From the sequence record OL960581: a stretch of DNA of 64,000 nucleotides, one strand, 5' to 3'. The notes below the pieces were generated by a model. The model was given only the letters and a program-made list of their open reading frames with translations. It did not search any database and had not been told where the DNA came from. Below are positions 1-64,000 of the stretch, piece by piece. Position 1 is the stretch's first letter. Every line of letters starts with the position of its first letter. The position numbers and the translations under genes are program-made. Source of the stretch: Escherichia phage vB_EcoM_SA20RB.

Positions 1-11
1 AATTTTCCTTA

Positions 12-2189
12 TTAGGCCGCAAGGGCCTTCATAGTTTTAGCGATTTGGGAAACTTCATCATCACTTAAAGAGTTGCGATAACCGATGAAGTCGGAAACAA
101 TACGGAATTTCTTGGTAAACTCAGCAACCATTTTATCACTGTTTTTTGAAGCATTACGTGATAATTCATCAAAAAGATTAGTTACTGTCCAGATGTCATG
201 ACCGATGGTATCTTTTCCACCGTTGAAATATATACCCTGCAATGAACTAACCATATTACCAAGGCGAGTATATTCTTCGGAAACTTCATCTACACTGAAG
301 TACTTCATCATAAAATCTAGTTCAGGATACTTAATAATTTTATCAATATATCGTTTAGCTGAACTTGAATAACCTACATACTTATCATAATCTACAGCAT
401 CAAAAGCATCTACATATAAATCACGCAGAGTTTCAAAAATACATTGGCACTGACCAAGTTCTTTTACCTTTTTCTGCAAAAGCGGACGAATAACATAAAA
501 TTCATTAATACCAATAAGATTAGCCATACGAGTCAAAATACTCGTAGATGGATGACAAAGCGATGTAGTACCATCCATAGAGAAAATATCAGAACGATGC
601 ATATATGCTACATAACCAGTAATTTCATCTGCTTCTGATGTGAGTGTAAATAGTTCCTCTTTTTCCCAGCGTCCGTCTTTAATTTCAAACTTAAATGCAG
701 TAGCAGCTTTAGGACGAGGAGCTTTACTTTTAACTGCCTTCGGAATATAACTTTTAACTAAAGCTTCAATTTCTGACAAATAATGAATGTTAACTTCATC
801 ACTTTCAAACATTGCCATAATATCAGGAAGCAAATCAATCTGCGATTCTACTTCTGGATTAATAAACAGAAGCCGCTCATTGTGATGAATATTTAAGGTG
901 TTATTAAATTCACTATCATCTAACGCGCGTGCTAATCCACGGACAATATTAACACGATTTTTAGTATTATCAATAACAATATTAATTTTTGTCGTATTAA
1001 TACCAAACAGACGATAGCTTGACGCAACGGCTGAAGTTTCATGGCTTTGCTTAATGCGTTTCAGTCGAGGGTCAAGATTTACTTCATACACAACCCCTGC
1101 ATTGCATAACTTACTGTCAGGTTCAAACATGCTCTGCATCTTTTTATATGACAGATTTTTAGTCGTGAATTTGACTGAATTGCTAATCATATAATCTCGA
1201 GCAGAATATCCCATCTTCATCAATTCACGGTATGTATGACGAGGAGATGTAGATTCTTTAAATCGTTTTACATCTTCATTAAATGCCTGCTCACTGAGCT
1301 CTTTAACACGCTCAATAATATTTTTACGAGTACGATCATCTAATGAAAGAGCTTCGCGTGATGGAGCAATATCAAGTGAACCCATTGGAAACTTAATGTA
1401 ATTCACTTCATTGCGGATGCTTAACCAGTTACGATCTCTAATAACACCTTCGATAGGATAAACAATGCCGCCATAGATAGCATACAATCCACCGCGATCT
1501 GGCCAGTATCTTTCTGGATTTACACCGTAATAGTCATCAAAATCCGGAAAATAATCAATTTCGCGGTCAAGACCATTAATGATAGCCAAATCTTTGAATG
1601 GTCGCATGATATAAGAAACTTCATAAGCAAAGTTTCTAAAGTCTTTTTCTTCAACTGGAACTACGATTTCAATACCAGTTTTATCATCTGGACCCATTTC
1701 TTTTACGAATGTAGGTTTAATCTGCGGACCATCACCATCCATGTAAGCTACATAACCACGAATTTCACCTTTATGATATGAAGTAATACTAAATGTATCA
1801 GTATAACTAAACGGAGATTTAGAACCTAAACCAAATCCACCAATGAAATCGTTAGATTCAGCCTTAGATGAACTAAAGTATGAATTATACAACCCAGGAG
1901 AATTATCATCACCCTGAATATCAAAATCGCTCATACCTGGACCAAAATCTCGGCAAACAAATCGCGGATCTAATCGTCCTGGAACTTGAATGATAAATTT
2001 TTCAGGATTTCCATTAAGAGCATGGGCATCAATCATGTTGGTAATCAATTCACGAACCACTGCGCGAATCTTGTTTGTATACAAATCAGATGACAGAATT
2101 TTAAATACTTTAGGATTTGCTGCGATGCTAAATGCCTTTGATTTAGAACCATTACCAAGAATTGTTTCTTTTTCAGTGGTGATAATCAT
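12..2189 (-). CDS. rIIA: rIIA protein (725 aa)
   Basis: 725-aa ORF, ATG start at 2187-2189; size and position at left genome end match T-even rIIA. Confidence 0.85.
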
Positions 2190-2199
2190 AATTTCCTCA

Positions 2200-2403
2200 T
2201 TAATTCATATTGCGTTTAATAACTTCAGCAACTTCTAGTAGTTCATCTTTAGTTGCAGTATCGGATTGAATTTTATCTCTAATATCCTTAAAGCGGTTTT
2301 TAAACTCTTCGGCTTCTCCCATATCGAAAAAGCGTTGAATGATTCTATATTCTCGATGAACTGCTTTATCAAAAAGTTCTAAATTTACTCTATATGATTT
2401 CAT
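2200..2403 (-). CDS. small hypothetical protein (67 aa), T4 rIIA.1 position
   Basis: ATG start; immediately downstream of rIIA-upstream early promoter. Confidence 0.55.
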
Positions 2404-2428
2404 TTCAATATCCTCATTTGCCCAATTA

Positions 2429-2458
2429 ATTATACCACATCCTTGTGGTAAAGTAAAC
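2429..2458 (-). promoter_or_regulatory. T4-type early promoter (GTTTAC -35, TGnTATAAT -10)
   Basis: minus strand reads GTTTAC-17/18nt-TGGTATAAT; plus-strand attata 2429-2434, gtaaac 2454-2459. Confidence 0.6.
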
Positions 2459-4275
2459 TATTGGCTCATCCATTCTTTACGAAGGTCAGCATTATCTCCC
2501 ATGAGCATTTCAAAAAGCTCCTTCCAATTCTCAGGAAGTTTAACAACATCATATACTGGATTTTGAATCATCTCACGATACTCAGATTTTTCCAAAGAGC
2601 CAAGTCCCTTAATATAACGGATGCTATGTTTAGGTAGAGCATCTTTAGCACTCTCATATTCAGCGACTGTATAAAACCATTCTTGTTTTTTACCGACCTG
2701 AGCGATGATTACAGGAGTTTTGACAAAGCGAATTCTTCCTTGTTCAAACAGTTCTGGCCAATTACTGAAAAATCCGAGCAGAGAAGGATAAATGCTTCCT
2801 AGACCATCATGGTCAGCATCGGTCATAATAGCAATATTATGATAATTCAAGTTTTCAGCTTTTTCACCAAGAACTAATCCAGTGATTGCGCAAATATCAA
2901 ACAGTTCTTTATTTTTAAGCATATCAGCATATGACATACCCCAACTGTTGAGAACTTTACCACGCAATGGATAACCGCCATGAAGTTCTTTATCACGAAC
3001 ATCAATAAGATATCCGATAGCAGAATCACCCTCAGTCAAGAAAAGAGTCGTGTCAGCATCTTTACCACAAAGATTCGCTTTAATATGTTTATGAACCTTA
3101 GCTTTAGAAGCCTTTTTAGCTGCTTTAGTTTCTGCTGCTTTTTCTGCCGCCAATTTACGAGCCAAGGCAGCTTCAATAATTGGCATCAAAATAGCTTCAT
3201 TATTTAGAATAGCGCGTGAAATCTTTTTAGCATCAAGTTGAATATGACTACGGATTTCACCAAATGGAGAAGTCAAACGCTCTTTAGTTTGAGAATCAAA
3301 TCGCATGTTTTTCATATCACGAACAAACATAACGATAGTCAAACATTCTTTAACACGTGCTTTAGTTACATCAATTTTGAACTTACGTTTGATTTGTGGA
3401 ATAAGGTCTTCACAAATATCATCCATAACACAGTCAATGTGATGGCCACCATTCTTAGTGTGAATGTTATTCACATAAGTTAATTGGCGAAATCCATCCG
3501 GTGAACGACCAACCGCAATAGAACAATTTTCTTGTTCTTGAACAATAGCATGTTCATCATACTGTCGTGCATATTTCTTAAAATTACCCTGAACCTTTTT
3601 ACCATTAAAGGTAAATTGAATATCAGGATAAACAACAGCAAGTGTCTGGAGACGATCTAGTGTAATGTCAAGATAAACTTGGGACAGCTCATTAGTTTCA
3701 AATGACATAAAATCTGGAATGAAAGTAACACGAGTTCCTTTCCATTTTCCAGGAATAGTTTCCCAGGATTTATTTTCCATGCCATTTGAACAACGAACTA
3801 CAATATTATTTTGACCATCACCAGTTTCACCAACAAACATCACAGAAAAAATGTTAGTTAAACTAGAACCAACACCATTCATACCACCGGTGACACGTTC
3901 TTTATCATCACCGAAGTTACCACCTGCTTTTGGAATAGTCCAAGCAGCAACTGGACCAGGAATTTCTTCACCGGTAGGTGTTTTAACCATCGCTTGTGGA
4001 ATACCGCGACCGTTATCTTCAACTGTTACCTGATTATTTTTAATGGTAACATTAATTTTATTCGCGAATTTAAACTTAGTACGAATACCTTCATCTACTG
4101 AGTTATCGATAATTTCATCAATAAGCTTAACAAGACCAGGTACATACTGAACACTTTCCCATTTACCAAACAGAAAGCGCTCATGCATTTCATTAGCAGA
4201 AGAACCAATGTACATGCCGCTACGCTTTTTGATATGTTCAATATCGCTCAGAATTTTAATTTCATTCTTAATCAT
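2458..4275 (-). CDS. 39: DNA topoisomerase II large (ATPase) subunit, uninterrupted gp39+gp60 equivalent (605 aa)
   Basis: GyrB-like N-terminus; C-terminus matches T4 gp60 tail (..KLPENWKELFEMLMGDNADLRKEWMSQ); ATG at 4273-4275 with GAGGA SD (track start is GTG one codon upstream). Confidence 0.85.
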   Translation of the reverse strand: MIKNEIKILSDIEHIKKRSGMYIGSSANEMHERFLFGKWESVQYVPGLVKLIDEIIDNSVDEGIRTKFKFANKINVTIKNNQVTVEDNGRGIPQAMVKTPTGEEIPGPVAAWTIPKAGGNFGDDKERVTGGMNGVGSSLTNIFSVMFVGETGDGQNNIVVRCSNGMENKSWETIPGKWKGTRVTFIPDFMSFETNELSQVYLDITLDRLQTLAVVYPDIQFTFNGKKVQGNFKKYARQYDEHAIVQEQENCSIAVGRSPDGFRQLTYVNNIHTKNGGHHIDCVMDDICEDLIPQIKRKFKIDVTKARVKECLTIVMFVRDMKNMRFDSQTKERLTSPFGEIRSHIQLDAKKISRAILNNEAILMPIIEAALARKLAAEKAAETKAAKKASKAKVHKHIKANLCGKDADTTLFLTEGDSAIGYLIDVRDKELHGGYPLRGKVLNSWGMSYADMLKNKELFDICAITGLVLGEKAENLNYHNIAIMTDADHDGLGSIYPSLLGFFSNWPELFEQGRIRFVKTPVIIAQVGKKQEWFYTVAEYESAKDALPKHSIRYIKGLGSLEKSEYREMIQNPVYDVVKLPENWKELFEMLMGDNADLRKEWMSQ

Positions 4276-4327
4276 CACTTATCCTCGTTTGGTTTCGGGA
4301 ATATTATACTCCAATAATCATAAAGCT

Positions 4328-4346
4328 AAAGGCCCGAAGGCCTTTT
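4328..4346 (-). other. UUCG-tetraloop stem-loop (RNA stability/terminator-like)
   Basis: aaaggcc-cgaa-ggccttt palindrome; minus RNA loop UUCG; between 39.1-like gene and gene 39. Confidence 0.45.
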
Positions 4347-4605
4347 ATTTAAAACGAATAGTCGAATCCTTGAAGAATAGACCAGAACATACTGTTCCTT
4401 CTACTTTCTGCCCAGTAGGTCCAATAGCACGAAATCCAGTATGTTGGAAATCATTTTCAGAGCAACCGAACCAATTATATCCAGTGATTTCAATATTAGT
4501 AAAACCACTTGAAGACAAAACTTTGGTTGCATTATCAGCATCAGTACATCCTATTAAAGACACTGCTAATACTAATGCTGCAATAGAACGATTAATATAT
4601 TTCAT
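4345..4605 (-). CDS. putative lipoprotein (86 aa)
   Basis: signal peptide with LIGC lipobox; in-frame ATG at 4603-4605 (track start GTG 4614). Confidence 0.5.
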   Translation of the reverse strand: MKYINRSIAALVLAVSLIGCTDADNATKVLSSSGFTNIEITGYNWFGCSENDFQHTGFRAIGPTGQKVEGTVCSGLFFKDSTIRFK

Positions 4606-4610
4606 AATTT

Positions 4611-4982
4611 TCACTTAAATTTAATGGCTTGAAGAAGACTAATAACTCTCAAGCGGCTTCTTTCATCTTTAACTGTAAAGGAAAGAGGGTCACCAGATTT
4701 CATAGTGATAGTGCATCCAAAATCAAAATTTTCGGGAACTTCTTCGAAGAAGTCAAATTCTTCAGCATAAATTAGAACATTACTCTGCGTACTGTGAAGA
4801 ATTTTTCCGTCATTTCCAGATGCTGTACTAATCATCGTAACATTATGACCTTTCATATCTTCAACGATAAATTCGCTTGTAGATATTACAGCATTAATAG
4901 AACCATTCCTATAAATAGCAGACATTAGATATTTCTTTTCTTCGCCTTCGCGAATACGATATTTCTTACCGATTTTAAACAT
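4611..4982 (-). CDS. hypothetical protein (about 123 aa)
   Basis: ORF; in-frame ATG at 4980-4982 (track start GTG 4988). Confidence 0.45.
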   Translation of the reverse strand: MFKIGKKYRIREGEEKKYLMSAIYRNGSINAVISTSEFIVEDMKGHNVTMISTASGNDGKILHSTQSNVLIYAEEFDFFEEVPENFDFGCTITMKSGDPLSFTVKDERSRLRVISLLQAIKFK

Positions 4983-4984
4983 AA

Positions 4985-5161
4985 TCACCCTTTAAGTAAG
5001 TCGTAAAATCCACCATTCACATGCTTAGGAGCGGAAACTAACCGAATAGCAATCCGATGACAATCAGGACATACATCAGTATCCCTTTCAGAAATTTTCT
5101 TGATTTTTTCGTATTCTTTTGCGCAGTCTTTGGATTGACATTTATAATCATAAAGAGGCAT
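4985..5161 (-). CDS. small zinc-ribbon protein (58 aa), not in ORF track
   Basis: hand-translated MPLYDYKCQSKDCAKEYEKIKKISERDTDVCPDCHRIAIRLVSAPKHVNGGFYDLLKG; CxxC..CxxC; AAGGAA SD; start 3 nt after upstream stop. Confidence 0.5.
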   Translation of the reverse strand: MPLYDYKCQSKDCAKEYEKIKKISERDTDVCPDCHRIAIRLVSAPKHVNGGFYDLLKG

Positions 5162-5163
5162 AA

Positions 5164-5583
5164 TTATTCCTTAAAGTGAGCTTTCAACATCTGATACAAT
5201 GACCATGCCTGTTCATTATTTTCAATAATAACTTTCATTACCGGGAATTCTGTGAAATCTTCTATTTGTTCTTGCTCTTCCTGCTCTTGCTCTTCGGCTG
5301 CCTGATATGGATTTTCCACTTCATCAAAGAACCCAGCTTCACTTTTTGAAAGCCAAATAAAGTCTTCATCCAAAACATCTTTACCAGAAGATAGTACTAA
5401 ATTTCCAGTAGATGACAAAATTTTAATAGGACGCCCAAGAGCATCCACATCTAAAATTTTAAAAGGATACATACCTAAACGTCGCGCATAGATTCCGTTA
5501 TCAGTATGGTCTTTAATAAAATTTTCTTGAGCTTGTTTATTTTTAAATTGATACCATTTATTAACTTCAAATTTAATAGCCAT
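5164..5583 (-). CDS. hypothetical protein (139 aa), T4 goF/comC-alpha position
   Basis: ATG start; acidic [10 protein letters not shown] stretch; assignment by position and size only. Confidence 0.45.
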
Positions 5584-5798
5584 TAATAAATTTCCTTCCA
5601 GTAAGTTGTGCCGTCTTCAGTAATTTCACGAAATACACCGTAAATTGGCTGTTTATCACCGACTTTCTCATACACATAAACAGAAGTCAAGTGAGTAAAC
5701 TTGCTAGTATGTTCCTTTTGAACTACTACCAAATTTGGATCAAATAATACATCTTCAAATTCATCATTAGTGCAGTTCTGAACAATTTTACGTTTCAT
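5583..5798 (-). CDS. cef: hypothetical protein (71 aa), T4 cef position and size
   Basis: 71-aa ORF, ATG start, TAATG overlap with downstream gene; assignment by position and size. Confidence 0.45.
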
Positions 5799-5969
5799 TA
5801 CAATTTCCTCATTAATTAAACATTGGAGCGATGCGTTTCAGAAGAGTATCAGCACCTTTAGCGAATTTCCATTTTATTCTCCAAGTTGTTTTCTGTATCA
5901 GTAGTTGATATTGATATAGTACCATAATCAACTACTGATGTATATAGTTTTATGAAAAAATTTTAAACT

Positions 5970-6458
5970 TTATGCATAGAGAGCATTGCTATAGTGTTTA
6001 ATCCAACTTTCAGGAATGACTTTGTATGTTCCTAAAAATACCACATTGTACAGCTTAACACCATCTTCTACCCATTGATCGGTAATGTATCCACACATAG
6101 CACGAGTATAAACAACCCTTCCATCGTCTTTGATAAAGTTAAATTCACAAGGAGCAACGAACTTGATAGCTTGACCGAGTTTCCACTTAAAGTCTACGCC
6201 TACATGCGAAGTATCAATCGTTTCAATTCCTTTAGCAGGAACAGCTTTCAAAAACGCAGACTCAAGAAATTTCGCACGAACATAGCCAAACTGAGGTTTA
6301 GACTTTCCATCTTTAGGAATGATACGCACTTTTACTTCAGAATCTTCATCTTTAACACCGTGTTTAAGCTGAATGCTTACAATTTCAACCAATTTTCCTG
6401 CTGCTTTAGAGCGGGATTTATCAGATACACGAGCTAATTCACCAATATTAATAATCAT
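5970..6458 (-). CDS. motB: MotB-like protein (162 aa)
   Basis: 162-aa ORF with ATG start, downstream of early promoter 6503-6532; size and position match T4 motB. Confidence 0.55.
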   Translation of the reverse strand: MIINIGELARVSDKSRSKAAGKLVEIVSIQLKHGVKDEDSEVKVRIIPKDGKSKPQFGYVRAKFLESAFLKAVPAKGIETIDTSHVGVDFKWKLGQAIKFVAPCEFNFIKDDGRVVYTRAMCGYITDQWVEDGVKLYNVVFLGTYKVIPESWIKHYSNALYA

Positions 6459-6502
6459 AGTTATCTCTCACTTGTTAAAAAGATTTTATACTCCACAGGA
6501 CC

Positions 6503-6532
6503 ATTATACTCTGGTCCCAAGAGTTTGTAAAC
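6503..6532 (-). promoter_or_regulatory. T4-type early promoter
   Basis: plus attata 6503-6508 and gtaaac 6527-6532 (minus GTTTAC..TATAAT). Confidence 0.55.
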
Positions 6533-6534
6533 TA

Positions 6535-7077
6535 TTAATTCAAAATAGCTACCACTGCACTACGAGGTACTACACTAAAATCACCTGCATGAACAACGTT
6601 CAGAAGTTCAACACCATCTTCAATCCACTGGTCTGTTACCCAACCACAGACCGAAATAAATGGGGTCTTGATAACTACAGCACGAGTTAGAAGGTCAGTA
6701 GGATCGCATTCTTGGAAGAGGATAAGCTCTGCTTCAAAGACTATAGTTTTAATTACTTCATCATTATCTAAGCGTTGTGCTCGAATCACGTAAGCTTTAT
6801 TCTTATCATGCCAATTACTTTTTGAAAAACTTTTAACCACAAACTCGCCTTCACCCAAAACACTGGTCAATGCTTTATAACCCAAACTTAGTTCAGTAGT
6901 TTTAATTTCAGTTTCAACCAGTTTGTAGGTTTTGTCAATTTCGATGGTCCGAGCAGTCATAAAAGTTTCCTTAATTTCTAATGGTTTAACAAGAGTGCCG
7001 TATATGCTTGCTATATCCATATCAAATATTTTATCTATAGGATTTGGGGTGTATTCAGGATTATAATTAAATTTCAT
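6535..7077 (-). CDS. MotB paralog (180 aa)
   Basis: C-terminal CGWVTDQWIEDGVELLNVVHAG parallels CGYITDQWVEDGVKLYNVVFLG in 5970..6458. Confidence 0.5.
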   Translation of the reverse strand: MKFNYNPEYTPNPIDKIFDMDIASIYGTLVKPLEIKETFMTARTIEIDKTYKLVETEIKTTELSLGYKALTSVLGEGEFVVKSFSKSNWHDKNKAYVIRAQRLDNDEVIKTIVFEAELILFQECDPTDLLTRAVVIKTPFISVCGWVTDQWIEDGVELLNVVHAGDFSVVPRSAVVAILN

Positions 7078-7079
7078 AA

Positions 7080-7583
7080 TTATCTCATTTCAATAAAATC
7101 TACAAGTTCAGCATGGGATTTGCGGAACATTACTTGATGTCCTCCAATGATAACTTGGTCATCTGGCACTTCGTATACAGCAAGATAAAATCCTTTAGAA
7201 GATAATTCTTCACGCTCTTCTCGGGTGAACCATCTCATCATATCATATTCACTAGCGAAAGCAAAATGATAAAGAGCTATAAACCATCCTGGAATATAGT
7301 GATCTACGCCTACATATTCCTCTTTCTCAAATTTAGTATTAATTGCTATATTAGCATTTTTAACTAATAATTTGTCTTCGCGCGGAAGAGGAATTCTTTT
7401 GTTATCATTACTATGATGCATAAAATTAGGTCTATCATAACCTACGTGTAATAACCACTCTTCGCTCCATGAATCTATTATACTCCTGTATGGCGTTATT
7501 TGAACACAAAGATTTCGACGTATTGTTATAGCATCTTCACAATTAAGAATACTAAAAGATGATTCAACACGATAAATTTTCAT
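7080..7583 (-). CDS. hypothetical protein (167 aa)
   Basis: in-frame ATG at 7581-7583 with GAGGA SD; track start is TTG inside promoter. Confidence 0.5.
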   Translation of the reverse strand: MKIYRVESSFSILNCEDAITIRRNLCVQITPYRSIIDSWSEEWLLHVGYDRPNFMHHSNDNKRIPLPREDKLLVKNANIAINTKFEKEEYVGVDHYIPGWFIALYHFAFASEYDMMRWFTREEREELSSKGFYLAVYEVPDDQVIIGGHQVMFRKSHAELVDFIEMR

Positions 7584-7610
7584 TTTATTATCCTCAGTAG
7601 CTATGATGTT

Positions 7611-7640
7611 ATAATACCACAACTAACCGAGGAAGTAAAC
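7611..7640 (-). promoter_or_regulatory. T4-type early promoter
   Basis: plus ataata 7611-7616, gtaaac 7635-7640. Confidence 0.55.
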
Positions 7641-7646
7641 AACTTT

Positions 7647-8330
7647 TTATCGTTTTGTTGGAAGAGACAGAGGATCGCACTCTTCCTCTGACGGAGCATC
7701 TTCAAGACCCATAGCATATCGCAAAGCATACTTCATCATCAGGATGTCTTTCGCACAGTCATGAATAGAATCATGTGCAACGAATCCATCTAAAGTTCCC
7801 TTTGGAAGGGGGCATGTGGTCATATCACGAACAAGCAGAAGTGCTTCAATTCTGGTACGAATATCACGCTGATTCCAAAATTTACAAGGTTCTAACTTAA
7901 ATGTATCAAGCTCATTCTCGGAAACACCATTAAGACGTTGAATATCGCGAATGAGATCAACTAAAATTGGAAAATCAAACGACATTCCACGGCACCAGCC
8001 TTGAGATTTCCAAGGATCGATGTTATGTGCATTGATGTAATCATTAAATTTTGCAATACCATCGATAGTGCTTACATCTTCATCTGATGGTGCAATATTT
8101 TTTCGAGCTTCGGGAGACTGATTTTTCCACCATTCAATAGTGCTTTTAGTAAAAAGACGATGTCCTTTTTGGCTTTTTAAATCAAACTTGATTTTAATGC
8201 CACGTGAAACTAATTCATCAAATGTTTCAACTACTTCCGGATTAGGGTCAAAGGCAATAACAGCCAAATCAATAACAGCTGCCTTTTCACCGCTTCCCAT
8301 TGTTTCAAAATCTATAATAAAATCAAACAT
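7647..8330 (-). CDS. dexA: exonuclease A (DEDDh 3'-5' exonuclease, 227 aa)
   Basis: 227 aa, DFETMG exonuclease motif, ATG start; size/position match T4 dexA. Confidence 0.8.
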   Translation of the reverse strand: MFDFIIDFETMGSGEKAAVIDLAVIAFDPNPEVVETFDELVSRGIKIKFDLKSQKGHRLFTKSTIEWWKNQSPEARKNIAPSDEDVSTIDGIAKFNDYINAHNIDPWKSQGWCRGMSFDFPILVDLIRDIQRLNGVSENELDTFKLEPCKFWNQRDIRTRIEALLLVRDMTTCPLPKGTLDGFVAHDSIHDCAKDILMMKYALRYAMGLEDAPSEEECDPLSLPTKR

Positions 8331-8572
8331 TAAATTTTCCTCGCTAAATCGCGAATTTGACCTACAGTATAATCTTGGATATAAACTTTATTAATGGGCT
8401 CATCAATAAATTTTGCCATAGATTCAATATCTTTTTGTATCTCTTCAAGACTGTATACTATCTTTAAAGCTTTTTCGCGAATAGTAACATTATCAGGTCC
8501 TGAATTTTCTTGGATGACAGCTTTAATGTTTGCCATAAGAGATTTAAACTGCTGCAAACTTAATTCAATCAT
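8330..8572 (-). CDS. hypothetical protein (80 aa)
   Basis: in-frame ATG at 8570-8572 just after upstream stop (track start GTG 8605). Confidence 0.4.
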   Translation of the reverse strand: MIELSLQQFKSLMANIKAVIQENSGPDNVTIREKALKIVYSLEEIQKDIESMAKFIDEPINKVYIQDYTVGQIRDLARKI

Positions 8573-8825
8573 TAATAACCGCCTTATAAAGATGGCTAAT
8601 TTCACCTAAAATGTAATCACTGATTGTAACAGTTTTTACTTCACCACAAAAGAATTCTAACGCAATCAAATCTCGTTCAATTTCTTCCAATTGAAGCATT
8701 AACTTGCCTGATTCAGTTTTCACATTTTTGCGATTTTTGCTATAAGCTATTTCATAAATTTCGCTTACTTTATCTTGAAGAAGATAAAACTGATCTTTAG
8801 TTATTTCCACGAATAGCTTCCTCAA
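8565..8825 (-). CDS. hypothetical protein (start uncertain)
   Basis: track ORF starts at TTG 8825; GAGGAAG SD precedes GTG at 8808-8810, so true start may be 8810. Confidence 0.4.
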   Translation of the reverse strand: MRKLFVEITKDQFYLLQDKVSEIYEIAYSKNRKNVKTESGKLMLQLEEIERDLIALEFFCGEVKTVTISDYILGEISHLYKAVIND

Positions 8826-8831
8826 ATTTAA

Positions 8832-10151
8832 TCATACATAAAATACATCATAACGACCACGGGTAACACCAACATAAAGAAGCTGCTGAGCTAGTTCAGC
8901 ATCTGCATAATGAATACAAGGCGTATAGATAAAAGCACGGTCTACAGACATGCCCTGAGCTTTATGGAATGTTGATGCAGGAAGTGCTTTCACTTTACTG
9001 AACTGTGATTTAGCATCCCAAAAATCACTCCACGGAGCTTTTCCACCTTTATTCCAATTTTTATAAGTTTCTGCCGTTTTACCTAAAAATAGGTTAAACT
9101 TATATAGCTCTTCATCAGATGAAATTATTTTAATCTTTTCACGATAATATTCATCATCGCCGTAAGTTTCTACTGTTAAATCCCAATGACGAATTAGATA
9201 TTCTCCAGGAACACCACGAGCTTTAACAAATGTTGATGTATATTCTGCTTCTATAATACGAACTAATTGTCCGTTATTAAAAATAATTTCTGACACAGGC
9301 TTTCCATCAATTTTATATGTTTTAATTAATGGTTCCTGCATTACAATAATTTCACCAACGATAAAATCTTTATCAGTTTCAAAAATCTTTTTACGAATAA
9401 TGCTATTTAACTTGTCAACAGATTTATTCGTAAATGCCATTACGCGATTTTCAAACAAATCATCTAGTGATTTTACGATTGAAAAATAATTTACCATAAA
9501 ATCGCGTAAAGCGGTATCACCAGTAAATCCACGTACTCCATGCCCGTCAACAATTTTATCATAAATCCACTTACCATTACGAACATCAGTAGCTACATCA
9601 ATAATAGGAGCATTACTGCGTTTAACTTCAGTGAGTTCACACTGATAAAAATCTTTGTGTGTAAAGAATGGACTGATATAAGCAGTATTTTCTCCTGGAT
9701 CAACAGGTCTAATTTGCTTATTATCACCTATTCCAATTATAGTACACCAAGGTGGAATAGTTGAAAGCAGAATTTTAAATAGCTTTCTATCATACATTGA
9801 CACTTCGTCGCAGATTAATACCCTGCATTTAGCTAAATCTGGTACTTCCTTCTGTTCAAAAAGAACGTTTTCTTCATACGTAACTGGGTTAATTTTAAGA
9901 ATACTGTGAATAGTACTCGCTTCTTTCCCCGACAGTTTTGAAAGAATCTTTTTAGCTGCATGTGTAGGAGCTGCCAAAATGATACCAGTTTCGCCTGTTG
10001 ATATTAAAGCTTCAATGATGAACTTAGTAAGAGTAGTCTTACCGGTACCGGCAGGTCCATTAATAGTTACATGATGTTTCTTTTCTTTAATAGCCTTCAT
10101 AACAATGTTAAAGGCATTTTTCTGGCCTTCGGTCAAATCATCAAATGTCAT
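8832..10151 (-). CDS. dda: Dda SF1 DNA helicase (439 aa)
   Basis: Walker A GPAGTGKTT; 439 aa as T4 Dda; ATG start. Confidence 0.85.
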   Translation of the reverse strand: MTFDDLTEGQKNAFNIVMKAIKEKKHHVTINGPAGTGKTTLTKFIIEALISTGETGIILAAPTHAAKKILSKLSGKEASTIHSILKINPVTYEENVLFEQKEVPDLAKCRVLICDEVSMYDRKLFKILLSTIPPWCTIIGIGDNKQIRPVDPGENTAYISPFFTHKDFYQCELTEVKRSNAPIIDVATDVRNGKWIYDKIVDGHGVRGFTGDTALRDFMVNYFSIVKSLDDLFENRVMAFTNKSVDKLNSIIRKKIFETDKDFIVGEIIVMQEPLIKTYKIDGKPVSEIIFNNGQLVRIIEAEYTSTFVKARGVPGEYLIRHWDLTVETYGDDEYYREKIKIISSDEELYKFNLFLGKTAETYKNWNKGGKAPWSDFWDAKSQFSKVKALPASTFHKAQGMSVDRAFIYTPCIHYADAELAQQLLYVGVTRGRYDVFYV

Positions 10152-10459
10152 CGTAAATTCCCTGCAATTGGTATACTAACAATACGCCCAGTATCTAAAA
10201 TTCGCTGATATAATCTTTGTGTGTCTACGTCAGGCTTAACATGTTTAACTTCTATTTTATTAAACCAAAATTTACGTGGAGTCTCAACTAATCTTGGAAT
10301 TCCCTTACCTAAAGCTAGTCGATACTGCTCTTTAAGAGTGGTAAATACTTTATCAGCAATCTTCCATTCAAAAAATACAGCAGGACGATGTTCATCAAGT
10401 GGAACTGGCGCCGTAAATCCGTCTTTGTCTCGGTAAACTATCGCATATACATAAACCAT
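10148..10459 (-). CDS. hypothetical protein (103 aa)
   Basis: ATG start; ATGA-type overlap with dda start. Confidence 0.5.
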   Translation of the reverse strand: MVYVYAIVYRDKDGFTAPVPLDEHRPAVFFEWKIADKVFTTLKEQYRLALGKGIPRLVETPRKFWFNKIEVKHVKPDVDTQRLYQRILDTGRIVSIPIAGNLR

Positions 10460-10460
10460 A

Positions 10461-11216
10461 TTATCCTCGGATAAGTTTAAAAATTGAACAATTTAGCGGG
10501 TATCCTCTTTTCAGTTTAAGTTTATCAATAAAAGACAAGTTTTGATACCGCTCTACACCTTGAATAATTTTATCACACATATCATATTGCATTTCTGCTT
10601 CTGACAACTTTTTCACGGTTTTCCAATCCGAGCCTTTAAGAAGAACGTTCAATTTAACAACTTCAGCGCCTTCTGCTATACGAGAACCATCAATACGAGC
10701 TTTGAGTGCTATAATCGTTAGCTTAACGTCAGAAGTTTGTTTTGATTTAGAAAGCTGAGAAATGTGCTCAATTCGGTTTTCACGTTTTTTCTGTATAGCT
10801 TTAATTTGATTATAAGTCTTTTTGATTTTAGCCCATTTCTTTTCATCTAAATTTAGTTTATGAACTTTTTTCGCAGATGAACGACCAATTCGCAAAGCAA
10901 ATAAATCACGCTTTTCAATCAGCTCTTCTAAAGTATAATCAGAACGAAATGTATTATACTTTTTCTTTACTGCAATAACATTCCCTTTAATGTATCCAAC
11001 GTTATTATCAAAACGTTCTAATGATAATTTCTCTCCTTCAATACGATTATCAAAAGGTTCTCCCGAGTAAGCGCAAACTTTCTGATCTAAAATGTTCTTA
11101 ATGTAATTGAAGTCTAAGTTAAAATCTTTAGAACGTCTTTTTGCAGATGCCTGAGTATGCTCTAAACGACGTGTAATTTTACGAATTTGATTTTTGGACA
11201 TATTATGCAGTTTCAT
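10461..11216 (-). CDS. srd: hypothetical basic protein (251 aa), T4 srd position
   Basis: 251-aa ORF, ATG start, downstream of early promoter 11253-11282; assignment by position and size. Confidence 0.5.
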   Translation of the reverse strand: MKLHNMSKNQIRKITRRLEHTQASAKRRSKDFNLDFNYIKNILDQKVCAYSGEPFDNRIEGEKLSLERFDNNVGYIKGNVIAVKKKYNTFRSDYTLEELIEKRDLFALRIGRSSAKKVHKLNLDEKKWAKIKKTYNQIKAIQKKRENRIEHISQLSKSKQTSDVKLTIIALKARIDGSRIAEGAEVVKLNVLLKGSDWKTVKKLSEAEMQYDMCDKIIQGVERYQNLSFIDKLKLKRGYPLNCSIFKLIRG

Positions 11217-11252
11217 ATTTTTCTCACATCTTACGGACGGTTGACTAACTAT

Positions 11253-11282
11253 ACTATAACATTTTTACCTTGGCTTGTAAAC
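11253..11282 (-). promoter_or_regulatory. T4-type early promoter
   Basis: plus actata 11253-11258, gtaaac 11277-11282. Confidence 0.55.
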
Positions 11283-11339
11283 AACTTTATGTAAAAATGC
11301 TTTAAAAATTTCATGGTATAATGAATCTAAGTCCTTCCA

Positions 11340-11942
11340 TTATAGATTAAATTCTTCAAAATCGAGAGTATAGATAGTGTATGTTGAATACTTTTTATAC
11401 TCATATCTATCTGCAATTCTAAATACACTTCCAGCCGGTATCATTACTTCTTGTTCATCCGAAACTAATTCCATATTACGATAGCGATGGCTATCTGGAA
11501 ATTTAAAGCTTGGATTATATTCTTTACAGCGTAGAGCTTTTATAGCATACTCCTGGAAATTGAATACCATAGGAGCTTTGAATTCAAAAATAACCTGTGT
11601 GTTATATTCTAAACCAGAAGCAAAATGTAGAGCTATATTTTTATCATATGAAGCTGATACGACTTTATCAAATGTAATAATATCAATTCCTTGATTTAAT
11701 ACTTGCTTAGTCTCAGCTGGAACACCTCTCCAAAGAGGTTTATCGTTTGGTTCCAAACGAGATTTGATTATTTCATTTAACCAAGAGTGGTCGTCTGGCT
11801 TATTAGTAATACAATGAATTAAAAGTTCAATTTCGGATAAATTAAATCCTTCAGAAAGTAATTCTTCACGAATAGAAGCACGCACCGATGCATCCATTGA
11901 TTTGATTTTAAAATCTTTTAATTGCATTGCTGAATATTTCAT
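11340..11942 (-). CDS. modA: ADP-ribosyltransferase ModA (200 aa)
   Basis: 200 aa; tandem with paralogous modB; position after srd as in T4. Confidence 0.65.
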   Translation of the reverse strand: MKYSAMQLKDFKIKSMDASVRASIREELLSEGFNLSEIELLIHCITNKPDDHSWLNEIIKSRLEPNDKPLWRGVPAETKQVLNQGIDIITFDKVVSASYDKNIALHFASGLEYNTQVIFEFKAPMVFNFQEYAIKALRCKEYNPSFKFPDSHRYRNMELVSDEQEVMIPAGSVFRIADRYEYKKYSTYTIYTLDFEEFNL

Positions 11943-12562
11943 TCAACTACCTCAATATCATACACTTTAAATGTTCCAAATGAATCGTGTAATTTTTCTT
12001 TTGAAATAGAAGTTATTTTATACTTTCCAATTGGAATCATCCATTCTTGTTCACGCACAATCATCATTAAGTTATCAGTACGTTCTGAATCTAATCCATC
12101 AGTATCTTCATATGTATACTTAAACTCAGTATTAGGAGAAGAAAGTATAATATCGCTGATATGGTCAGAATAATTAAAAGCTTTATCAGTTTTTAAGCGA
12201 AATATTATTTCAGTGAAATATTCAGCATAAGAAAAACCGCACGCTGTGTGCAAACTAGTAGTAAATGAATCTACTCTGTTCGTTGAAAACACTTCTCCAA
12301 CTTGTAAATCTTTAATGAGTTCTTTTGTCGATTTTGATATACCACGATATAACTGATAAGGCGATTTAGTTAAATGCTTTTTAATGATTTTATTTAACTG
12401 TCTGTGAAGAGCTTCATTCTTTTTGGCTTCCATACATTGCCAAAGAATTGACTGTTCAAAGTCAGTAAATTTTTCACAGACCTTTTTATACATATCATAT
12501 TGAAAATCAACGCTTTCAGCTTTTATAGATAACTGTTCAACATCTGCAAGATTAATAATCAT
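11939..12562 (-). CDS. modB: ADP-ribosyltransferase ModB (207 aa)
   Basis: start moved to ATG 12560-12562 preceded by GGAGG SD (track ATG 12574 has no SD); 207 aa. Confidence 0.65.
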   Translation of the reverse strand: MIINLADVEQLSIKAESVDFQYDMYKKVCEKFTDFEQSILWQCMEAKKNEALHRQLNKIIKKHLTKSPYQLYRGISKSTKELIKDLQVGEVFSTNRVDSFTTSLHTACGFSYAEYFTEIIFRLKTDKAFNYSDHISDIILSSPNTEFKYTYEDTDGLDSERTDNLMMIVREQEWMIPIGKYKITSISKEKLHDSFGTFKVYDIEVVE

Positions 12563-12588
12563 GATAGCCTCCATATACTTCAGAAGCT

Positions 12589-12618
12589 ATCATATCATCG
12601 TTAGAAAGGAAAGTAAAC
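12589..12618 (-). promoter_or_regulatory. T4-type early promoter
   Basis: plus atcata 12589-12594, gtaaac 12613-12618. Confidence 0.5.
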
Positions 12619-12629
12619 AACTTTTTGAA

Positions 12630-12812
12630 TTATTTTGCCCAGGGAGCCCAGGGCGGAGGGTCAAGATGGTATGAAGCTAGTTCTTCTAGAAGAGCATCTG
12701 GGGCTTCAATTCCATAATTCTGTAATACTATACGGTACTCTTTCTTATAATCACTAGAATCATTCTGGATATTCGTAGAATGATTATTTTCTAACATCTC
12801 AAATAAATCCAT
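12630..12812 (-). CDS. hypothetical protein (60 aa)
   Basis: ATG start. Confidence 0.4.
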   Translation of the reverse strand: MDLFEMLENNHSTNIQNDSSDYKKEYRIVLQNYGIEAPDALLEELASYHLDPPPWAPWAK

Positions 12813-12820
12813 ATTAATTC

Positions 12821-13291
12821 CTAGCGATAAAAACCAAAACGACGATTAGTTTCAATAATCTTTCTTTCTTCTTCGGACATTCTCCAGCGTAGTCCAACAT
12901 CAAAATGAGCCCAGACCATCTTAACAAATGCATTTATATCTTTAATATCTTCAATAATAAATGTTTTACTTTTAGAAGGTTGACTAGCTAATTTAACTTT
13001 ATCGTCTTCAAACAAGTCAAAAAGACCATATTCATGAGCCCTTTTATAGCCTTTAATAGTTAAAGCTTCAGAAGAAGAAAACGGTGAATCAGTATTCTGC
13101 AAAATATCTTCAGTATGCTTTATAATTAGAATAACATTTTCTGGATATTTTCTTTCTTTTATATCTTTAATTAAAAGATCCGGATTTTCTGCTAAAGGAA
13201 TAATTAATGAGCACTTTTTATCAAGTGTATTTACTGATTTACCTTCTTTAGACATAAATTCTATTGAATAATGTTTTGCTACTTCAATCAT
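12821..13291 (-). CDS. hypothetical protein (156 aa)
   Basis: ATG start at 13289-13291. Confidence 0.5.
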
Positions 13292-13448
13292 GTGATTTCC
13301 TTTTGCCTACTAATGGACCGTCAGGAATTTTGTTTTCCTGAATATATTTCTCATTTTCTTCCATCATTTTACTGCCAATTTTAAGAAGCAAATCCATTGC
13401 TTCATTTGCTTTATCCTTAGCCTCTTCTAACGTCATATCTCTGTTCAT
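13284..13448 (-). CDS. small hypothetical protein (54 aa), not in ORF track
   Basis: ATGA overlap with upstream stop at 13445-13448 and 8-nt overlap with downstream start; hand-translated [54 protein letters not shown]. Confidence 0.35.
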
Positions 13449-13648
13449 GATTTATCCCCATAGATGTCTCTCATCAATTTAAGCGCTGAGCGTTCTAATT
13501 TCTTTTCTTTCTCAGCACTAATCATTGATTTCATCCATTCTTCTGATTCGTTCTGCATTTCTTTATTTGCTTGTTCAACCCAACCATCGTCAATATACAT
13601 TGAGTTTGGTCTATTGAACCATTCGAGCATTTTCTTCAGAACTTTCAT
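13445..13648 (-). CDS. hypothetical protein (67 aa)
   Basis: ATG start; overlaps upstream gene end by 38 nt, start may be later. Confidence 0.4.
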
Positions 13649-14108
13649 CTGTTTTACCTAAAACAACCGTAGGAGCATCATCAAATTCATGAATTTTTAG
13701 CAAATTTGGATGTAAACTATTCCATACAGAAGAAATAAAGTATGATAAAGCATCTTCGTCCACAATTATAAATTTATTTCCTTTATCTATTTTCCAACTA
13801 TATACTGAATCGTACGAATAAAAAGATAAAGGTTCATCATTATATTTTTCTGTGTTAACATTAATGTATTCTGATTTAGTAAATGCTTCAATTGCTCTAA
13901 ACGGAATATTTGGTACAGTTTCAATAATTCCGATCTTTTTAAGTTTTATTTCAGCATCTTCTGGAACTGGCATTGAAACGAAATTTTCTACAAGATACAT
14001 TGGGTCACAATAACCCTTATCAATCATTACTGCTACAGTAATTGGAACATCTTTAGCAAATGACATGCTATTACTGCTAATATACATTTCAAACAAAATC
14101 GCTTCCAT
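13611..14108 (-). CDS. hypothetical protein (165 aa)
   Basis: in-frame ATG 14106-14108 with GAGGAAA SD (track start TTG 14120). Confidence 0.5.
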
Positions 14109-14116
14109 AATTTTCC

Positions 14117-14458
14117 TCAATCACAAGATGTAGATGAACAACTAGAATCACAAGAACTTCCACATGAATCGCCAGTCCATACATGAACAGGAACATTAGT
14201 ATCATATGAATCAGAACTAGACTGTGTATTCTGCGTATTAGATGATGCAGTAGGTGTTGACCAACGCCAAGGATTTTTATAATATTCCTGGGCTTCTTCA
14301 TAAGTCATAGTAACTGCTTCTACTGTTCCATCTCCCATATAAACATATTCAACTACAGTTAAAGGAAGGTAGTCATTTGAAATAGGAACTACACCTTCTC
14401 CGGGAGTTGTAGAGAAAAAATCTGTAAAGAAATTTTTAAACCAATTAAAGATAAACAT
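14117..14458 (-). CDS. hypothetical protein with Ser/Cys-rich C-terminal tail (113 aa)
   Basis: ATG start; tail [15 protein letters not shown]. Confidence 0.45.
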
Positions 14459-14664
14459 TACAAAAAGCCTCTTTTGAATTCGACTTGCTTATCACCATAA
14501 TCATACCGAATCTCTGCATTAAATTCAACAGAACCATCTGCGTACATCATAAATGAATGCACAACAACTTCTGTAGACCATGGTTGCAATTCATATTTCT
14601 TCATTACATGCCGTGAAATGATAATATCTAAATCTTCATTTGGTTTAATCCAACGATTTAACAT
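14458..14664 (-). CDS. hypothetical protein (68 aa)
   Basis: ATG start 14662-14664 downstream of early promoter 14691-14720. Confidence 0.5.
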   Translation of the reverse strand: MLNRWIKPNEDLDIIISRHVMKKYELQPWSTEVVVHSFMMYADGSVEFNAEIRYDYGDKQVEFKRGFL

Positions 14665-14690
14665 AGTGCTCTCCTCTATAAGATAGTTCT

Positions 14691-14720
14691 ATTATACCAT
14701 ACTCATTTTGATATGTAAAC
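14691..14720 (-). promoter_or_regulatory. T4-type early promoter
   Basis: plus attata 14691-14696, gtaaac 14715-14720. Confidence 0.55.
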
Positions 14721-14730
14721 CATTTAAATG

Positions 14731-14754
14731 AAAAAAGGACTCCCGAGGGAGTCC
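14731..14754 (-). terminator. rho-independent terminator after soc
   Basis: ggactcc-cgag-ggagtcc hairpin followed by U6 on minus strand (plus aaaaaa 14731-14736). Confidence 0.65.
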
Positions 14755-14762
14755 TTGAATTA

Positions 14763-14999
14763 TTAACCACCTATATTTGTAGGTGTAAACATTGCAGCAT
14801 TCTTAGTTTTCCAATCAGCTGCATCAGAAACTACAGTAGAGTATGCTGCCTTTTCAGAAGGAAAGGTCTGATAATGAGAATCTGCGATACGATGCTCGTT
14901 AGAATAAATTTCAAACGGAACAGAAACTTCCATACCTTTAACTTCTTTGCCTTCACCTGCTGGATGAGTAAAGGTCTTGATGTTAACGAAACCACCCAT
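14763..14999 (-). CDS. soc: small outer capsid protein Soc-like (78 aa)
   Basis: motifs GYVNIKTF.. and HYQTFPSEKAAYSTV shared with T4 Soc (recalled); late promoter upstream; terminator downstream. Confidence 0.65.
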   Translation of the reverse strand: MGGFVNIKTFTHPAGEGKEVKGMEVSVPFEIYSNEHRIADSHYQTFPSEKAAYSTVVSDAADWKTKNAAMFTPTNIGG

Positions 15000-15030
15000 A
15001 ATAAACTCCTTTATTGTTTAATTACAAGTG

Positions 15031-15038
15031 TATTTATA
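15031..15038 (-). promoter_or_regulatory. T4 late promoter box (TATAAATA)
   Basis: plus tatttata 15031-15038, 32 nt upstream of soc ATG. Confidence 0.55.
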
Positions 15039-15212
15039 TCAATCTTCAATGAAAACTTGTGCCAGGAATTCATGTTCATCTTTAATTTGTTTATATAAAG
15101 CCATTACAGCATTTATATTAGAGCTATCTACTTTAAGTTGATAAGCATACCACTCGTGTAAATTAATTAAAGCTTTTTGACGTCTAATAAATTCTTCTTT
15201 GGATATTTTCAT
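15039..15212 (-). CDS. small hypothetical protein (57 aa), not in ORF track
   Basis: ATGA overlap with upstream gene stop at 15209-15212; hand-translated MKISKEEFIRRQKALINLHEWYAYQLKVDSSNINAVMALYKQIKDEHEFLAQVFIED. Confidence 0.4.
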   Translation of the reverse strand: MKISKEEFIRRQKALINLHEWYAYQLKVDSSNINAVMALYKQIKDEHEFLAQVFIED

Positions 15213-15403
15213 TTTGAATGCTCTATAATTAATTTTAAAGCTTCTTCACTGACAAAAATTTCGTCATGACCTTCTGTAACTTCAACCATATGAAGCTGAT
15301 TAGTTAAGAGCTCACATACGAGCTCCTTGTTATAATCTTTAAATAGCTGGTCAATACGCTTCTTGCGGGCTTTCTTAAGCTGGCGCTTATTTAAACGAGC
15401 CAT
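15209..15403 (-). CDS. hypothetical protein (64 aa)
   Basis: ATG start; abuts gp56 stop. Confidence 0.45.
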   Translation of the reverse strand: MARLNKRQLKKARKKRIDQLFKDYNKELVCELLTNQLHMVEVTEGHDEIFVSEEALKLIIEHSK

Positions 15404-15921
15404 TAATAACCTCGGTCTTGACGTGCGAAATTTTCTGCATTTTTCAAATAATAAAGTTTAAAGATTTCTTCAGCAGTAAGACCAAGACCTTGGAACATAT
15501 TCAGAACGAAATGAAGAATATCAATCATTTCAAATTTAATTTCCAACTGGTCTTGCGGTGACAAATCAGTAATCAGAGTTTCACGGCGTTCACCATGTTG
15601 CGACTTCCAAGGTTTCCATACAGCAGATGCGTCTTTTTCACCATTACTCATACCACCAAGAGAAGTCAGAAGTTCACGGAATTCATCATCAATATAGTCT
15701 TTCTGATTACGTAGCCAATCAACAACTTCACCGGCAGTAGCCAAATCATCAGGATGACGGTTATATTCAGGTTTATCTTTAGCTAAACGAACCTGCAGAG
15801 ATTTCTGCATATCAAGCATAACCTGCAGCGGGTCTTTTTCATCACCGAGAATATCCCAGTATTCATTTTGAGCTTTATCAGCGCCTTCGATCAGTTGTGA
15901 ACATTCGTTAAAGTATGCCAT
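15403..15921 (-). CDS. 56: dCTPase/dUTPase gp56 (MazG-like, about 172 aa)
   Basis: start moved to ATG 15919-15921 (MAYFNECSQL..) with AAGGA SD; matches T4 gp56 length about 171; track ORF extends 31 codons upstream. Confidence 0.8.
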   Translation of the reverse strand: MAYFNECSQLIEGADKAQNEYWDILGDEKDPLQVMLDMQKSLQVRLAKDKPEYNRHPDDLATAGEVVDWLRNQKDYIDDEFRELLTSLGGMSNGEKDASAVWKPWKSQHGERRETLITDLSPQDQLEIKFEMIDILHFVLNMFQGLGLTAEEIFKLYYLKNAENFARQDRGY

Positions 15922-15992
15922 TATTTTTCCTTTCAATTCATGGGTTAGTAGATTAATTATACAATAAATATATAAAGCAATAAGGAGGACAT

Positions 15993-16193
15993 ATGGTACA
16001 AAAATTAATGGCACTTGTTAATGCCATCAAAGGTAATAAAAAACGTATAGCTTTTACTATTTCTGCTATGGTAGGAATTTTACTCTGGAACTTTATTTTA
16101 TCACCAATTGCAATTGCGCATGGTGTTAATATTCCAGTAGTTACTCTTGATACATTCGTAGATTTAGCATTTGCTCTAGTTGGGCTAATTTAA
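15993..16193 (+). CDS. small hydrophobic (membrane) protein, plus strand (66 aa)
   Basis: ATG 15993 preceded by strong SD taAGGAGGacat; two hydrophobic segments; convergent with gene 61 (4-nt 3' overlap). Confidence 0.5.
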   Translation: MVQKLMALVNAIKGNKKRIAFTISAMVGILLWNFILSPIAIAHGVNIPVVTLDTFVDLAFALVGLI

Positions 16194-17218
16194 ATCTTGG
16201 CATATTTAGATAGCCGCATTTTAGCCATTAACCCCTGGGCAATATTATTTTTCATATATTCCATAATTTGTTCAGGGGTTGCACCTTCCTTTCTAATCAT
16301 ATCATTGACATCTTTTGATTTCCAGGGAGATTTATCCCAAAACATAACCCTTTCTCCTGCATCAACTAATTTAGTCATTCGTTTGATAGTGTCAGGGTGA
16401 CGAGGTTCATTATCTAAAACCCACACTCGTCTATCTTTAAATGGAACAACTTCTAGGTCTAATTGACCGCCAGTAATGGCTATACCATTTTCAATAAAAA
16501 GTGAATCTATAGGTCCTTCTAGAACATATACATCACCATCTTTGACTCGTTCAACTCCATAGATTTTTGTTGCCTCAGGATAAGCTTTGATGGTGATATA
16601 TTTTTGAGGAGCATCTTTCTTTAATGCACGTCCTTGAAAAGACTCAGCTTTTCCATTAGCATTATAAATTGGAATAACAAGACGAGGCTCAGGTATTTCC
16701 TTTTTATATGTTCCTGGCGCTATACTGTTAACTAATTTAGGCCATTCAGTTGTAAACCAAAGATATTTCCATTTATCCTTTGGAATACAACGAGCTTTTA
16801 CATATTTTATAATTGGATGGTCTTCCGCCAGTTTATCTAATCTAATACATGACGGAAGAGATTTAATTATTTTCTTCTCAGGTTGTTTAGGAAGTTCTTT
16901 AGGTTTTTCTACTGGACGACTTTTACCTTTTTCTTTTCTTATTTCAAAGATATACTCACGATATAAATCAGGTTCAAACTCCTTTAAATATATTCCGATT
17001 GGTGCATGATAGTTGCAGTTATAACAATGAATATTTCCTTCATTATTATCGCCATAATACCATCCACGGGCTTTATTTTGATCGGTTTTTGAATCTCCAC
17101 AAACAGGGCATCTAAACCGTAATTTAAAAGTTGAACTATTATTTACTTGTGCGAATTTAGGCAAATGAGCTAATGCACGGTATGCAAACTCATTATCAAT
17201 CCAAGGTATTGATGACAT
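16190..17218 (-). CDS. 61: DNA primase gp61 (342 aa)
   Basis: zinc-ribbon CPVCGDSK..CYNCNYH, 342 aa as T4 gp61, ATG start. Confidence 0.85.
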   Translation of the reverse strand: MSSIPWIDNEFAYRALAHLPKFAQVNNSSTFKLRFRCPVCGDSKTDQNKARGWYYGDNNEGNIHCYNCNYHAPIGIYLKEFEPDLYREYIFEIRKEKGKSRPVEKPKELPKQPEKKIIKSLPSCIRLDKLAEDHPIIKYVKARCIPKDKWKYLWFTTEWPKLVNSIAPGTYKKEIPEPRLVIPIYNANGKAESFQGRALKKDAPQKYITIKAYPEATKIYGVERVKDGDVYVLEGPIDSLFIENGIAITGGQLDLEVVPFKDRRVWVLDNEPRHPDTIKRMTKLVDAGERVMFWDKSPWKSKDVNDMIRKEGATPEQIMEYMKNNIAQGLMAKMRLSKYAKI

Positions 17219-17220
17219 TT

Positions 17221-17385
17221 TTACTCTTCTTTTTCTTTAGATTCCTCTTTTTTCTTTTTAGGAATCTGTTCAGGACCTTTATTTACTACAGCACCTGACG
17301 TTGTTCCAGTAGAGATATTTTCAGGATTACCACCTGAATCTCCAGCTACCATATCTTCTTTAATAAATTCTTTAAACGTTTTCAT
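17221..17385 (-). CDS. small lysine-rich protein (54 aa), not in ORF track
   Basis: hand-translated MKTFKEFIKEDMVAGDSGGNPENISTGTTSGAVVNKGPEQIPKKKKEESKEKEE; stop 2 nt before gene 61 ATG. Confidence 0.4.
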   Translation of the reverse strand: MKTFKEFIKEDMVAGDSGGNPENISTGTTSGAVVNKGPEQIPKKKKEESKEKEE

Positions 17386-17397
17386 ATTAGCCTCTAA

Positions 17398-17691
17398 TTA
17401 TTCACCTACCACTTCAGCGATGATATTTTTATTATTAAAGTTTTTATCGCAATACAGAACATAATTATACTGCATTACACCACCAGACTTAAGCTGTTTT
17501 TGCACTTCGGCTTTCATTTCAGGACGATCACGCTCAACGATATTCATAATATCCGCTTCAATTTGAGTTTCAACCTCAGTCTGATCTGCAGTCATAGACC
17601 ATTCACACAAATCTTTGTCATAACCCGCCATAGCAGGCTGAGCAGTACAAGAAGCCAAAGCAAAAATTGCAGCAAAAACAAATTTTTTCAT
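17398..17691 (-). CDS. sp: periplasmic protein, Spackle (Sp)-like (97 aa)
   Basis: cleavable signal peptide (..PAMA); 97 aa; located between primase and helicase genes as T4 sp. Confidence 0.5.
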   Translation of the reverse strand: MKKFVFAAIFALASCTAQPAMAGYDKDLCEWSMTADQTEVETQIEADIMNIVERDRPEMKAEVQKQLKSGGVMQYNYVLYCDKNFNNKNIIAEVVGE

Positions 17692-17794
17692 GATAATCTC
17701 CTCAGTAGTTTATGTTTACAGTATCTCAATTTTCAACAAAAGTAAACACTAGTAGAAGTAAACAGACAAATTGCAATAATTGGTGATTTCAGTT

Positions 17795-17977
17795 TCATTC
17801 TTCTCCTCCTTCGTGTTGATGAACATATTCTTTTTCAAGTCTAGAGCACAAGTTTTCATATTCAACTAATAAAAATGAATCAAGTGCGTTATTTCTATGC
17901 TGACACCGTTCTTGTAAAGAATCCATCTCTGAACGTTGTTCTTGTGTTAATAATTGATAACCTGATACTTTAGACAT
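17795..17977 (-). CDS. hypothetical acidic protein (60 aa)
   Basis: ATG with GGAGAA SD; downstream of early promoter 18007-18036. Confidence 0.45.
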   Translation of the reverse strand: MSKVSGYQLLTQEQRSEMDSLQERCQHRNNALDSFLLVEYENLCSRLEKEYVHQHEGGEE

Positions 17978-18006
17978 TTTGTTCTCCGCGATTAGCTGAT
18001 AGAATT

Positions 18007-18036
18007 ACTATAACACAACTCTATCAGCTTGTAAAC
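18007..18036 (-). promoter_or_regulatory. T4-type early promoter
   Basis: plus actata 18007-18012, gtaaac 18031-18036. Confidence 0.55.
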
Positions 18037-18038
18037 TA

Positions 18039-18281
18039 CTATTTTACTAGCATCAATAACTGTTTCTCTAACTTGACGATTTTACGAAAGTATCTTTTGC
18101 ATTGGCGAATCTGCCTCTTCGTAGGACGTACAACAAACTTAATAAATTCCACTCGACCAAATGGAGGACTTTCTTCTGCTGGAATATCTAACACCAATTC
18201 CCACGTATCTGCAATAAGTGCTTTGAATTGCGTATTTTTCCTGACTTTATACGGAGTAGGTTTAAATAAAACAATATGCAT
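18039..18281 (-). CDS. hypothetical basic protein (80 aa)
   Basis: start moved to ATG 18279-18281 (GAGGA SD, directly after dmd stop); track start TTG 18323 would overlap dmd by 38 nt. Confidence 0.45.
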   Translation of the reverse strand: MHIVLFKPTPYKVRKNTQFKALIADTWELVLDIPAEESPPFGRVEFIKFVVRPTKRQIRQCKRYFRKIVKLEKQLLMLVK

Positions 18282-18282
18282 A

Positions 18283-18465
18283 TTATCCTCGGCAATCCAC
18301 TTCGCACACTTTCTTGTCATCAATGAAAGCTTTAACTAATGCTTTATTAACTTCAGCATATTGACTAGTAGCCCATTGAACGTCATCTTTCATCATTGTG
18401 ATTTCTTTAGTAAACATGCTTTCATTCTTAAACCACCCCATAAAAACTACCTTTACCAATTCCAT
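18283..18465 (-). CDS. dmd: Dmd antitoxin-like protein (60 aa)
   Basis: 60 aa MELVKVVFMGWFKNESMFTKEITMMKDDVQWATSQYAEVNKALVKAFIDDKKVCEVDCRG matches recalled T4 Dmd; GAGGAG SD; adjacent to gene 41. Confidence 0.6.
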   Translation of the reverse strand: MELVKVVFMGWFKNESMFTKEITMMKDDVQWATSQYAEVNKALVKAFIDDKKVCEVDCRG

Positions 18466-18494
18466 AACAATCTCCTCATTTAACCAACAAGACT

Positions 18495-18524
18495 ACTATA
18501 CCATAGTCTTGTCAGCTTGTAAAC
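18495..18524 (-). promoter_or_regulatory. T4-type early promoter
   Basis: plus actata 18495-18500, gtaaac 18519-18524; near-duplicate of promoter at 18007-18036. Confidence 0.55.
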
Positions 18525-19951
18525 TAAAATTTTAATTCATTTGCCAAAGCATCTAACTGAGCTCGAGTGGATTCATTTCTTTGATAACGATTCTGCTCAG
18601 CCTGAATCTGCTGTGAACCTGCTACTTCGTTCACTTCAGTTGGAGTAGAATCTTGTTCAATTTCTACCCATTTCTGATTTCCCTTTTGAACACCCATCAA
18701 AAACTTATTCCATTTGTTCTTATCACCATATCGTGATTTGATTTGCTTAATAAGTTGTTGTTCAGCAGCTGCTAGCTCCTCGGTTTCAATGACCGCAAGC
18801 ATAAAATCGGCTGTTGCTGGAAGACCAGCAGATTCTGCAATATCGCTCATGTTAACATCAGAAGAATCCCAAGCTTGTTTACCAACCTGTGCTGCAGTCC
18901 AAAGAACAGTTTCGGTTTCAACAGCCAGAGCACGCAATTCCTCTGCAATAGCTTTAACAGTTGTGTAACTATTTTCTGAATAAACTCTAATGCGGCAAGA
19001 TTTACAAATACCTAGATAGTCGACAATAATGATTGTTGGAACAAAATTCTTTTTGAGCTTCAATTCATTCAAGAGAGACCTGAATGTGTTAGCATCTGCT
19101 CCGCCAGTAGGATACTGTTTAACGATTAAACGGCCGAGAGTAGATTTCTCACGCCATTTTTCCATTTTTCCTTTATACTCAGCGTAAGAAATATGTCCAT
19201 CATCAATGTCATCAAGAGAAACATCAAGCATATTAGCATCAATACGCTTAGCACAGACTTCTTCTGCCATTTCCATGGAAATATAAAGAACATTATGTCC
19301 GAGCTGTAAATAATCTGCCGCTAATGAACACAATCCTAATGATTTACCGACGTTAACGCCAGCCATTAAAACGTTCAGTGTTCCAGTTTCAGCTCCGCCT
19401 TTCGTAATTTTGTTTAGAATTCTGAGTTTAAATGGAACCTTACGAGCTTTATTCATATAAGATAGCCAACGTGCTTCGTAGTCATCCATCCAATCATGAC
19501 CAACGTAACTATCAAATGAAATTGATAATGCTTGGCGCATGATGTCAGGAATAGCACCAACATCCGGCATTTTCTTATTTCGTTTTTCCGGAGGAAGCTC
19601 AGCATTAGTTTGAATTTCGATTATTTTAGACGTAGCATTAAACATCGCCCTTTGCTGAACATATTTTTCTGTTTCTTTTATTAACCAACTGTGGTCTTCT
19701 GGAGAATCAGCTAGTTTTGAAATAAGTGTTTTTACACCAGAATATTCTGTTTCAGTAAATGAACTATTTTCTAATGCAACATTTAACGCATTAATAGATG
19801 GAACGCTATGGTATTCATTAACATGAGATTTAATTAATTTGAATGTATTTTTAGCTGGACCACTTTCAAAATATTCTGAATCCATATATGGCCAAACTTT
19901 TGAAAAATAAGCTTGATCAAATATGAGATGAGAAAGAATAATTTCTACCAC
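18524..19951 (-). CDS. 41: replicative DNA helicase gp41 (DnaB-like, 475 aa)
   Basis: Walker A GVNVGKS; 475 aa; GTG start with AAGGAG SD. Confidence 0.85.
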   Translation of the reverse strand: MVEIILSHLIFDQAYFSKVWPYMDSEYFESGPAKNTFKLIKSHVNEYHSVPSINALNVALENSSFTETEYSGVKTLISKLADSPEDHSWLIKETEKYVQQRAMFNATSKIIEIQTNAELPPEKRNKKMPDVGAIPDIMRQALSISFDSYVGHDWMDDYEARWLSYMNKARKVPFKLRILNKITKGGAETGTLNVLMAGVNVGKSLGLCSLAADYLQLGHNVLYISMEMAEEVCAKRIDANMLDVSLDDIDDGHISYAEYKGKMEKWREKSTLGRLIVKQYPTGGADANTFRSLLNELKLKKNFVPTIIIVDYLGICKSCRIRVYSENSYTTVKAIAEELRALAVETETVLWTAAQVGKQAWDSSDVNMSDIAESAGLPATADFMLAVIETEELAAAEQQLIKQIKSRYGDKNKWNKFLMGVQKGNQKWVEIEQDSTPTEVNEVAGSQQIQAEQNRYQRNESTRAQLDALANELKF

Positions 19952-19960
19952 ACTTACTCC

Positions 19961-20323
19961 TTAAAAGAATTTAAATTTTTTCTTTGACCTTTTATTAAAC
20001 GCATCTTGTAGTTGCATTGTAATACATTTTTCTACATGAGGAGCTAACTCAGCTTTTCTTTCTTGGTCAAGAACAGCAAAGTCCATTACGACTTTTCCAT
20101 CAACCCAATCTAATTTTGTCACATACACAATGTGTGTAGAACCATCTTCTAGTTTAATGACAATCTCCTGGATAACATTTTCCATGGCAGATTTAATTAT
20201 CTTAAGAGATTCATTAAAAAGACGTTCTTTTCTTTCTTCTTCCCCCTCCGAAGAGGGGGATTCATCGATAATTTCTAGATCTAAATCTAAATCATCTTTA
20301 TTCATTAAATTCTTCCATATCAC
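19961..20323 (-). CDS. 40: hypothetical protein, T4 gene 40 position (120 aa; start uncertain)
   Basis: track start is GTG 20323 overlapping uvsX end; alternative in-frame ATG at 20305. Confidence 0.45.
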   Translation of the reverse strand: MIWKNLMNKDDLDLDLEIIDESPSSEGEEERKERLFNESLKIIKSAMENVIQEIVIKLEDGSTHIVYVTKLDWVDGKVVMDFAVLDQERKAELAPHVEKCITMQLQDAFNKRSKKKFKFF

Positions 20324-21479
20324 TTAACTGATCTAGGTCAGTTTCTAAATCAGCTGCTGATTTACTTTTACTTTCTGGAGATTTAAATTTTTCAACCTTT
20401 GAGTTAATCAATTCATCAACTTCAGCTTCAACAATTTCATTACTATCAATAGCACCTAACTGATAAGCATGTTTAATAGCATCTCGGAATGGTTGATGCT
20501 TAAATAAAGGACCCCAGAATGTAGTGCAGTTGGTATCTTTTGCACGCCAAGATTTTTCTTCGCGAATCATCTCGCCGGTTTCTTCGTCAAGAAATTCACG
20601 AGCATACCAGCCATTTTTAGGTTTTACCACAAATCCTAATTCAAGAGCCATATCTAACAATCCAGAATAAGGATCGATACCACCGTCAAATTTAACATCA
20701 ATAAAGAATTTACTTTTTTCTTTAACGGTACGAGATTTTTCTACATTTAGAACAAATTGATACCCCTGAAGATCAGAACCATCTTTAATCTGGCGCTTAC
20801 CGATAATGAATACAGTATCAGCCGAATACATTACGCCTGTACCACCTGTCATCACGGTTTTACTAAACATTTCAATTGTTTCAATTGTATGGTTAACCGC
20901 AACGCACGGAATGTTTTTAATACTAAAATAAGGAGTAACAATACGGAATAATGACTTCAGTGATTTAGCACGAGTCATATCTGCCACAGATTTTTCATTC
21001 AAGGCATCTTCCGTTTCTTTCTTAGAAGCCATATTACCGATTGAGTCGATGAATACAATAACCTTTTCACCACGCTCAATAGCTTCAAGCTGGTTCACCA
21101 TATCAATTTTCAGTTGTTCAACTGACTGAATTGGTGTATGAATTACTCGTTCCGGGTCAACTCCCATGGATCGCAAATAAGCAGGAGTAATACCAAATTC
21201 GCTATCATAGAATAGACAAACCGCGTCAGGATATTTGTTCAAATACGCCGCAACCATAGTCAAAGACATATTTGATTTAAAGTGTTTAGAAGGACCTGCA
21301 AAAATGGTTAAACCAGACTGCATACCACCATCAATCGCACCAGAAATAGCAATATTAAGCATTGGGATTTTTGTACGGATTACATCCTTTTCATTAAAGA
21401 ATTTAGATGTAGTCAGTTCAGCAGTCATTTTAGAAGTGGAAGCTTTAATCAAACGGGATTTTAAATCTGCAATAGACAT
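20298..21479 (-). CDS. uvsX: UvsX RecA-like recombinase (393 aa)
   Basis: ATG start; N-terminus SIADLKSRLIKASTSK..; RecA fold motifs; size near T4 UvsX (391). Confidence 0.85.
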   Translation of the reverse strand: MSIADLKSRLIKASTSKMTAELTTSKFFNEKDVIRTKIPMLNIAISGAIDGGMQSGLTIFAGPSKHFKSNMSLTMVAAYLNKYPDAVCLFYDSEFGITPAYLRSMGVDPERVIHTPIQSVEQLKIDMVNQLEAIERGEKVIVFIDSIGNMASKKETEDALNEKSVADMTRAKSLKSLFRIVTPYFSIKNIPCVAVNHTIETIEMFSKTVMTGGTGVMYSADTVFIIGKRQIKDGSDLQGYQFVLNVEKSRTVKEKSKFFIDVKFDGGIDPYSGLLDMALELGFVVKPKNGWYAREFLDEETGEMIREEKSWRAKDTNCTTFWGPLFKHQPFRDAIKHAYQLGAIDSNEIVEAEVDELINSKVEKFKSPESKSKSAADLETDLDQLSDMEEFNE

Positions 21480-21532
21480 TCATTTTTTCCATAGGCATCA
21501 TTATATTTTCCTCACTGGTTAAAGATAGAGTA

Positions 21533-21556
21533 ATTATAACACAATAAATTTAGGCA
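21533..21556 (-). promoter_or_regulatory. possible middle promoter (MotA-box-like TGCCTA + TATAAT) upstream of uvsX
   Basis: minus strand aaTGCCTAaa-12nt-TATAAT; MotA box is one mismatch from TGCTTA. Confidence 0.3.
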
Positions 21557-22399
21557 TTAATCAACTGCTATCGGATGAATAGCATTAAACTTATGAAACG
21601 CTTCTGATTTTTCTTTGCGCGAAACACACATGCGAAGAACCTTTAATGGCTCGTCTTCTTCACCCAACGATTTTCTCTTTTCAATATTCGATGTTTTCCA
21701 ACGAGCTTGCTCTGGAAACTCTCTATTGATTTGCTCAAGAGCTCTATTATGTTTTGAATTACTACGAATTGAACTACATCCGCCAGGAGCTTGCGCTTTT
21801 CCGGATACAACCAGATATTTGAACAAGGCCAAATGCGGATAACCTTGATTAATTAAATTGAGAAATGCATACATATCTTCGCATAAATCAATTTTTCCAT
21901 ACCCAATTTGTTCTGTTGTAAGTTTCCCGAGGTCATACCAAGTATTCGTGAATCCATATGAATTTTCACGATAATTACCCCAAGATGAAGTAATTTTAAA
22001 AATAGGCAGACGAGCATGACCATGATAATACCCGCAATCCATGGCATCTTCAACGTATTGAATCAATTCATAGAACTGTTCACGAGTTAATTGATTAATT
22101 TTATCTACGCAGCGACGATCATCTTTCTTTCGCATTGAACTCATACGAATAGTAGTATCATCATCAATCATCCAAATTCGTTGACCTGCATACATATCAG
22201 TAATTGCTTTACGAGTACCAGCAATTCCATTAACATCATCAGGAATAGTTATAATTTTAGCTCTAGACCCGTAAGCGTCATAATAAGCTTTTTCTTCGTG
22301 TTCACGTACTACAATATGAGGTTCATAATCAGTCGGAAACATATCAAGGGCAGAAACTGCCCCGACACGCTGATAACTTGGAATTACGAATTGAATCAT
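21557..22399 (-). CDS. putative glycosyltransferase at the T4 beta-gt locus (280 aa), possibly T2/T6-type beta-glucosyl-HMC alpha-glucosyltransferase
   Basis: start at ATG 22397-22399 (ATGA overlap with gene 42 stop); DxD-like MIDDDT motif; 280 aa rather than T4 b-gt 351 aa. Confidence 0.5.
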   Translation of the reverse strand: MIQFVIPSYQRVGAVSALDMFPTDYEPHIVVREHEEKAYYDAYGSRAKIITIPDDVNGIAGTRKAITDMYAGQRIWMIDDDTTIRMSSMRKKDDRRCVDKINQLTREQFYELIQYVEDAMDCGYYHGHARLPIFKITSSWGNYRENSYGFTNTWYDLGKLTTEQIGYGKIDLCEDMYAFLNLINQGYPHLALFKYLVVSGKAQAPGGCSSIRSNSKHNRALEQINREFPEQARWKTSNIEKRKSLGEEDEPLKVLRMCVSRKEKSEAFHKFNAIHPIAVD

Positions 22400-23136
22400 T
22401 TCCACTCACCTTTATAATCTTTTTTCACAATATGAGTTTCGCCAGTATTCCACCAATGATCAACCAAGTAAAAATGACGAAAATATACATGAAGACTTCC
22501 AACATTCCATATAATAGAACCTGCTTTATACTGACGAGTTGAATCGCCTGCATTCAAGTCAGATACTAATTTATCTAGTACGTATTTTTGCCATGCATAA
22601 TCATTACGGAATCCGAAGACCACGTCATTTGAACGCATGCTTACTACTGCATTGACTTTCTTATCACGAATCAGGTACTGCACTGTATTAGTACACATGA
22701 AATCTGACATACCATCTTTATTGTAGTCAAACTGCATGGATGGACGAGTATAAATCATGATACCACGCCGAGAATCAGGATTTTGACCAAGTTCAGCTAA
22801 ACACATATCATACTGGGCATAGTTATCTTCTGACCAGATGGCCCAACCATAATTCGAGTTAATTTCGCCTTTAGAAGATGCTACCTGCTGCCAAATCTTT
22901 GGTGTTTCACCCGGAATATCTTTAACAAACAAACTTTTAGATTTATACCATTCAAGTTCACGTTGAATGTATTCATCATTAAGAGCGCCAAAAATAAACG
23001 GTTCATCTGCTACAAATGATGCACCAATAATTTCAATAGTTTTAACACCAGTTTTATCAACTACGAAATCTTTTTCTTTTAATGCAAGCCCCAAATGAAG
23101 ACGGATTTCTTCAACTGTCATAGAGTCACTAATCAT
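22396..23136 (-). CDS. 42: dCMP hydroxymethylase gp42 (246 aa)
   Basis: 246 aa, thymidylate-synthase-like; ATG start. Confidence 0.85.
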   Translation of the reverse strand: MISDSMTVEEIRLHLGLALKEKDFVVDKTGVKTIEIIGASFVADEPFIFGALNDEYIQRELEWYKSKSLFVKDIPGETPKIWQQVASSKGEINSNYGWAIWSEDNYAQYDMCLAELGQNPDSRRGIMIYTRPSMQFDYNKDGMSDFMCTNTVQYLIRDKKVNAVVSMRSNDVVFGFRNDYAWQKYVLDKLVSDLNAGDSTRQYKAGSIIWNVGSLHVYFRHFYLVDHWWNTGETHIVKKDYKGEWK

Positions 23137-23289
23137 TTAAACCTCAATTGATACATTCATATTTAACTTGTAACAGTAATAAACCCCAACCTATAATAAG
23201 TGTCGGAATCATACAAGGAACCGTTACGCTATAGTATATACTTATTATAATCATCAAGATTAAAAGCAATACTGTTAAAATTTTGCTTT

Positions 23290-23541
23290 TCATTCCTTCT
23301 CTCTGATGATAATTACTTGATTCGGTTGTGCAGATTTTTTAGTTTCACCCGCAATTGACCAAATAAATGTAATAAACCAACCAATAATTGACCAATTAAA
23401 CAGTAAAGATGTGAAAAAGATTCCTACTGTCGATTTTGACCCACGCATCAAGGCGATGAACCACGGAAGCATGTATATAATAATAGCCAACACGCCTGAA
23501 ACTAAAACCATAAAAATTGAACCTGCTACTAAAGTTTCCAT
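23290..23541 (-). CDS. imm: immunity (superinfection exclusion) membrane protein Imm (83 aa)
   Basis: 83 aa, two hydrophobic helices; position after gene 42. Confidence 0.7.
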   Translation of the reverse strand: METLVAGSIFMVLVSGVLAIIIYMLPWFIALMRGSKSTVGIFFTSLLFNWSIIGWFITFIWSIAGETKKSAQPNQVIIIREKE

Positions 23542-23548
23542 GTTTTCC

Positions 23549-23929
23549 TCACTTAGTCAAATTTTTTACACATGAATTATAAGAATTCACTACATACTCC
23601 ATCGGAGCATTTTTACCTGTACGCCATTGGTAATTATTAGCCCAATTAGCCCAAATTTCGGCGCAGTAGTTTTCAATTTTTTCTTCGCGTGTAATTACAT
23701 CCGAATTACGATATGCTTGAGCAGATTCGTCTGGACGAATAGCTTCGTCAAAATTCGCCTGCATTTGTTCTACTGTCTGTTTTGGAGCCTCTTTATAACA
23801 CTTGACGTTAGGATTATAAAATTTGCTTGAACAGTTTACAATTTTTCCTGCATCAGACTGATTTACTACCGGTCCTTGAGCTACACAGCCAGTAAGACCC
23901 AATGTAATAACCAAAATAGCAATTTTCAT
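23549..23929 (-). CDS. putative lipoprotein (126 aa)
   Basis: signal peptide with LTGC lipobox; ATG start. Confidence 0.5.
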   Translation of the reverse strand: MKIAILVITLGLTGCVAQGPVVNQSDAGKIVNCSSKFYNPNVKCYKEAPKQTVEQMQANFDEAIRPDESAQAYRNSDVITREEKIENYCAEIWANWANNYQWRTGKNAPMEYVVNSYNSCVKNLTK

Positions 23930-23939
23930 AATAATTTCC

Positions 23940-24197
23940 TCAAATACAAGTAGTAATTACTCCAGTAGTGCTTACACAGGTATTACCTAATTGAACACCA
24001 AGCGTTCCATTAGTATTCATATGAAGATTATCATCAATTTTTGTTGATACTTTACCATTCATGTGAATAACAGTATTAGATTCAATCACATTCTGAGTGT
24101 CATTTTCAATATCAATAAATGGAACAGCTGCTAATGCAACTAGAACAACTGCTAATGCAACTAAACACGCTGCTAAACAACCATAAACAATTTTCAT
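23940..24197 (-). CDS. small membrane-anchored protein (85 aa)
   Basis: start moved to ATG 24195-24197 (GGAG SD) inside conserved promoter cassette; track ORF runs upstream through promoter and terminator. Confidence 0.45.
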   Translation of the reverse strand: MKIVYGCLAACLVALAVVLVALAAVPFIDIENDTQNVIESNTVIHMNGKVSTKIDDNLHMNTNGTLGVQLGNTCVSTTGVITTCI

Positions 24198-24240
24198 TTT
24201 ATTCTCCAAATCCGTATCAGTTGATAGTTGTATAGTACCA
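24191..24240 (-). repeat. 50-bp leader block (-10 region to ATG) of repeated early-promoter cassette, copy 1
   Basis: identical to 52652-52701. Confidence 0.7.
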
Positions 24241-24261
24241 TGGAAGAACAGAGATGTAAAC
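24232..24261 (-). promoter_or_regulatory. T4-type early promoter (cassette copy)
   Basis: plus atagta 24232-24237 (TACTAT -10), gtaaac 24256-24261. Confidence 0.5.
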
Positions 24262-24344
24262 CGTTTTGTGAAAAAATTTTTAATGAATTTACAGGACCTA
24301 GAATCATCTATTTTTCCTAAGTATAGATTTATATTACTTGTATG

Positions 24345-24365
24345 AAAAAGGGACCCGGAGGTCCC
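24345..24365 (-). terminator. rho-independent terminator after gene 43
   Basis: gggacc-cgga-ggtccc hairpin followed by U5 on minus strand. Confidence 0.6.
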
Positions 24366-24378
24366 TAGATTTATTCTA

Positions 24379-27075
24379 TCAGCCAAACAGGAAGTCTAAC
24401 GAAGCTTTTTCCTCATAGTCCATACCTGCCGATTCACACATACCCGCAAGTGGTTTAACAAACGATTTTTGGAACAAAGTTGAGTAGTCAATCCAAGACA
24501 GTACGTCAGAACGAATTTCTTTTGGAAGTTCTGTGCCTGATGGCCAAGCAATGCACTTGTCACCAAATGGATTTCCTTCACGTAATGGAAGAACCATTAC
24601 CTTATTTCCATCCAAAATTGGAGCTACACCTAAACCACTAACAGCTCGACGATAAGTTAGTACGCCACGAATATGGAACGGGCATTTAAATCCTGGCCAA
24701 CCTTTATCATCATATTTCGCTATATCGTTCGCAGTTTTTACTTCAGCAATAACTTTATAGTCAAGTTGACGATATTCTTTCTCAAAGTTCTTGTAGTATT
24801 CTTGGACAGACTCTTCACCTTCCTGAAGAATACGACGAATACTTTCTTCGAGAGCTTCTTGTACTGCTTTTGGTGTTGAACTCTGTTGAGTTTCCATACC
24901 CATAATTTTTAGATGCGGTTCGGCAAATCGCTTATCTTCCATATCATAAACGTTCAGAGCATAACGTTTTTTCGCTTTCCAAAATCCACCAACACCCTTT
25001 GAACCAAGCGGAGGGCAAGAAATAGCTTCACGGTCCATATGCATCAGATGCTCGCGGTTATTCATATAGTCACATAACTCACGATATGCAACATCAATCA
25101 TAGGTTCCATCTTTTTCTTACCAAACTGATTCATGAATTCAACTAAATCATTTTGTTCTTTAAAGCGATCAAGACCTACTTTTTCAATAACTTTATCTAC
25201 ACAAACATATACCGAATCAGTATCACCTGCTGCGATGAAATCTTCACCATTAGTTCCACATACTTTATTCAGATATTCATTAATTTTGCGAGCAATCCAC
25301 TGAATACCGACTTGACCGAAAATTGTGATAGCAGTAGCATTTCGCAAATCATAGTAACGGAAATGAATATTACCAAGAGCACCATAAAGACTGTTAATAA
25401 GAATTTTACGGTTCAGCTGATTTGTGTTAGCAAGTGTAGCTGCTTTTTCACATTCTTCGATCAGACTATTAAGAACAGATTCGGTGTAATTCGATAATTC
25501 GTTTAAGAAATCATCACTGAACTTAACATATCGTTCAACTTCTGGTTTAGTTGAACAAGACCCTGCACCTTTCATAATAATCTTTTTAATAGCTTCGGCA
25601 TTCATTTCTTCAGCGAACATTTTCTTTTTCCAATCTTTACGCTGGAAAAATACTTTAGCGATTTCCTTTGGAATGATACCTTCTTGGTGCTTATCATACA
25701 TCCATCCATTCGGAGAGCAAGAATATTCATCACTTGGCTTAGGAGCTGTTCCTGCGATATATTCATGAATTGGATGAACTTTAAACTGCCCACGAATAGT
25801 CTCAGGACTAATGTTAACCTGACGAATAATGCTAGGATACAGAGACGTCAAGTCAAAACTCATAATGTATCGACGAGCAATCGGTTTAGGTTCAAACACA
25901 AATGCACCTGGAAAACTCTGTTTAACGTGTGAACCTTGTTGAGGAATAACCTTATGTTCACCTTTCAGTGAGTTAAAAATAATAGCATCCCAAGTTTTAA
26001 TAGGACTCATTACACCAGAAAAAGGCATTTTAGCGTAATAAGACATACTTAAAACTAGATCGATAAACCCACGAATTTTATCAATTGCTTGAACTGATTC
26101 TACGTCAATGATGTTATAACTAATGTATCGTTGATGATTAGTCTCACGAAGTTTATTAATAGGACCATCGTACGGTAATTTACCTTTTTTGGTTTCATGT
26201 TGAGCAACTGATTCCAAAGAGAACGATGGCAAATTAGTAAATGCGAATTTCTTGTACAAATCTAAATAATCAAGAATAGATACGCCATCAATAGAATAAA
26301 TTTCTTTGCTACCGTACATATTTTGAATTAGTTTAGATTTTACCCGACCGATTGGAGAGAAGCGTTTCATACTGCGTTCACCGAGAACCATTTTAACACG
26401 GTTCATGATATACGGAACGTCAAATCCCTCAATATTCCAACCGGTAAAAATAGCAGGTCGTTTCTGTTCCCAGAGATTAATATATTCCATGAGCATATCA
26501 CGCTCATTATCAAATGGCATATAAATTACTCGGTCAAGAATTTCTTGAGGAACTTCATCACCACCTTCACAGTCAAGCTTAGCAGCTAACTTTGCATCCC
26601 ATTTTGATACTGAACCGTACATTGAATTCAACAAATCAAAGACGTAAAAACGATCGTCAATTGAATCATAATGAGTGATAGCATCAATTTCATATTCTGC
26701 TTTCATTGGGTCAGGAAATTTATCACCAGTAACCTCAATGTCACAGTTAGCTACACGAACAAATTTTCGGTCATAAACAATTTCTGAACCATATGTATCA
26801 CTGATATAAGCGAGTTTAAAATCGTTCATACCGAGAGCTTCGAGACCGATGTCTTCCATTCGCTTCATCCAGTCTCGTGCATCTTTCATTGATGGAAATT
26901 TTTGAGGAGCACAATTTTTACCATAAATGTCTTTGTATTTTGACTCTTCCTTACAATGCCTAAACATAGTCGGAAGATATTCTACTTCACGAGTACGTTC
27001 CTTTCCGTTTTCATCAATATAACGCTCAACAATATTATTTCCGACTGTTTCGATAGAGATATAAAATTCTTTCAT
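24379..27075 (-). CDS. 43: DNA polymerase gp43 (family B, 898 aa)
   Basis: 898 aa; exonuclease and polymerase motifs (YGDTDS); ATG start. Confidence 0.9.
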   Translation of the reverse strand: MKEFYISIETVGNNIVERYIDENGKERTREVEYLPTMFRHCKEESKYKDIYGKNCAPQKFPSMKDARDWMKRMEDIGLEALGMNDFKLAYISDTYGSEIVYDRKFVRVANCDIEVTGDKFPDPMKAEYEIDAITHYDSIDDRFYVFDLLNSMYGSVSKWDAKLAAKLDCEGGDEVPQEILDRVIYMPFDNERDMLMEYINLWEQKRPAIFTGWNIEGFDVPYIMNRVKMVLGERSMKRFSPIGRVKSKLIQNMYGSKEIYSIDGVSILDYLDLYKKFAFTNLPSFSLESVAQHETKKGKLPYDGPINKLRETNHQRYISYNIIDVESVQAIDKIRGFIDLVLSMSYYAKMPFSGVMSPIKTWDAIIFNSLKGEHKVIPQQGSHVKQSFPGAFVFEPKPIARRYIMSFDLTSLYPSIIRQVNISPETIRGQFKVHPIHEYIAGTAPKPSDEYSCSPNGWMYDKHQEGIIPKEIAKVFFQRKDWKKKMFAEEMNAEAIKKIIMKGAGSCSTKPEVERYVKFSDDFLNELSNYTESVLNSLIEECEKAATLANTNQLNRKILINSLYGALGNIHFRYYDLRNATAITIFGQVGIQWIARKINEYLNKVCGTNGEDFIAAGDTDSVYVCVDKVIEKVGLDRFKEQNDLVEFMNQFGKKKMEPMIDVAYRELCDYMNNREHLMHMDREAISCPPLGSKGVGGFWKAKKRYALNVYDMEDKRFAEPHLKIMGMETQQSSTPKAVQEALEESIRRILQEGEESVQEYYKNFEKEYRQLDYKVIAEVKTANDIAKYDDKGWPGFKCPFHIRGVLTYRRAVSGLGVAPILDGNKVMVLPLREGNPFGDKCIAWPSGTELPKEIRSDVLSWIDYSTLFQKSFVKPLAGMCESAGMDYEEKASLDFLFG

Positions 27076-27130
27076 AGATATTCCTTAGTTTATAGCCCGA
27101 GTTATTAGGCTCTTGATATATTATACTCCA

Positions 27131-27149
27131 AATAAGGGGCCGAAGCCCC
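27131..27149 (-). other. UUCG-tetraloop stem-loop downstream of regA
   Basis: ggggc-cgaa-gcccc. Confidence 0.5.
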
Positions 27150-27153
27150 TTGC

Positions 27154-27522
27154 TTAATTACCAATCGTATATTTAGGAACGAGTTTCCATTCATGTTTTT
27201 GTTTAAAAGAAATAACTCGGAAGTTATTGGTTAAATCTTTCATAAAAGTTCTTTGACCAGGAACGATTTCAATCAGTCCCCAATCTTCTAACAGCCACGC
27301 AATCGAATCACGACGAACTTCATCTTCTTCTGTCATTTCAACCTGACGGCCATCCATACGAAGCATTTCTTTAAAATGAACGATATAGTATAGTCCTTTT
27401 TTCTGAAGAATATGACAGGACTGATACAGAACTTTATCTTTATTATTAGCAATTCCCATACGAGTCAAGGTTTCTTTTACTTTCAGAAAATCTTCAGGTT
27501 TTTTAAGAGTAATTTCAATCAT
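27154..27522 (-). CDS. regA: translational repressor RegA (122 aa)
   Basis: 122 aa, ATG start, position between 62 and 43. Confidence 0.8.
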   Translation of the reverse strand: MIEITLKKPEDFLKVKETLTRMGIANNKDKVLYQSCHILQKKGLYYIVHFKEMLRMDGRQVEMTEEDEVRRDSIAWLLEDWGLIEIVPGQRTFMKDLTNNFRVISFKQKHEWKLVPKYTIGN

Positions 27523-27523
27523 T

Positions 27524-28087
27524 TTACCATTCCAATGCTAGTTTTTTGAGTTGTTTCTGTTCTTTTACATTCTTAGTCACTTCTTTCAAAAAATCATCCG
27601 TGACTAAACCTTTTAGTTCTTTTAATACTAAAGGAAGTTTTCCATTTTTAGTAAGAATTGATTTATAGTTAATTGCATCATTTGTATTAACTTGATACCG
27701 CTTAGCAAGTAACTTAATAATCAATACTTCAGTAGAATCTTCGACCAGTTTTGCCCATTTACCATATCTTTTACCCCGAGGAACAGCAGCCATCAGATAA
27801 TTAAAATGGGCTTCATCGCTTAAACCTGATCCAATTAAATTCATAGCATATACAGCTGGCATGCATTCAGGAAATTGTGATAATGCATTCTCAACCATGT
27901 ATTTTGAATAATCTTTTTGAGCAATAGAGCATTTAGTTTTATTATTAATAGCTCCAATTATTTCAAAAAATTCATTTTCAGCTTTTTCCTTAAAAGAATC
28001 AGCAGCAGATTGGACAGCTGTCCAATCTTTTGAATACCAAGCAACTTGATGCTCGTTTAATTGAATATCATCTTCAAATAAGCTCAT
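27524..28087 (-). CDS. 62: clamp loader small subunit gp62 (187 aa)
   Basis: 187 aa, ATG start, upstream of regA. Confidence 0.8.
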
Positions 28088-28088
28088 A

Positions 28089-29048
28089 TCACTTCCACTG
28101 CATTTCGCATGCTAATTGAATGAAAAGATATGCTAAATGTAATTCCGTATTAGCCGCAATTCCATGATACTGGTTATTTTCACCAACAATTTCATACATA
28201 CGAATAATACTTTGCGGAGTTACGCGTGTATAGATTTCTTCGGCAAGTTTACCTACGAACCACGAATAATCAGCTGCATATTTTGGTGCTAAAGCTCTGA
28301 GCTGTTTAACATCTTTATTTTTGAGAGATTCAAGAACATCATCAATAGCACCACGATCGTTAGTAACCAGTGATAAAATACCAGCATCCAAAACACCTTT
28401 AGATGAATAACTATCGAGCTCACCAATAGTTTTACGAAAATCCGGAAAATTCTTTTTAACCAAAGCTGCTACAACTTTCATATCAGCTATAGCAATTCCT
28501 TCATGCTTGCAGATTTCAGTCAATCGACGAATCATCTGCTTCATCATTTCAATTTTATCTTCATCAGTCGGTTGACCGAATGTAATAACTCGGCAACGTG
28601 ACTGAAGCGGTTTAATAATACCATCAATATTGTTAGCAGTAATAATAATACTACAGTTTGAACTATAAGCTTCCATAAAGGAACGAAGATGTCGCTGAGA
28701 CTCTGCTAACCCTGAGCGGTCAAATTCATCAATAACGATTACTTTTTGACGACCATCAAATGAAGCTGCACTAGCAAAATTAGTCAAAGGACCACGAACG
28801 AAATCAATTTTACAGTCTGATCCATTCACAAACATCATATCAGCATTTACATCATGACACAATGCTTTTGCTACAGTTGTTTTACCTGTTCCTGGAGAAG
28901 GAGAATGAAGAATAATATGTGGAATTTTACCTTTACTTGTAATAGATTTAAAGGTTTCTTTATCAAAGGCGGGAAGAATACATTCATCGATAGTAGATGG
29001 ACGATATTTCTGTTCAAGAATGTGTTCTTTTTCATTTACAGTAATCAT
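28089..29048 (-). CDS. 44: clamp loader ATPase gp44 (319 aa)
   Basis: start moved to ATG 29046-29048 (MITVNEK.., GAGGAAA SD); Walker A GTGKTT; track start TTG 29063. Confidence 0.85.
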
Positions 29049-29080
29049 AATTTCCTCATTCAAGTTTTAGTGTAAATTAT

Positions 29081-29098
29081 AAAGGGCCGAAGCCCTTT
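29081..29098 (-). other. UUCG-tetraloop stem-loop between genes 45 and 44
   Basis: aaagggc-cgaa-gcccttt. Confidence 0.5.
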
Positions 29099-29099
29099 A

Positions 29100-29786
29100 T
29101 TAAAAGTCGTGGGTAGAATCAGCTTCAAGAGCTACTACATAATTCGCATGTTCACCTTCAAATTTAGCAGCGCCTTGTTTACCTTTTGCCCAGAGCAGAA
29201 GTTTATAATTTCCTGGTTGCATTTTCATATTTGCCATATTGATAATGAAATTAAATGTATTTTCACCATCATAATCACCAAGAGTCAAAGAATATTTAAC
29301 ACGGGTCAAAGCAGAATCTTCTACTTTATTAAAACCGTTAATTACGATTTTACCTTCTTTTACTGTGATAGCAATTGTATCAATCTGCAGACCGCGAGAT
29401 ACACGCAACAGCTGTTGAAGGTCTTCAGCTTTAATTTCGGTAACAACAGATGCTACCGGGAATGGAATTGGTTTATTAGGAGCAACTACTGTACTCGGAT
29501 CGGCTGCTGGCCAAAAAATTGTTGAACGGGCATCAGCAATTTTAATATTTCCATCTTCTGACTGGGAAATTTCTGCATCATCATTAACTAGAGACAGAAT
29601 ACCGAGAAAACCGTTCAAATCGTAAATCGCTACATCAAAATCAATAGTGTCAGAAATATTTGCTTCCGCATAAGTTGTACCATTAACTGCGCGAGTCATA
29701 ATAAATTGACCAGATTTAAGCATAATACCAGAGTTAATAGTAGCGAAATTTTTGAGCAGAGCAGTAGTATCTTTAGACAGTTTCAT
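29100..29786 (-). CDS. 45: sliding clamp gp45 (228 aa)
   Basis: 228 aa, ATG start. Confidence 0.85.
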   Translation of the reverse strand: MKLSKDTTALLKNFATINSGIMLKSGQFIMTRAVNGTTYAEANISDTIDFDVAIYDLNGFLGILSLVNDDAEISQSEDGNIKIADARSTIFWPAADPSTVVAPNKPIPFPVASVVTEIKAEDLQQLLRVSRGLQIDTIAITVKEGKIVINGFNKVEDSALTRVKYSLTLGDYDGENTFNFIINMANMKMQPGNYKLLLWAKGKQGAAKFEGEHANYVVALEADSTHDF

Positions 29787-29841
29787 GTAATTTCCTTCAA
29801 TTCAAATGAGATTTAATTTTATAACTAATTTAATAAAGCAA

Positions 29842-30231
29842 TTAACGATTAAAATCGGCAGCAATTGTTTCCGCAACAATTTGAGCAGCAACAATTAGAC
29901 GTTCATCTGCATTACCACAATAATCATCTTCAAGGCGTTCACCACATGAAGTCATAATAAATTTAGCACCAGCATTTAAAGATTCTGTCGTATGTTTGCG
30001 CATTAGTTCAATCCATTTATTACTTACTTCACGATCGATAGCTTCATAATACGCATGACGAGCAGGTGCAGATTTAATTTTGCTCTGAATAACTTCCATC
30101 GCGTTATCAGAAAGAGACAAAACCCATGCTCGACGAATTTTATTTTGGTTTTGTGGATTTGATTCAGAACGCACGTGTTTTGGCTGAATATCTTTTACAT
30201 CAACAGTATAATTCACAGTAATTTTAGTCAT
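29842..30231 (-). CDS. rpbA: RNA polymerase binding protein RpbA-like (129 aa)
   Basis: 129 aa; position after gene 45 as in T4. Confidence 0.55.
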
Positions 30232-30240
30232 AATACACCT

Positions 30241-30429
30241 TTAGTCATAATAATCAGTAACAGTCCAAGCTTCATTTCTGTTGGACATTATTTTCGTATA
30301 TTCTGCTTTAAATGCATTCTTAAGCATAGATTCAGTAACTATATGCTCTTCATTAGAAAAATTATTTCTCAGAATATATCGTTTTATTTCAGGAATAGTT
30401 AATAGATGCTGTCCAGTTGAATATTCCAT
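30241..30429 (-). CDS. hypothetical protein (62 aa)
   Basis: ATG start. Confidence 0.45.
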   Translation of the reverse strand: MEYSTGQHLLTIPEIKRYILRNNFSNEEHIVTESMLKNAFKAEYTKIMSNRNEAWTVTDYYD

Positions 30430-30484
30430 GTTTTTCCTCCATAGAGATTATACTCTAATAAATTAAAGCATAATCTCTTATAAA

Positions 30485-32167
30485 TTAAACCATTACAGTA
30501 AATCGACCAACTTTCTTCATTTGAAGATGCTGACCATATTCTTGCGGGTCATGGTCTTTATGCGAAATTATAAAAACATTAGTATTTTTCATTGAATTTA
30601 TAATATTAGCTACGCCTTTAATACCTTCGGCATCAAATGACCCATCAAACACTTCATCAAGAATTAATGTACTAATACTAACACCAGATACGATAGAAGC
30701 AATATCACGCCAAGTAAATAAAAGAGCAATATCGATTCGTGCTTTTTCACCTTCACTAAATGAAGCATAACTAAAATCTTCGCGACCACGAGATTTAATT
30801 GTCTCATTAAATTCTTCATCTAATGTAAACACATAATCCGCTTCCATTATTTTAAGATAATGGTTAATCTGCTTATTAAATAATGGAATGTACTTTTTAA
30901 TAATAGCACCTTTAATACCAGAATCTTTGAGCATATCAGTCAAAATTCCTCTGTGGTATTTTTCCATTACTAAATTAGTTTTTGTCTTAACAATTTTATC
31001 AAGTTCTTCTTGAAGCAGTGCTATTTCATCAGCATGGTCAATAAACTCGGATGATGCTTTTTCTATAGCTGCTTTAACTTTTTTAGCTTTATCTACCGTC
31101 GTGATTAGAGATTGCTTTTTATTGCGAATATCATTCGCCAGCGTCTGTTGGGTTTTAATATTATCTCGGTATTCATCAACGAGAACTTTTAAATTATCAC
31201 GATGTGTTGAAAGCTGTTCAAACGAATGCGTGCATTCAGAAACTTTATCTTTAATTTTAGAAACAACTTTATCACCGGAACTTAATTGTGACAAACAGGT
31301 TGGACATAATCCACCTTCGTGATACATATTAATGACTTTATTATACGAGTCAATTTTTGATTTAATTAAAAATGCTTCTTGACCGATTTTATTAAATGCA
31401 TCAGTCGGGTCTTCATCCAAAACAATATTAACTAATCTTTCATTAGCTTCTTCTATTTCCGATTTTAACGTTCTAGCTTCTTTTGCCAAATCATCATACA
31501 TATTCTGTAGACGAGTAAGGTTATCACCAGTTAATTTTTTCTGGCGTTCAACGTTATCATTATATATTTTAATTTGTTGGATAATACTATCTTTTTTAAC
31601 ATCAAGCACTTGGTTTTGTGAATTTAATTCACGTATTAGTGCTTTATTAAGCTTATCCATTTCAGCTAATGTTCCTACCTCGAGCAGGTCTTCCACAAGC
31701 TTTCTTCGTGCAGGGGTCGACAAACCCATGAAAGGGGTATACCCTGCTGTACCAAGGACAACAATCTGCTTGAAACTGGCATATGACATTCCGATAAGCT
31801 GTTCAAATTCTGCTTGGAAATCTTTACTGCTGGCAGATTCATTAAGACGTGTACCGTTAACGGTGATTTCGAAAACGTTTGGTTTTTGTCCTCTTTTGAT
31901 ATAGTACTTTTTCTCATCATATTCCATCCACAGTTCAACTAAAAGTTCTTTCTTATTTGTGCTGTTTATTAATTGACCTTTCTTTACATCACGGAATGGC
32001 TTGCCAAAAAGCCCAAATGTGATGGCTTCTAACATAGTAGACTTACCACCGCCATTTCGTCCAGTAATAAGAGTTTTTTGAACCTTATCTAGTTGAATGT
32101 CAATAGGATTTCCACCTACTGACATTATATTTTGATACCTAACTCGGTTTAGTTTAAAATTCTTCAC
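30485..32167 (-). CDS. 46: recombination nuclease ATPase subunit gp46 (Rad50/SbcC-like, 560 aa)
   Basis: Walker A GRNGGGKST; central coiled coil with CPTC hook; GTG start with AAAGGAA SD. Confidence 0.85.
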   Translation of the reverse strand: MKNFKLNRVRYQNIMSVGGNPIDIQLDKVQKTLITGRNGGGKSTMLEAITFGLFGKPFRDVKKGQLINSTNKKELLVELWMEYDEKKYYIKRGQKPNVFEITVNGTRLNESASSKDFQAEFEQLIGMSYASFKQIVVLGTAGYTPFMGLSTPARRKLVEDLLEVGTLAEMDKLNKALIRELNSQNQVLDVKKDSIIQQIKIYNDNVERQKKLTGDNLTRLQNMYDDLAKEARTLKSEIEEANERLVNIVLDEDPTDAFNKIGQEAFLIKSKIDSYNKVINMYHEGGLCPTCLSQLSSGDKVVSKIKDKVSECTHSFEQLSTHRDNLKVLVDEYRDNIKTQQTLANDIRNKKQSLITTVDKAKKVKAAIEKASSEFIDHADEIALLQEELDKIVKTKTNLVMEKYHRGILTDMLKDSGIKGAIIKKYIPLFNKQINHYLKIMEADYVFTLDEEFNETIKSRGREDFSYASFSEGEKARIDIALLFTWRDIASIVSGVSISTLILDEVFDGSFDAEGIKGVANIINSMKNTNVFIISHKDHDPQEYGQHLQMKKVGRFTVMV

Positions 32168-32427
32168 AAAAGATTCCTTTTAATGTATCTTTTAGACCAT
32201 TCTATCATATCATCATAATCTAAAAAGTATTCATCAAATTCAGCCATGCAAACAACACCTTGTGCTGCTTTTGATGTGATATAAATTATTCCAACATATC
32301 TAGAATCTTCTTCGGTGTAATCAATATTTGCTATGAATTCATCATTAATGTCAAATGTCGAAAACTTCACAGTATGCATCCTTAATACAAGATACAGCCA
32401 TATCTTGTAATGATTTAGGTGTATCAT
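32164..32427 (-). CDS. hypothetical protein (87 aa; start uncertain)
   Basis: ATG; overlaps next ORF by 77 nt in another frame. Confidence 0.4.
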   Translation of the reverse strand: MIHLNHYKIWLYLVLRMHTVKFSTFDINDEFIANIDYTEEDSRYVGIIYITSKAAQGVVCMAEFDEYFLDYDDMIEWSKRYIKRNLL

Positions 32428-32614
32428 TATCTAAAATGTTGAAGTTAAAAGATACAGCCCAGTCAGTGCAGACCGTAACCTTTTTAATACAATTATCTTC
32501 AACCTCTAGCGGTTCAAACCAATATTCAATAATTTCTTTATGCCCAATATCATCTTTTACTTCGCATTCAAAATGCTGACTCATCATAACATTTTTAAAT
32601 TCATCAAAAGTCAT
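32351..32614 (-). CDS. hypothetical protein (87 aa)
   Basis: ATG start abutting gene 47 stop. Confidence 0.45.
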   Translation of the reverse strand: MTFDEFKNVMMSQHFECEVKDDIGHKEIIEYWFEPLEVEDNCIKKVTVCTDWAVSFNFNILDNDTPKSLQDMAVSCIKDAYCEVFDI

Positions 32615-33630
32615 TGTGTTGCCTCTACATATAACTGATTTGCATATTGAATAAGTGCTTCGCGATCAGAATCAGTGATGTCTGGAATTGCATTAATGTA
32701 TTCTTCCATCAACGTCTGAAGAGATTGAACTTCAACTTCTTCACTATCATCTGACTCGACAGAGTTATCAATCTTTGACACAACTCGTAATGAATGCACA
32801 ACTTTTTCTAGTTCAGATTCGAACTTCGTCAGATTTTTGTCTACTTCAGTTACTATAACACGCACTGACAGATTTGTAAAATCTTTATAGTCAATTTTTC
32901 CCTTAAATGGATATTGAATTCGACGATGCCAAGTAGTGTTGTTTGGAATAAATTCCATTCGTTCTGTTTCTGTATCAAACATCCAGAACCCACGAGGGTC
33001 ATTCTCGTCACCCGCAGTTAGTGTCCATGGTGTCCCAATATATCTGACGTTAGCAGCCTCAGAGATAGTATGGAAGTGACCAGACCACACTTCTTTGTAA
33101 GTCTTAAGGAAATCAGGTTCAAGACCGTGAGATTTCATTCCTTTATAAAAATAAAATCCATTCAGTTCCCAGTGACCAACACAAAAAGAAGCAGATGAAG
33201 TTTTGATGTGTTCAAGAATTTCACCAGTGTTTTCTTCACACATCCAAGGAATTAAATCAATCAAACATCCGTCAAAATCTACTGTAGTAGGCTTATCATA
33301 TACTTTAACATTAGGATATTTAGCCAAAAGCTCAGTAGAAGCATTTGGATGCATTACATTTTTATAGTGGAGATCGTGATTTCCTACAATAGTATGTAAT
33401 GTGATTCCAGCGGCATCAAGCATTTGAACTATTTCACGGGCAAACTCCATAGTTTTATGCGTGATCGCTTTTCGTACATCAAAAATATCACCGTATTGAA
33501 TCCATACAGTAATTCCATTTTTCTTAGAATATTCTATCGCTTGCTTAATTCCATCAATTTGAATACCGCGAATCCATTCATCATCAGCTTTAACGCCTAA
33601 ATGCCAATCACCCAAGTTTAGTATTTTCAT
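32611..33630 (-). CDS. 47: recombination nuclease gp47 (Mre11/SbcD-like phosphoesterase, 339 aa)
   Basis: phosphoesterase motifs LGDWHLG and GNHD; 339 aa. Confidence 0.85.
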   Translation of the reverse strand: MKILNLGDWHLGVKADDEWIRGIQIDGIKQAIEYSKKNGITVWIQYGDIFDVRKAITHKTMEFAREIVQMLDAAGITLHTIVGNHDLHYKNVMHPNASTELLAKYPNVKVYDKPTTVDFDGCLIDLIPWMCEENTGEILEHIKTSSASFCVGHWELNGFYFYKGMKSHGLEPDFLKTYKEVWSGHFHTISEAANVRYIGTPWTLTAGDENDPRGFWMFDTETERMEFIPNNTTWHRRIQYPFKGKIDYKDFTNLSVRVIVTEVDKNLTKFESELEKVVHSLRVVSKIDNSVESDDSEEVEVQSLQTLMEEYINAIPDITDSDREALIQYANQLYVEATQ

Positions 33631-34231
33631 GGTGTCTTTTCCATCCTAATTTAGCTGCTTTTGAAACTAGTTCTTTAATTTTTCCTTTTGTCCATTCAGG
33701 ACCAGGAGGTTCATGACATAACATTTGCTTAACTCCGTTATTATACCATTTTTTACCTTTATTATGTGATGAAGCTTTAAATTTATTTGACCTTCCTTTT
33801 ACATAACCTTCTGGAATATACGGTAAAAAGGCAGATTTTCCTGTTAATGGGTCATGTGAATGTATGTTTCCTTTACAATTATGAGAACCATATAATGGAT
33901 GATTTTGTCCTTTAATATCTCTTCCAAATGAACCTTTTGGAGCAGCATATGACATATTAAAGAATAATGGATTTTTAACCGCATCATGCAAACGTTGATA
34001 ATATAGCTCGCATTTAATAGCTTCTTCGCGTGTATCAAATTCATCTAAAATGCATGAATCAAATAAATGTGGGTTATTTGAAAGTTCTTCATTATAAATT
34101 TTCTTATACTTTTTAGATAAAACTGATCCATGATATCCGGCTAAATGCCTGTCTAAAGATGTAGATCCAATATAAAAAGGAGGAAGTTTATCTCCACTAT
34201 ATATTGTTAAATAAGTTATATATTTTTTCAT
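33608..34231 (-). CDS. GIY-YIG homing endonuclease-like protein (seg-like, 207 aa)
   Basis: YITYLTIYSGDKLPPFYIGSTS (GIY-YIG), conserved Arg/Glu downstream, NUMOD3-like GKKWYNNG; overlaps gene 47 start by 23 nt. Confidence 0.6.
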   Translation of the reverse strand: MKKYITYLTIYSGDKLPPFYIGSTSLDRHLAGYHGSVLSKKYKKIYNEELSNNPHLFDSCILDEFDTREEAIKCELYYQRLHDAVKNPLFFNMSYAAPKGSFGRDIKGQNHPLYGSHNCKGNIHSHDPLTGKSAFLPYIPEGYVKGRSNKFKASSHNKGKKWYNNGVKQMLCHEPPGPEWTKGKIKELVSKAAKLGWKRHHENTKLG

Positions 34232-34392
34232 ATATCAAGAACCGTCATTGAAATGCAAAATAAAATTATTGAAATAAATCCATCTGGAGTGCTAAAGAAC
34301 CCAATCCAACACGCTCTAGTGAATAGATAAAATGCGAGAAAAAGTATCACATATCCAAGAAATATCATTATATCAAACTCCGTATAAAGCTA

Positions 34393-34410
34393 AAGGGCCG
34401 AAGCCCTTTA
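34393..34410 (-). other. UUCG-tetraloop stem-loop at a-gt 3' end
   Basis: aaagggc-cgaa-gcccttt, near-identical to 29081-29098. Confidence 0.5.
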
Positions 34411-35610
34411 TTTTGTAATAATGTCAAACTGTTCTTTAAAGCAGAAGCTTGAATCTTGATGCTGATACAAAAATTCATAAGCTTTTTCGCGTTCACGGTC
34501 ATAAAGAGCTCGGTCAGATGACAGTTCTTTAATACGTTCAAATGTTGATTCCATGTCATTTTCATCAAACCAAACGATACCGCTATCATGAGAAATTAAC
34601 GGAGTATTATCAACACGGAATTTTAAATTTTCGCCAGTAGATTTCCAAAATACTGGAATTGTTCCACATGCACCAAGCTCGAGATGAGTATATTCTAAAG
34701 AACGTTGTAGATATTTTTTGTCCAACTTACTCAGCTGATAACCAAATCCGGATTTACTCATGCGCTCAAGCATTTCGCTATTTACATAACGGTCAAGAAT
34801 TTGCGTTGGCAAATTAGGAGCAATTTTAATTTGGTCTACTTGATGAAGACGATAATACTCGTATGGAATTCCTTTTTCTTTAATAGGAATGAACGCAGGA
34901 GAACGTTCCAGACCTTCCATAATAGTACTTAGCCCAGCAGGTTTAAGATGTTTTTCGTGAAAATCAAACATCTGATAAAAACCTTTCCATGTAGTCGTAC
35001 GACCAATCCAACGGTTGACATTCATGTTAATTTCAGAAACATCTTTCCAGTAGGTTGATCGAACCTTCGCAATATCCATAGGAGGCTGAAAGTTGTATAC
35101 AGTCGGTGCTTCTTCAATATCATCAAACAGAGAAACTGTTTCTGGATACCATTCTTTCATCAAAACTTTATTAAAATCACCATTATCAGAATGACTAAAA
35201 ATAACATCAGCTCGACGAACAGTTTCTTCTAATCCCAAATTTCGGCGCAAAGAAAGAGAAGAATGGTCATGTTGATAAACTACAACACGAACTGAAGGTT
35301 TAATGTTATCAATAATTTTTTTATAGTTATTAATAGTGTCTTCTTCGACTGAAGTAGCAGGAACTGAATTGATAATTAGAATATCACAATCATTTACCAG
35401 CTTAAGTGTTTTATCGTATTCTTTTGCCAATAAAACCGGAATTGAAAATGATTTATAATCATGCGCGCAATTACGAGTAAATGATTTATCTTTAGCATAA
35501 ACCAAAGTTACTTCATGACCATTTTTAATAAACCAATCACGCTGCTCGAGAGAAAATTTAGTTACGCCGCAACCTTCAAGACCTCGAGCCATAAAAATAC
35601 ATACTTTCAT
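34408..35610 (-). CDS. a-gt: alpha-glucosyltransferase (400 aa)
   Basis: 400 aa as T4 a-gt; position between 47 and 55. Confidence 0.75.
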   Translation of the reverse strand: MKVCIFMARGLEGCGVTKFSLEQRDWFIKNGHEVTLVYAKDKSFTRNCAHDYKSFSIPVLLAKEYDKTLKLVNDCDILIINSVPATSVEEDTINNYKKIIDNIKPSVRVVVYQHDHSSLSLRRNLGLEETVRRADVIFSHSDNGDFNKVLMKEWYPETVSLFDDIEEAPTVYNFQPPMDIAKVRSTYWKDVSEINMNVNRWIGRTTTWKGFYQMFDFHEKHLKPAGLSTIMEGLERSPAFIPIKEKGIPYEYYRLHQVDQIKIAPNLPTQILDRYVNSEMLERMSKSGFGYQLSKLDKKYLQRSLEYTHLELGACGTIPVFWKSTGENLKFRVDNTPLISHDSGIVWFDENDMESTFERIKELSSDRALYDREREKAYEFLYQHQDSSFCFKEQFDIITK

Positions 35611-35660
35611 TTAATATCCTCATTGTTTTGGTTTATTTTACCAAAAATTTATAAAGCAAT

Positions 35661-35680
35661 ATAGGAGCCGAAGCTCCTAT
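35661..35680 (-). other. UUCG-tetraloop stem-loop
   Basis: taggagc-cgaa-gctccta. Confidence 0.45.
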
Positions 35681-35850
35681 CCGCATAATACACCATACAG
35701 AGGCTCATTAGAGCTTCTAAATTTTATACGTTTATGTGTTATAGTTCCTTCTGCTTTAGCTTTATCATGAGACTCTTTAAAGCGCCTCATCATTTCTACT
35801 TTAGAGGAACGAATTTTATTATAATCTATTTCACAAGTCTGGGCGTTCAT
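35677..35850 (-). CDS. small basic protein (57 aa), not in ORF track
   Basis: hand-translated MNAQTCEIDYNKIRSSKVEMMRRFKESHDKAKAEGTITHKRIKFRSSNEPLYGVLCG; weak SD. Confidence 0.3.
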   Translation of the reverse strand: MNAQTCEIDYNKIRSSKVEMMRRFKESHDKAKAEGTITHKRIKFRSSNEPLYGVLCG

Positions 35851-35853
35851 CTT

Positions 35854-36057
35854 TCACAGTTGCCACCATTTTTTGACTTGATAGGAATCAACCCACACTT
35901 TCATATTAGGGTCTGCTCTTACAATAGGAGGATTAACTTCTTTAATTGAACTATCATGGTATTCTTTTTCAGAAATTTTCACGCAAAGATGACCATTCAA
36001 AGATTCAGTAAATCCTGCATTAATTTTAAGACGCTTGAATTTTACGCGTGTAAGCAT
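35854..36057 (-). CDS. hypothetical protein (67 aa)
   Basis: ATG 36055-36057 (track start TTG 36060). Confidence 0.4.
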   Translation of the reverse strand: MLTRVKFKRLKINAGFTESLNGHLCVKISEKEYHDSSIKEVNPPIVRADPNMKVWVDSYQVKKWWQL

Positions 36058-36343
36058 CAATCATATCCTCAATCTGCGATCTAGTAGTCTTCCAAAGAAT
36101 ACTAATGAGTTCATCGTTATATGGCTGTTTTAGAATATCCCGACTTTTCTTGATAGCATATTCGTATTGAGCAAAATTATTGTTTTCAGCTGCAATCTGA
36201 GCGTGTTTATAAAGACGGTTCAGTTCGCGTTTGTTTTTAGACAATAACTTATTTGCTTTTCTTTCTGCTTCAAGACGGTTCTTTTCTTCAATAGAAGAAA
36301 TAAGCTTTTCCACTTCATCATTAATTTCGGGTTTATCAGTCAT
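36026..36343 (-). CDS. hypothetical protein (105 aa)
   Basis: ATG start. Confidence 0.45.
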   Translation of the reverse strand: MTDKPEINDEVEKLISSIEEKNRLEAERKANKLLSKNKRELNRLYKHAQIAAENNNFAQYEYAIKKSRDILKQPYNDELISILWKTTRSQIEDMIDAYTRKIQAS

Positions 36344-36344
36344 A

Positions 36345-36563
36345 TTATTTCTCTAATATAAAATAAAAATCATCATCTGTTAAATGATACCGATAGTTTA
36401 ATTCTACACCATTAGATTTAAAAGCGGTATCATACGGATTTTCTGGATCAATATCAATGTCAAGAGCTAAAACTTCCCTGAGATACATTTTAAGTAAATA
36501 GGGAATAGCTTCAACTTCAGGTATTTCTTCCAAGAATCCGGAGAGGTTAATCGTTAGCCTCAT
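36345..36563 (-). CDS. hypothetical protein (72 aa)
   Basis: ATG start. Confidence 0.45.
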
Positions 36564-37104
36564 ATAAAAAATCCAAACTAGGAGAATCGTCTACAACACT
36601 TTTCTTTTCAGCCCCCGGTGTTCTATAGGTTGATTCTTCGTAATGCGTCATTTTATCGTAGATGTCTTGAATAAAAGTTTCATCTACTAACGCAACCATA
36701 TCGTCGTCACGACTGTCATAGACATTGTGAACGAAGTAACTATATTTCTTTGCAACTTCCTTACGTTCTTTTTTAATACGTTGGACGAATGCATTAAAAC
36801 AAGCTTGAGTTATATATGCATGTGGGTTTTTATATTTCGTTTCATCAAAATTATGAAGCCCCTTAATAGAAGCTTCTATACCATCTGCAATCATTTCTTG
36901 TTTCCAAGATTGGGTGTATCCTGAAAAGTTGAAACGTTTAGATAAGCCTTCTGCAATAAGCATAATGGCTAATCCGATAGTATCATTCTGACGAACTACT
37001 TTATTTGGGTCTTTATTATTTGCTAATTCTGTTTTCCAATCAATAATAGCTTGTAAAAGCTCTTTATTGTTTACGTAATTATATTTAGGCTTAGTTTCTG
37101 ACAT
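36547..37104 (-). CDS. 55: late-transcription sigma factor gp55 (185 aa)
   Basis: start moved to ATG 37102-37104 ([10 protein letters not shown].., AAGAGGTGA SD); 185 aa as T4 gp55. Confidence 0.8.
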
Positions 37105-37182
37105 TTTCACCTCTTAGCTCAATTCATAGATCTATTATATCATAATATTTGAAGATCTATCTTAAAGCATAGAGGATATCAG

Positions 37183-37452
37183 TTATCTAAGTAAACAGTA
37201 TGCTTGGAACACTTTCTCCATCATCTTTTTAAATTCATGAATATCTATGTAATGACTAGTTAAATCAGCATGATATAAAAAGTCTAAAAACTTTTCATGT
37301 GTGCTAGCATATTCACTTTCATTTAATTCAGAAACATGGCTTTCCCAATATCCAACACCAGTCTTATTTGGGAAAAATGAAATTTTCATGTATTGGTCAA
37401 CATAGAAAATGCCATAATTTTCAATAGTAATAGAAATATTAATAAATTTCAT
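37183..37452 (-). CDS. hypothetical protein (89 aa)
   Basis: ATG start. Confidence 0.45.
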   Translation of the reverse strand: MKFINISITIENYGIFYVDQYMKISFFPNKTGVGYWESHVSELNESEYASTHEKFLDFLYHADLTSHYIDIHEFKKMMEKVFQAYCLLR

Positions 37453-37670
37453 ACATTCATCAACTTAGCCGCTTCGAGAGCTGCATCTAGTGAATCAAAT
37501 TGGTCAACGTATTCAATCAATTCGCCATAATTAGCGTATAACCACCATTGGCTAAATTCATACTCAAGGATGAATCCATTTCCTTCAATTTGAGTTAAAC
37601 CAATGCCATTTGTATTTACTTCATATCCGGCAAGACGTAAATCGTTAATAAGAGCTTCGTTCATATTCAT
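37449..37670 (-). CDS. hypothetical protein (73 aa)
   Basis: ATG start. Confidence 0.45.
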   Translation of the reverse strand: MNMNEALINDLRLAGYEVNTNGIGLTQIEGNGFILEYEFSQWWLYANYGELIEYVDQFDSLDAALEAAKLMNV

Positions 37671-37993
37671 ACCTTAGCAATTTTCAGGTCAGCAAATTTT
37701 TTCTTGCGTTGATTTTTCATACGACGAATAGTTTTATCGGAAATTTCATGCTTTTGATAAGCTTTAGATTCTACACCAAAAGCTTTAACATCAAATTCTG
37801 ACAAGATATATTGAACCAACAATTCACGGACAGTATTGCGTCCAATTTTCTGATCATTCTGTTTCATCGTCTGATGAAGTTCTTTTTCCCATTTATCCAA
37901 AATTTGAGGAGTTACAATATCGCCTTTTTCTAGCAGAGAAACTACTTTATCATATGCATAAGAATTGATGGCGTTTTTAATTTGAATAGTCAT
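37667..37993 (-). CDS. hypothetical protein (108 aa)
   Basis: ATG start. Confidence 0.45.
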   Translation of the reverse strand: MTIQIKNAINSYAYDKVVSLLEKGDIVTPQILDKWEKELHQTMKQNDQKIGRNTVRELLVQYILSEFDVKAFGVESKAYQKHEISDKTIRRMKNQRKKKFADLKIAKV

Positions 37994-38028
37994 ACATTAT
38001 CCTCAATTGCGTTAAAATTTTATTATCC

Positions 38029-38047
38029 AAAAAGGGCCGAAGCCCTT
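38029..38047 (-). terminator. rho-independent terminator (UUCG hairpin + U-run)
   Basis: aagggc-cgaa-gccctt with plus aaaaa 38029-38033 (U5 downstream on minus). Confidence 0.6.
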
Positions 38048-38246
38048 AGCTAAACTGTTTGGCACCCTTCCAGCCTTCGTACATCATTGCAGCTGATATT
38101 AATATTGCTCCTGCGCATTTTGAATATTTGTGATTCCAAAACCAGTTCAGAAAAACTTCGTCATCAATACCTTGGGCTATCATATTTTCAAAGAACTGAC
38201 GACGAGCTTCGGCAATTCGTTGTGATAATTTAGATTCAGGATTCAT
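38046..38246 (-). CDS. hypothetical protein (66 aa)
   Basis: ATG start. Confidence 0.45.
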   Translation of the reverse strand: MNPESKLSQRIAEARRQFFENMIAQGIDDEVFLNWFWNHKYSKCAGAILISAAMMYEGWKGAKQFS

Positions 38247-38378
38247 TTAAATTTTCCAGTTACCGTTTTCATCAATGAATTTAATCCAGTCATTTACTGA
38301 CCACTTAGTCGTATCGCCTTTTGGAGCGACATTTAAAGTGTATAATCCTTGTTTAAAAAGCATGCGTTTGATATTCAT
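38247..38378 (-). CDS. small hypothetical protein (43 aa)
   Basis: ATG 38376-38378 with GAGGAAA SD just after upstream stop; track ORF (to 38462) would overlap neighbour by 71 nt. Confidence 0.35.
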   Translation of the reverse strand: MNIKRMLFKQGLYTLNVAPKGDTTKWSVNDWIKFIDENGNWKI

Positions 38379-38385
38379 ATTTTCC

Positions 38386-38679
38386 TCAGCTGTAACGATA
38401 GCACTCGTTTGATTTACGCTTAGCAACTCGTTGAGAAGTATTGTAATCAAAATCATCGTCAATGTAAACTGATTTTTTCAACTTTCTTACTTCACCACGC
38501 AATTGACGATTTAACTCATCTTTAACTTCTGAATCAATGCCTTTCATTCTACGCCATTTATCTGAGCGAAAAATGTTTTCAACCATATCTTTATGACTTA
38601 CACCATCAGGAGCTTTACGCTTTCCGAAATAGTCATAATCACGAACTTTCAAGTCTTTACGACGATACGTTTTACCCAT
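38386..38679 (-). CDS. hypothetical basic protein (97 aa)
   Basis: ATG 38677-38679 with AAGGAAA SD (track start 38724 lies in upstream gene). Confidence 0.4.
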   Translation of the reverse strand: MGKTYRRKDLKVRDYDYFGKRKAPDGVSHKDMVENIFRSDKWRRMKGIDSEVKDELNRQLRGEVRKLKKSVYIDDDFDYNTSQRVAKRKSNECYRYS

Positions 38680-38854
38680 GGAGTTTAATTTCCTTAGCAA
38701 CTGAACTAAATACAGCACGATCACAAATCATCTGTTTATGTAACTTGAGTATAAGATAATAAACTTCAAAACCGTTTACATAAGTAACACGAACAACATT
38801 ACCATTAATAAAATAATATTGTCCCTTTTTAATTTCTTTATCAACCACAACCAT
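38672..38854 (-). CDS. hypothetical protein (60 aa)
   Basis: ATG start downstream of early promoter 38885-38914. Confidence 0.45.
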   Translation of the reverse strand: MVVVDKEIKKGQYYFINGNVVRVTYVNGFEVYYLILKLHKQMICDRAVFSSVAKEIKLHG

Positions 38855-38884
38855 ATCAAATCCTCAAAGGCAATTCATATGTTA

Positions 38885-38914
38885 ATAATACCATAGTTTG
38901 AACTTCTTGTAAAC
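38885..38914 (-). promoter_or_regulatory. T4-type early promoter
   Basis: plus ataata 38885-38890, gtaaac 38909-38914. Confidence 0.5.
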
Positions 38915-38989
38915 AACTTTGTGAAATTATTTTAGGGAACGATAAGAAGGGAACGATAGCTTAGAATGGTAATATACAGAATGCGAGAA

Positions 38990-39007
38990 AGAAAGGCCCA
39001 GAGGGCC
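38990..39007 (-). terminator. stem-loop/terminator after nrdH
   Basis: ggccc-aga-gggcc followed by U-rich tract on minus strand. Confidence 0.5.
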
Positions 39008-39011
39008 CGTC

Positions 39012-39320
39012 TTAGTCTTCTATGATATCTCTATCATATCCAAGTGAAATGAGAGTTTCTTTGAAGTGTTTAATGTTCTTTTGTCTAGAATCATTGATGA
39101 AAATGACTGGATAACGAATGTTAAGAGATGTGAATCCAGCGCGTTTAGCAAGAGATACAATCAGTGGACGATCATACTCAATCTTACCATTATTTGTAAG
39201 AACTTTATAGAAAGTAAAAGGAGCATTGAGCTCCTTTAGAAGTTTTGTAACTGATTGACATCCAGGACAACGACCTACTTCATCTGGAATTCCATAGACT
39301 TCAATCTTATTTTGTTTCAC
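39012..39320 (-). CDS. nrdH: glutaredoxin-like protein NrdH (102 aa)
   Basis: CPGC redox motif; GTG start with AAGGAA SD. Confidence 0.7.
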   Translation of the reverse strand: MKQNKIEVYGIPDEVGRCPGCQSVTKLLKELNAPFTFYKVLTNNGKIEYDRPLIVSLAKRAGFTSLNIRYPVIFINDSRQKNIKHFKETLISLGYDRDIIED

Positions 39321-39322
39321 AA

Positions 39323-39535
39323 CTATTCCTTACTAAGAGCAGCATTCAGCTTATTAGTAATTTTATCCAGACGCTCATTGAACTCGCTAGAAGACAGTCC
39401 TTTTTCTGGAGAAATCAAACTAATCACGAAAAATATAACAATAAAAGGAATAAGGAAAATAGCTCCAACTGCCATAAACAAAAAGAATGTTACGGTTGTA
39501 AGAAAATCAGCTAAACCTTTACGAAATTTATACAT
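39323..39535 (-). CDS. small membrane protein (70 aa)
   Basis: ATG start; long hydrophobic segment. Confidence 0.45.
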   Translation of the reverse strand: MYKFRKGLADFLTTVTFFLFMAVGAIFLIPFIVIFFVISLISPEKGLSSSEFNERLDKITNKLNAALSKE

Positions 39536-39650
39536 ATTTTACCCTTAATTGATTAACCAAGCATTGATAAGCACTAAACTATATTGCGAATAAAATTCTG
39601 GACCAAAATGAAAAATCATATCATTTATAGTGTCCATAATATAATTCAAT

Positions 39651-40121
39651 TTAATCATGTTTCCACACCCCATCGGTATTTGACCAAAGTCGCTGATTAT
39701 CTGATCCTCGCCACAGCTTTTTGGTAGGAAGATTTTTCTCATACTTCCCATCAATAATAACATCAACATATTTAAGCATTTCTAGTTGTTTAATATCTTC
39801 AAATTTATATCCTGTCCACAACCAAATGCTTTTATTGGAATAAAGATTTTTTACTGTTTGAACCACAGAGTGAATAACATCTCGGTTATCAGGATAGAGA
39901 GGGTCTCCTCCAGTTATAGTTAATCCTTCTATATAATCATTATTCAAACATTCAATTAATTGTTCTAGTGTTTCACCAGTGAATGGAACACCATTTCTAG
40001 CATTCCATGTTGATTTATTATAACACCCTTCGCATTTATGCAAACAACCTGTAACGAAAAGAACTGTCCTGCATCCAGGACCATTAACAAAGCAGCATGG
40101 GTATATTCTGTCATAATTCAT
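39651..40121 (-). CDS. nrdG: anaerobic ribonucleotide reductase activating protein NrdG (radical SAM, 156 aa)
   Basis: Cys cluster CLHKCEGC; 156 aa; ATG start. Confidence 0.8.
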   Translation of the reverse strand: MNYDRIYPCCFVNGPGCRTVLFVTGCLHKCEGCYNKSTWNARNGVPFTGETLEQLIECLNNDYIEGLTITGGDPLYPDNRDVIHSVVQTVKNLYSNKSIWLWTGYKFEDIKQLEMLKYVDVIIDGKYEKNLPTKKLWRGSDNQRLWSNTDGVWKHD

Positions 40122-40950
40122 TTATATATTTCCAATTATAGCCTTCAACACTTTTACGTTCGCCATTTAAACATTTTAAAATATTTCCTTTGCTAGAAAT
40201 ATTAAAATATTTTGCTGCGTCTGGTATATAATTAAATGTTTTTAAAAGAACACCATCTTTATATGCGCCAAATAAATTAAGAGTATATTTTTCTCGAAGA
40301 CGCTGATGTTTCCTTTTCATAACCTCAGGATTTGCATACGCCAACCTCAATGAATTTCTATGTTTTTCTTTTACTTCAGGTTTTTGCATTGCTAACTTAG
40401 TTAGCCTGGAAATTTTATTTCTAACTTCGTCAGTTTTCATTGCATTTGACAAATTTAATAAAGTTTTATTTCTAACTTCAGGTTTTTGCATTGCTAACTT
40501 AGTTAGTTCTCTATGTCTTTTTCTAAAATCGTCATCCTTCCATATATTTTTCGATAATTTTGACATAGAGCGGTGAAATAATTCCTTTTCACTGGAATAC
40601 AATTTAAAAATTTCATCCAATTCATCCGCATTAAATCTATCGGTATTCGAGTTTATCATTCTATGAAAGGCATAACACATTTTACTATTGCTTGTTTTAG
40701 CTAAATAGTAATGAGCTAACGCATGGTCATAATATGACAAATTAACAATATTCCATTTATCTGTTTTATATTCAGGAAATATAGATTTGGGAAGCACGTG
40801 ATGTGCTTCCGTTTTTCCTTTTATTTTAGGATTATTATAATTTTTTGTTATCAAATCAACATATGACAATAGTAAATCATTATTTTCTTCAAATATTAAA
40901 GCTAATTTATCATTCACAAAATCGCAAGGATAAAATCTATCGTAATTCAT
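40111..40950 (-). CDS. HNH homing endonuclease-like protein (mob-type, 279 aa)
   Basis: HNH motif AHHVLPKS..YYDHALAHYY; repeated KLAMQKPEV modules; ATGA overlap with nrdD stop. Confidence 0.6.
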   Translation of the reverse strand: MNYDRFYPCDFVNDKLALIFEENNDLLLSYVDLITKNYNNPKIKGKTEAHHVLPKSIFPEYKTDKWNIVNLSYYDHALAHYYLAKTSNSKMCYAFHRMINSNTDRFNADELDEIFKLYSSEKELFHRSMSKLSKNIWKDDDFRKRHRELTKLAMQKPEVRNKTLLNLSNAMKTDEVRNKISRLTKLAMQKPEVKEKHRNSLRLAYANPEVMKRKHQRLREKYTLNLFGAYKDGVLLKTFNYIPDAAKYFNISSKGNILKCLNGERKSVEGYNWKYINEL

Positions 40951-42238
40951 TGGTGTTTAACCCTATGCATGATTTCTTTATTTTTTCCGAGATTAAATCC
41001 GCGTTCATTCGGATTTCCCAAATAACCACAAGTTCTTCTTATTGTGTTCATCTTTTTAGGATCAGTTTCTCCACAAATAGAACAAACAAATCCGTTTTCA
41101 GTAGGAGTCATTTCATGTGTACTTCCACATGTAAAACATTTATCTACTGGCATGTTAACACCAAAATAATCTAAATGTTGTGCAGCATAATCCCATACAG
41201 CCTCAAGACCTTTTAAGTTATTTTTCATATCAGGAAGTTCAACATAAGAAATGTGACCACCTGTCGCAATGAAATGATATGGGGCTTCGCGAGAAATCTT
41301 TTCAAATGGAGTGATATTTTCTTCTACTGAAACATGGAAACTATTAGTGTACCAGCCTTTATCAGTAACATCTTTTACACTTCCATATTTTTCAGTATCA
41401 AGTTTACAGAAGCGATAACAAAGGTTTTCAGCAGGTGTAGAATACAAGCTAAAAGCAAAACCAGTTCTTTCAGTCCACTGCTTAAGACGAGCATTCATTT
41501 TAGTTAAAATTTCCTGTCCAATATCACGACCGACAAGAATATTCAATTCGTGAATACCAATGTATCCTAGGGACACTGAACTTCTACCGTTTTTAAATAA
41601 CTCAATTATGTCGTCATCAGGTTTAAGACGAACCCCGAATGCACCTTCTTGGTAAAGAATAGGAGCAACAGTAGCTTTAACTCCTTTTAAGGAACTAATT
41701 CTACACATCAATGCTTCAAAACATAAATCCATTCTCTCATTGAACAATTCGGCAAATTTCTGTTCATTGAACTGTGTTCCAATATAAGAATCTAATGCGA
41801 TACGAGGAAGATTCAGTGTTACAACACCAAGATTATTACGTCCATCAAGAATTTCATTACCAGTCGAATCTTTCCATACGCTCAAGAAACTACGGCAACC
41901 CATTGGAGAAACAGGAACAGATGAACCAGTGATAGCTCTATTGTTCTTAGCTGAAATAATATCAGGATACATCCTTTTGCTTGCACACTCTAGAGCAAGC
42001 TGCTTAATATCATAGTTCGGATCGTCTTTGTAAAGATTAACACCTTCTTCAACGAACATGACAAGTTTAGGGAAAATAGGAGTTATCCCATCACGACCAA
42101 GACCTTTGATACGATTTTTCAGAATTGCTTTCTGAATCATTCGTTCAGTCCAGTCAGTTCCCGTACCAAATGTAATTGTTACAAAAGGCGTTTGACCATT
42201 AGAGCTGAAAAGTGTATTTACTTCATCATTATATTCAG
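40947..42238 (-). CDS. nrdD: anaerobic ribonucleoside-triphosphate reductase NrdD, exon 2
   Basis: C-terminal glycyl-radical motif RTCGYLG; in-frame with exon 1 after removing 1033-nt intron. Confidence 0.7.
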
Positions 42239-43271
42239 CATGAGTCGCAAATTCATGCCCGTTTATATGAAACAACAAAATTTGGATAGTCCATAGATAT
42301 GCAACGTTCTTTTATAGTGCTAGGATGAAAATTTAGCGCTTTAGCTGCTTCTATATAAGACGTATACTTAATACCGTCAACAACCACATATTCAGGAACT
42401 TTATGAATAGTAGTCTTAATACTCAAAACAAGAGGATGAGTTTCGACTTCACTTTCAGTGCAATTTAAATATTCCGCTGCTTTTTTAAAACTTCTAAAAG
42501 TTTTATTTTTAAGCTTTATCGATACTTGTTTTTTACTTTTTCGACTATTGATATTATTTTGCACATGTTCCTTAGATCTTCCGTTTTTAGCATAATATTC
42601 AGCTACAGAAGATTTTATATTGTTTTTATGAGATTCGGATAACACTTTACCCTTATGAGCATCTCTTAATTTTTGAATATGTTCTTCAGTATCCGGATGC
42701 TTATAAAACTTTTTACCGCCTATGGATTTATTTAAACATTTTTTGCTATAAAAATATTTACGTATGACCTCTTCTTCATGTTTTAATGCATCTTTATAAC
42801 TATCAAATGTTTTTAAAATTATCCATTTAGTAGGTGTATCAGTTTTTAAGCGTTCATTTATATACTTAGATGACGTTGTGTAAGTTTTCCAGTTTGTGGG
42901 CTTGTTTTTAATTGTTCTAAATTTTTTATAACCGATATAAATGTCGCCATTAGAAAACTTAACTAAGTATGTAAATGCGTCTTTATCTTTTATTTTAGTA
43001 CAACGTCTTTTTATCCATTTCATTGTTTCACCTCGTATTCATAAGATAATCTTATTTATACAAGATGACTGCTGCATGTCGCCATGCAGATTAGACTATA
43101 TCTTCATCTTTCGATGCCGGCCGTTTCGAATAGCATTAGCTTCTATTCTACACCGTTACATTCATCACGGTTAGTCGTTAGGCATTTAGTTCAAAAGAAC
43201 ATTTAGCACGGGATTGTCTACTAGAGAGGTTCCCCGTTTAGACCGGTTTTACATGAGCCTGAATTAAATTA
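42239..43271 (-). mobile_element. group I self-splicing intron in nrdD (1033 nt) carrying a GIY-YIG endonuclease ORF
   Basis: conserved core ..CTAAACGGGGAACCTCTCTAGTAGACAATCCCGTGCTAAAT.. on minus strand; junction GAGU|..G|CUGAA restores frame; length equals recalled T4 nrdD intron (1033). Confidence 0.6.
42253..43023 (-). CDS. intron-encoded GIY-YIG homing endonuclease (I-TevII-like, 256 aa)
   Basis: FTYLVKFSNGDIYIGYKKF GIY-YIG motif; lies wholly within nrdD intron. Confidence 0.7.
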   Translation of the reverse strand: MKWIKRRCTKIKDKDAFTYLVKFSNGDIYIGYKKFRTIKNKPTNWKTYTTSSKYINERLKTDTPTKWIILKTFDSYKDALKHEEEVIRKYFYSKKCLNKSIGGKKFYKHPDTEEHIQKLRDAHKGKVLSESHKNNIKSSVAEYYAKNGRSKEHVQNNINSRKSKKQVSIKLKNKTFRSFKKAAEYLNCTESEVETHPLVLSIKTTIHKVPEYVVVDGIKYTSYIEAAKALNFHPSTIKERCISMDYPNFVVSYKRA

Positions 43272-43809
43272 ACTCATACGCCTGGAATGCATCGTATACG
43301 TCTTTTTCTGTTTTAGACTGGGCATAATTCAACGCATCAGCGATTTGCCATTTTTCTGCATCCTCAATATGTTTTGCATAGGTGCGTTTAACATAAGGAG
43401 AAAGTACTTTATCTACATTAGCAAAAGTCGTTCCGCCGTACTGATGTGAAGCAACCTGTGCAGTAATTTGTGCCATAATTGCAGTAGCAACGCCAATTGA
43501 TTTAGGAGTTTCAATCTGTGCATTGCCGAGCTTAAATCCGTTCTCAAGCATTCCTTTTAAATCTACTAAACAGCAATTAGTAAATGGAAGAGCAGGGGAA
43601 TAATCAATATCGTGGAAATGGATAATTCCGCTTTCATGCGCTTTCATAATAAAAGACGGGACCATATTTTTGGCAATGTGTTTAGACACAATACCAGCCA
43701 TAAGGTCCCGTTGAGTTGGAAAAACACGAGAATCTTTATTAGCATTCTCGTTCAAAAGGTCTTTATTAGTTTTATGAATCAATCCTTCAATTTCTTTTTC
43801 AATTGTCAT
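43272..43809 (-). CDS. nrdD: anaerobic ribonucleoside-triphosphate reductase NrdD, exon 1
   Basis: ATG 43807-43809 (ATGA overlap with gene 49 stop); reading frame hits TAA immediately inside intron. Confidence 0.7.
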
Positions 43810-44279
43810 TTTAAACTCTTTCTAAGCTGCTTCTTAAATGAAGCTATTAATTGTGTTTTAGTGTCAGATTCATTATATTCAAATCCTCTTTGAAGCATCT
43901 CAGCCATCATTTCCTCTTTTCCTAAACGAGAAAATTCCTTTGATTTATCTCCAACGAAGTTAGGGTGAATATTATTTTGGGTGTAATCGGATTTTAAATA
44001 AGTAAGTAAATTTTCTAACCATTCAAGATAATCAACGCCTTGTCCCTTTAAGCCAGAACGATTAAATTTGTGCTTCATTTGACCTTCCGCTGCATTGCAA
44101 AGATTACAGAGCAATCCACGTACCTTTCCTGCTTTTGGTCCATTTAATTCATGGTCATGGTCAAGGTGATTAGCTTGAACATCAGGATTTAGTTCTCGTT
44201 GGCAAATTAAGCATTTACCGTTTTGTGCATTATAAAATTTCTGTTTTTCTTCTTTATATAATTTGCCAGTCAATAACAT
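43806..44279 (-). CDS. 49: endonuclease VII (Holliday junction resolvase, 157 aa)
   Basis: 157 aa; zinc-binding CLICQ..HLDHDH..CNLCN; ATG start. Confidence 0.8.
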   Translation of the reverse strand: MLLTGKLYKEEKQKFYNAQNGKCLICQRELNPDVQANHLDHDHELNGPKAGKVRGLLCNLCNAAEGQMKHKFNRSGLKGQGVDYLEWLENLLTYLKSDYTQNNIHPNFVGDKSKEFSRLGKEEMMAEMLQRGFEYNESDTKTQLIASFKKQLRKSLK

Positions 44280-44282
44280 AAT

Positions 44283-44320
44283 AAAACCCTTACCTTAAAT
44301 AGATAAGGGTATTTATTATT
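44283..44320 (-). terminator. stem-loop with flanking U-runs (possible bidirectional terminator)
   Basis: ccctta-12nt-taaggg hairpin; T-rich tracts on both sides. Confidence 0.45.
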
Positions 44321-44497
44321 TCAAGTATTGTAAAACATTCGATGCAATCGTTTATATTGCCGAATCATCTTTTTAGTAGGACGAGAATAAGTTCCTACAC
44401 AAGTGGTCATATTAGGGTCTGTAGAATTTCCTTTAATAAAAAGTTTCCAAACCTTACCACCATTTAACTTTTCAGTATAAATCAATTCAGTTTTCAT
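44321..44497 (-). CDS. small hypothetical protein (58 aa), not in ORF track
   Basis: TAATG overlap with upstream stop; hand-translated MKTELIYTEKLNGGKVWKLFIKGNSTDPNMTTCVGTYSRPTKKMIRQYKRLHRMFYNT; followed by hairpin. Confidence 0.45.
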   Translation of the reverse strand: MKTELIYTEKLNGGKVWKLFIKGNSTDPNMTTCVGTYSRPTKKMIRQYKRLHRMFYNT

Positions 44498-44943
44498 TAA
44501 AACGCTCGGTCAGAAAAAGAAATTTGAGTTTCAAGCCATTCAATATATTCTGCTGCAGCTTGCATCAAATTTCCTTCATAACCATCATTATTTTCTTGTG
44601 CAGCTAATTTAGCTAATGCATATGAAATACGTTCACCTTGAAAAGCGGCTTTAGGTTTATGAATAGCTTGATCAACTCGTTCTACAACTTCTTCAATTTC
44701 GCCATTTTCCGCTGATTCAGTATTCCACAAGCACCAATACGTAATTGGCTTATCGTAAATGTTAATAATCTTTCCATCAGAAAGTTCAATTTCAATAATT
44801 CCAGTATCAGGTTCTATGTCGTCTTCGCATTCTTTTGCAAGTTCACGAACTTTAAAGACAGTACCTGCACTAAGTTCTGGCCAGTAATTACACAGCCCTT
44901 TATCAGCACGATTAATTCTAAACCACTTATCTACTATAATCAT
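44497..44943 (-). CDS. hypothetical protein (148 aa), T4 pin/49.x region
   Basis: ATG 44941-44943 with GGAG SD (track start TTG 44961). Confidence 0.45.
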   Translation of the reverse strand: MIIVDKWFRINRADKGLCNYWPELSAGTVFKVRELAKECEDDIEPDTGIIEIELSDGKIINIYDKPITYWCLWNTESAENGEIEEVVERVDQAIHKPKAAFQGERISYALAKLAAQENNDGYEGNLMQAAAEYIEWLETQISFSDRAF

Positions 44944-44984
44944 GTCCCATCTCCATATCAATTAAGTCATTTATCGTAGGTTCA

Positions 44985-45013
44985 TTATATACTGTTTCTT
45001 CATCAGTGTAAAC
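44985..45013 (-). promoter_or_regulatory. T4-type early promoter
   Basis: plus attata 44985-44990, gtaaac 45008-45013. Confidence 0.5.
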
Positions 45014-45065
45014 CGGTTCTTCCGGCTCTGGCTCTACAGTTTCCCATCTAGCCGCCCACCAAGGT

Positions 45066-45275
45066 TTAACCCCGAAGCTTATTAAGTTCTTCATAATCAA
45101 TCCAGGATTCTAATCCTGATGGCAAATCAGATTCAATTTCCCAAAGAAGTTCTTCAATTTTATGAAGACGATCTAGTTCTTCAGCAGGAATAGTAACCAT
45201 TGACGGAGCTCTTGCTACACTAATATCGTAAATCATATTTACCCCAGTTTGACCATGCAATCGCCGTATTTCCAT
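45066..45275 (-). CDS. hypothetical protein (69 aa)
   Basis: ATG start. Confidence 0.4.
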   Translation of the reverse strand: MEIRRLHGQTGVNMIYDISVARAPSMVTIPAEELDRLHKIEELLWEIESDLPSGLESWIDYEELNKLRG

Positions 45276-45454
45276 TTAGAAATAGACTTTTCACCGTTAG
45301 AATAATAAACTTCGAGTTTAGCACGATTATTTTTAATTTGAATAACCTTTGCTGTCATCAAAGTTCCATACCCGTAATAAACTGCAACCTCATCACCTAC
45401 ATATACCGCGCTTCCGCGGTAGTCATGGATATAATCAGTTCCTTCGAGCATCAT
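45239..45454 (-). CDS. hypothetical protein (71 aa)
   Basis: ATG start overlapping nrdC stop. Confidence 0.4.
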   Translation of the reverse strand: MMLEGTDYIHDYRGSAVYVGDEVAVYYGYGTLMTAKVIQIKNNRAKLEVYYSNGEKSISKWKYGDCMVKLG

Positions 45455-45714
45455 TTAAAGTATTCCCGCAATTGGTCAAATCCACCAATATGACTTCCAT
45501 CAGGAGCAAATACTTGCGGCATTGTCAAACCAATTTGAGTATCACGACCTAGTTTCGTCAGAAGCTCAGCGATTTTCTCATCATCAAAAACACCTTTTTC
45601 CGGCATAATGTTGATAAATTCAAACGGCTGTTTCTTCACAGTCAAAAGACGTTTTGCATTATCGCAATACACACATTTGTGGATGTTGCTATCATAACCA
45701 TATACTTTAAACAT
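45451..45714 (-). CDS. nrdC: thioredoxin NrdC (87 aa)
   Basis: CVYC active site; 87 aa. Confidence 0.75.
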   Translation of the reverse strand: MFKVYGYDSNIHKCVYCDNAKRLLTVKKQPFEFINIMPEKGVFDDEKIAELLTKLGRDTQIGLTMPQVFAPDGSHIGGFDQLREYFK

Positions 45715-45715
45715 A

Positions 45716-45958
45716 TTATTCCTTAATTCCTAGTACTTGTTTAAAAGTCTCGTCGTAATCAAGACTTTGACCCGTTTGTTCTTTATGTTTGTATATAATA
45801 TCACTTACTTCTGATAGCATATTTTTATATGAACGAGTTAAAGCAGATTTAAGCACGCTGTATCTATCAGGAAATTTACCGTGTTCATTATAATACGCTA
45901 TTGCTAATTCACGGACTGCCTTTTCAGCAATCTCCATATATTCTTTACGCTTGGTCAT
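45716..45958 (-). CDS. hypothetical protein (80 aa)
   Basis: ATG start. Confidence 0.45.
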
Positions 45959-46262
45959 TTTCTTCTCGGTTAAATCGGTGTTTACAATGACGACATTTAT
46001 AACGAAGATTACTAGTCTGCCAATGAATTAATTGAACCTGTTCAGTACCACATTTTGGACAGTTCGGAACATTCTTAGAAACCCTTTCGCGGCGTTCAAC
46101 CATAACCATAATGGCATCCCAGGCTGGAGGTTTAAAATCTAAATCATCACAACCATGAATCTTTCCACGCATTTCCAGATCGTCTTCTTCACCAGCCATA
46201 ATAATTTTAATTAGACTGGAATTACTTGAAGCTGCAATATCTTCTAATAGACGCTTTTTCAT
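45945..46262 (-). CDS. zinc-ribbon protein (105 aa)
   Basis: CPKC..CRHC motifs. Confidence 0.5.
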
Positions 46263-47188
46263 TTCAATACCTCAATAGCATTACGTAAACCATTTGCTTT
46301 TGCATTAAGAGCTTTTAACAATTTAGTGTGTTCGGCAATTTGGGCTTCAACTTCAATCAAACGAGCATTGAGATATTCGCGTTCTTCGCTCAAGCTATCA
46401 ACCTTTTCTACTTTAGGTTCTTTTACAACTGGCTTATATGTATTAGGGTTCTTCAGTTTAATTAGAATACGTGAACTGTATAACATTGAACCATTATTTT
46501 CGATTTCGTCATACATTTCTACTACGTCCATGATTTTTAACATCATGCGGAGTTTATAAGATAACGAACGAATAGTTTTGTTGTGCTTATTAATTTCTCT
46601 AGCTGTCATGGTGCCGAGATTACGTGAGTAATAATAAGGAACCTGGATATTAATTAACACTGATGAACCACCTGGCTTGTGTGTTACTTCATCAGCAATA
46701 ACCCAGTCCTTAACATGAACTGTATTTGTACGGTCATCACCAGCGGTAAATAGTTTGCGAGCATGCTTAAAAAGCATATTCACTTGGTCATTGAACTGAC
46801 AAGCAAATTTATCAGCAAATTTAGTTTCAGGAATGGTAGATAACCAATCAGCCAAATGAGTCTTTTTAACATCGTTAACAATAGTAAATTCAACCAAATC
46901 GGTTATAGATGTCGCAGATTTAATGAAGCTTGGCTTCATAAAGTTTTTAATGTTATCGCGAGCTACAGTAGAAGATAACATACGAGAACGTTTAAACCAT
47001 TCAAGCAAATTGCCTAACGAATGAGAATAAGCGTTTTGAGTATCTTTACAGATATGATTTTCCTGACCAACATATTGAAGGAAATCACGAAGAATATTAT
47101 TGATTACTGCTCTGTGTCCAATCTGATAACTACGGTGTTTAGTAATAAGACTGTCAAAATAATCAATATAATGTTTACGAGTTTTCAT
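46259..47188 (-). CDS. hypothetical protein with C-terminal coiled coil (309 aa), paralog family member 1
   Basis: ATG start; A-[SR]-[RK]-L-x-G-like motif; heptad-like tail. Confidence 0.55.
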   Translation of the reverse strand: MKTRKHYIDYFDSLITKHRSYQIGHRAVINNILRDFLQYVGQENHICKDTQNAYSHSLGNLLEWFKRSRMLSSTVARDNIKNFMKPSFIKSATSITDLVEFTIVNDVKKTHLADWLSTIPETKFADKFACQFNDQVNMLFKHARKLFTAGDDRTNTVHVKDWVIADEVTHKPGGSSVLINIQVPYYYSRNLGTMTAREINKHNKTIRSLSYKLRMMLKIMDVVEMYDEIENNGSMLYSSRILIKLKNPNTYKPVVKEPKVEKVDSLSEEREYLNARLIEVEAQIAEHTKLLKALNAKANGLRNAIEVLK

Positions 47189-47240
47189 GTTCTTCTCACT
47201 TGGTTAATGATTTATACTCCGAGCCATCCTTGGCTTTAAA

Positions 47241-48242
47241 TTACTTAATTAACTGTAAAGCTTGTTCAAGACGATCCAGGCGATTAACAGATTCTTCCCA
47301 AATCCTTTTAGCCTGCTCATATTCTTTCTGCGCTTTATTAGAAATTTCTAGAGCTTCTTTATAAGCTTTTTCTAGTGCAATAACTTCTGGACGAATTTCT
47401 ACAGGTTCAGGCGAATCATCAAGATTATCCATTAGTTCCTCAAGTGTAATTTCTTCTTTAGGAGTATTCACAATTTCATCACATTTTTGTTGGTAAATTT
47501 CTTTATCAGTCGGTGAGTACGCACATTTCACTTCACGAAGACTAACTACAATTTTATATCCTTCCCAACCACACATATTTTTGAAAGGATATGTATGAAT
47601 ATTTTCTACTGTTTCCATACAAAGTAATGCGGTTTCTAATTGACGAGTTATAGTGCTAGCAATTGAGAAAAATTTATTAATGTTCTTTTGGTTAGTTTCT
47701 GGTGTAAAAAATCCATAATTCACAAAAATAGATACTTTATTTTTATCAAGTTCATATTCTTTTATGATAATCATATCAGAAGCCAAAGGATGAATTTGAC
47801 GATAATCGCCATAACATAATTTAGAAGCTGATTTTAGAAGTTGCTTCTTGAAAAGTCTGAAATTACTAATCCAACGACGAGTAAAAATATTCTCAGGGTC
47901 TTCTTTATTATTAAGATGATAAGAATTAACATCACCGAACCAATTATATCCTACTACATCTTTGGTTCGTTTAATTTCTTTCCCAAAATTACCAAGAATA
48001 TCCCGATTAACCAAATATGAAAGAAGACGAGACTCTTTAAAGGTTTTCTTGATAACATCTTTATCTACACGGCTAGAAATTTTACGAATTTCATGAATAA
48101 ATTTAACAGAAGAAACAATACTTGCGTCAACACTATTGAGCCATTGATTGATAATAGAAATAACGCTATTTTGACCAAACATCGGTATAGCTTTATCATC
48201 AATAACACTATTGAATGATTTGATATATTCGTTACGAGTCAT
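47241..48242 (-). CDS. hypothetical protein with C-terminal coiled coil (333 aa), paralog family member 2
   Basis: ATG 48240-48242 with GAGGAG SD (track start TTG 48293 lies in promoter). Confidence 0.55.
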   Translation of the reverse strand: MTRNEYIKSFNSVIDDKAIPMFGQNSVISIINQWLNSVDASIVSSVKFIHEIRKISSRVDKDVIKKTFKESRLLSYLVNRDILGNFGKEIKRTKDVVGYNWFGDVNSYHLNNKEDPENIFTRRWISNFRLFKKQLLKSASKLCYGDYRQIHPLASDMIIIKEYELDKNKVSIFVNYGFFTPETNQKNINKFFSIASTITRQLETALLCMETVENIHTYPFKNMCGWEGYKIVVSLREVKCAYSPTDKEIYQQKCDEIVNTPKEEITLEELMDNLDDSPEPVEIRPEVIALEKAYKEALEISNKAQKEYEQAKRIWEESVNRLDRLEQALQLIK

Positions 48243-48270
48243 ATTAATCTCCTCAGTAGAAAGTAAGAAC

Positions 48271-48300
48271 ATTATACCACATCCTTGTGGCAAAGTAAAC
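48271..48300 (-). promoter_or_regulatory. T4-type early promoter
   Basis: plus attata 48271-48276, gtaaac 48295-48300; near-identical to promoter at 2429-2458. Confidence 0.55.
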
Positions 48301-49328
48301 TAGTTCAGTGCATTTAGTGCATTGTTCAGTTTAGAACGTTGCTTCGTGAGATTTTTGACTTTTTCTTGAGCTTTTTCTAGCATCTTTTCAGCTTCTAACA
48401 CTTCATTAGTTGCTTTAACGAGTTCATCATCTACTGCCTTGATAGACTTCTCAATCGCATCCGCGTGCCATTTTTCAACAGGTTTAAGACTCGGATTTTC
48501 AACAGGAAGAAAATTCGCTTTATTGAATTTCCATGCATCCTTATTACCTGAACTATACATCCAAAATTTAGGATCGTTTGATGAGTAATTGGATAAATTT
48601 AAATTTAAGTTATCTTGCACTTCTTGCTTTTTCTCTTGCGTGACTTCGTCCTTTCTCAAAAAATCGTATTTAAATGAAATGATCATATCAAGTTCATATG
48701 TTGTTGTGTCTAATTTAAATCGTTCGAAATGCTGTGAAATCTTAGACTGAACAGCAGCAACAACGTCCATATACTTAAATGCTTCTGTCAACTGTGATTT
48801 AAGGCATTCGCAAATTGAAAGAGAATTTTTTGTATTAGGTTTAAAGCTAATTCGTGCAGTTCTGTTATTTTCTTTTAATGGTCTTACTTCCATCTGAAGA
48901 GTATAACCATCAAATTTCAGATTCTTTAAGTTAATATCAGAACCTTTTAATCGACTCGCAGTTGATAAAATTTGCTTTAATTGTCTACGGAACAGAGCAA
49001 TAAATCTCCATTCAATACGATAATGATTTGGATTGAAAAATCCAGATGATAAATCGACCTTACTTTGACCAACGCCTTGAACAAATAGAGGATTTTTATA
49101 ATCGATAGTTTTACAGAAATCGGTGAGCTGCTCACGAGCCGTCATTTGTGTAATATAACCCGCTTTACTAAAATTACGCACCCATTCACTGCTATTCGTA
49201 TACTTAAAGTGATGAATAACACGATTAACTTTATCAGGGTCTAAATTATTTTCACACAAAAATGTCATAACATCACGAGTATAACTGGCATTACGAACCA
49301 TATCTTCAATTTGAGAACGAGTTTTCAT
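48300..49328 (-). CDS. hypothetical protein with C-terminal coiled coil (342 aa), paralog family member 3
   Basis: ATG start; motif ..STASRLKG.. Confidence 0.55.
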   Translation of the reverse strand: MKTRSQIEDMVRNASYTRDVMTFLCENNLDPDKVNRVIHHFKYTNSSEWVRNFSKAGYITQMTAREQLTDFCKTIDYKNPLFVQGVGQSKVDLSSGFFNPNHYRIEWRFIALFRRQLKQILSTASRLKGSDINLKNLKFDGYTLQMEVRPLKENNRTARISFKPNTKNSLSICECLKSQLTEAFKYMDVVAAVQSKISQHFERFKLDTTTYELDMIISFKYDFLRKDEVTQEKKQEVQDNLNLNLSNYSSNDPKFWMYSSGNKDAWKFNKANFLPVENPSLKPVEKWHADAIEKSIKAVDDELVKATNEVLEAEKMLEKAQEKVKNLTKQRSKLNNALNALN

Positions 49329-49336
49329 GGTATTCC

Positions 49337-50227
49337 TTAAGATTTAAGTAAATCAACAATTTTAATTAACTTTTCACGCTCAGATTTAGCTTTACTACTC
49401 AATCCAGATAGTCTGAAAATTTCATCGTCATATTGTTGAATAGAAATATTCAGCTCTTCAATCTGCTTATTAAAATAATCAATTTGTTCAGAATGTTTTT
49501 CGTTACTACGAACTGGTACAGGTTTTGTAGGCAATTTAGTTGAACTGGATTCATCCGGACGATAAATTAAAATACAACTTGAACCAATAGGGCATTTTGC
49601 ACCAGATGAATATTCTAATGTTCCAGCTTCTTTTAAAACTTCAAAAGCTAAACAGAGATGATGCCCCATATTAACATAATCTGTAGAGTGAGCTCTGATA
49701 TAATAATCATCTCCACGAATACTAAATTTAAAGCATTTAAGGTCTTCTGTATTATTGGTCTTAAAAATCATTTGTTTATCTAGACCTTTAGCTAATCGAG
49801 CGCCTAATGCTAATAATCGTCGTTGATTTTCCCACAAATCTGCAATCATTTGGTCAAATGATAACTTCGGCATTAGTCGACCATAAAGGTCATATCCTTT
49901 ATTGTAATTACGAAGGATTTCACTCGCATTAATACGAGACAACGCTCCAATTTTATTAAGGGCTTTCATAATGCGATTAGATAAACTCATTCCAGACCCG
50001 TTTGTTCGCTGTAAATGTTTTTCTAATCCAAATCCAATATCAACTTTAAACTTATCTAAAATTTCAGCATGAACATCTCTGTCGATAACATTCAAATCCA
50101 AAGTTGGGTTAAATCTATGAAAAAATTTATCTGGCTCTCCACGGCGAAGTACAGTCCATTCATTCATCATTTTTTTATTAACTAAAGATTTAATTACTGC
50201 ATTGACATTATTAATTACTACTGACAT
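49337..50227 (-). CDS. hypothetical protein with C-terminal coiled coil (296 aa), paralog family member 4
   Basis: ATG 50225-50227 with GAGGAAA SD (track start GTG 50263). Confidence 0.5.
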   Translation of the reverse strand: MSVVINNVNAVIKSLVNKKMMNEWTVLRRGEPDKFFHRFNPTLDLNVIDRDVHAEILDKFKVDIGFGLEKHLQRTNGSGMSLSNRIMKALNKIGALSRINASEILRNYNKGYDLYGRLMPKLSFDQMIADLWENQRRLLALGARLAKGLDKQMIFKTNNTEDLKCFKFSIRGDDYYIRAHSTDYVNMGHHLCLAFEVLKEAGTLEYSSGAKCPIGSSCILIYRPDESSSTKLPTKPVPVRSNEKHSEQIDYFNKQIEELNISIQQYDDEIFRLSGLSSKAKSEREKLIKIVDLLKS

Positions 50228-50234
50228 ATTTTCC

Positions 50235-50642
50235 TCACTCAATTTCAATTTTACTAAATACACAGAATATGATTGAACAGACTACATAAGCACCACACAC
50301 AGATTGAACTAATACCATCCCAAAGAACCAAACAATATTATCAAACAGTGTCTGTTTTACGTCGAAAGGACGTAAACTTACAGTAATATTATCACCTTTT
50401 TCTATTGAAGAATACATCTCTGGGGAAATATATTCACTAAATCTATAACCGTCTTTGAGTTCATATACGGCAATAAACGATAAACTAGACCCTTTTCCTT
50501 GTGTTCCTGTAATGGTATTAACTACAGTAACATCATAATCTTTATAATGCATATAATCATTAATTGCGTAATAACCATATGCAACTACTACACATAAACA
50601 ACATATCAATAAATTCAATCTTTTAATTATCAACTGTTTCAT
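50235..50642 (-). CDS. membrane protein (135 aa)
   Basis: N- and C-terminal hydrophobic helices. Confidence 0.5.
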   Translation of the reverse strand: MKQLIIKRLNLLICCLCVVVAYGYYAINDYMHYKDYDVTVVNTITGTQGKGSSLSFIAVYELKDGYRFSEYISPEMYSSIEKGDNITVSLRPFDVKQTLFDNIVWFFGMVLVQSVCGAYVVCSIIFCVFSKIEIE

Positions 50643-50697
50643 AATAATCTCAATTAAAAGGGCTTAGAACCATTATACCATCCTTGGTATAAAGCGG

Positions 50698-51225
50698 TTA
50701 TGCGAGTACCGTCTTTAACCGTTCTTCAAACTTCCGAAGAGTATTTTGGCGTTCAGCTCTTTGCTTTTTGTAAGTTTCAATACGCTCTGAAATGAGAGTG
50801 TATCGTTCATTTACTGATTCTTTCATAAAATCAGGAATTTCACGAGAAGCTTTAATCTCGTCAAATTTATCAATAACAGCTTGCTCTTCAGCAATTAAGT
50901 TATCATACATTAAAATATCTTTCTTGATGAACTCAATATCTTCTTGAGTTACACGAGATAATTTAGATGCTTTATCCTTTTTGTACTGTTCGTTAGTATC
51001 ACGAGACCAGTGCAATGTACGATTTTTATTCGTATTTTTGTAAATTTCTACAATACCGATCTCATCAATAATAACGATCCAATTCCAACGGGATTTGTAA
51101 ATTTGTCCTCCATCAACAGTGATTTCACCTCCGATTGAGATGTCGTTAAAGAACTTGCTTTGTGCTTCAGATTTAAATTTACCATCGTTGTAATTTACCA
51201 AGTTGAAAATATCTTTAGCGTTCAT
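50698..51225 (-). CDS. hypothetical protein (175 aa)
   Basis: ATG start downstream of promoter 51255-51283. Confidence 0.5.
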   Translation of the reverse strand: MNAKDIFNLVNYNDGKFKSEAQSKFFNDISIGGEITVDGGQIYKSRWNWIVIIDEIGIVEIYKNTNKNRTLHWSRDTNEQYKKDKASKLSRVTQEDIEFIKKDILMYDNLIAEEQAVIDKFDEIKASREIPDFMKESVNERYTLISERIETYKKQRAERQNTLRKFEERLKTVLA

Positions 51226-51254
51226 TTTGTGTTCCTCCGTAGTTGATAGTTGTA

Positions 51255-51283
51255 TAGTACCACAGAGGAACAGTCTTGTAAAC
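51255..51283 (-). promoter_or_regulatory. T4-type early promoter (cassette family)
   Basis: plus atagta 51255-51260, gtaaac 51278-51283. Confidence 0.5.
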
Positions 51284-51285
51284 CA

Positions 51286-51600
51286 CTAAAAGAAACTTCT
51301 TTCACAATTTTTTCCACTGAACCAGGCGCTCACTGCTTTCTTAGTCTCAGGAGCAGTGTTATCCATAAACCATTCAAAGGCAGCCTTTTTATGATTCTGG
51401 AGGGCTTCTCGGGCTTTAATCTGCTCACGGTCTATTAACACTAACATATGAGCCTTTCTTGTCACCATGGGCTTCTTATGATTTTTTGAATACTCCCAGT
51501 CATTTGTCCATCGCATTGTCGTTGCGAACTGAAATACTGCTTCTTTAATTTTAGTTTCGTAAATTTCACGAGCCTTTGAGTATAACATCATTACCTCCAT
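51286..51600 (-). CDS. hypothetical protein (104 aa)
   Basis: ATG start. Confidence 0.45.
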   Translation of the reverse strand: MEVMMLYSKAREIYETKIKEAVFQFATTMRWTNDWEYSKNHKKPMVTRKAHMLVLIDREQIKAREALQNHKKAAFEWFMDNTAPETKKAVSAWFSGKNCERSFF

Positions 51601-51689
51601 TCACCAGTTTAATTCTAGTCATCTTTTTAATGGCAGTCCATATAATCTATTTCTGAACTGCCTTTTTGTCATAGAAGTCCTCTTATGAA

Positions 51690-52658
51690 TTATTTCAGAA
51701 GAGTAACCTCAGCAATTTCTTCCCAACCGTTTTTGTCGGTCATAATAAAGTCAGCAAGATAAAGAGCAGTACGCAGTGAAACATTGCGTAAACGGTTAAC
51801 ATTAACTTTCATCCATGATAATGCTTTATAAGTTTCTTCATCAGAAAGACCGCGCTTTTGCATCATGTCAGTTGAAAGAATAACATCTTCAACCCTGACC
51901 ATAATTTCTTCATTAGTATGAACACCCAAATCCAAATAAACCGAGCGGGACACTAATGCTTGTAAATGTGGAGCAAGTTTAGTACCACGGTCTAATTCGC
52001 GGTCAATGTCAACGTTTGTGATAAAAACAATCGTTCCTTTAAATTCAAACTCACGCTCAATGCCTTTTTCTTCTAAGTAAGAAGACGCAGTGCTCCAGCA
52101 GACTTTACGGGTCTCTCCGGTGTCCAGAGCGGCTTTTAGAAGATTAAGAATGTCCATATCAGAGAAAACATCCACATCATCAATCAAAAGGACAGAATTC
52201 TCTTCACGATTATTCCAAAGCTGCTCATAAAGACCAATACCAGAGATTTTACCATTAATGCTTTTATATTCAATGTATCCAATATCATTTGCTTTATTTA
52301 AAGCTTTATCTAAAGAATACGTTTTACCAATACCTGCTGCACCAGAGATAATCAATGAACGAATATTTCCATTAATAATACCATTCGTCATCATTCCCAT
52401 AACATTAAATCTTTTATTAATGCGGGTTTTCATATCTTCATACGATTCTTTAACTTCTTCAACCTTTACACCATCATATGAAATATCTGATTTGTAAACC
52501 CAAACACCGCGACGTTTACCGTCAATTTCAACAAAAACTTTACCATCTCCTTGTGCATCTACCGGAGCATTATCTGGGAACCATTCGCCTAAGAGCTCAA
52601 AAGTTCCAGAGATTTCTTTACCGAAGTAGATACCCTTATTGATAGTTACAGTTTTCAT
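51690..52658 (-). CDS. P-loop ATPase (AAA+-like, 322 aa)
   Basis: Walker A SGAAGIGKT, Walker B VLLIDDVD; ATG 52656-52658 inside conserved promoter-leader cassette. Confidence 0.6.
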   Translation of the reverse strand: MKTVTINKGIYFGKEISGTFELLGEWFPDNAPVDAQGDGKVFVEIDGKRRGVWVYKSDISYDGVKVEEVKESYEDMKTRINKRFNVMGMMTNGIINGNIRSLIISGAAGIGKTYSLDKALNKANDIGYIEYKSINGKISGIGLYEQLWNNREENSVLLIDDVDVFSDMDILNLLKAALDTGETRKVCWSTASSYLEEKGIEREFEFKGTIVFITNVDIDRELDRGTKLAPHLQALVSRSVYLDLGVHTNEEIMVRVEDVILSTDMMQKRGLSDEETYKALSWMKVNVNRLRNVSLRTALYLADFIMTDKNGWEEIAEVTLLK

Positions 52659-52701
52659 TTTATTCTCCAAATCCGTATCAGTTGATAGTTGTATAGTACC
52701 A
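52652..52701 (-). repeat. 50-bp leader block of repeated early-promoter cassette, copy 2
   Basis: identical to 24191-24240. Confidence 0.7.
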
Positions 52702-52722
52702 TAAAGCTTTATGCTTGTAAAC
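52694..52722 (-). promoter_or_regulatory. T4-type early promoter (cassette copy)
   Basis: plus atagta 52694-52699, gtaaac 52717-52722. Confidence 0.5.
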
Positions 52723-52745
52723 CGTTTTGTGAAAAAATTTTGAAA

Positions 52746-52770
52746 TAAAAAAGGGAGCCCGAAGGCTCCC
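52746..52770 (-). terminator. rho-independent terminator (UUCG hairpin + U6)
   Basis: gggagcc-cgaa-ggctccc with plus aaaaaa 52746-52751. Confidence 0.65.
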
Positions 52771-52772
52771 TA

Positions 52773-53783
52773 TCATTTATAATAACTTCGGTGGTTTTCA
52801 AGATAAACCCTCTCAAGGAAGTCATCCCAGAAACCCATGTCTACTTTTTGTTGCATACCGTTCTTAGAAGCTTCAATAGATGCTGCTTCTACTTGATCGA
52901 CCACATCTTCCAAAAACTCTTGAACAGTTTTAAATGGATGTTTACCAAGCTTCACGTCGAGAATAAATGGAGCGTCTTGGAGTGGATAGACTAAGTCACC
53001 AGTTTTGTAAATTTCCAATAGTTGGAGTCCACCACGACAAGCATGACTCAGAGCTTTCCAGTCAATACCCTCATTCGCTTCAGCCTTACGAGCACGTTCA
53101 CCATATTCAGCATCAAGTTTATTCAAAGACTGCTTAAGCTCAATAAGAGAAAGAGTTGTCTGATATTTACGACCCAACACAGTGTAGAACGTTTGTGGGC
53201 CTGTTTTCTCATGATTATGGAATACCCATTCACAGAATTCGTTCTCTGGAAGACGATGCTTAATATCTTCAACTTTAGTTCGACGCTGCTTAATGGAACC
53301 GTCTTCTTGGTAATCAACCCATTGCTCAGGGATTTGATTAACTACTTTCAATACATCACGCAATGCGGCCAAACGAGAACCCTTGACACCATATTTAGAA
53401 GCTTGCTTGCGGACATATCCTAAATAAGATTTCATGTTAGTTGTATAAAAACGAGAACGATTGTCTTGAATAAACTTCCACACATCAGGTAAATCAGATT
53501 TAACCACTAGTTCAGGTGGAGTGTGAAGCATATCTAATGCTACGGTTTCACCATCTGCTGCTAATTTAAAGAAATATTTAAGACTGTATAGTTCATGGTC
53601 AATATCATCTTTAGTGTTTTTAGATGATGTGTTGTTGGTATTTTTACTCATATGCTCTTTAACATTTCCGATAAGAATATCACGAGCAGGAGGAACAAAG
53701 ATTTCTTTAAAATCTACATCAGATTCTGGGGTAGAAGTTCCATAAAGATGACTACCAAAATAACTTTTCATTACTGTTTTCAT
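52773..53783 (-). CDS. putative nucleotidyltransferase (Pol-beta superfamily fold, 336 aa)
   Basis: N-terminal GSHLYGTSTPESDVDF matches minimal NTase motif GS-x(9-13)-D-h-D/E-h. Confidence 0.5.
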   Translation of the reverse strand: MKTVMKSYFGSHLYGTSTPESDVDFKEIFVPPARDILIGNVKEHMSKNTNNTSSKNTKDDIDHELYSLKYFFKLAADGETVALDMLHTPPELVVKSDLPDVWKFIQDNRSRFYTTNMKSYLGYVRKQASKYGVKGSRLAALRDVLKVVNQIPEQWVDYQEDGSIKQRRTKVEDIKHRLPENEFCEWVFHNHEKTGPQTFYTVLGRKYQTTLSLIELKQSLNKLDAEYGERARKAEANEGIDWKALSHACRGGLQLLEIYKTGDLVYPLQDAPFILDVKLGKHPFKTVQEFLEDVVDQVEAASIEASKNGMQQKVDMGFWDDFLERVYLENHRSYYK

Positions 53784-54226
53784 TTAACATCCTTAAATTC
53801 TATCATAGGGCAGATTTTAGATTTACTAGCTTTAAGGTATTCAACGATTACACTATTAGGATGTTCAATACCGTTTTCTTCGTCTTGTTGACGCTTCCAC
53901 GCTCTATCATACCTGACTCCTTCCCATAAACCTGAAATCTTAGCTACAATATATGCTATACCTACTGCAATAACGACAATCGTAGCAAATATCAGTACAC
54001 CAAATACGGTTCCGCCTGCGTGTAGAAGCCAGAATCCTGTAACACCAAATTGACTTAAAATAGCTTGTCCTACCACCCAACTACCTAATAGCCCCGATGT
54101 GCAAATAACACCGATAACTAAGAACGTCCACGCCATTTTCCAGAAATATTTACACAAAGAATTCGGACGCTGCCAGTAAAAGAAATCATGCATACGAACG
54201 TGCCAAGAGTTTTCATTAATAATCAT
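53780..54226 (-). CDS. integral membrane protein (148 aa)
   Basis: three or more hydrophobic helices. Confidence 0.5.
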   Translation of the reverse strand: MIINENSWHVRMHDFFYWQRPNSLCKYFWKMAWTFLVIGVICTSGLLGSWVVGQAILSQFGVTGFWLLHAGGTVFGVLIFATIVVIAVGIAYIVAKISGLWEGVRYDRAWKRQQDEENGIEHPNSVIVEYLKASKSKICPMIEFKDVK

Positions 54227-54228
54227 AA

Positions 54229-54750
54229 TTATCCTTTCATTGAAGGTGTAACAGTTGTTAAATACTTAATCATAGCTTCAGCTTCTGATTTTGATAATGA
54301 AATTTCTCCATTGTTTTGACGAATAGAAATAAAATCCGGATGACGGTCACCACCAGCTTTTAAAATACACATATAAGTATCAGTTTCATCTTCAATATCT
54401 GAAATGATTGAAGCAGTTCCGCATGAATGCGGTTTTTGATAAATCAATGCAGCTTTTCTTCCACCGTTTGACTGTTCATAAACTTTTAACACATCAAACA
54501 AATCACTTCTTTTATCAATAGCTAAGATGTTGTTTTCATCTTCAATGTTAAATCCTTCGGATACTTCATAAAGTGTCACCCATAAATCACCTATATCGAT
54601 AGTAGCATTTCCTTTTCCACGACTTTCAAGAGTATGACAAATTTTCTTGATTTCGTCATAACTCATTTTAATAATATCATCTCCTTGAATAAGGAAGATG
54701 TCATTTTTAAATTCAACACGAATTAAACCGCTTTCACTTGAAATAAACAT
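54229..54750 (-). CDS. hypothetical protein (173 aa), paralog of 54757..55314
   Basis: C-terminus SKSEAEAMIKYLTTVTPSMKG parallels TKDEAIALKTYLDSVIPTMISK. Confidence 0.5.
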   Translation of the reverse strand: MFISSESGLIRVEFKNDIFLIQGDDIIKMSYDEIKKICHTLESRGKGNATIDIGDLWVTLYEVSEGFNIEDENNILAIDKRSDLFDVLKVYEQSNGGRKAALIYQKPHSCGTASIISDIEDETDTYMCILKAGGDRHPDFISIRQNNGEISLSKSEAEAMIKYLTTVTPSMKG

Positions 54751-54756
54751 ATTTCC

Positions 54757-55314
54757 TCACTTTGAAATCATAGTTGGAATGACAGAATCAAGATAAGTCT
54801 TTAGCGCAATGGCTTCGTCTTTGGTAAATGTGACAATATGTGATCGAAAATCATCAATTTGACGAATAGTTAAGACATCTCCCTCTTCATAACATTTTGA
54901 TACATTTAAAAGAGTTTCATCATTCTGATTGCAATCGTTAGTAATAATAGCATTGCAATTTTTGAGCCATTTTAAACTATGTTTTCTTTCATTAGAATAA
55001 TAAAAATATTTAATCTTAGCTATAAAACTATCCCAATGAATAACTGATAAACACATTGACTCACTTTTAATATTAAATCCTGGGCATGAAGAATAAAAAT
55101 GAATTTTGTGCTCATCATTGATGCTTACTATTTTATCAGTATAAGGATATTCAATTTGGGTTAAATGAATGATTTCACTAGGCGTAAAATACAGCATATC
55201 GTCTTCTTGCGTCAAACGATACATGTTATTTACTTTTTCTATAGCCAATTCACCAAAAAGCGGACTAACTTCTAATACTAATCGTTTCATATTGATTCTC
55301 TTCGACTCATTCAC
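54757..55314 (-). CDS. hypothetical protein (185 aa; GTG start or ATG at 55290)
   Basis: GTG 55314 preceded by AGGAG SD. Confidence 0.45.
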   Translation of the reverse strand: MNESKRINMKRLVLEVSPLFGELAIEKVNNMYRLTQEDDMLYFTPSEIIHLTQIEYPYTDKIVSINDEHKIHFYSSCPGFNIKSESMCLSVIHWDSFIAKIKYFYYSNERKHSLKWLKNCNAIITNDCNQNDETLLNVSKCYEEGDVLTIRQIDDFRSHIVTFTKDEAIALKTYLDSVIPTMISK

Positions 55315-55316
55315 AA

Positions 55317-55421
55317 TTACATACTCCTTTGAATAATATCAATAATGTTGTTCACCAGATTATAAGTAAACATCGGGTGATAATATTGAATCATCACATA
55401 CACAACAAACAAAACTTTCAT
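55317..55421 (-). CDS. possible hydrophobic micropeptide (34 aa)
   Basis: ATG 55419-55421 preceded by AAGGAG SD; hand-translated MKVLFVVYVMIQYYHPMFTYNLVNNIIDIIQRSM. Confidence 0.3.
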   Translation of the reverse strand: MKVLFVVYVMIQYYHPMFTYNLVNNIIDIIQRSM

Positions 55422-55449
55422 TCTCTTCTCCTTGGCAGTTGACAAGATT

Positions 55450-55479
55450 ACTATACCATAACCTTGCCAACTTGTAAAC
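55450..55479 (-). promoter_or_regulatory. T4-type early promoter
   Basis: plus actata 55450-55455, gtaaac 55474-55479. Confidence 0.5.
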
Positions 55480-55481
55480 CA

Positions 55482-55637
55482 TTAAATGACGTTTTCAATA
55501 AAATTCTGAAGCTTTGTGTGAGCATCAACCATGATTTTCATTTCTTCCTTTGCGAAAGCTGTACCTCTTTCACGAGAAGAATACTCATAGTCAGAAACTG
55601 CATTAGCATATTCTTCAATTAGCTTCATTAAAAACAT
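55482..55637 (-). CDS. possible small protein (51 aa), not in ORF track
   Basis: hand-translated MFLMKLIEEYANAVSDYEYSSRERGTAFAKEEMKIMVDAHTKLQNFIENVI; no clear SD. Confidence 0.3.
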   Translation of the reverse strand: MFLMKLIEEYANAVSDYEYSSRERGTAFAKEEMKIMVDAHTKLQNFIENVI

Positions 55638-55644
55638 CTGCTTT

Positions 55645-55839
55645 TCAGTTTTCATTATTCCACCTAATCATTTCAAGATATTGAACTAACTTAGCTTTAG
55701 ATTTATCCAAATCCTTTTTAGCTGCTTCTATACCATCGTATGAATATCCTTCACAATGCTCAACTGCCAATTGGTATGAATCTATTTCAATATCACGTGC
55801 TAATTTAATGATTTTTTCAAACTGTTCACGTGTTAGCAT
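55645..55839 (-). CDS. hypothetical protein (64 aa)
   Basis: ATG start. Confidence 0.4.
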   Translation of the reverse strand: MLTREQFEKIIKLARDIEIDSYQLAVEHCEGYSYDGIEAAKKDLDKSKAKLVQYLEMIRWNNEN

Positions 55840-55841
55840 AC

Positions 55842-56045
55842 TTAAACTCTCGTATTATGATCGATAATTTCATCAAGAAACATATCTAAAGCTTCTACAG
55901 CATTATCAACTTTAGCTTCAAGTTCTTCAGCGCCTTTATTTGCAATGCCTGACGAAAACCAAGCAAAGTCACTAAGTTCCTCATCTGCTTTGCGAATTAA
56001 AGCTACCAATTCTTTAATTTTATCTGCTTGTTCGATACTAATCAT
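55842..56045 (-). CDS. hypothetical protein (67 aa)
   Basis: ATG 56043-56045, TAATG overlap with upstream stop (track start GTG 56081). Confidence 0.45.
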   Translation of the reverse strand: MISIEQADKIKELVALIRKADEELSDFAWFSSGIANKGAEELEAKVDNAVEALDMFLDEIIDHNTRV

Positions 56046-56233
56046 TATTCCACCACATATGAAAGAGAGAATATTGCACACGCCATATGAGTTGCAGCTT
56101 CATCACACATATCATAACGTTTCTTAAGAAGTTTTTCAAGTTCTTCACTGGTAACTTCATCCATGTTGACGAAAAAATCACCATTAATGATGACGTAGAT
56201 ATTTCCTTCTTGATTAAGTGCTTCAATTTTCAT
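56045..56233 (-). CDS. hypothetical protein (62 aa)
   Basis: ATG 56231-56233 with AGAGGAG SD inside promoter-leader cassette (track start TTG 56278). Confidence 0.45.
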
Positions 56234-56261
56234 GATGTTCTCCTCTTTATCTGATGGTTGT

Positions 56262-56291
56262 ATAGTATCACAGCTCAAATGGAAAGTAAAC
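56262..56291 (-). promoter_or_regulatory. T4-type early promoter (cassette family)
   Basis: plus atagta 56262-56267, gtaaac 56286-56291. Confidence 0.5.
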
Positions 56292-56301
56292 CGGTAAAAT
56301 G

Positions 56302-56324
56302 AAAAAAGTCTCCCGAAGGAGACT
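56302..56324 (-). terminator. rho-independent terminator (UUCG hairpin + U-run)
   Basis: agtctcc-cgaa-ggagact with plus aaaaa 56302-56306. Confidence 0.6.
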
Positions 56325-56328
56325 AATG

Positions 56329-56715
56329 TTATTCGAGGGAAAGAAGATATTTACTTTGATAAAACATTCCAGTAATATCATCTATCGTGCTTTGAATGGC
56401 TGGAGGCATTTCTTTATAAATGCTGTTAGATTGGTCTAGTATGCGATCAATCATTTTAATTGTGTCGGTAGGAAGTTTACTAGCATCTGGAATTGAAGGT
56501 GTGTATTTTCTACCAGAATACCCCAAATATTGCTCACCAAATTTATCAATCAAATCTGGTAACTCAGAGAAAATAAAATCGTATGCTTTATGTCTAGCAT
56601 AACTTTTAGTTTCAAAATGCGCAGAATGAAAATAAGCTTGTGCAGCCATTAATAAACCTAAGTATTCATCTGCCTTTGAAGGTTTTCCACTTTGTGAAAA
56701 GTCGCTGAATTTCAT
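56329..56715 (-). CDS. hypothetical protein (128 aa)
   Basis: ATG start overlapping rI stop. Confidence 0.5.
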
Positions 56716-57005
56716 TCAGTCTCCAATTTAATGTTCATAATTCTAGCGTATGATTGTGCCATCTCCGCGCCTCGCTCTATACATTCAAAATCGGAAGAGC
56801 ACGGGTCATTTTTATAGGTCGTTCGCATAAAACTATAGAACTGTTCAGATGATTCTACGCTTTTATTTTCAAAAAGCATATAAACATGTCTAATGCCAGA
56901 TTCCATAAATTTATCAAAATGAGGATCGACATTTGCTTCAATCGGTGGAGATAAAGCAAACGCTAATCCTAGCATGGCAAATAGTGCCGTTGCTTTTAAG
57001 GCCAT
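56712..57005 (-). CDS. rI: lysis-inhibition regulator RI (antiholin, 97 aa)
   Basis: 97 aa, N-terminal signal-anchor; AGGAGG SD; position upstream of tk region. Confidence 0.6.
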   Translation of the reverse strand: MALKATALFAMLGLAFALSPPIEANVDPHFDKFMESGIRHVYMLFENKSVESSEQFYSFMRTTYKNDPCSSDFECIERGAEMAQSYARIMNIKLETE

Positions 57006-57017
57006 AAAGGCCTCCTA

Positions 57018-57230
57018 TCATTTTTGTCCTGTATTTACTTTATGCCGATGCACGGCCTTAACTTTATCAAGGTATTTTTCAAAATTTCGCAATCTAGTAT
57101 AGTCTGCCGGAGATTGGTTGAGTGATACTTCTCGACGCAAAGCTGAAATGATATTTCCAACTTCCCTACGAATTTCATCTAATTGAAGAACAGTAAGATT
57201 GCGAAGTTGCTTTTCAGTTAATTGTAGCAT
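57018..57230 (-). CDS. hypothetical protein (70 aa)
   Basis: ATG start; late promoter box upstream. Confidence 0.45.
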
Positions 57231-57255
57231 ATATACCCCTTTAGTTAGATAAACC

Positions 57256-57263
57256 TATTTATA
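57256..57263 (-). promoter_or_regulatory. T4 late promoter box (TATAAATA)
   Basis: plus tatttata 57256-57263, about 26 nt upstream of ATG 57230. Confidence 0.45.
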
Positions 57264-57272
57264 ACTTTTGCA

Positions 57273-57854
57273 CTAACCGAGCTTTTTAGTTAATTCATTC
57301 CAATGTTTTCTGCACAAAGAAACATAAATTTCATCACCAATACAGATTTGATTACCTTCTTTAACTGGTGTTCCATCTTCCATTAATCGAGCTGTCATAA
57401 TAGCTTTTTTACCACAATGACAAACTGCTTTTAGTTCAATAAGTTTATCTGCAATCGCCAAAAGTTCTTTAGAACCTTCAAATAATTTTCCAGCGAAATC
57501 AGTCCTTAGTCCATAAGCCATAACAGGAACATTATATGTATCAACAATTCGGCTTAATTGATGCACCTGTTCAGTTTTTAAAAACTGAGCTTCATCTACA
57601 AATACGCAATGAATATCTTTTTGTGCTTCAGCCCATTTATAGAACTCAAAAATATCCATATCATCCGTAATAATATTCGCTTCCTGTTTAATTCCAATGC
57701 GAGAAACGACTTCACAAACAGAATCGCGAGTATCAATAGCAGGTTTAAGAACTAATACACCCATTCCGCGTTCTTTATAATTATGCGCAGCAGTTAAAAG
57801 AGAAGCAGATTTTCCAGCATTCATTGCTGCATAAGTAAAAATTAAACTCGCCAT
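57273..57854 (-). CDS. tk: thymidine kinase (193 aa)
   Basis: P-loop AAMNAGKSASLL; 193 aa as T4 Tk. Confidence 0.85.
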   Translation of the reverse strand: MASLIFTYAAMNAGKSASLLTAAHNYKERGMGVLVLKPAIDTRDSVCEVVSRIGIKQEANIITDDMDIFEFYKWAEAQKDIHCVFVDEAQFLKTEQVHQLSRIVDTYNVPVMAYGLRTDFAGKLFEGSKELLAIADKLIELKAVCHCGKKAIMTARLMEDGTPVKEGNQICIGDEIYVSLCRKHWNELTKKLG

Positions 57855-57863
57855 ATCACCTTC

Positions 57864-58049
57864 TTAAAGCGTATTCACATAAGCTATTAATTCGTTTTCT
57901 TTCTTATCAAACCGGTCAGCAAATTCTTCTTGCTGTTCGGGAGATAGCGGGCCGTATTCATCATAAAAGGTGTTTGCTTCTGTATGCTCATCTAGAAGTT
58001 CATGGATAAGCTCAAACAATTTATCTTTTTGTTCTTTACTCAGACTCAT
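57864..58049 (-). CDS. hypothetical acidic protein (61 aa)
   Basis: ATG start. Confidence 0.45.
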   Translation of the reverse strand: MSLSKEQKDKLFELIHELLDEHTEANTFYDEYGPLSPEQQEEFADRFDKKENELIAYVNTL

Positions 58050-58219
58050 ATATTAATTTCCAGGAGTTTTAAAATAATTCGCTTTTGCTTAAATATTTCC
58101 ATAGTTAAATGGTCAGTATCTTTTTGACCGATTCCAATAGCAAAACCTTTATTAACAGCGAGTTCAATTAAATTATCAAGCTCACGTAACACTTCATATT
58201 GTAACTCAAAACTATTCAT
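58046..58219 (-). CDS. small hypothetical protein (57 aa), not in ORF track
   Basis: ATGA overlaps at both ends; hand-translated MNSFELQYEVLRELDNLIELAVNKGFAIGIGQKDTDHLTMEIFKQKRIILKLLEINI. Confidence 0.45.
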   Translation of the reverse strand: MNSFELQYEVLRELDNLIELAVNKGFAIGIGQKDTDHLTMEIFKQKRIILKLLEINI

Positions 58220-58422
58220 TTTGGTTTACCTTCTTTAACGAAATCGGGATAAGGATAAAATCCTGAATAAAATCCTTCACCTTTATGATTGATGCATCCT
58301 TTATTAGAACAATAGCACCAATAGTCGAAATCACAAGCCATTTCATCATTACATAAAGCAAAAACAACCGGCCATTTACACTTTTCACAATGGGCATTTT
58401 TAAGAATACTAGTTTGGCTCAT
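58216..58422 (-). CDS. cysteine-rich small protein (68 aa)
   Basis: ATG 58420-58422 in ATGA overlap with upstream stop (track start TTG 58443); CEKCK..C..C..CYC..C. Confidence 0.45.
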   Translation of the reverse strand: MSQTSILKNAHCEKCKWPVVFALCNDEMACDFDYWCYCSNKGCINHKGEGFYSGFYPYPDFVKEGKPK

Positions 58423-58631
58423 AACCATGTAACCTTTAAGCAATATTCTTCTACATGTTGTTTACGACCTTTCCTATCAATAAAGGTATATTCAACAAAT
58501 GTTCCAATATAGTCTTTATCTACATCATGAGGACTATTAATTGGGCATTTAGTACGGCAAATGCGTTCCCATTGACGAATAATTTCTGCTTTGTTTTTAG
58601 GATCAAACGGATGCGGGTAATGTACTTTCAT
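58419..58631 (-). CDS. hypothetical protein (70 aa)
   Basis: ATG start. Confidence 0.45.
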   Translation of the reverse strand: MKVHYPHPFDPKNKAEIIRQWERICRTKCPINSPHDVDKDYIGTFVEYTFIDRKGRKQHVEEYCLKVTWL

Positions 58632-59082
58632 AATCCACCACTATTAAATCAATATCAGGAGTAAACATGTCGATTAATTTAGAAACCTTATCCCAATCAC
58701 CGCCAGCAATACCACAACCTATGCGTGGAATGTAAATTACTGGTTTAAACAAAAGGGTCTCTGCCTGTAGATTTAATTCTATCATGCAGTTTACTAAAGC
58801 ACCATAATCAAGATTAGGACCCGGTTCGTATTGCGTATACAGGTTATAGCATATACCAAATCCCGTAGGACTATGTTTAAAAACAATAGACATATCGCCT
58901 AATTTATCGCGAGAACCGTACTCGGTAGTAGTTTTATCTATTTCTAAAATTTTAGGATAGGCCCTCGCTAATTGACCCGCTACACCTGAACCCATAGTAT
59001 GAAAGCAGTTGCACCCGTGCGCAATAATATTACCTTGAAGAAATAGGGCGACAATATCGCCCTTGATATATTTTACAATCAT
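58603..59082 (-). CDS. macrodomain protein, TARG1/OARD1/DarG-like (putative ADP-ribose hydrolase, 159 aa)
   Basis: motifs GDIV..AHGCNCFHTMGSGVAGQ and PRIGCGIAGGDW resemble TARG1 HCISEDCRMGAGIA and PRIGCGLD; GAGGA SD. Confidence 0.55.
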   Translation of the reverse strand: MIVKYIKGDIVALFLQGNIIAHGCNCFHTMGSGVAGQLARAYPKILEIDKTTTEYGSRDKLGDMSIVFKHSPTGFGICYNLYTQYEPGPNLDYGALVNCMIELNLQAETLLFKPVIYIPRIGCGIAGGDWDKVSKLIDMFTPDIDLIVVDYESTLPASV

Positions 59083-59426
59083 CTAGTACTCAATCCTCGA
59101 TTATAAGAATCTACCAAACGGTCAACCATTGAATGACAAGCGGCTTTATCTTTCTCCTCCGCAACTGAACATTCTAAGGTATTCCACTTTTTAGCATATC
59201 GTTTTAACAATGTATCATTTTTATATCTACTTGATTTATCTCTTTCTCCGTCTTTATATGCATATATTAATTTCTGCGCAAATTCAGCTTGGCATGCTTT
59301 ATTTTTCCCACAATAATCTGCCGCAGTGCGATTTACATATTCTCTAATTTCAGTATATGATGTATCTGCTGACGCAGAAGCAGAAAATGAAATTAATCCT
59401 ATACATAAAACCAAAATTTTAGTCAT
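59079..59426 (-). CDS. secreted/periplasmic protein (115 aa)
   Basis: signal peptide MTKILVLCIGLISFSASASA; four Cys. Confidence 0.5.
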   Translation of the reverse strand: MTKILVLCIGLISFSASASADTSYTEIREYVNRTAADYCGKNKACQAEFAQKLIYAYKDGERDKSSRYKNDTLLKRYAKKWNTLECSVAEEKDKAACHSMVDRLVDSYNRGLSTR

Positions 59427-59964
59427 TTACTATTTCCAAAAGTTTATTATTTTTAAGGTAATTAGCCTTTTCTAGGACTTCAGAAGCATATTTAGAACCT
59501 GCTTTAACATTCCATCCCGAATTATAAGAGGATATTGCTTTTCTTATATCACCCTTATGTATATTTAACCAATAAGAAAGTTCAATGTACGCCCAGGAAG
59601 CTGAATTGGATCGTTTATTCAACATTCTTTTTATTTCGGCATCGGTCATATTATAACCAAGTTCCTTAACTCTTGCTCGCATAGTAGGCAAATAATTTTG
59701 GAACATTCCGTAGGCGTGATGCTTTGGTTTAGATTTTAAATTAACTCCGGCAGAGCTTTCTTGCCATAAAATAGCAGCCATTATATGACCCAATCCGCTC
59801 TTGTGGATGTTTTTGTGTGTTTTATATTTTCCATCCTTAGAAAATTGTTCCCCGAATTGATATGCGTAGCGCATGTTATCGAGTTGGACATTACTGAAAG
59901 TATGCTCGGAGCTATGTGCCATCATTGAAATGGCCAATAGACCAGCGAGTAGTGCTTTTCTCAT
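59419..59964 (-). CDS. periplasmic lytic transglycosylase-like protein (SLT domain, 181 aa)
   Basis: signal peptide; SLT-like motifs LWQESS, GMFQ, SSYNSGWN. Confidence 0.5.
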   Translation of the reverse strand: MRKALLAGLLAISMMAHSSEHTFSNVQLDNMRYAYQFGEQFSKDGKYKTHKNIHKSGLGHIMAAILWQESSAGVNLKSKPKHHAYGMFQNYLPTMRARVKELGYNMTDAEIKRMLNKRSNSASWAYIELSYWLNIHKGDIRKAISSYNSGWNVKAGSKYASEVLEKANYLKNNKLLEIVND

Positions 59965-59971
59965 GCTTACC

Positions 59972-60433
59972 TCATTGAGTTTTAATTACGGCTTTAGAAG
60001 CCTTTCCTGGTAAACGACGACTGTTGATAATTGCCATCCTACATTGAAGTGACGGGTCTTTGAACTTCGCGTTAGGTTTACAAACTGTAAATCCAAGCCA
60101 AAGATTTCCATCTGTGATTTCTAAACGTCCAGGACGATATTCAACCCCATCAATAAAATCCTCGTCAATGTCAGGACGCGGAGGCATACTCAGGAATTCA
60201 TTAACTTCTAAAACATGGTCTTTTATTTTGTGGAATAATTCAAAAACATATGTCTCATCAATCTCCCGTTGAATTGCACGATCAAGAAGATGTTGAGAAT
60301 ATTTTAGATGAAACGATGAGACCCCTGCTGCTTTTGATGCCTCACGAATCTCATTGTTAATTTGACGAAACTCCGACTCAAAGTGACGACGAAGTTTATT
60401 TCGACGGATAAAAACTTCTGTATTGATAGTCAT
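59972..60433 (-). CDS. regB: endoribonuclease RegB (153 aa)
   Basis: 153 aa; N-terminus MTINTEVFIRRNK; early promoter upstream. Confidence 0.75.
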   Translation of the reverse strand: MTINTEVFIRRNKLRRHFESEFRQINNEIREASKAAGVSSFHLKYSQHLLDRAIQREIDETYVFELFHKIKDHVLEVNEFLSMPPRPDIDEDFIDGVEYRPGRLEITDGNLWLGFTVCKPNAKFKDPSLQCRMAIINSRRLPGKASKAVIKTQ

Positions 60434-60460
60434 GTTATTCTCCTCTTAACTGATAGAAAA

Positions 60461-60490
60461 ATTATACCACAGTCAAGAGGAAAAGTAAAC
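60461..60490 (-). promoter_or_regulatory. T4-type early promoter
   Basis: plus attata 60461-60466, gtaaac 60485-60490. Confidence 0.55.
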
Positions 60491-60492
60491 AA

Positions 60493-60771
60493 TTATTCTT
60501 TAAATCTAATCAATTTATTCATAGACTTTGTAACTTCTGCACGAACCTCATGTAGGTTTTTAAGCTGTTCAAGACGCTGCTCATAGTAAGCAATTTCATC
60601 TTCTTCGAGACAGTCCTGTGAATCTTCTTTAAGATAACGTGCATAGTCCTGGAAAGCTTTACGGACTACTTCCTGGAAGTCATCAAGACTTTGAATTTTC
60701 TTAGGAGCAACAGATACACGACGAGGGGCAGTATAATACTCATAACCAAACCCTGCGCTTAATTGGGCCAT
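60493..60771 (-). CDS. hypothetical protein (92 aa)
   Basis: ATG 60769-60771 in TAATG overlap with upstream stop (track start GTG 60813). Confidence 0.4.
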
Positions 60772-61037
60772 TAATATTTTTCCTCTGGTTGGAACACAGC
60801 ACGACAAGCCCACATACTGGCTTCTTTGAGTTTCGTTTTAGCAATAGTTAACTGATCGAGACTTTCAGCATAATTCTTCGCGAATTCACAGTCTTCACAA
60901 TTATTTAGTGCTTCCCAGAATTCATCATACAAAGCATCAAAGATAAGTCCTAAACGAACTTCAGCGTCTTTGATAGCATTCACTTTACCGATTTTCTCTT
61001 CAGTATGTGGTTTATAACCTTTAATGTCTTCAATCAT
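60771..61037 (-). CDS. hypothetical protein (88 aa)
   Basis: ATG start. Confidence 0.45.
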
Positions 61038-61251
61038 ATTTTACTTCCTCACCAGTACCTAAATCATATTCAACTAAACGAATAGGCTCATGAATGCCAT
61101 AACCCTGAACAGAAATTTCTGTCGTAGGATAAATTCCATCAATATCACCCATATTCCATGCTTCATTAAATTGCTGTTCGCCTGAATTACTAAACCACTC
61201 GGCGAAAGCATTTAGCACATCTTTAGAACCTTCAATAATTATCTTTGCCAT
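61030..61251 (-). CDS. hypothetical protein (73 aa)
   Basis: ATG start abutting upstream stop. Confidence 0.45.
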   Translation of the reverse strand: MAKIIIEGSKDVLNAFAEWFSNSGEQQFNEAWNMGDIDGIYPTTEISVQGYGIHEPIRLVEYDLGTGEEVKYD

Positions 61252-61613
61252 TACAAACTCTCAGTAAAGGTACGAGCGATAACGTCGCGCTGCTGTTCCG
61301 GAGTTAGAGAGTTAAAGCGAACTGCATAACCGGATACACGGATGGTCAGCTGCGGATATTTTTCCGGATGCTTAACTGCATCTTCCAGAGTTTCACGACG
61401 CAGAACGTTAACGTTCAGGTGTTGACCACCTTCAATTTTAACTGTAGGCTGTTGCTCAATTTCAATTTCACGGGCATGCAAACCATAGAAAATTTCTGGG
61501 TCTACAAAAGAGTCCTCTTTAAAGGTTTTAGAGACAATAATTCGTGCTTGAATACCATCTTCAAAATAAATAGTACCTTTATGTGTGCCTTCAAGAATTT
61601 GATATGCTTTCAT
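61251..61613 (-). CDS. autonomous glycyl-radical cofactor (GrcA/YfiD-like, 120 aa)
   Basis: C-terminal about 60 aa ..[60 protein letters not shown] with RVSGY glycyl-radical motif, as recalled for E. coli GrcA and T4 Y06I. Confidence 0.75.
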
Positions 61614-61620
61614 ATAAACC

Positions 61621-61848
61621 TCAATTAGAAAATAAATTTATCCAAGATTGTTCTTTAATTAAAAATGGCTCAGAATCATATGCCATTAAACTCTGTGTGA
61701 TTAGTCCTTTAAAAGGCCCATCAATAAATTCCATGGTAAAATATGGAATTTTATTCATTAGCCGTGCATTAGGAGCCGTGCACAAAACTCTGCATCCTTT
61801 GAATACGCCTTTTTGTAATTTGTATTGCTTAGGATAAAATTCGCTCAA
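61621..61848 (-). CDS. doubtful ORF (75 aa from TTG; 45 aa from first ATG)
   Basis: no ATG start or SD at the 5' end. Confidence 0.25.
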
Positions 61849-61948
61849 AATGTTATTTTTTTTGCCAAAATTTCAAAATGATTCACCAATTTATTTTTAA
61901 TAGTTTTTGGTGAAAAATAAAGATATTCGAAAAGCTGAGTGTCTGTCA

Positions 61949-62491
61949 TCATTGCATTCCGATTACGAAAAACTGCGGACGAGTAATACCACCAATGCAG
62001 CATTTACTATTGCAGCAGTGTTGCACAGTTTCAATATGAATATCGTAAATTTTATCCATATCAGGAGATTTAACAGGCTCATCGATTATATACAAAATTC
62101 GAGAAAGCGATAAACCTCTGAACTTGCTACCTCTATTACCAACAAAACTACGGACAGAATCAGTAAATAAACGGAATCGAATATCATCGCTAGAATAACG
62201 AGAAAATTCTTTTTTAATGCGGCCCGCAGAAATTTTAGCGTAAGCTGAAGTATTAGAAAGAACAATAACTGTTCCACCATCATACAACCAATTAGCGGCA
62301 AAATTAGTTACTGCAGTTGATTTACCAGATTGTCTGCCACCATCTAAACGAAGTGTACAATATTCTTTAAATAAATGCGACGAATCAGGTACATAAAATC
62401 CACTATTACAAATTTCTTCTACTCTAGCATCAGAATGGTGTGTAAAAGCATTCATCAGGGATAGATAAGGACCAGTTAAAAATGTTCTCAT
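61949..62491 (-). CDS. small P-loop NTPase (180 aa)
   Basis: Walker A GGRQSGKST, Walker B ILYIIDEP; ATG start. Confidence 0.5.
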   Translation of the reverse strand: MRTFLTGPYLSLMNAFTHHSDARVEEICNSGFYVPDSSHLFKEYCTLRLDGGRQSGKSTAVTNFAANWLYDGGTVIVLSNTSAYAKISAGRIKKEFSRYSSDDIRFRLFTDSVRSFVGNRGSKFRGLSLSRILYIIDEPVKSPDMDKIYDIHIETVQHCCNSKCCIGGITRPQFFVIGMQ

Positions 62492-62631
62492 TTCTTCTCT
62501 CTAAGTTTGGGCCATTCCATGGCGCATGAATTGTCCATTTCTGTATTTACCCATTACCGCACTTGGGCTCGACCTTATTACAGGTTGGCGGGAATCCCTC
62601 ACAGAATCATGAGGTCCAGGTTGTTCCCATA

Positions 62632-63105
62632 TTATTTGAACGATTTAACGTACTGAATAGAACCTTTACTATTCACGAAAGCGATTTTACCATTTTTATT
62701 ATACATGGTAGCAGTACGCTGATAGCCATAAGTTTGCTTACCAGATTGATAACCAACTAATGCAAAATTATCTTCACCCATTTTATTCTGTTTAGCACGA
62801 ATGCGTTCATGACCATGTGCCATAAGAACCTTAGCATCACCAGTTGCAATGGATCTACGAGTTTTTTCATCTTCAACTGTATTAACAAAGTCGTCAAATG
62901 AATCAAATTTAGCATGAGATTTATTATACAGTTTTCCATCTACTGCATAATTATATCCCTGTACATCCATCTCAACTTCTGTACCATCATCCAATACAGC
63001 AGTGATTTTCTGTCCTTTTTTAAATTTCAAAAGATCAGTAAAAGATTCAGCAATAATTTGAGAATTAATAGCTGCTTCAGTAATAAATTCTTGATATGTT
63101 TTCAT
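62632..63105 (-). CDS. capsid internal protein with N-terminal capsid-targeting sequence (157 aa)
   Basis: N-terminus MKTYQEFITEA matches T-even IP capsid-targeting sequence (MKTYQEFIAE); AAAGGAAA SD. Confidence 0.6.
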   Translation of the reverse strand: MKTYQEFITEAAINSQIIAESFTDLLKFKKGQKITAVLDDGTEVEMDVQGYNYAVDGKLYNKSHAKFDSFDDFVNTVEDEKTRRSIATGDAKVLMAHGHERIRAKQNKMGEDNFALVGYQSGKQTYGYQRTATMYNKNGKIAFVNSKGSIQYVKSFK

Positions 63106-63159
63106 GTGTTTCCTTTAAATATTTTAATTAGTAATCTATTTATTTAAGTAACTGTGAAT

Positions 63160-63189
63160 ATACTATCACAGTTTTAGGAGAAAGTAAAC
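63160..63189 (-). promoter_or_regulatory. T4-type early promoter
   Basis: plus atacta 63160-63165, gtaaac 63184-63189. Confidence 0.5.
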
Positions 63190-63193
63190 AACT

Positions 63194-64000
<807 letters not shown>

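Follow-up and report, generated by a model that had tools for sequence, protein, structure and literature searches.

The window, by which is meant the whole 64,000-nucleotide stretch of DNA analysed here, is a segment of a T4-like phage genome (Tequatrovirus), recognizable by a T4-type lysozyme gene and by the regB/vs region in T4 order. On the minus strand lies an open reading frame (ORF) that starts with ATG and encodes 120 amino acids followed by a stop codon, flanked by vs.7-like and vs.5-like ORFs, with regB/vs.1-type genes further downstream (Table 1). At the nucleotide level, this ORF is 98.9% identical to the matching position in T4, which is annotated as vs.6, "autonomous glycyl radical cofactor GrcA". 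Among its counterparts in other Tequatroviruses, identity to this ORF reaches 99.4%. The T4 gene has the same length and the same neighbours (vs.7 and vs.5 homologs), and its product, Y06I (NP_049730), differs from the protein of the window at 2 of 120 residues (Q54P and R73H), a comparison that the initial annotation of this DNA had suggested. The high identity and the position in the vs region place the ORF among the T4 vs.6 orthologs of the Straboviridae, indicating that it is the ortholog of T4 vs.6/Y06I and agreeing with its earlier description as a GrcA/YfiD-like gene. PMC1524935 lists vs.6 as a gene kept by all T4-like genomes, and only one spare-part protein besides T4 Y06I has been validated (PMC8683613). 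The gene and its biochemical function are already known, at textbook level for T4, and do not constitute a new system. Scans for tRNAs and Rfam families around the gene found nothing.

Table 1. Coordinates of the vs.6 gene, its parts and adjacent features in the window
Feature	Position	Strand	Basis
vs.6/Y06I ortholog, 120-aa GrcA-type autonomous glycyl-radical cofactor	61251..61613 (including stop)	minus	ORF list, T4 match, Pfam, PDB
Putative GAGG Shine-Dalgarno of vs.6, 5 nt 5' of the ATG	61619..61622	minus	Sequence; function predicted
Phage-type 5' half, codons 1-59 and first base of codon 60, AT-rich	61436..61613	minus	GC 0.337, GC3 0.20, 30-60% identity to grcA
Probable host-derived tract, 175 nt equal to E. 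coli grcA; codes for residues 60/61-118, glycyl-radical domain	61261..61435	minus	Identity, GC
RVSGY motif; Gly95 (61329-61331), predicted glycyl-radical site, equivalent to GrcA G102 and PFL G734	61326..61340	minus	Translation; 6OWR/PFL alignment
Phage-specific 3' end, GAG AGT TTG TAA (host: GAA AGC CTG TAA)	61251..61260	minus	GAGAG Shine-Dalgarno-like, stop/start overlap TAATG; ribosome-binding role predicted
73-aa ORF 3' of vs.6, putatively translationally coupled (vs.5 position; phrog_1986)	61030..61251	minus	Start overlaps vs.6 stop

The vs.6 product is a small, stand-alone protein (its class is of about 14 kDa) without the PFL barrel, and it matches only the last ~65 positions of PFL models. 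The Gly_radical domain of Pfam (PF01228) is found across residues 60-101, its score of 67 bits exceeding the gathering cut-off of 22.2. The best NCBIfam family is TIGR04365 (spare_glycyl/GrcA), which is matched over profile positions 25-126 of 126; the score of 154.9 bits stays below the curated equivalog cut-off of 170 of this model, which was built for bacterial proteins, because the N-terminal half of the phage protein has diverged. A search of the PDB returned E. coli GrcA (6OWR) as the best match (E = 9e-42) and PFL as the next (E = 5e-26), the phage domain aligning to PFL residues 697-759. The role of PFL G734, to which the predicted radical site corresponds, has been described (PMC8683613). 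Exactly 60 residues, 61-120, including RVSGY with Gly95, are identical to residues 68-127 of E. coli GrcA, as the initial annotation had proposed, and the first mismatch N-terminal of this identical block is I60 versus V67 of GrcA.

E. coli GrcA (YfiD; 6OWR, TIGR04365) thus shares with the phage protein the small stand-alone architecture, the C-terminal 60 residues and the RVSGY motif, and its N-terminal half can still be aligned to that of the phage protein (ARxIVxK...ED...RE.x.E..P.V). The N-terminal 60 residues of the phage protein are nevertheless distant from those of E. coli GrcA (30-60% at the nucleotide level), and this part is 7 residues shorter. The two also differ in expression, the phage gene being expressed from an operon of the phage early region and host grcA from its own promoter. 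The C-terminal glycyl-radical domains of PflB and TdcE have the same fold and motif as the phage domain. PMC8683613 describes residues 1-60 of GrcA as disordered and its residues 61-127 as a structured domain folded like PFL residues 693-759; the N-terminal region is reported there to mediate binding to cleaved PFL and efficient activation.

Both YfiD and T4 Y06I restore O2-cleaved PFL in vitro after activation by PFL-AE, according to the account of Wagner et al. 2001 that is given in PMC8683613. Rescue of PFL, which was the first of two functions that the initial annotation had considered, is therefore published for the T4 protein, and the near identity to T4 Y06I (2/120 residues differ) suggests that the protein of the window would do the same. 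The other proposed function, rescue of NrdD, appears unsupported, as no ribonucleotide reductase chain was found among the 33 PDB sequences with E <= 1e-3. Structures of T4 NrdD are present in the PDB. Upon cleavage of PFL by O2 at its glycyl radical (Gly734), the C-terminal domain of the phage protein would slot into the damaged enzyme, and the host activase PFL-AE would turn Gly95 into a radical, allowing the production of acetyl-CoA and formate to resume. T4 shuts off host gene expression, and host grcA would therefore be unable to respond to oxygen during infection. A copy of its own would likely be useful to the phage in microaerobic gut infections, since host grcA would be uninducible after this shut-off.

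The comparison with E. coli grcA at the DNA level, likewise suggested by the initial annotation, divides the gene in two. Gene positions 179-363 match grcA at 97.3-98.4% in all 5426 complete E. coli genomes (5426/5426), while the first 178 nucleotides have no blastn match in these same 5426 genomes. The core of the matching part, 61261-61435, is identical at 175 of 175 nucleotides to grcA of E. coli strain 401651 and at 173 of 175 to a K-12-like allele (ungapped comparison), and is at least 99% identical in 2420 of the 5426 genomes. The perfect match is to a rare E. coli allele because the tract of the window has CGT (Arg73) and CTA (Leu102); T4 vs.6, which itself has the E. coli-type tract and junction, has CAT (His73). 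This agrees with the proposal of the initial annotation that the 3' half was acquired from, or recently recombined with, host grcA. A megablast search of the whole 64-kb window against the 5426 E. coli genomes gave no match besides the vs.6 tract; nowhere else in these 64 kb of a T-even genome is there identity to E. coli at the DNA level. Identity no higher than that of other phage genes, or the lack of a shift in GC content, had been named in advance as outcomes that would speak against a host origin, and neither was seen.

The base composition of the tract differs from that of its surroundings in the way that had been noted by eye, a GC-rich, host-like 3' half following an AT-rich 5' half. 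The computed GC content is 0.486 in the tract, against 0.337 in the 5' half and 0.344 in the whole window (z = 3.6), and the tract is the most GC-rich 175-nt stretch in the 64-kb window; only 0.02% of all 175-nt stretches reach its GC content, all of them within 61247-61457. The tract also exceeds the 5' half in GC at third codon positions (GC3), with 0.41 against 0.20. The shift in codon usage is modest, placing the tract at the 6.5th percentile of phage-like codon preference (with CTG for 4 of 5 Leu codons and CCG for 3 of 3 Pro codons), and this signal is much weaker than the evidence from GC content and identity. The features that mark mosaics of the psbA type, a near-identical host tract, sharp breakpoints and host-like composition, are thus all present in this gene, in which identity to the host falls from 175/175 to 30-60% as GC content falls from 0.486 to 0.337.

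The C-terminal domain is almost invariant in protein sequence across all phages and bacteria examined; protein identity alone therefore proves nothing, and it is the synonymous sites that decide. Protein identity as evidence of transfer was rejected on the example of Cronobacter phage JC03 and of a locus in IMG/VR (L110), in both of which the 61 C-terminal residues of E. coli GrcA are found unchanged although 29 of the 61 codons differ. It is the nucleotide identity that shows the transfer. Among codons for the same residue, the window differs from E. coli alleles at 3-5 of 60, and 3 of these lie in the last 10 nucleotides; the corresponding counts are 17/60 for Citrobacter, 21/58 for K. pneumoniae and 28/58 for Salmonella, and the tract is specific to E. 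coli. Two other genes for the same domain, pflB and tdcE, were considered as donors and rejected, the nucleotide identity being ~80% for pflB and 75% for tdcE, so that the donor of the tract is grcA.

In a protein-guided codon alignment, the whole phage gene is homologous to grcA. Identity to E. coli along this alignment amounts to 26-60% over the first ~195 columns, passes through 86% and then reaches 96-100%. The 5' junction (...AAA ATT/GAA GGT..., corresponding to K59-I60/E61-G-G-Q-H) is sharp, coincides with an EGGQH motif and is located 7 residues into the structured half of GrcA (61-127). Beginning at the position of GrcA residue 67/68, the host-identical tract takes in nearly all of the structured radical domain. 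In the unconverted lineages (Slopekvirus, Pseudotevenvirus and Karamvirus), identity to host genes is 66-90% over the 3' module and 20-66% upstream of it. The 5' breakpoint may be read as a similarity cliff, recombination being limited to the part of the gene whose DNA has stayed similar under protein constraint.

At the other end of the gene, homology to the host ends at the stop codon, and the last 10 nucleotides carry 3 synonymous differences from the host. The TAATG overlap with the downstream gene is kept in all phage lineages examined, and a GAGAG, GAGG or AAGGA element is found 6-8 nucleotides before the downstream ATG in all of these lineages except T4 itself; neither the overlap nor a Shine-Dalgarno-like element is present in the two host genes compared. 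Retention of the ribosome-binding site of the downstream gene would be a plausible reason for the phage-specific character of the last 10 nucleotides.

The E. coli-type tract is not peculiar to this phage. In Tequatrovirus and Mosigvirus it is found with one shared junction in every copy examined, and identity to the E. coli tract amounts to 95% or more in 642 phage records. A 100% match to a K-12-type allele, different from the allele matched by the window, is seen in at least 18 phage records (AR1, Kha5h and others), so that different phages match different E. coli alleles exactly. The phage tracts differ from E. coli alleles by private singletons only, a pattern that is star-like, with the host at its centre. 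Between Tequatrovirus and Mosigvirus, the 5' halves differ at 18-24 of 178 nucleotides (10-13% divergent) and the tracts at 0-5 of 175. The synonymous codon differences between the two genera show the same imbalance, 11-13 of 51-53 codons differing in the 5' half versus 1-4 of 58-59 in the tract (Fisher p = 0.0006-0.011). One C/T polymorphism is common to the phages and E. coli; it falls at a fourfold-degenerate site at which G is also found in phages, and it may be suggestive of multiple transfers, or may have arisen by recurrent mutation instead.

In phages of Klebsiella, the tract is of another type. At the same junction, members of Jiaodavirus carry a tract of K. pneumoniae type, which shares 169 of 175 nucleotides with K. 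pneumoniae grcA in Nispero and 163 of 175 in KpV477, as compared with 151-154 of 175 for E. coli grcA. The identity profile between the tract of the window and the Jiaodavirus tract mirrors that between E. coli and K. pneumoniae grcA. On a contig from IMG/VR (L173), 5 of 53 same-residue codons differ from K. pneumoniae in the alignment, all in roughly the last 20 nucleotides. There are 106 phage records with 95-99% identity to the K. pneumoniae tract, and all six sampled records at 94.6-97.1% are Klebsiella phages. The K. pneumoniae grcA reference used here was taken from PLSDB, where the chromosome that contains it is entered as a plasmid, and the K. aerogenes grcA record contained a 1-nt frameshift error that was corrected by hand before comparison. 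Lineages carrying tracts of their own host, a further mark of mosaics of the psbA type, are therefore found both in Tequatrovirus/Mosigvirus (E. coli) and in Jiaodavirus (K. pneumoniae). The occurrence of a K. pneumoniae-type tract at the same junction in Jiaodavirus indicates at least two independent host-specific replacements.

Tracking of the host is not general. No Salmonella-type tract above 95% identity was found in phages, and Tequatroviruses isolated on Yersinia, Hafnia and Salmonella still have the E. coli-type tract. The genes of Enterobacter phages (Karamvirus), Cronobacter phages (Pseudotevenvirus), Slopekvirus, RB49-like, T5-like and Aeromonas phages are unconverted, with 70-85% identity to every host gene sampled. 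Within one RB49-like species, swapped 3' modules are separated by the same junction.

The reading that we favour, to which we assign a probability of roughly 0.8, is that vs.6 is a spare part for PFL, as the in vitro rescue by T4 Y06I would suggest, and an old phage homolog of grcA whose 3' module homologous recombination has replaced with host sequence, probably on more than one occasion. The phage homolog, old and diverged, is found throughout T4-like and T5-like phages. Constraint on the protein would have kept the DNA of its 3' module at 73-90% identity to host grcA, with the 5' half drifting to 30-60%, and this residual similarity would permit homologous recombination with host grcA DNA during infection, by which the 3' module is replaced by the host allele. 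The 5' limit of the replaced tract would be set where similarity collapses, at EGGQH, and its 3' limit, 10 nucleotides before the end of the gene, would be set by the end of homology and by the need to keep the downstream ribosome-binding site and TAATG. The window carries the tract of an E. coli allele and a genus of Klebsiella phages carries a K. pneumoniae-type tract with the same junction. We infer that the replacement has been recurrent and was carried out by the recombination machinery of either phage or host.

Some observations sit less easily beside this scheme. The recombination is deduced from comparison of sequences. All Tequatrovirus and Mosigvirus genes have one and the same junction, and for the E. 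coli phages one capture, later passed on between phages, could therefore suffice as an explanation. The 5' edge of the tract is without the decayed margin expected under a model that requires flanking homology. Since T4 breaks down the DNA of its host and has hydroxymethylcytosine in its own, recombination from host to phage would be expected to be rare.

The most serious alternative, which we consider less likely than not, is that the tract was captured from E. coli once, recently, by a single T-even phage and then spread from phage to phage across Tequatrovirus and Mosigvirus in co-infections, without ongoing conversion by host DNA, the Jiaodavirus tract being a separate one-off event. T-even phages recombine freely, and such a history would account for the same 5' junction and the similar differences at the 3' end in every Tequatrovirus and Mosigvirus copy examined, as well as for the E. 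coli-type tract that is kept by Tequatroviruses isolated on Yersinia, Hafnia and Salmonella. It would, however, have to accommodate a 5' half that is specific to each genus beside a tract that is not (18-24/178 versus 0-5/175), which requires the spreading piece to end at the same junction every time. The private singletons, arranged like a star around the host, and the exact matches of different phages to different E. coli alleles also speak against it.

Three further explanations would do away with a recent transfer from host to phage altogether. The extreme conservation of the C-terminal domain in all phages and bacteria examined could be taken to mean that an ancient capture has been preserved, without recent transfer, by purifying selection on both protein and nucleotides (for instance through mRNA structure or a shared regulatory site), but this is very improbable: synonymous sites are free to change, as the 29 of 61 differing codons in JC03 and L110 demonstrate, the host genes themselves differ within the tract (E. 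coli from Salmonella at 30/175 nucleotides and from K. pneumoniae at 21/175), GC content and codon choice in the tract are host-like rather than phage-like, and Klebsiella phages have the Klebsiella version. Sequence identity does not by itself give a direction, and the 3' half of E. coli grcA might in principle have come from a T-even phage. Against such a reverse transfer, to which we give hardly any credence, the tract lies at the same ung-grcA locus in 5426/5426 E. coli genomes, its divergence from the grcA genes of Citrobacter, Salmonella and Klebsiella is graded as for vertical inheritance, and its GC content (0.49), an outlier in the phage, fits that of the remainder of E. coli grcA (0.46). 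The direction of transfer is indicated to be from host to phage because of this conserved locus, the graded divergence and a host-like composition that is outlying in the phage. An artefact of assembly, in which host reads were chimerised into the phage contig, would explain the identity to the host, and host DNA is frequent in phage preparations; its likelihood is close to nil, since hundreds of phages sequenced independently of one another share the junction, among them T4 reference records and contigs from IMG/VR, no fewer than 642 phage records contain the tract, the reading frame is intact, and the last 10 nucleotides and the downstream start overlap are phage-specific.

Overwriting of an old phage gene by host grcA, the reading preferred here, may be extended further. 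The 3' module of vs.6 could be a self-reinforcing "conversion trap", in which protein constraint permits occasional recombination with grcA and the converted tract, now identical to that of the host, is refreshed repeatedly. We regard this extension as tentative, its chances being somewhat short of even. If it holds, virulent phages with hydroxymethylcytosine DNA would continuously re-copy a piece of the very chromosome that is being degraded, and the tract would report the recent host species of a phage, E. coli-type tracts being found in Tequatrovirus and Mosigvirus and Klebsiella-type tracts in Jiaodavirus. The swaps of 3' modules at the same junction in RB49-like phages would then make the glycyl-radical module a general exchange cassette of T4-like phages.

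Intragenic recombination between host and phage has reportedly been described in cyanophage psbA and other auxiliary metabolic genes (by Zeidner in 2005 and Sullivan in 2006). That system resembles vs.6 in having host-type patches in a metabolic gene of the phage, with host-like GC content and recombination breakpoints, and in the match of the patches to the phage's own host group. vs.6 differs from psbA in belonging to a virulent hydroxymethylcytosine phage of enterobacteria, in having a patch confined to one structural module with the same junction in several genera, and in the 100% identity of the patch to extant host alleles. A literature search found no report of a nucleotide-identical tract or of a host-tracking mosaic, although an earlier mention is possible. 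The host-tracking pattern is an under-documented but unsurprising extension of a known kind of event.

For phage biology, the tract would be clean evidence of natural recombination with the host chromosome in a type of phage, exemplified by T4, that nonetheless destroys and excludes host DNA. Because the type of the tract follows the host (E. coli versus Klebsiella) while the junction stays the same, vs.6 may serve as a compact enterobacterial counterpart of cyanophage psbA for the study of host-to-phage gene conversion, tractable in T4 and E. coli. On the practical side, a perfect host match of 175 nucleotides can mislead read mapping, host-contamination filters, the calling of auxiliary genes and marker design; grcA has been proposed as a qPCR marker for the Straboviridae (PMC12845203). 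The phage keeps its own N-terminal half, the counterpart of the GrcA region reported to mediate binding to cleaved PFL, and a comparison of this half with that of host GrcA could be informative biochemically.

The border between the phage-type 5' half of vs.6, which encodes a GrcA-type autonomous glycyl-radical cofactor, and its 3' tract (the EGGQH junction) also marks a break between two RB49-like phages of the same species, kaaroe (locus L095, 167-583) and vB_EcoM_011D4 (L096, 167-583), both Krischvirus RB49. The first 240 nt of vs.6 are identical at 237/240 positions in this pair; identity across the last 177 nt is only ~73%, and the break falls at the same junction as in the window. Neither 3' half has a match above 81% to any host sampled. 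In 011D4, a homing endonuclease gene lies directly downstream of vs.6, and this neighbor may have driven the swap of the 3' half.

T5-like phages that infect Salmonella or E. coli (loci L092, L093 and L141-L166; Tequintavirus contigs) also have a grcA-like gene, 122 aa long, which adjoins the phage tRNA cluster. The 3' half of this gene shares 70-75% identity with host genes, and the N-terminal half bears no relation to its counterpart in the T4-like phages. The T5-like gene looks like a separate, older acquisition of the same module. Among the vs.6 copies, that of Escherichia phage vB_VIPECOOM03 (L098, 201-569) has the EIEIE repeat enlarged to EIEIEIE by 6 nt in-frame, just upstream of the junction.

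The final 10-20 nt of vs.6 are host-like in no copy (61251-61260 in the window, and the corresponding 3' ends of the comparison loci L084-L091). The TAATG stop/start overlap at this end is kept in all phage lineages compared, and in all of them except T4 itself, a GAGAG, GAGG or AAGGA element, probably the ribosome-binding site of the downstream gene, lies 6-8 nt ahead of the downstream start. In Jiaodavirus, a genus of Klebsiella phages, this element comes at the cost of an amino-acid change at the end of vs.6, from ESL to EAL.

The vs.7 homolog, which directly precedes vs.6, is broken into two ORFs because its poly-A run differs in length from that of T4; outside this run, it is near-identical to T4. 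The frame may be genuinely shifted or the gene a pseudogene; alternatively, the run may be slippery, or the homopolymer may have been misread in sequencing.

Features of the window and of a Klebsiella grcA record
Feature	Sequence	Position	Strand	Details
vs.7 homolog, part 1	window	61845-62003	minus	ORF of 52 aa
vs.7 homolog, part 2	window	61621-61848	minus	ORF of 75 aa
Poly-A run	window	61856-61863	minus	8 A; 6 A in T4
Second local GC-rich patch	window	62500-62650		GC 0.47-0.48 in 100-nt windows
Internal virion protein variant	window	62632-63105	minus	157 aa; phrog_3155, E = 6e-102
K. aerogenes NCTC10006 grcA	L180, LR134122.1 (PLSDB)	200-584		

The second GC-rich patch is flanked by a 180-aa ORF (phrog_1488) and the internal-protein ORF. 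No tRNA, Rfam family or E. coli match was found in it, and its sole ORF (33 aa) is without a PHROG hit. The internal virion protein variant is located between a vs.8-like gene and lysozyme e, a position at which T4 instead has denV, ipII and ipIII; this is the already known hypervariable internal-protein locus.

With regard to the Klebsiella records, "plasmid" entries in PLSDB include complete or partial chromosomes, such as the 5.37 Mb CP125156.1 (L179). The annotated K. aerogenes NCTC10006 grcA CDS is cut short by a 1-nt homopolymer insertion, which is probably a sequencing error.

Follow-up and report, generated by a model that had tools for sequence, protein, structure and literature searches.

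Conservation and compensatory base-pair variation were far beyond chance in a stretch of 140 nucleotides of Escherichia phage vB_EcoM_SA20RB (sequence record OL960581). The stretch was located at positions 62492-62631 of the window, which is the whole DNA analysed here with a length of 64,000 nucleotides. The best explanation, to which we gave an even chance of being correct, was that the stretch encoded on its minus strand a member of a structured RNA family without an Rfam model, namely a processed RNA that binds a partner in trans. An earlier note had described the same 140 bp as unexplained; they encoded a conserved pseudoknotted RNA that was present in T4 itself and also, within clusters of tRNA genes, in unrelated large lytic phages lacking the vs.8 gene. 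Judging from the homologous sequences, the element was shown to act at the RNA level under strong purifying selection, to be untranslated, and to be independent of vs.8. The RNA family appeared to be new, while the protein encoded next to it was an ordinary, already-known one.

The GC content of the stretch was 47.1% compared with 34.4% in the window, which corresponded to the 99.7th percentile of 140-nt windows, and no conserved ORF was found in it. Thus, its earlier description as non-coding, GC-richer and unusual was correct. The reported lack of promoter, tRNA or terminator features was also borne out. Namely, ARAGORN identified no tRNA or tmRNA at positions 61500-63300, the stretch had no terminator-like site, its promoter-like sites were at background level, and no promoter or terminator flanked the RNA element in the 64-kb window. 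In ten diverse loci, the Rfam tRNA model matched the flanking true tRNAs only and not the element itself. Of the 4227 models of Rfam 15, none matched any part of the element in the window even when E-values up to 10 were allowed, and none matched it at E<=1 in ten diverse loci, where the neighbouring tRNAs were detected. Separately, a 33-aa ORF with a GTG start was present at 62501-62602, and the record of phage G9062 had a 102-nt CDS annotated inside the stretch.

The RNA was folded into a universal core followed by two hairpins specific to the Tevenvirinae (Table 1). The same architecture fitted 59 distinct sequences from T4-like, Vequintavirus, Pseudomonas-phage and metagenomic clades, and it fitted further clades too. 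The T4-type pseudoknot was just 3 bp long and reached 4 bp (CCUG/CAGG) in a close relative (L066). The short hairpin (cctca-8nt-tgagg) that had been noticed earlier was real and corresponded to P1a, but it turned out to be a dispensable part of the fold. P1a had a compensatory variant CCUUA/UAAGG in one locus (L063), a paired C/G deletion in the TG1-type sequences, and a nested-hairpin extension in other Tevenvirinae; in the clade of Pseudomonas phage PsgM04F and a 46-kb contig it was swapped for a 7-nt linker (UGAAAUA and similar). The loops and joining strands of the three-way junction were nearly invariant (ACCUGURANAAGGUCNAG...GGUAA), and the motif of this domain was found in a single copy in the 64-kb window where 0 copies were expected by chance. 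The P6 stem varied (AUG/CAU, ACAU/AUGU, AAAU/AUUU, GUG/CAC) around a conserved GGAC loop, as judged by eye only. The P7 sequence GCCANGGAAYGGC was conserved and covaried little across 47 distinct loci of the Tevenvirinae. Most clades outside the Tevenvirinae were missing P6 and P7; the Vequintaviruses had an analogue of P7 (GUCCAG-GACG-CUGGAC), some clades possessed an extra closing outer stem with a GAA/AGUA loop-E-like module, and some phages carried two tandem paralogues of the RNA.

Table 1. Genes and RNA elements at the locus (positions in the window)
Feature	Positions	Strand	Remarks
vs.8 CDS	61949..62491	-	180-aa single-domain P-loop (ASCE/RecA-like) ATPase
Ip4-type internal virion protein (DUF7412)	62632..63105	-	Pfam DUF7412 E=6e-96; Ip4 in RB3 annotation
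Whole structured RNA, Tevenvirinae form (core + P6 + P7)	62511..62628	-	~118 nt
Universal core (P1, pseudoknot, P1a, three-way junction)	62541..62628	-	~88 nt
P1 5' strand GGGAA	62624..62628	-	pairs with 62590-62594 (5 bp)
P1 3' strand UUCCC	62590..62594	-	pairs with 62624-62628
Pseudoknot 5' strand CUG	62617..62619	-	inside P1 loop; pairs with 62541-62543
Pseudoknot 3' strand CAG	62541..62543	-	3' of junction domain
P1a hairpin CCUCA-UGAUUCUG-UGAGG	62597..62614	-	variable, optional
Three-way junction domain (P3, P4, P5)	62549..62589	-	near-invariant 32-nt core
P3, GCC with GGU	62587-62589 with 62549-62551	-	
P4, ACCU-GUAAUA-AGGU	62572-62585	-	
P5, GCC-CAA-G(U)GC	62559-62568	-	
Junction strand GGUAAUG	62552-62558	-	
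P6 hairpin AUG-GACAAUU-CAU	62526..62538	-	Tevenvirinae-specific; GGA in loop
P7 hairpin GCCA-UGGAA-UGGC	62511..62523	-	Tevenvirinae-specific; ~20 nt before vs.8 start codon

The fold was supported by pair counts from structure-guided alignments with a partner-swap control. Such alignments were used since MAFFT aligned the short clades wrongly in their 5' half. The numbers of distinct compensating helices were 20 for P1, 28 for the pseudoknot and 16 for P3. In the partner-swap permutation, the observed value for P1 was 252 versus 134±18 (0/5000) and the one for the pseudoknot was 335 versus 243±15 (0/5000). The pseudoknot variants included CUCGA/UCGAG, ACACG/UGUGU, CCAGC/GCUGG, CGGA/UCCG and GAGG/CCUC. 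Double-sided changes were observed in all six pseudoknot columns and in 16 of the 26 pairs of the whole fold. The covariation score was 0.488 compared with 0.124 for shuffled partners and at most 0.093 for slid partners. Among the more divergent members, P4 covaried to GCCU/AGGC in two loci (L081 and L084) and P5 covaried to GUC/GAC, GGC/(U)CC and GCG/CGC. The G·U pairs of the fold were found on the minus strand only. RNAalifold predicted P1 independently on a plain MAFFT alignment, with double-sided changes in 5/5 pairs. The earlier note had proposed structure prediction of the stretch; single-sequence folds were uninformative on both strands, being no better than shuffles (z = +0.78 and -0.48). 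A weak score of this kind was expected because the fold is pseudoknotted, although it meant that folding gave no support either.

Sequence conservation was strong as well. Among Tequatroviruses, the RNA was 96-100% identical compared with 87-93% for the adjacent vs.8 CDS. A 43-nt core was 92-95% identical in Vequintavirus and Pseudomonas phages when compared by blastn alone; since the pattern used for collecting homologues fixed the core, these blastn matches were the only independent demonstration of its invariance.

The BLASTN comparison suggested in the earlier note matched the stretch to 1032 phage records and to 0 of 5,426 E. coli genomes. There were also 0 matches to the RNA pattern in 185,579 bacterial and archaeal species genomes, and an origin of the stretch from host DNA or a prophage was rejected because it matched neither E. 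coli nor the species genomes. T4 itself carried the RNA between the denV stop codon and the vs.8 ATG. Outside the T4-like phages, the RNA was identified in Vequintavirus, Pseudomonas phage PsgM04F, a 359-kb jumbo-phage contig and other contigs, with no vs.8 nearby. None of the phage records inspected had an RNA annotation of the element. No description of it was found in the full-text literature, the coverage of which was incomplete, so that an earlier description is possible.

The neighbouring 180-aa ORF was the orthologue of T4 Vs.8 with a generic RecA-like ATPase fold and hence an ordinary, already-known gene. The small P-loop NTPase predicted earlier was confirmed: the Walker A (GGRQSGKST) and Walker B (ILYIIDEP) motifs were located at residues 51-59 and 132-139, respectively, and a profile search matched phrog_1488 to residues 3-180 (E=5.4e-78), with an additional weak match to a terminase ATPase. 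T4 Vs.8 was 87% identical to the protein by tblastn and had the same position, orientation and Walker A/B motifs, with no difference of substance. The gene was labelled vs.8 in the annotations of RB3, Sf25 and T4, and synteny was kept in RB3, Sf25, IME537, G9062 and T4, where vs.8 was flanked by vs.7 and by the denV/ip genes and had the same strand. In 22 Vs.8 homologues, which were confined to the Tevenvirinae, both motifs (GxxxxGK[ST] and hhhhDE) were invariant. The AF2 model of Vs.8 had a pLDDT of 84, and its Foldseek neighbours were generic ASCE ATPases only (helicase, terminase and KaiC domains; E 1e-4 to 1e-2, TM 0.4-0.5), which gave no functional assignment. In the T4 RefSeq record (NC_000866), vs.8 was annotated from 64912 with 219 aa, running over the RNA stretch; this Vs.8 was 39 aa longer because the annotation had been extended across the RNA.

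The earlier note had placed the protein where T4 carries denV. It was not a denV replacement, since it was encoded by the resident T4 gene vs.8. The observation that no DenV-like ORF was recognisable was right: tblastn with T4 DenV gave a best E of 1.5 across the 64-kb window. As a positive control, T4 DenV matched Pfam Pyr_excise; a vs.3-like ORF, called a glycosylase in one GenBank record, did not. On this evidence, denV is simply missing from SA20RB. The T4 gene order was vs.8, the RNA stretch, denV, ipII, ipIII and e, and SA20RB had a single Ip4-type internal-protein gene in place of denV and ipII/ipIII. The stop codon of this gene, which lay upstream of the RNA, was TAA at 62632-62634, 3 nt before P1. 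On the other side, two genes away, was vs.4, an Acb2/Tad1-type anti-CBASS sponge. Since this sponge gene and the internal-protein genes flanked the RNA, the neighbourhood was considered an accessory, counter-defence region.

The genomic context of the RNA differed between clades. In about 1000 Tevenvirinae records, it was located directly 5' of vs.8 and ended ~20 nt before the start codon, and no tRNA was found near it. A same-strand tRNA was present within 1 kb in 27 of the 45 loci without the Tevenvirinae P7 signature (5 of the 45 were T4-like), and all 132 tRNAs of these loci were co-oriented with the RNA, with 0 opposed. Depending on the clade, the RNA was followed by tRNAs, by another structured RNA, or by a gene with its own promoter located after the element. 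A good representative of the last case was Murica, where the next gene had a sigma-70 promoter close to the consensus (11/12 matches) that was located downstream of the RNA; since that promoter is 3' of the RNA, the RNA is not a leader of this gene. Taken together, the co-orientation with tRNAs, the Murica promoter, the outer stem and the tandem paralogues indicated that the RNA behaves like a stand-alone gene.

According to the proposed mechanism, the RNA would be cut out of polycistronic transcripts in the same way as the tRNAs around it and would become a stable small RNA acting in trans. The context of the loci points to such excision and trans action, which we rated at somewhat below an even chance. 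The invariant junction would then form a pocket or surface for a binding partner that very different hosts and phages have in common. This partner would most likely belong to the machinery of tRNA/translation or of RNA processing, or be a host defence factor directed against it. In the T4-like phages, P6 and P7 may also couple the RNA to vs.8 translation. Functional coupling of the RNA to the Vs.8 protein was rejected, since Vs.8 was limited to the Tevenvirinae and the RNA was distributed more widely.

A further possibility, which we considered unlikely, is that the RNA is a putative effector of counter-defence or host takeover that works as RNA, either as an aptamer-type sponge or decoy or as a new class of self-cleaving ribozymes. 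In the former case, a conserved host factor would be held back by the RNA, for example an immune nuclease that targets tRNAs, an enzyme of RNA processing, or a nucleotide of immune signalling. The invariant junction pocket, the restriction to phages, the placement among tRNAs, and the proximity of the Vs.4 sponge and internal proteins are compatible with these possibilities.

It was also possible, with a probability of about one fifth in our judgement, that the RNA regulated vs.8 in cis as its leader, be it a riboswitch or an operator bound by a protein. In that case, the junction and the pseudoknot would form an aptamer sensing a ligand or a protein, and P6/P7 would serve as the expression platform for vs.8 translation. 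The nearly constant position of the RNA immediately 5' of vs.8 in the Tevenvirinae agrees with this idea, as does its aptamer-like conservation. Similar to riboswitch aptamers (THF-I, SAM-type), the RNA was ~90 nt long, had a multi-helix junction locked by a pseudoknot, and combined invariant junction nucleotides with freely covarying stems. RNAalifold suggested that the junction core might alternatively pair with the P7 region, but this pairing was G·U-rich and without covariation, its changes being of the wobble-to-Watson-Crick kind only. Unlike riboswitches, the RNA had neither an Rfam aptamer match nor a downstream gene or expression platform that stayed the same from clade to clade: no vs.8 homologue existed outside the Tevenvirinae, the downstream feature was not constant, P6/P7 were not present in most other clades, and in one locus (L030) the RNA preceded an internal-protein gene and not vs.8. 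The earlier note would have been refuted by a known T4 gene product from this locus together with plain leader sequence conserved in relatives. The protein half was so refuted, as the gene was a known T4 one; the stretch was conserved too, but as a covarying RNA and not as a plain leader.

Equally improbable in our estimation was a role of the RNA in transcript processing or stability. By analogy with the HDV-like theta ribozymes beside phage tRNAs, it would be a new class of self-cleaving ribozymes or a nuclease-blocking fold that sets transcript ends. Theta ribozymes are tRNA-associated HDV-like ribozymes of gut phages (Kienbeck et al. 2024, PMC10879173), and both they and our RNA were small, phage-borne and located among tRNA genes. 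All 59 sequences of the RNA shared the nested double-pseudoknot order of HDV-like ribozymes (P1, P2, P3, P1', P4, P2'), which here corresponded to P1, pseudoknot, hairpin, P1', domain and pseudoknot. The position in tRNA clusters and, in T4-like phages, at a cistron boundary 3 nt past a stop codon also agree with a processing element. However, the catalytic features did not fit. HDV-like ribozymes have a catalytic cytosine at the first J4/2 position (PMC10879173), whereas in the RNA the nucleotide after the P4-equivalent stem was A (T4 type), U, G, C or absent, and J4/2 had a variable sequence of 0-9 nt. The P3/L3 hairpin, obligatory in HDV-like ribozymes, was dispensable in the RNA, as shown by the 7-nt linker of the PsgM04F clade, and no P1.1 helix was evident. 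The most conserved nucleotides of the RNA were in the domain equivalent to P4; in HDV-like ribozymes, this domain is dispensable and either variable or minimal. Additionally, the tRNA-associated theta subgroup cleaves within ±5 nt of the tRNA 3' end, whereas the RNA had no fixed adjacency: the distance from the upstream tRNA 3' end to P1 was from 5 nt to >170 nt across loci (for example, 5 nt in L093, ~23 nt in L078, ~25 nt in L077, and ~100 nt or more in L025). The Rfam models of the HDV family and other ribozymes did not match the RNA even at E<=10. Thus, membership in the HDV-like or theta ribozymes was rejected, since the catalytic features did not fit even though the topology did.

Several other known RNAs were compared with the element. 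The T4 species 1 and 2 RNAs (rnaC and rnaD) are small phage RNAs associated with a tRNA cluster, and resemble the RNA in its position in phages other than T4. However, rnaC has a terminal tRNA-like T arm, the unannotated RNA was ~6 kb away in T4, and kinship was rejected as no common sequence or motif could be seen by eye. GOLLD and ROOL are orphan structured phage RNAs of 500-800 nt that often adjoin tRNA genes. They are larger than the RNA described here (~90-120 nt), and their Rfam models did not match it. A mimic of 16S rRNA was suggested by GCGGUAAU, which matches the 530 loop, and by GUAACAAGGU, which in some members matches nt 1497-1506. These matches were rejected as chance; for local alignments of the RNA to 16S, 23S and 5S, 30 to 295 of 300 shuffled queries were as good.

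A feature at the DNA level was much less probable, indeed very unlikely. The stretch would then be a remnant of denV or a mobile element, a target of a homing endonuclease, or host-derived DNA, and its conservation would come from recent horizontal spread. The locus was a known hypervariable one, with denV and ip genes that come and go, and a 43-nt core that is nearly identical in unrelated phages could be a sign of transfer. On the other hand, the stretch was present with or without denV (T4 and G9062 have both), had no similarity to DenV, and had no match in the E. coli and other bacterial and archaeal genomes searched. Moreover, the compensatory stem changes between clades around a fixed core indicated a long-term constraint on the RNA fold rather than recent transfer, and the covariation largely refuted the denV-remnant or DNA-level reading. 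Finally, it was extremely improbable that the stretch encoded an N-terminal extension of Vs.8 (the 219-aa T4 RefSeq form) or a separate 33-aa peptide (as in G9062), for apart from these annotations and the GTG frame, coding was effectively refuted by the frame upstream of the vs.8 ATG, which stopped at TAG 62503-62501 and was closed before the conserved core in 38 of 40 distinct Tevenvirinae loci, by core-to-ATG spacings in all three phases (15/14/11) and indels of 1 and 9 nt between close relatives, by the N-terminus M-x-x-F-L-T that 22/22 Vs.8 homologues began from the downstream ATG, by variation that was compensatory in stems and not at third codon positions, and by the same core in tRNA clusters.

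T4 is among the best-studied of all viruses. According to a 2010 review of its post-transcriptional control, functional work on T4 had characterised neither a riboswitch nor a trans-acting regulatory RNA, and the genomes of its relatives might yield candidates (PMC3014915). The stretch is such a T4 candidate: a covarying pseudoknotted RNA, more conserved than the neighbouring genes, that the T4 reference genome concealed beneath a vs.8 annotation reaching too far. It adds a fold missing from Rfam, and it allows correction of the gene models of vs.8 and of the small "hypothetical proteins" overlapping the RNA in phage records. Being small and open to genetic manipulation, it also offers a concrete way to study what use large phages make of the non-tRNA RNAs in their tRNA clusters. 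If the sponge or decoy reading were true, T4 would have in it a first functional structured RNA acting in trans, common to rV5-like, Pseudomonas and jumbo phages.

The non-coding stretch 62492-62631 very probably specified a functional structured RNA, read from the minus strand with its core at 62628-62541. Its description in the earlier note was borne out: the stretch was GC-richer than the window (47.1% vs 34.4%; 99.7th percentile among 140-nt windows), carried the cctca-8-tgagg hairpin at 62597-62614 and contained no tRNA according to ARAGORN and no terminator-like site, and promoter-like sites were no commoner than in the shuffle background.

The source phage was T4-like (Tequatrovirus), and every gene of the region was on the minus strand. 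Region 61600-63200 matched 797 phage records by megablast, the best being IME537, PD112 and ACG-C40 (97% identity). In T4 the gene order was vs.8 - stretch - denV - ipII - ipIII - e, and the window phage had a single Ip4-type gene (DUF7412) in place of denV, ipII and ipIII. The suspected lack of denV was confirmed, as no counterpart was found in the whole window with T4 DenV (endonuclease V) as the tblastn query (best E = 1.5). The IME537 RefSeq record calls the vs.3-like ORF at 60493-60813(-) a "putative pyrimidine dimer DNA glycosylase"; the ORF gave no Pyr_excise match and only a below-threshold one to Tex_N. Since this label was probably wrong, the ORF was no replacement for denV. Additionally, vs.7 (61621-62003) was broken into two ORFs (61845-62003 and 61621-61848) because its coding strand had an A8 run (a T-run on the plus strand, 61856-61863) instead of the A6 of T4, IME537 and G9062; either a 2-nt frameshift has made vs.7 a pseudogene, or the homopolymer was misread in sequencing.

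Features of the region and segments of the RNA fold (window positions; RNA segments 5' to 3')
Feature	Sequence or remark	Position	Strand
vs.1		59419-59964	-
regB	vs.3 to vs.7 come after	59972-60433	-
vs.8	180-aa ORF	61949-62491	-
Internal-protein gene	Ip4-type (DUF7412)	62632-63105	-
e	lysozyme	63194-63688	-
P1 5' strand	GGGAA	62628-62624	-
Joiner P1/pseudoknot	CAAC	62623-62620	-
Pseudoknot 5' strand	CUG	62619-62617	-
P1a hairpin	CCUCA-UGAUUCUG-UGAGG	62614-62597	-
Joiner P1a/P1	GA	62596-62595	-
P1 3' strand	UUCCC	62594-62590	-
P3 5' strand	GCC	62589-62587	-
P4 hairpin	ACCU-GUAAUA-AGGU	62585-62572	-
Joiner P4/P5	CGA	62571-62569	-
P5 hairpin	GCC-CAA-G(U)GC	62568-62559	-
Junction strand	GGUAAUG	62558-62552	-
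P3 3' strand	GGU	62551-62549	-
Linker P3/pseudoknot	AAAUA	62548-62544	-
Pseudoknot 3' strand	CAG	62543-62541	-
P6 (Tevenvirinae only)	AUG-GACAAUU-CAU	62538-62526	-
P7 (Tevenvirinae only)	GCCA-UGGAA-UGGC	62523-62511	-
vs.8 start codon		62491	-

The protein half of the earlier finding was ordinary and previously known. Its P-loop motifs stood (Walker A GGRQSGKST, aa 51-59; Walker B ILYIIDEP, aa 132-139); the protein was no denV substitute, since the ORF is Vs.8, a T4 ORF of unknown function with its own place in the T4 order, 87% identical to T4 vs.8, and the syntenic ORF is named vs.8 in RB3 and Sf25. It was assigned to phrog_1488 (function unknown; E=5e-78), with a faint likeness to terminase ATPase domains. 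The Walker motifs, two arginines and the same M-x-x-F-L-T start were invariant in 22 homologues with identity down to 40%, and homologues occurred only in Tevenvirinae (1010 records). The AlphaFold model (pLDDT 84) was one RecA-like α/β domain whose closest solved folds were helicase, terminase and KaiC ATPase domains, at a TM of only 0.4-0.5.

The RNA element itself was not translated. In an alignment of T4, G9062, RB3 and Sf25, the same sequence separated the vs.8 ATG from the stop of the gene upstream, and the stretch was present with or without denV. Among Tequatroviruses it was 96-100% identical, compared with 87-93% for the neighbouring vs.8 CDS. Indels of 1 nt and 9 nt distinguished close relatives, most of which had an in-frame TAG. 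The frame upstream of the vs.8 ATG was closed before the conserved core in 38 of 40 distinct Tevenvirinae loci, where the core-to-ATG distance took all three phases (15/14/11). Two coding annotations over the RNA were probably artefacts, namely a vs.8 lengthened to 219 aa in T4 RefSeq NC_000866 (64253-64912; locus L007, 3254-3913) and a 33-aa "hypothetical protein" CDS in G9062 NC_054920 (63712-63813; L006, 1518-1619).

The element acts at the RNA level and is strongly constrained. One layout accommodated 59 distinct sequences from all clades, as well as further clades. P1 was formed by 20 distinct helices (e.g., GGGAA/UUCCC, AAAGG/CCUUU, AAGC/GCUU, GGGG/CCCC, GGAAC/GUUCC, GAGUG/CACUC, GUGUAU/AUACAC, UGAGG/CCUCA), the pseudoknot by 28 (e.g., CUCGA/UCGAG, ACACG/UGUGU, CCAGC/GCUGG, CGGA/UCCG, GAGG/CCUC, AAACCG/CGGUUU) and P3 by 16. 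As a control for fitting bias, the 5' region of one sequence was combined with the 3' region of another and refitted by the identical procedure. The native totals, 252 for P1 (permuted partners, 134±18) and 335 for the pseudoknot (243±15), were not attained in any of 5000 permutations for either helix. In a structure-guided alignment, double-sided changes occurred in 16 of 26 pairs (209 cells); the stems of this count took fitted pairs only, so its 100% pairing was by construction and not evidence. The covariation score was 0.488; shuffling the partners lowered it to 0.124±0.010 (0/500), and sliding them by 1-3 columns left at most 0.093. P1 was also predicted independently by RNAalifold from 19 Tevenvirinae sequences aligned simply with MAFFT, and 5/5 of its pairs showed compensatory changes.

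P4 and P5, invariant in the first sequence set, covaried in more divergent members, where P4 became GCCU/AGGC and P5 became GUC/GAC, GGC/(U)CC or GCG/CGC. Likewise, Slopekvirus-like contigs (L028, L033, L034, L073) carried a divergent second tandem copy ~40-60 nt downstream of the first, with compensatory P4 (GCCU/AGGC) and P5 (GUC/GAC, GCC/GGC). P1a showed compensatory CCUUA/UAAGG within Tequatrovirus (L063) and a paired deletion in TG1, was elaborated in other T4-likes, and gave way to a 7-nt linker in the clade of Pseudomonas phage PsgM04F and the 46-kb contigs; the hairpin is real but dispensable. G·U pairs occurred on the minus strand only, which identified it as the functional strand. 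Single-sequence folding, which a pseudoknot is expected to defeat, was uninformative (z = +0.78 and -0.48). In the extended P1a of non-T4 Tevenvirinae, such as L010 (IME341, minus strand), CAUGA and, on the opposite strand, CUGAGUGA resembled box C/D (k-turn) signatures by sequence, and CCUCUCCUC in the P1a region resembled an anti-Shine-Dalgarno.

The 156-nt region matched 1032 phage records (blastn, word size 11). All inspected Tevenvirinae genera (Tequatrovirus, Dhakavirus, Jiaodavirus, Tegunavirus) had the element, at a constant position in every inspected record. The 43-nt core (62550-62592) was 92-95% identical in Vequintavirus (Murica, HdK5), PsgM04F and records labelled Campylobacter phage. 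Exact-pattern scans from the core found 39 viral contigs at first and 59 later, plus 27 from metagenomes, including contigs of 17-140 kb and a 359-kb jumbo-phage contig. The element was restricted to phages: the core pattern had no match in 185,579 bacterial and archaeal species (one genome each), and blastn of the stretch against 5,426 complete E. coli genomes gave none. It was positioned like a gene within tRNA arrays: in Murica, HdK5 and PsgM04F, tRNA clusters enclosed it and shared its strand. Among 45 loci without the Tevenvirinae P7 signature (including five T4-like ones with inserted hairpins), 27 had a same-strand tRNA within 1 kb, and the tRNAs of all 45 loci were co-oriented with the element in 132/132 cases (0 opposed); contig ends truncated several of the loci without tRNA. 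In the Vequintavirus cluster, ARAGORN also called a "tRNA" of 99 nt whose anticodon has four bases (atcc), listed as tRNA-OTHER in GenBank (L004 864-962, L011 62-160 and other Vequintavirus loci).

We propose, tentatively, a specific trans-acting mechanism. The RNA would be cut from polycistronic transcripts and would work in trans, and its invariant three-way junction would be the surface that binds a partner shared by widely differing phage-host pairs. As a compromise between the confidence in the structured RNA and that in the trans mechanism, we put the explanation as a whole at even chances. A counter-defence role is plausible because in T4-likes the surroundings are an accessory, counter-defence region: the RNA is flanked by internal-protein genes, and two genes away the vs.4 orthologue (60771-61037(-)) matched Pfam Acb2_Tad1_hairpin (E=8e-20), which makes it an anti-CBASS nucleotide sponge of the Acb2/Tad1 type.

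Alternatively, the element might serve in processing or stability, possibly as a new ribozyme class. The helix order was that of HDV-like ribozymes, of which the theta subgroup adjoins tRNAs in gut phages (PMC10879173). However, family-defining features were absent, and we rejected membership: there was no conserved cytosine at the first position of the joining segment J4/2, the RNA did not consistently abut tRNA 3' ends, the P3/L3 equivalent was dispensable, and the conserved nucleotides sat in the P4-equivalent domain. By eye, T4 rnaC and rnaD had no motif in common with the RNA, and its rRNA similarity was at chance level. In the 46-kb-contig clade, the element lay inside a long outer stem that carried a GAA/AGUA module, and neighbouring units had the same flanks with different contents. 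Namely, on the 46.7-kb IMG/VR contig L016 (5100-5760(-)), units on either side shared the outer-stem flanks (AGUGCUCUU..GUUGUG / CACAAC..GGUAAGAGCA) around different ~130-nt inner sequences, just ahead of four tRNAs; the units may form an array of several structured RNAs.

A cis-acting leader or riboswitch of vs.8 would fit the position in Tevenvirinae and an alternative RNAalifold pairing of the junction core (GGUCGAGCC..GUGCG) with the P7 region (UGUGCC..GG..UGGCC; alignment A6 columns 75-91 with 131-147, window ~62574-62558 with 62525-62509), whose columns were all conserved with only wobble-to-Watson-Crick changes and which could be a Tevenvirinae conformational switch or chance, but the other clades contradicted it, and the element is independent of vs.8. 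In Murica, the element comes last in a transcription unit and is not a leader: a near-consensus sigma-70 promoter for the next gene (TTGACA-17-TAAAAT, 11/12 matches) followed it, and a promoter-like site and a small ORF lay ~100 nt before it. Such a 25-32-aa ORF (MMNIQFKDEFDGFISGCFETGFGEG in Murica) with its own promoter-like site preceded the RNA in Vequintavirus (L004 2140-2200(-), L011 1318-1416).

We found no earlier description of the element in the full-text literature, whose coverage was incomplete, and according to a 2010 review of T4 post-transcriptional control (PMC3014915), no riboswitch or trans-acting regulatory RNA from T4 had been functionally characterised. No Rfam 15 family matched the element, either in the window (E≤10) or in ten diverse loci (E≤1), and no record among the megablast and blastn matches listed annotated an RNA feature at its site. 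We regard the structured RNA as real and strongly supported, and the T4 reference genome itself contains it, beneath a mis-extended vs.8 CDS.

Follow-up and report, generated by a model that had tools for sequence, protein, structure and literature searches.

The phage gene ip4 encodes a conserved internal head protein with a plausible role as an injected anti-defence factor

The open reading frame at 62632..63105 on the minus strand of the window, by which we mean the whole 64,000-nucleotide stretch of Escherichia phage vB_EcoM_SA20RB DNA analyzed here (record OL960581), is identified by its sequence as ip4, a named gene of T2, K3, and the RB phages. Its product is an internal head protein that plausibly, by analogy with the internal proteins of T4, enters the host with the DNA and acts against a defence. 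The frame comprises 157 codons (ATG at 63105..63103, TAA at 62634..62632, minus strand; ORF list and sequence) and is divided as follows:

62632..63105, minus strand: ip4 coding sequence, for the 157-aa precursor of internal head protein Ip4 (Pfam DUF7412, PF24183; PHROG 3155)
63076..63105, minus strand: capsid-targeting sequence MKTYQEFITE, codons 1-10, with the gp21 motif I-T-E at its end and a predicted cut before A11
62632..63075, minus strand: mature Ip4* (aa 11-157), 16.5 kDa, pI 9.1, with residues 11-19 predicted to be disordered and a folded alpha/beta domain predicted from about aa 22

When the translation is compared with public records, it proves 100% identical to Ip4 of T2 (MH751506) and RB3 (NC_025419), both of which annotate Ip4 at this same position, and 99% identical to Ip4 of K3 (UniProt Q38388), which is also the match found in the BFVD structure library ('Ip4 [Enterobacteria phage K3]'). 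Public contigs that contain the exact sequence number 459, and the names it bears there include 'IpIV internal head protein' (T2) and 'Internal head protein 4'. Pfam DUF7412 is matched over residues 1-157 of a 158-position profile (E 5.7e-96; 319.4 bits against a cut-off of 27), and PHROG 3155, 'internal virion protein', with E 6e-102 and 339 bits. The protein is therefore already known and named, and the mature part, which a preliminary description made from the sequence had not recognized, is a protein that was given the name Ip4/IpIV long ago in T2, K3, and the RB phages; the assignment is correct and, at the level of sequence, adds nothing new, since public records already carry the gene under that name. 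Ip4 of T2, K3, RB3, and RB32 (UniProt Q38388, A0A2Z5WKT6) is the same protein, with the same leader and the same position between e and vs.8, and against the RB3 and T2 genes there are no substantive differences, the DNA changes being synonymous only (4 and 11, respectively). As to functional families, Pfam and PHROGs yield only DUF7412 and 'internal virion protein', NCBIfam gives only sub-threshold noise, and a PDB sequence search with Ip4 returned no meaningful match.

The genomic context agrees with this identity. On the minus strand, ip4 lies between the lysozyme gene e (63194..63688, upstream) and vs.8 (61949..62491, downstream), and 806 phage records match the 1.4-kb ip4 region, the best at 96-98% identity, so that the surrounding DNA, judged by alignment, is of the T2/RB3 Tequatrovirus type. 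Only two blocks align between the window and T4 DNA, one running from 63074 upward (the leader, the upstream region, and e) and one from 62632 downward (a G+C-rich stretch and vs.8); the leader and upstream region are the only part of ip4 that aligns to T4 ipIII and ipII DNA. Between these blocks T4 has ipIII, ipII, and denV, and the window has ip4 alone: when 61949..63193 is compared with T4 64253..66502, denV (endonuclease V), ipII, and ipIII are absent, as they are in T2 and RB3.

The preliminary description had called the N-terminus of the protein nearly identical to the capsid-targeting sequence of T-even internal proteins, and this is borne out: MKTYQEFITEA is identical at 10 of 11 positions to MKTYQEFIAEA of T4 IPII and IPIII, the sole difference being at position 9, and a six-frame scan of the whole 64-kb window found at most 7 of 11 matches in any other 11-mer, the runner-up being a 61.1-like ORF at 17221..17385. 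In IPIII, leader mutants have assigned residues 4 and 7 to targeting and residues 8 and 10 to cleavage, with L/I-X-E as the gp21 motif (PMC9026906). All four functional residues are present in Ip4 (Y4, F7, I8, and E10), and these positions are kept as Y/F4, F7, I/L/M8, and E10 in 12 of 12 close homologs. Cleavage is predicted at E10 from the I8-T9-E10 motif, which is conserved among homologs; a cut after this residue would leave aa 11-157, in agreement with the 147-aa mature part proposed earlier from the 157-codon frame. Ip4 thus has the features of a T-even internal protein, namely a capsid-targeting sequence with residues 4 and 7, a position in an ip locus, and the shared promoter and ribosome-binding-site cassette.

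Packaging itself has been observed for a close relative. CsCl-purified virions of the Klebsiella phages ValerieMcCarty03 and 04 were analyzed by LC-MS/MS in a 2026 study, in which gp127/119, an 'internal virion protein', was recorded with 66/66 spectra and listed beside the gp128/120 lysozyme (PMC13119998). VMC263_127 is the gene directly after e in ValerieMcCarty03, and its product is 70% identical to Ip4 of the window. The mass spectrometry proposed in the preliminary description thus has an answer at the level of this ortholog, which is physically present in purified virions as expected of an internal protein with a capsid-targeting sequence; for the exact Ip4 sequence packaging is predicted by homology, and we found no virion proteomics of a Tequatrovirus that carries it. 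In the deposited peptide table for phage 04, peptides of the ortholog extend across residues 13-147, and no leader peptides are seen. The peptide LATVGVMTESVGSNLLK begins after R12; this start and the missing leader peptides are consistent with removal of a 10-residue leader, and are not proof of it. We also considered a second gp21 site at residues 18-21, which would give a 20-residue propeptide, on the basis of a conserved hydrophobic-X-E|S/A motif there and an ordered fold that starts right after it. Full cleavage at this site is disfavoured because LATVGVMTESVGSNLLK crosses it and neither the semi-tryptic SVGSNLLK nor any other peptide starting at S21 was recorded in the ortholog's virion spectra; partial cleavage may occur.

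Beyond the leader, Ip4 is unrelated to the internal proteins of T4. With leaders removed, BLASTP of mature Ip4 against mature T4 IPIII gives E 5.2 over 21 residues, which is no homology, and against T4 IPI E 14; identification as an ortholog of either is accordingly rejected, and the alignment with T4 IPI, IPII, and IPIII that had been suggested as a check shows that this is not an ordinary IPIII. True IPIII orthologs occur in 261 other phage records. T4 IPIII nevertheless resembles Ip4 in its setting, as it occupies the slot directly after e, has the same early promoter, the same ribosome-binding site, and the same 10-residue leader with one substitution, and is basic when mature; it is packaged, cleaved by gp21, and an inhibitor of the two-gene GmrSD of E. 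coli ECOR17, with a mature part unrelated to that of Ip4. T4 IPII (Ip2), an inhibitor of GmrSD/BrxU of E. coli ECOR21, likewise shares locus, promoter, ribosome-binding site, and leader, and its 90-residue mature protein is unrelated in sequence; ipII is absent from the window. T4 IPI* (Ip1), which inhibits GmrS/GmrD of E. coli CT596, is a small basic injected protein whose compact alpha/beta fold is peculiar to it, packaged by its leader and cut by gp21 after I-T-E, the motif also found in Ip4. Ip4 shows no sequence or fold similarity to any of these known GmrSD inhibitors.

We considered whether ip4 is an allele that takes the place of ipIII. This is rejected because Klebsiella phage pKp20 has both in one locus, in the order e, ip4 (69% identical), denV, ipIII, a 100-residue ORF with the same leader, and vs.8. 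ValerieMcCarty03 also carries ip4 plus other ip genes, with ip4 following e and preceding another ip gene, after which the place of vs.8 is taken by a gene annotated 'putative IpIII internal head protein'. Ip4 is a module of the internal-protein locus, not an allele.

T4 ipIII and ipII, and more loosely ipI, have upstream regions that can be aligned with the 90 bases preceding ip4. The expression signals in and beyond these 90 bases are:

63109..63116, minus strand: ribosome-binding site AAAGGAAA, common to T4 ipIII and ipII in the upstream alignment
63160..63188, minus strand: putative T4-type early promoter TTTACT-N17-TAGTAT, conserved before ip4 and T4 ipIII, ipII, and ipI
63170..63153, minus strand: inverted repeat TGTGA-N8-TCACA, overlapping the -10 region and also present before T4 ipIII, ipII, and ipI
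63702..63722, minus strand: two late-promoter motifs TATAAATA (at 63722 and 63709) upstream of e, the only ones nearby in a motif search

The inverted repeat before the ip genes presumably resembles a CRP-type pair of half-sites, with unusual spacing. The early-promoter sequence fits TTTACW-N17-TAYWAT, the early consensus reported for the T4/PST phage group (PMC4122927), at 11 of 12 positions; it lies below the threshold of a generic sigma-70 scan, and the promoter is accordingly proposed from its conservation. Late synthesis, which loading into the prohead requires, probably occurs by read-through from the late promoters of e into ip4; the late motif TATAAATA is found only upstream of e, and no terminator-like site was found on the minus strand between the two genes.

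To judge how widely and under what constraint Ip4 is kept, its distribution was examined by tblastn. It is present in 470 phage records, about 306 of them at 95% identity or more (Escherichia, Shigella, Yersinia, and other hosts) and about 160 at 60-80% identity (Klebsiella, Salmonella, and Serratia hosts), and in about 290 of them it hardly varies. Jiaodavirus Mineola and Gelderlandvirus UTK0003 retain the order e, ip4, vs.8, and identity between these genera is 69-71% for Ip4, 66-68% for lysozyme e, and 57-66% for RegB. Against T2, ip4 has 11 synonymous and 0 non-synonymous changes and gene e has 17 and 1; against RB3 the counts are 4 and 0 for ip4 and 16 and 3 for e. A profile search of 1.84 billion representative proteins gave seven matches, all T4-like phage contexts or fragments, in which the only new distant members are three metagenomic proteins, 34-36% identical, each of which has retained a leader site of the form F-L-N-E|S or S-L-N-E|S. 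The contig of one belongs to a distant T4-like phage, and another is encoded directly after a denV-like gene. A profile match to a 1879-aa repeat protein (E 3.6e-5 over a 20-residue stretch) was treated as spurious. On these comparisons, Ip4 is an old and slowly evolving component of this genome region and among the most conserved internal proteins, and the expectation in the preliminary description that it would be highly variable is therefore contradicted. Two Klebsiella records depart from the pattern: the homolog P0014 of vB_Kpn_AM_K5 has an unrelated C-terminal tail after residue ~132, from a frameshift or assembly error, and the 261-kb record of vB_Kpn_AM_K6 has a 66-residue partial match. 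Both are probably assembly artefacts.

These data also bear on whether the frame is functional at all. As the leader and upstream region are a recombination handle common to ip genes, it could be supposed that the leader similarity is a recombination scar on a non-functional remnant. We regard this as scarcely credible, and indeed refuted, by the selection seen against T2 (no non-synonymous change beside 11 synonymous ones), by retention of the full length in 470 genomes, by a confidently predicted fold, and by the ortholog peptides found in virions. The fold was predicted with AlphaFold2 for residues 11-157 from a 15-sequence alignment (pLDDT 86.3, pTM 0.82). In the model, residues 11-19 are disordered and are followed by an alpha/beta domain of strands, three middle helices, and a C-terminal four-stranded sheet. 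No catalytic motif conserved across the family was found, nor any enzyme fold or enzyme-like structural relative of the model. The predicted compact single domain would thus fit a binding protein better than an enzyme, and the fold gives no functional lead.

Taken with what is established for T4, these features suggest a pathway. Early transcription of the gene would start at its own T4-type promoter, and late transcription would reach it by read-through from the e promoters; the 10-residue leader would bind the precursor to the prohead scaffolding core, and the prohead protease gp21 would then cut after Glu10 (I-T-E), leaving a basic 16.5-kDa protein in the head with the DNA. At infection Ip4 would exit the head together with the DNA, and in the cytoplasm it would most likely bind and block some first-line defence against glucosyl-hydroxymethylcytosine DNA, whether a host nuclease or another system. 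The identity of the protein, its leader, its conservation, and the presence of an ortholog in virions are established; use of the promoter, the cut at E10, and injection are suggested by the homology of the leader, and the anti-defence target by analogy with T4 Ip1, Ip2, and Ip3 only. For the whole pathway, a head-packaged and injected inhibitor of a host first-line defence, we consider the chances to be even.

The precedents are specific. Ip1 inhibits GmrS/GmrD of strain CT596 (PMC3012670); IPIII is required on ECOR17 and works leaderless when made in the cell (Srikant et al.); and Ip2 blocks GmrSD/BrxU of ECOR21 and Ip3 the two-gene GmrSD of ECOR17, with no cross-protection (Silas et al. 2025, PMC12373910). 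In the proposal of these authors, everything encoded at the two ip loci (e-vs.8 and tRNA-57B) targets GmrSD variants (PMC12373910). Ip4 shares promoter, ribosome-binding site, and leader with ipI, ipII, and ipIII and sits in one of these two loci, the three characterized members of which each inhibit a distinct GmrSD type IV nuclease, and a compact single domain that, in the model, has no enzyme-like relative fits a binder. An anti-restriction role can thus reasonably be extended to Ip4 from Ip1-3 (PMC12373910), and an injected anti-defence role is plausible on this analogy. Against an injected inhibitor stand the lysozyme-like rate of evolution and the near-invariance of Ip4, which are unlike the arms race expected with a hypervariable nuclease family.

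The direct evidence concerning GmrSD is negative. When ip4-10 were screened against further GmrSD variants there was no reproducible interaction (PMC12373910, Suppl. Fig. 9), where the screen's 'ip4' is equated with the present Ip4 by name only; we found no other screens in the literature that include ip4. T2 is restricted by both GmrSD-ECOR21 and GmrSD-ECOR17 (PMC12373910), and since T2 encodes Ip4, the protein does not neutralize either. Given these two results we do not file Ip4 among the GmrSD inhibitors, and in the literature searched we found neither a paper that assigns it a function nor a main-text mention of it. A tentative version of the inhibitor reading, which we hold to be possible and somewhat doubtful, is that Ip4 inhibits a defence outside the tested GmrSD variants, either a different modification-dependent nuclease or an early DNA sensor; such a defence would be common to Escherichia, Shigella, Salmonella, and Klebsiella. 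If true, this would account for Ip4 being more widespread, and slower to evolve, than any other internal protein.

The same negative results would also suit an injected Ip4 that acts on a conserved non-GmrSD target across the Enterobacteriaceae, which could be another DNA-sensing defence or a housekeeping protein engaged in early takeover. Conservation in phages of Escherichia, Shigella, Salmonella, Klebsiella, Serratia, and Yersinia suggests a conserved partner, and Alt is a packaged T4 protein that acts in takeover and not by nuclease inhibition (PMC9026906). The tested GmrSD variants are, however, a fraction of GmrSD diversity, and no enzyme fold or catalytic motif was found in Ip4; we rate such a target as distinctly improbable.

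The main rival to an anti-defence role is one in head assembly or DNA packing, in which Ip4 would be a basic, abundant head filler that aids core assembly and neutralizes or organizes DNA, with no specific host target. Mature Ip4 is basic, with a pI of 9.1, like IPII and IPIII (9.6), and its lysozyme-like divergence, near-invariance in Tequatrovirus, and conserved place beside e in three genera fit a housekeeping function. As the only ip gene at the locus here, ip4 may supply the bulk internal protein, and the spectral counts of its ortholog in virions are high. In T4, IPIII mutants assemble heads at half the rate with a 40% burst, and internal-protein lysines contact DNA phosphates (PMC9026906, PMC3012670). 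IPIII is nevertheless also a specific GmrSD inhibitor despite this morphogenetic phenotype, so the two roles are not mutually exclusive; T4 does without Ip4, and triple IP-null T4 grows on laboratory strains, showing that no internal protein is structurally essential (PMC9026906); and Ip4 is predicted to be a compact folded domain, not a disordered polycation. A mainly structural function therefore seems unlikely to us, and an injected inhibitor of a first-line defence remains our preferred reading.

Since 2025 a target has been known for every one of the three T4 internal proteins, in each case a different GmrSD type IV nuclease. Among the remaining internal proteins compared here Ip4 is the most frequent, found in 470 phage genomes where IPIII is found in 261, and it is the only ip gene at the e-vs.8 locus in T2-type phages, conserved across phages of several clinically relevant hosts. 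Its target would reveal a widespread anti-T-even defence, or else show that some 'internal proteins' are structural, and either outcome bears on host-range prediction for therapeutic T4-like phages. If the inhibitor reading is true, Ip4 would also define a new inhibitor structure, since its modeled fold has no known relative.

Directly 3' of ip4 lies a second conserved feature:

62492..62631, minus strand: G+C-rich conserved element of 140 bases, between the ip4 stop and the vs.8 start, outside the protein and at the putative 3' boundary of the ip cassette

The element has a G+C content of 47-48%, against about 35% around it and in the genome, and is found by blastn in 1032 phage records. It aligns with T4, where denV instead lies upstream of it. 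Unrelated phages have copies of a 43-base core, CCCGCCAACCTGTAATAAGGTCGAGCCCAAGTGCGGTAATGGG, that are 88-95% identical, including Vequintavirus Murica and Pseudomonas phage PsgM04F, where the core lies in unannotated or doubtfully annotated DNA beside tRNA genes. An 18-mer from the core occurs on 30 IMG/VR contigs, and among one genome each of 185,579 species of bacteria and archaea it has two matches only, both lacking the flanking helix and downstream conservation; bacterial genomes are thus essentially devoid of the element. In ValerieMcCarty03 it occurs twice, behind each of two successive ip genes.

A hairpin immediately 5' of the core is enclosed by a 5-bp helix that occurs in seven fully complementary versions in the same register: GGGAA/TTCCC, GGGAG/CTCCC, AAAGG/CCTTT, AAAGC/GCTTT, AAAGA/TCTTT, GGAAC/GTTCC, and GAATG/CATTC. 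A possible eighth from the same scan, TGCGT/ACGCG, is not fully complementary by Watson-Crick or G-U pairing, and a GGGG/CCCC variant offset by one base was spotted by eye. RNAalifold predicted four helices from 13 T4-like copies of the element, and in the structure supplied for scoring, which consisted of these four helices and an inner hairpin added by eye, 94.7% of cells were paired. Its covariation score exceeded those of all 500 shuffles and all slid controls, with covariation confined to the one 5-bp helix and the other helices invariant. The single-sequence fold was no more stable than those of shuffles. Neither an Rfam match nor, with ARAGORN, a tRNA was found; these results, and the alignment of the element to the annotated 5' end of T4 vs.8, led us to reject the ideas that it is a tRNA, belongs to a known Rfam family, or is what is left of denV. 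It may delimit ip cassettes on their 3' side, act as a terminator or processing structure, or be a small RNA in its own right, and an undescribed structured RNA is possible.

This bears on the annotation of T4 vs.8 (NC_000866, 64253..64912), which is given as 219 aa and starts inside the element, the element supplying its first 39 codons. In the window, the T4 vs.8 frame (62501..62602, minus strand) starts with GTG and ends with TAG nine bases before the ATG of a 180-aa vs.8; vs.8 is annotated at about 180 aa in RB3 and other genera, and the Murica core has no start codon in the vs.8 frame. The first 39 codons of T4 vs.8, to judge from these comparisons, are probably not coding.

Three further genes of the window deserve mention. 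The vs.8 product (61949..62491, minus strand) has a P-loop, GGRQSGKST, and shows weak similarity to large-terminase N-terminal ATPases (PHROG 2 with E 1.6e-6, and Pfam Terminase_6N with E 0.018, which is below the cut-off). The vs.6 gene (61251..61613, minus strand) encodes a 120-aa autonomous glycyl-radical cofactor of the GrcA type, ending ...RVSGYAVRF..., which is 98% identical to T4 vs.6 and 83% to a Klebsiella phage homolog and is the most conserved gene in the stretch. Finally, the 61.1-like frame that was runner-up in the leader scan (17221..17385, minus strand; 54 aa; PHROG 1823) occupies the position of T4 61.1, flanked by primase gene 61 and spackle, and begins MKTFKEFIKED, which matches the capsid-targeting sequence at 7 of 11 positions and includes an I-K-E gp21 motif; from this resemblance it might be another packaged peptide.
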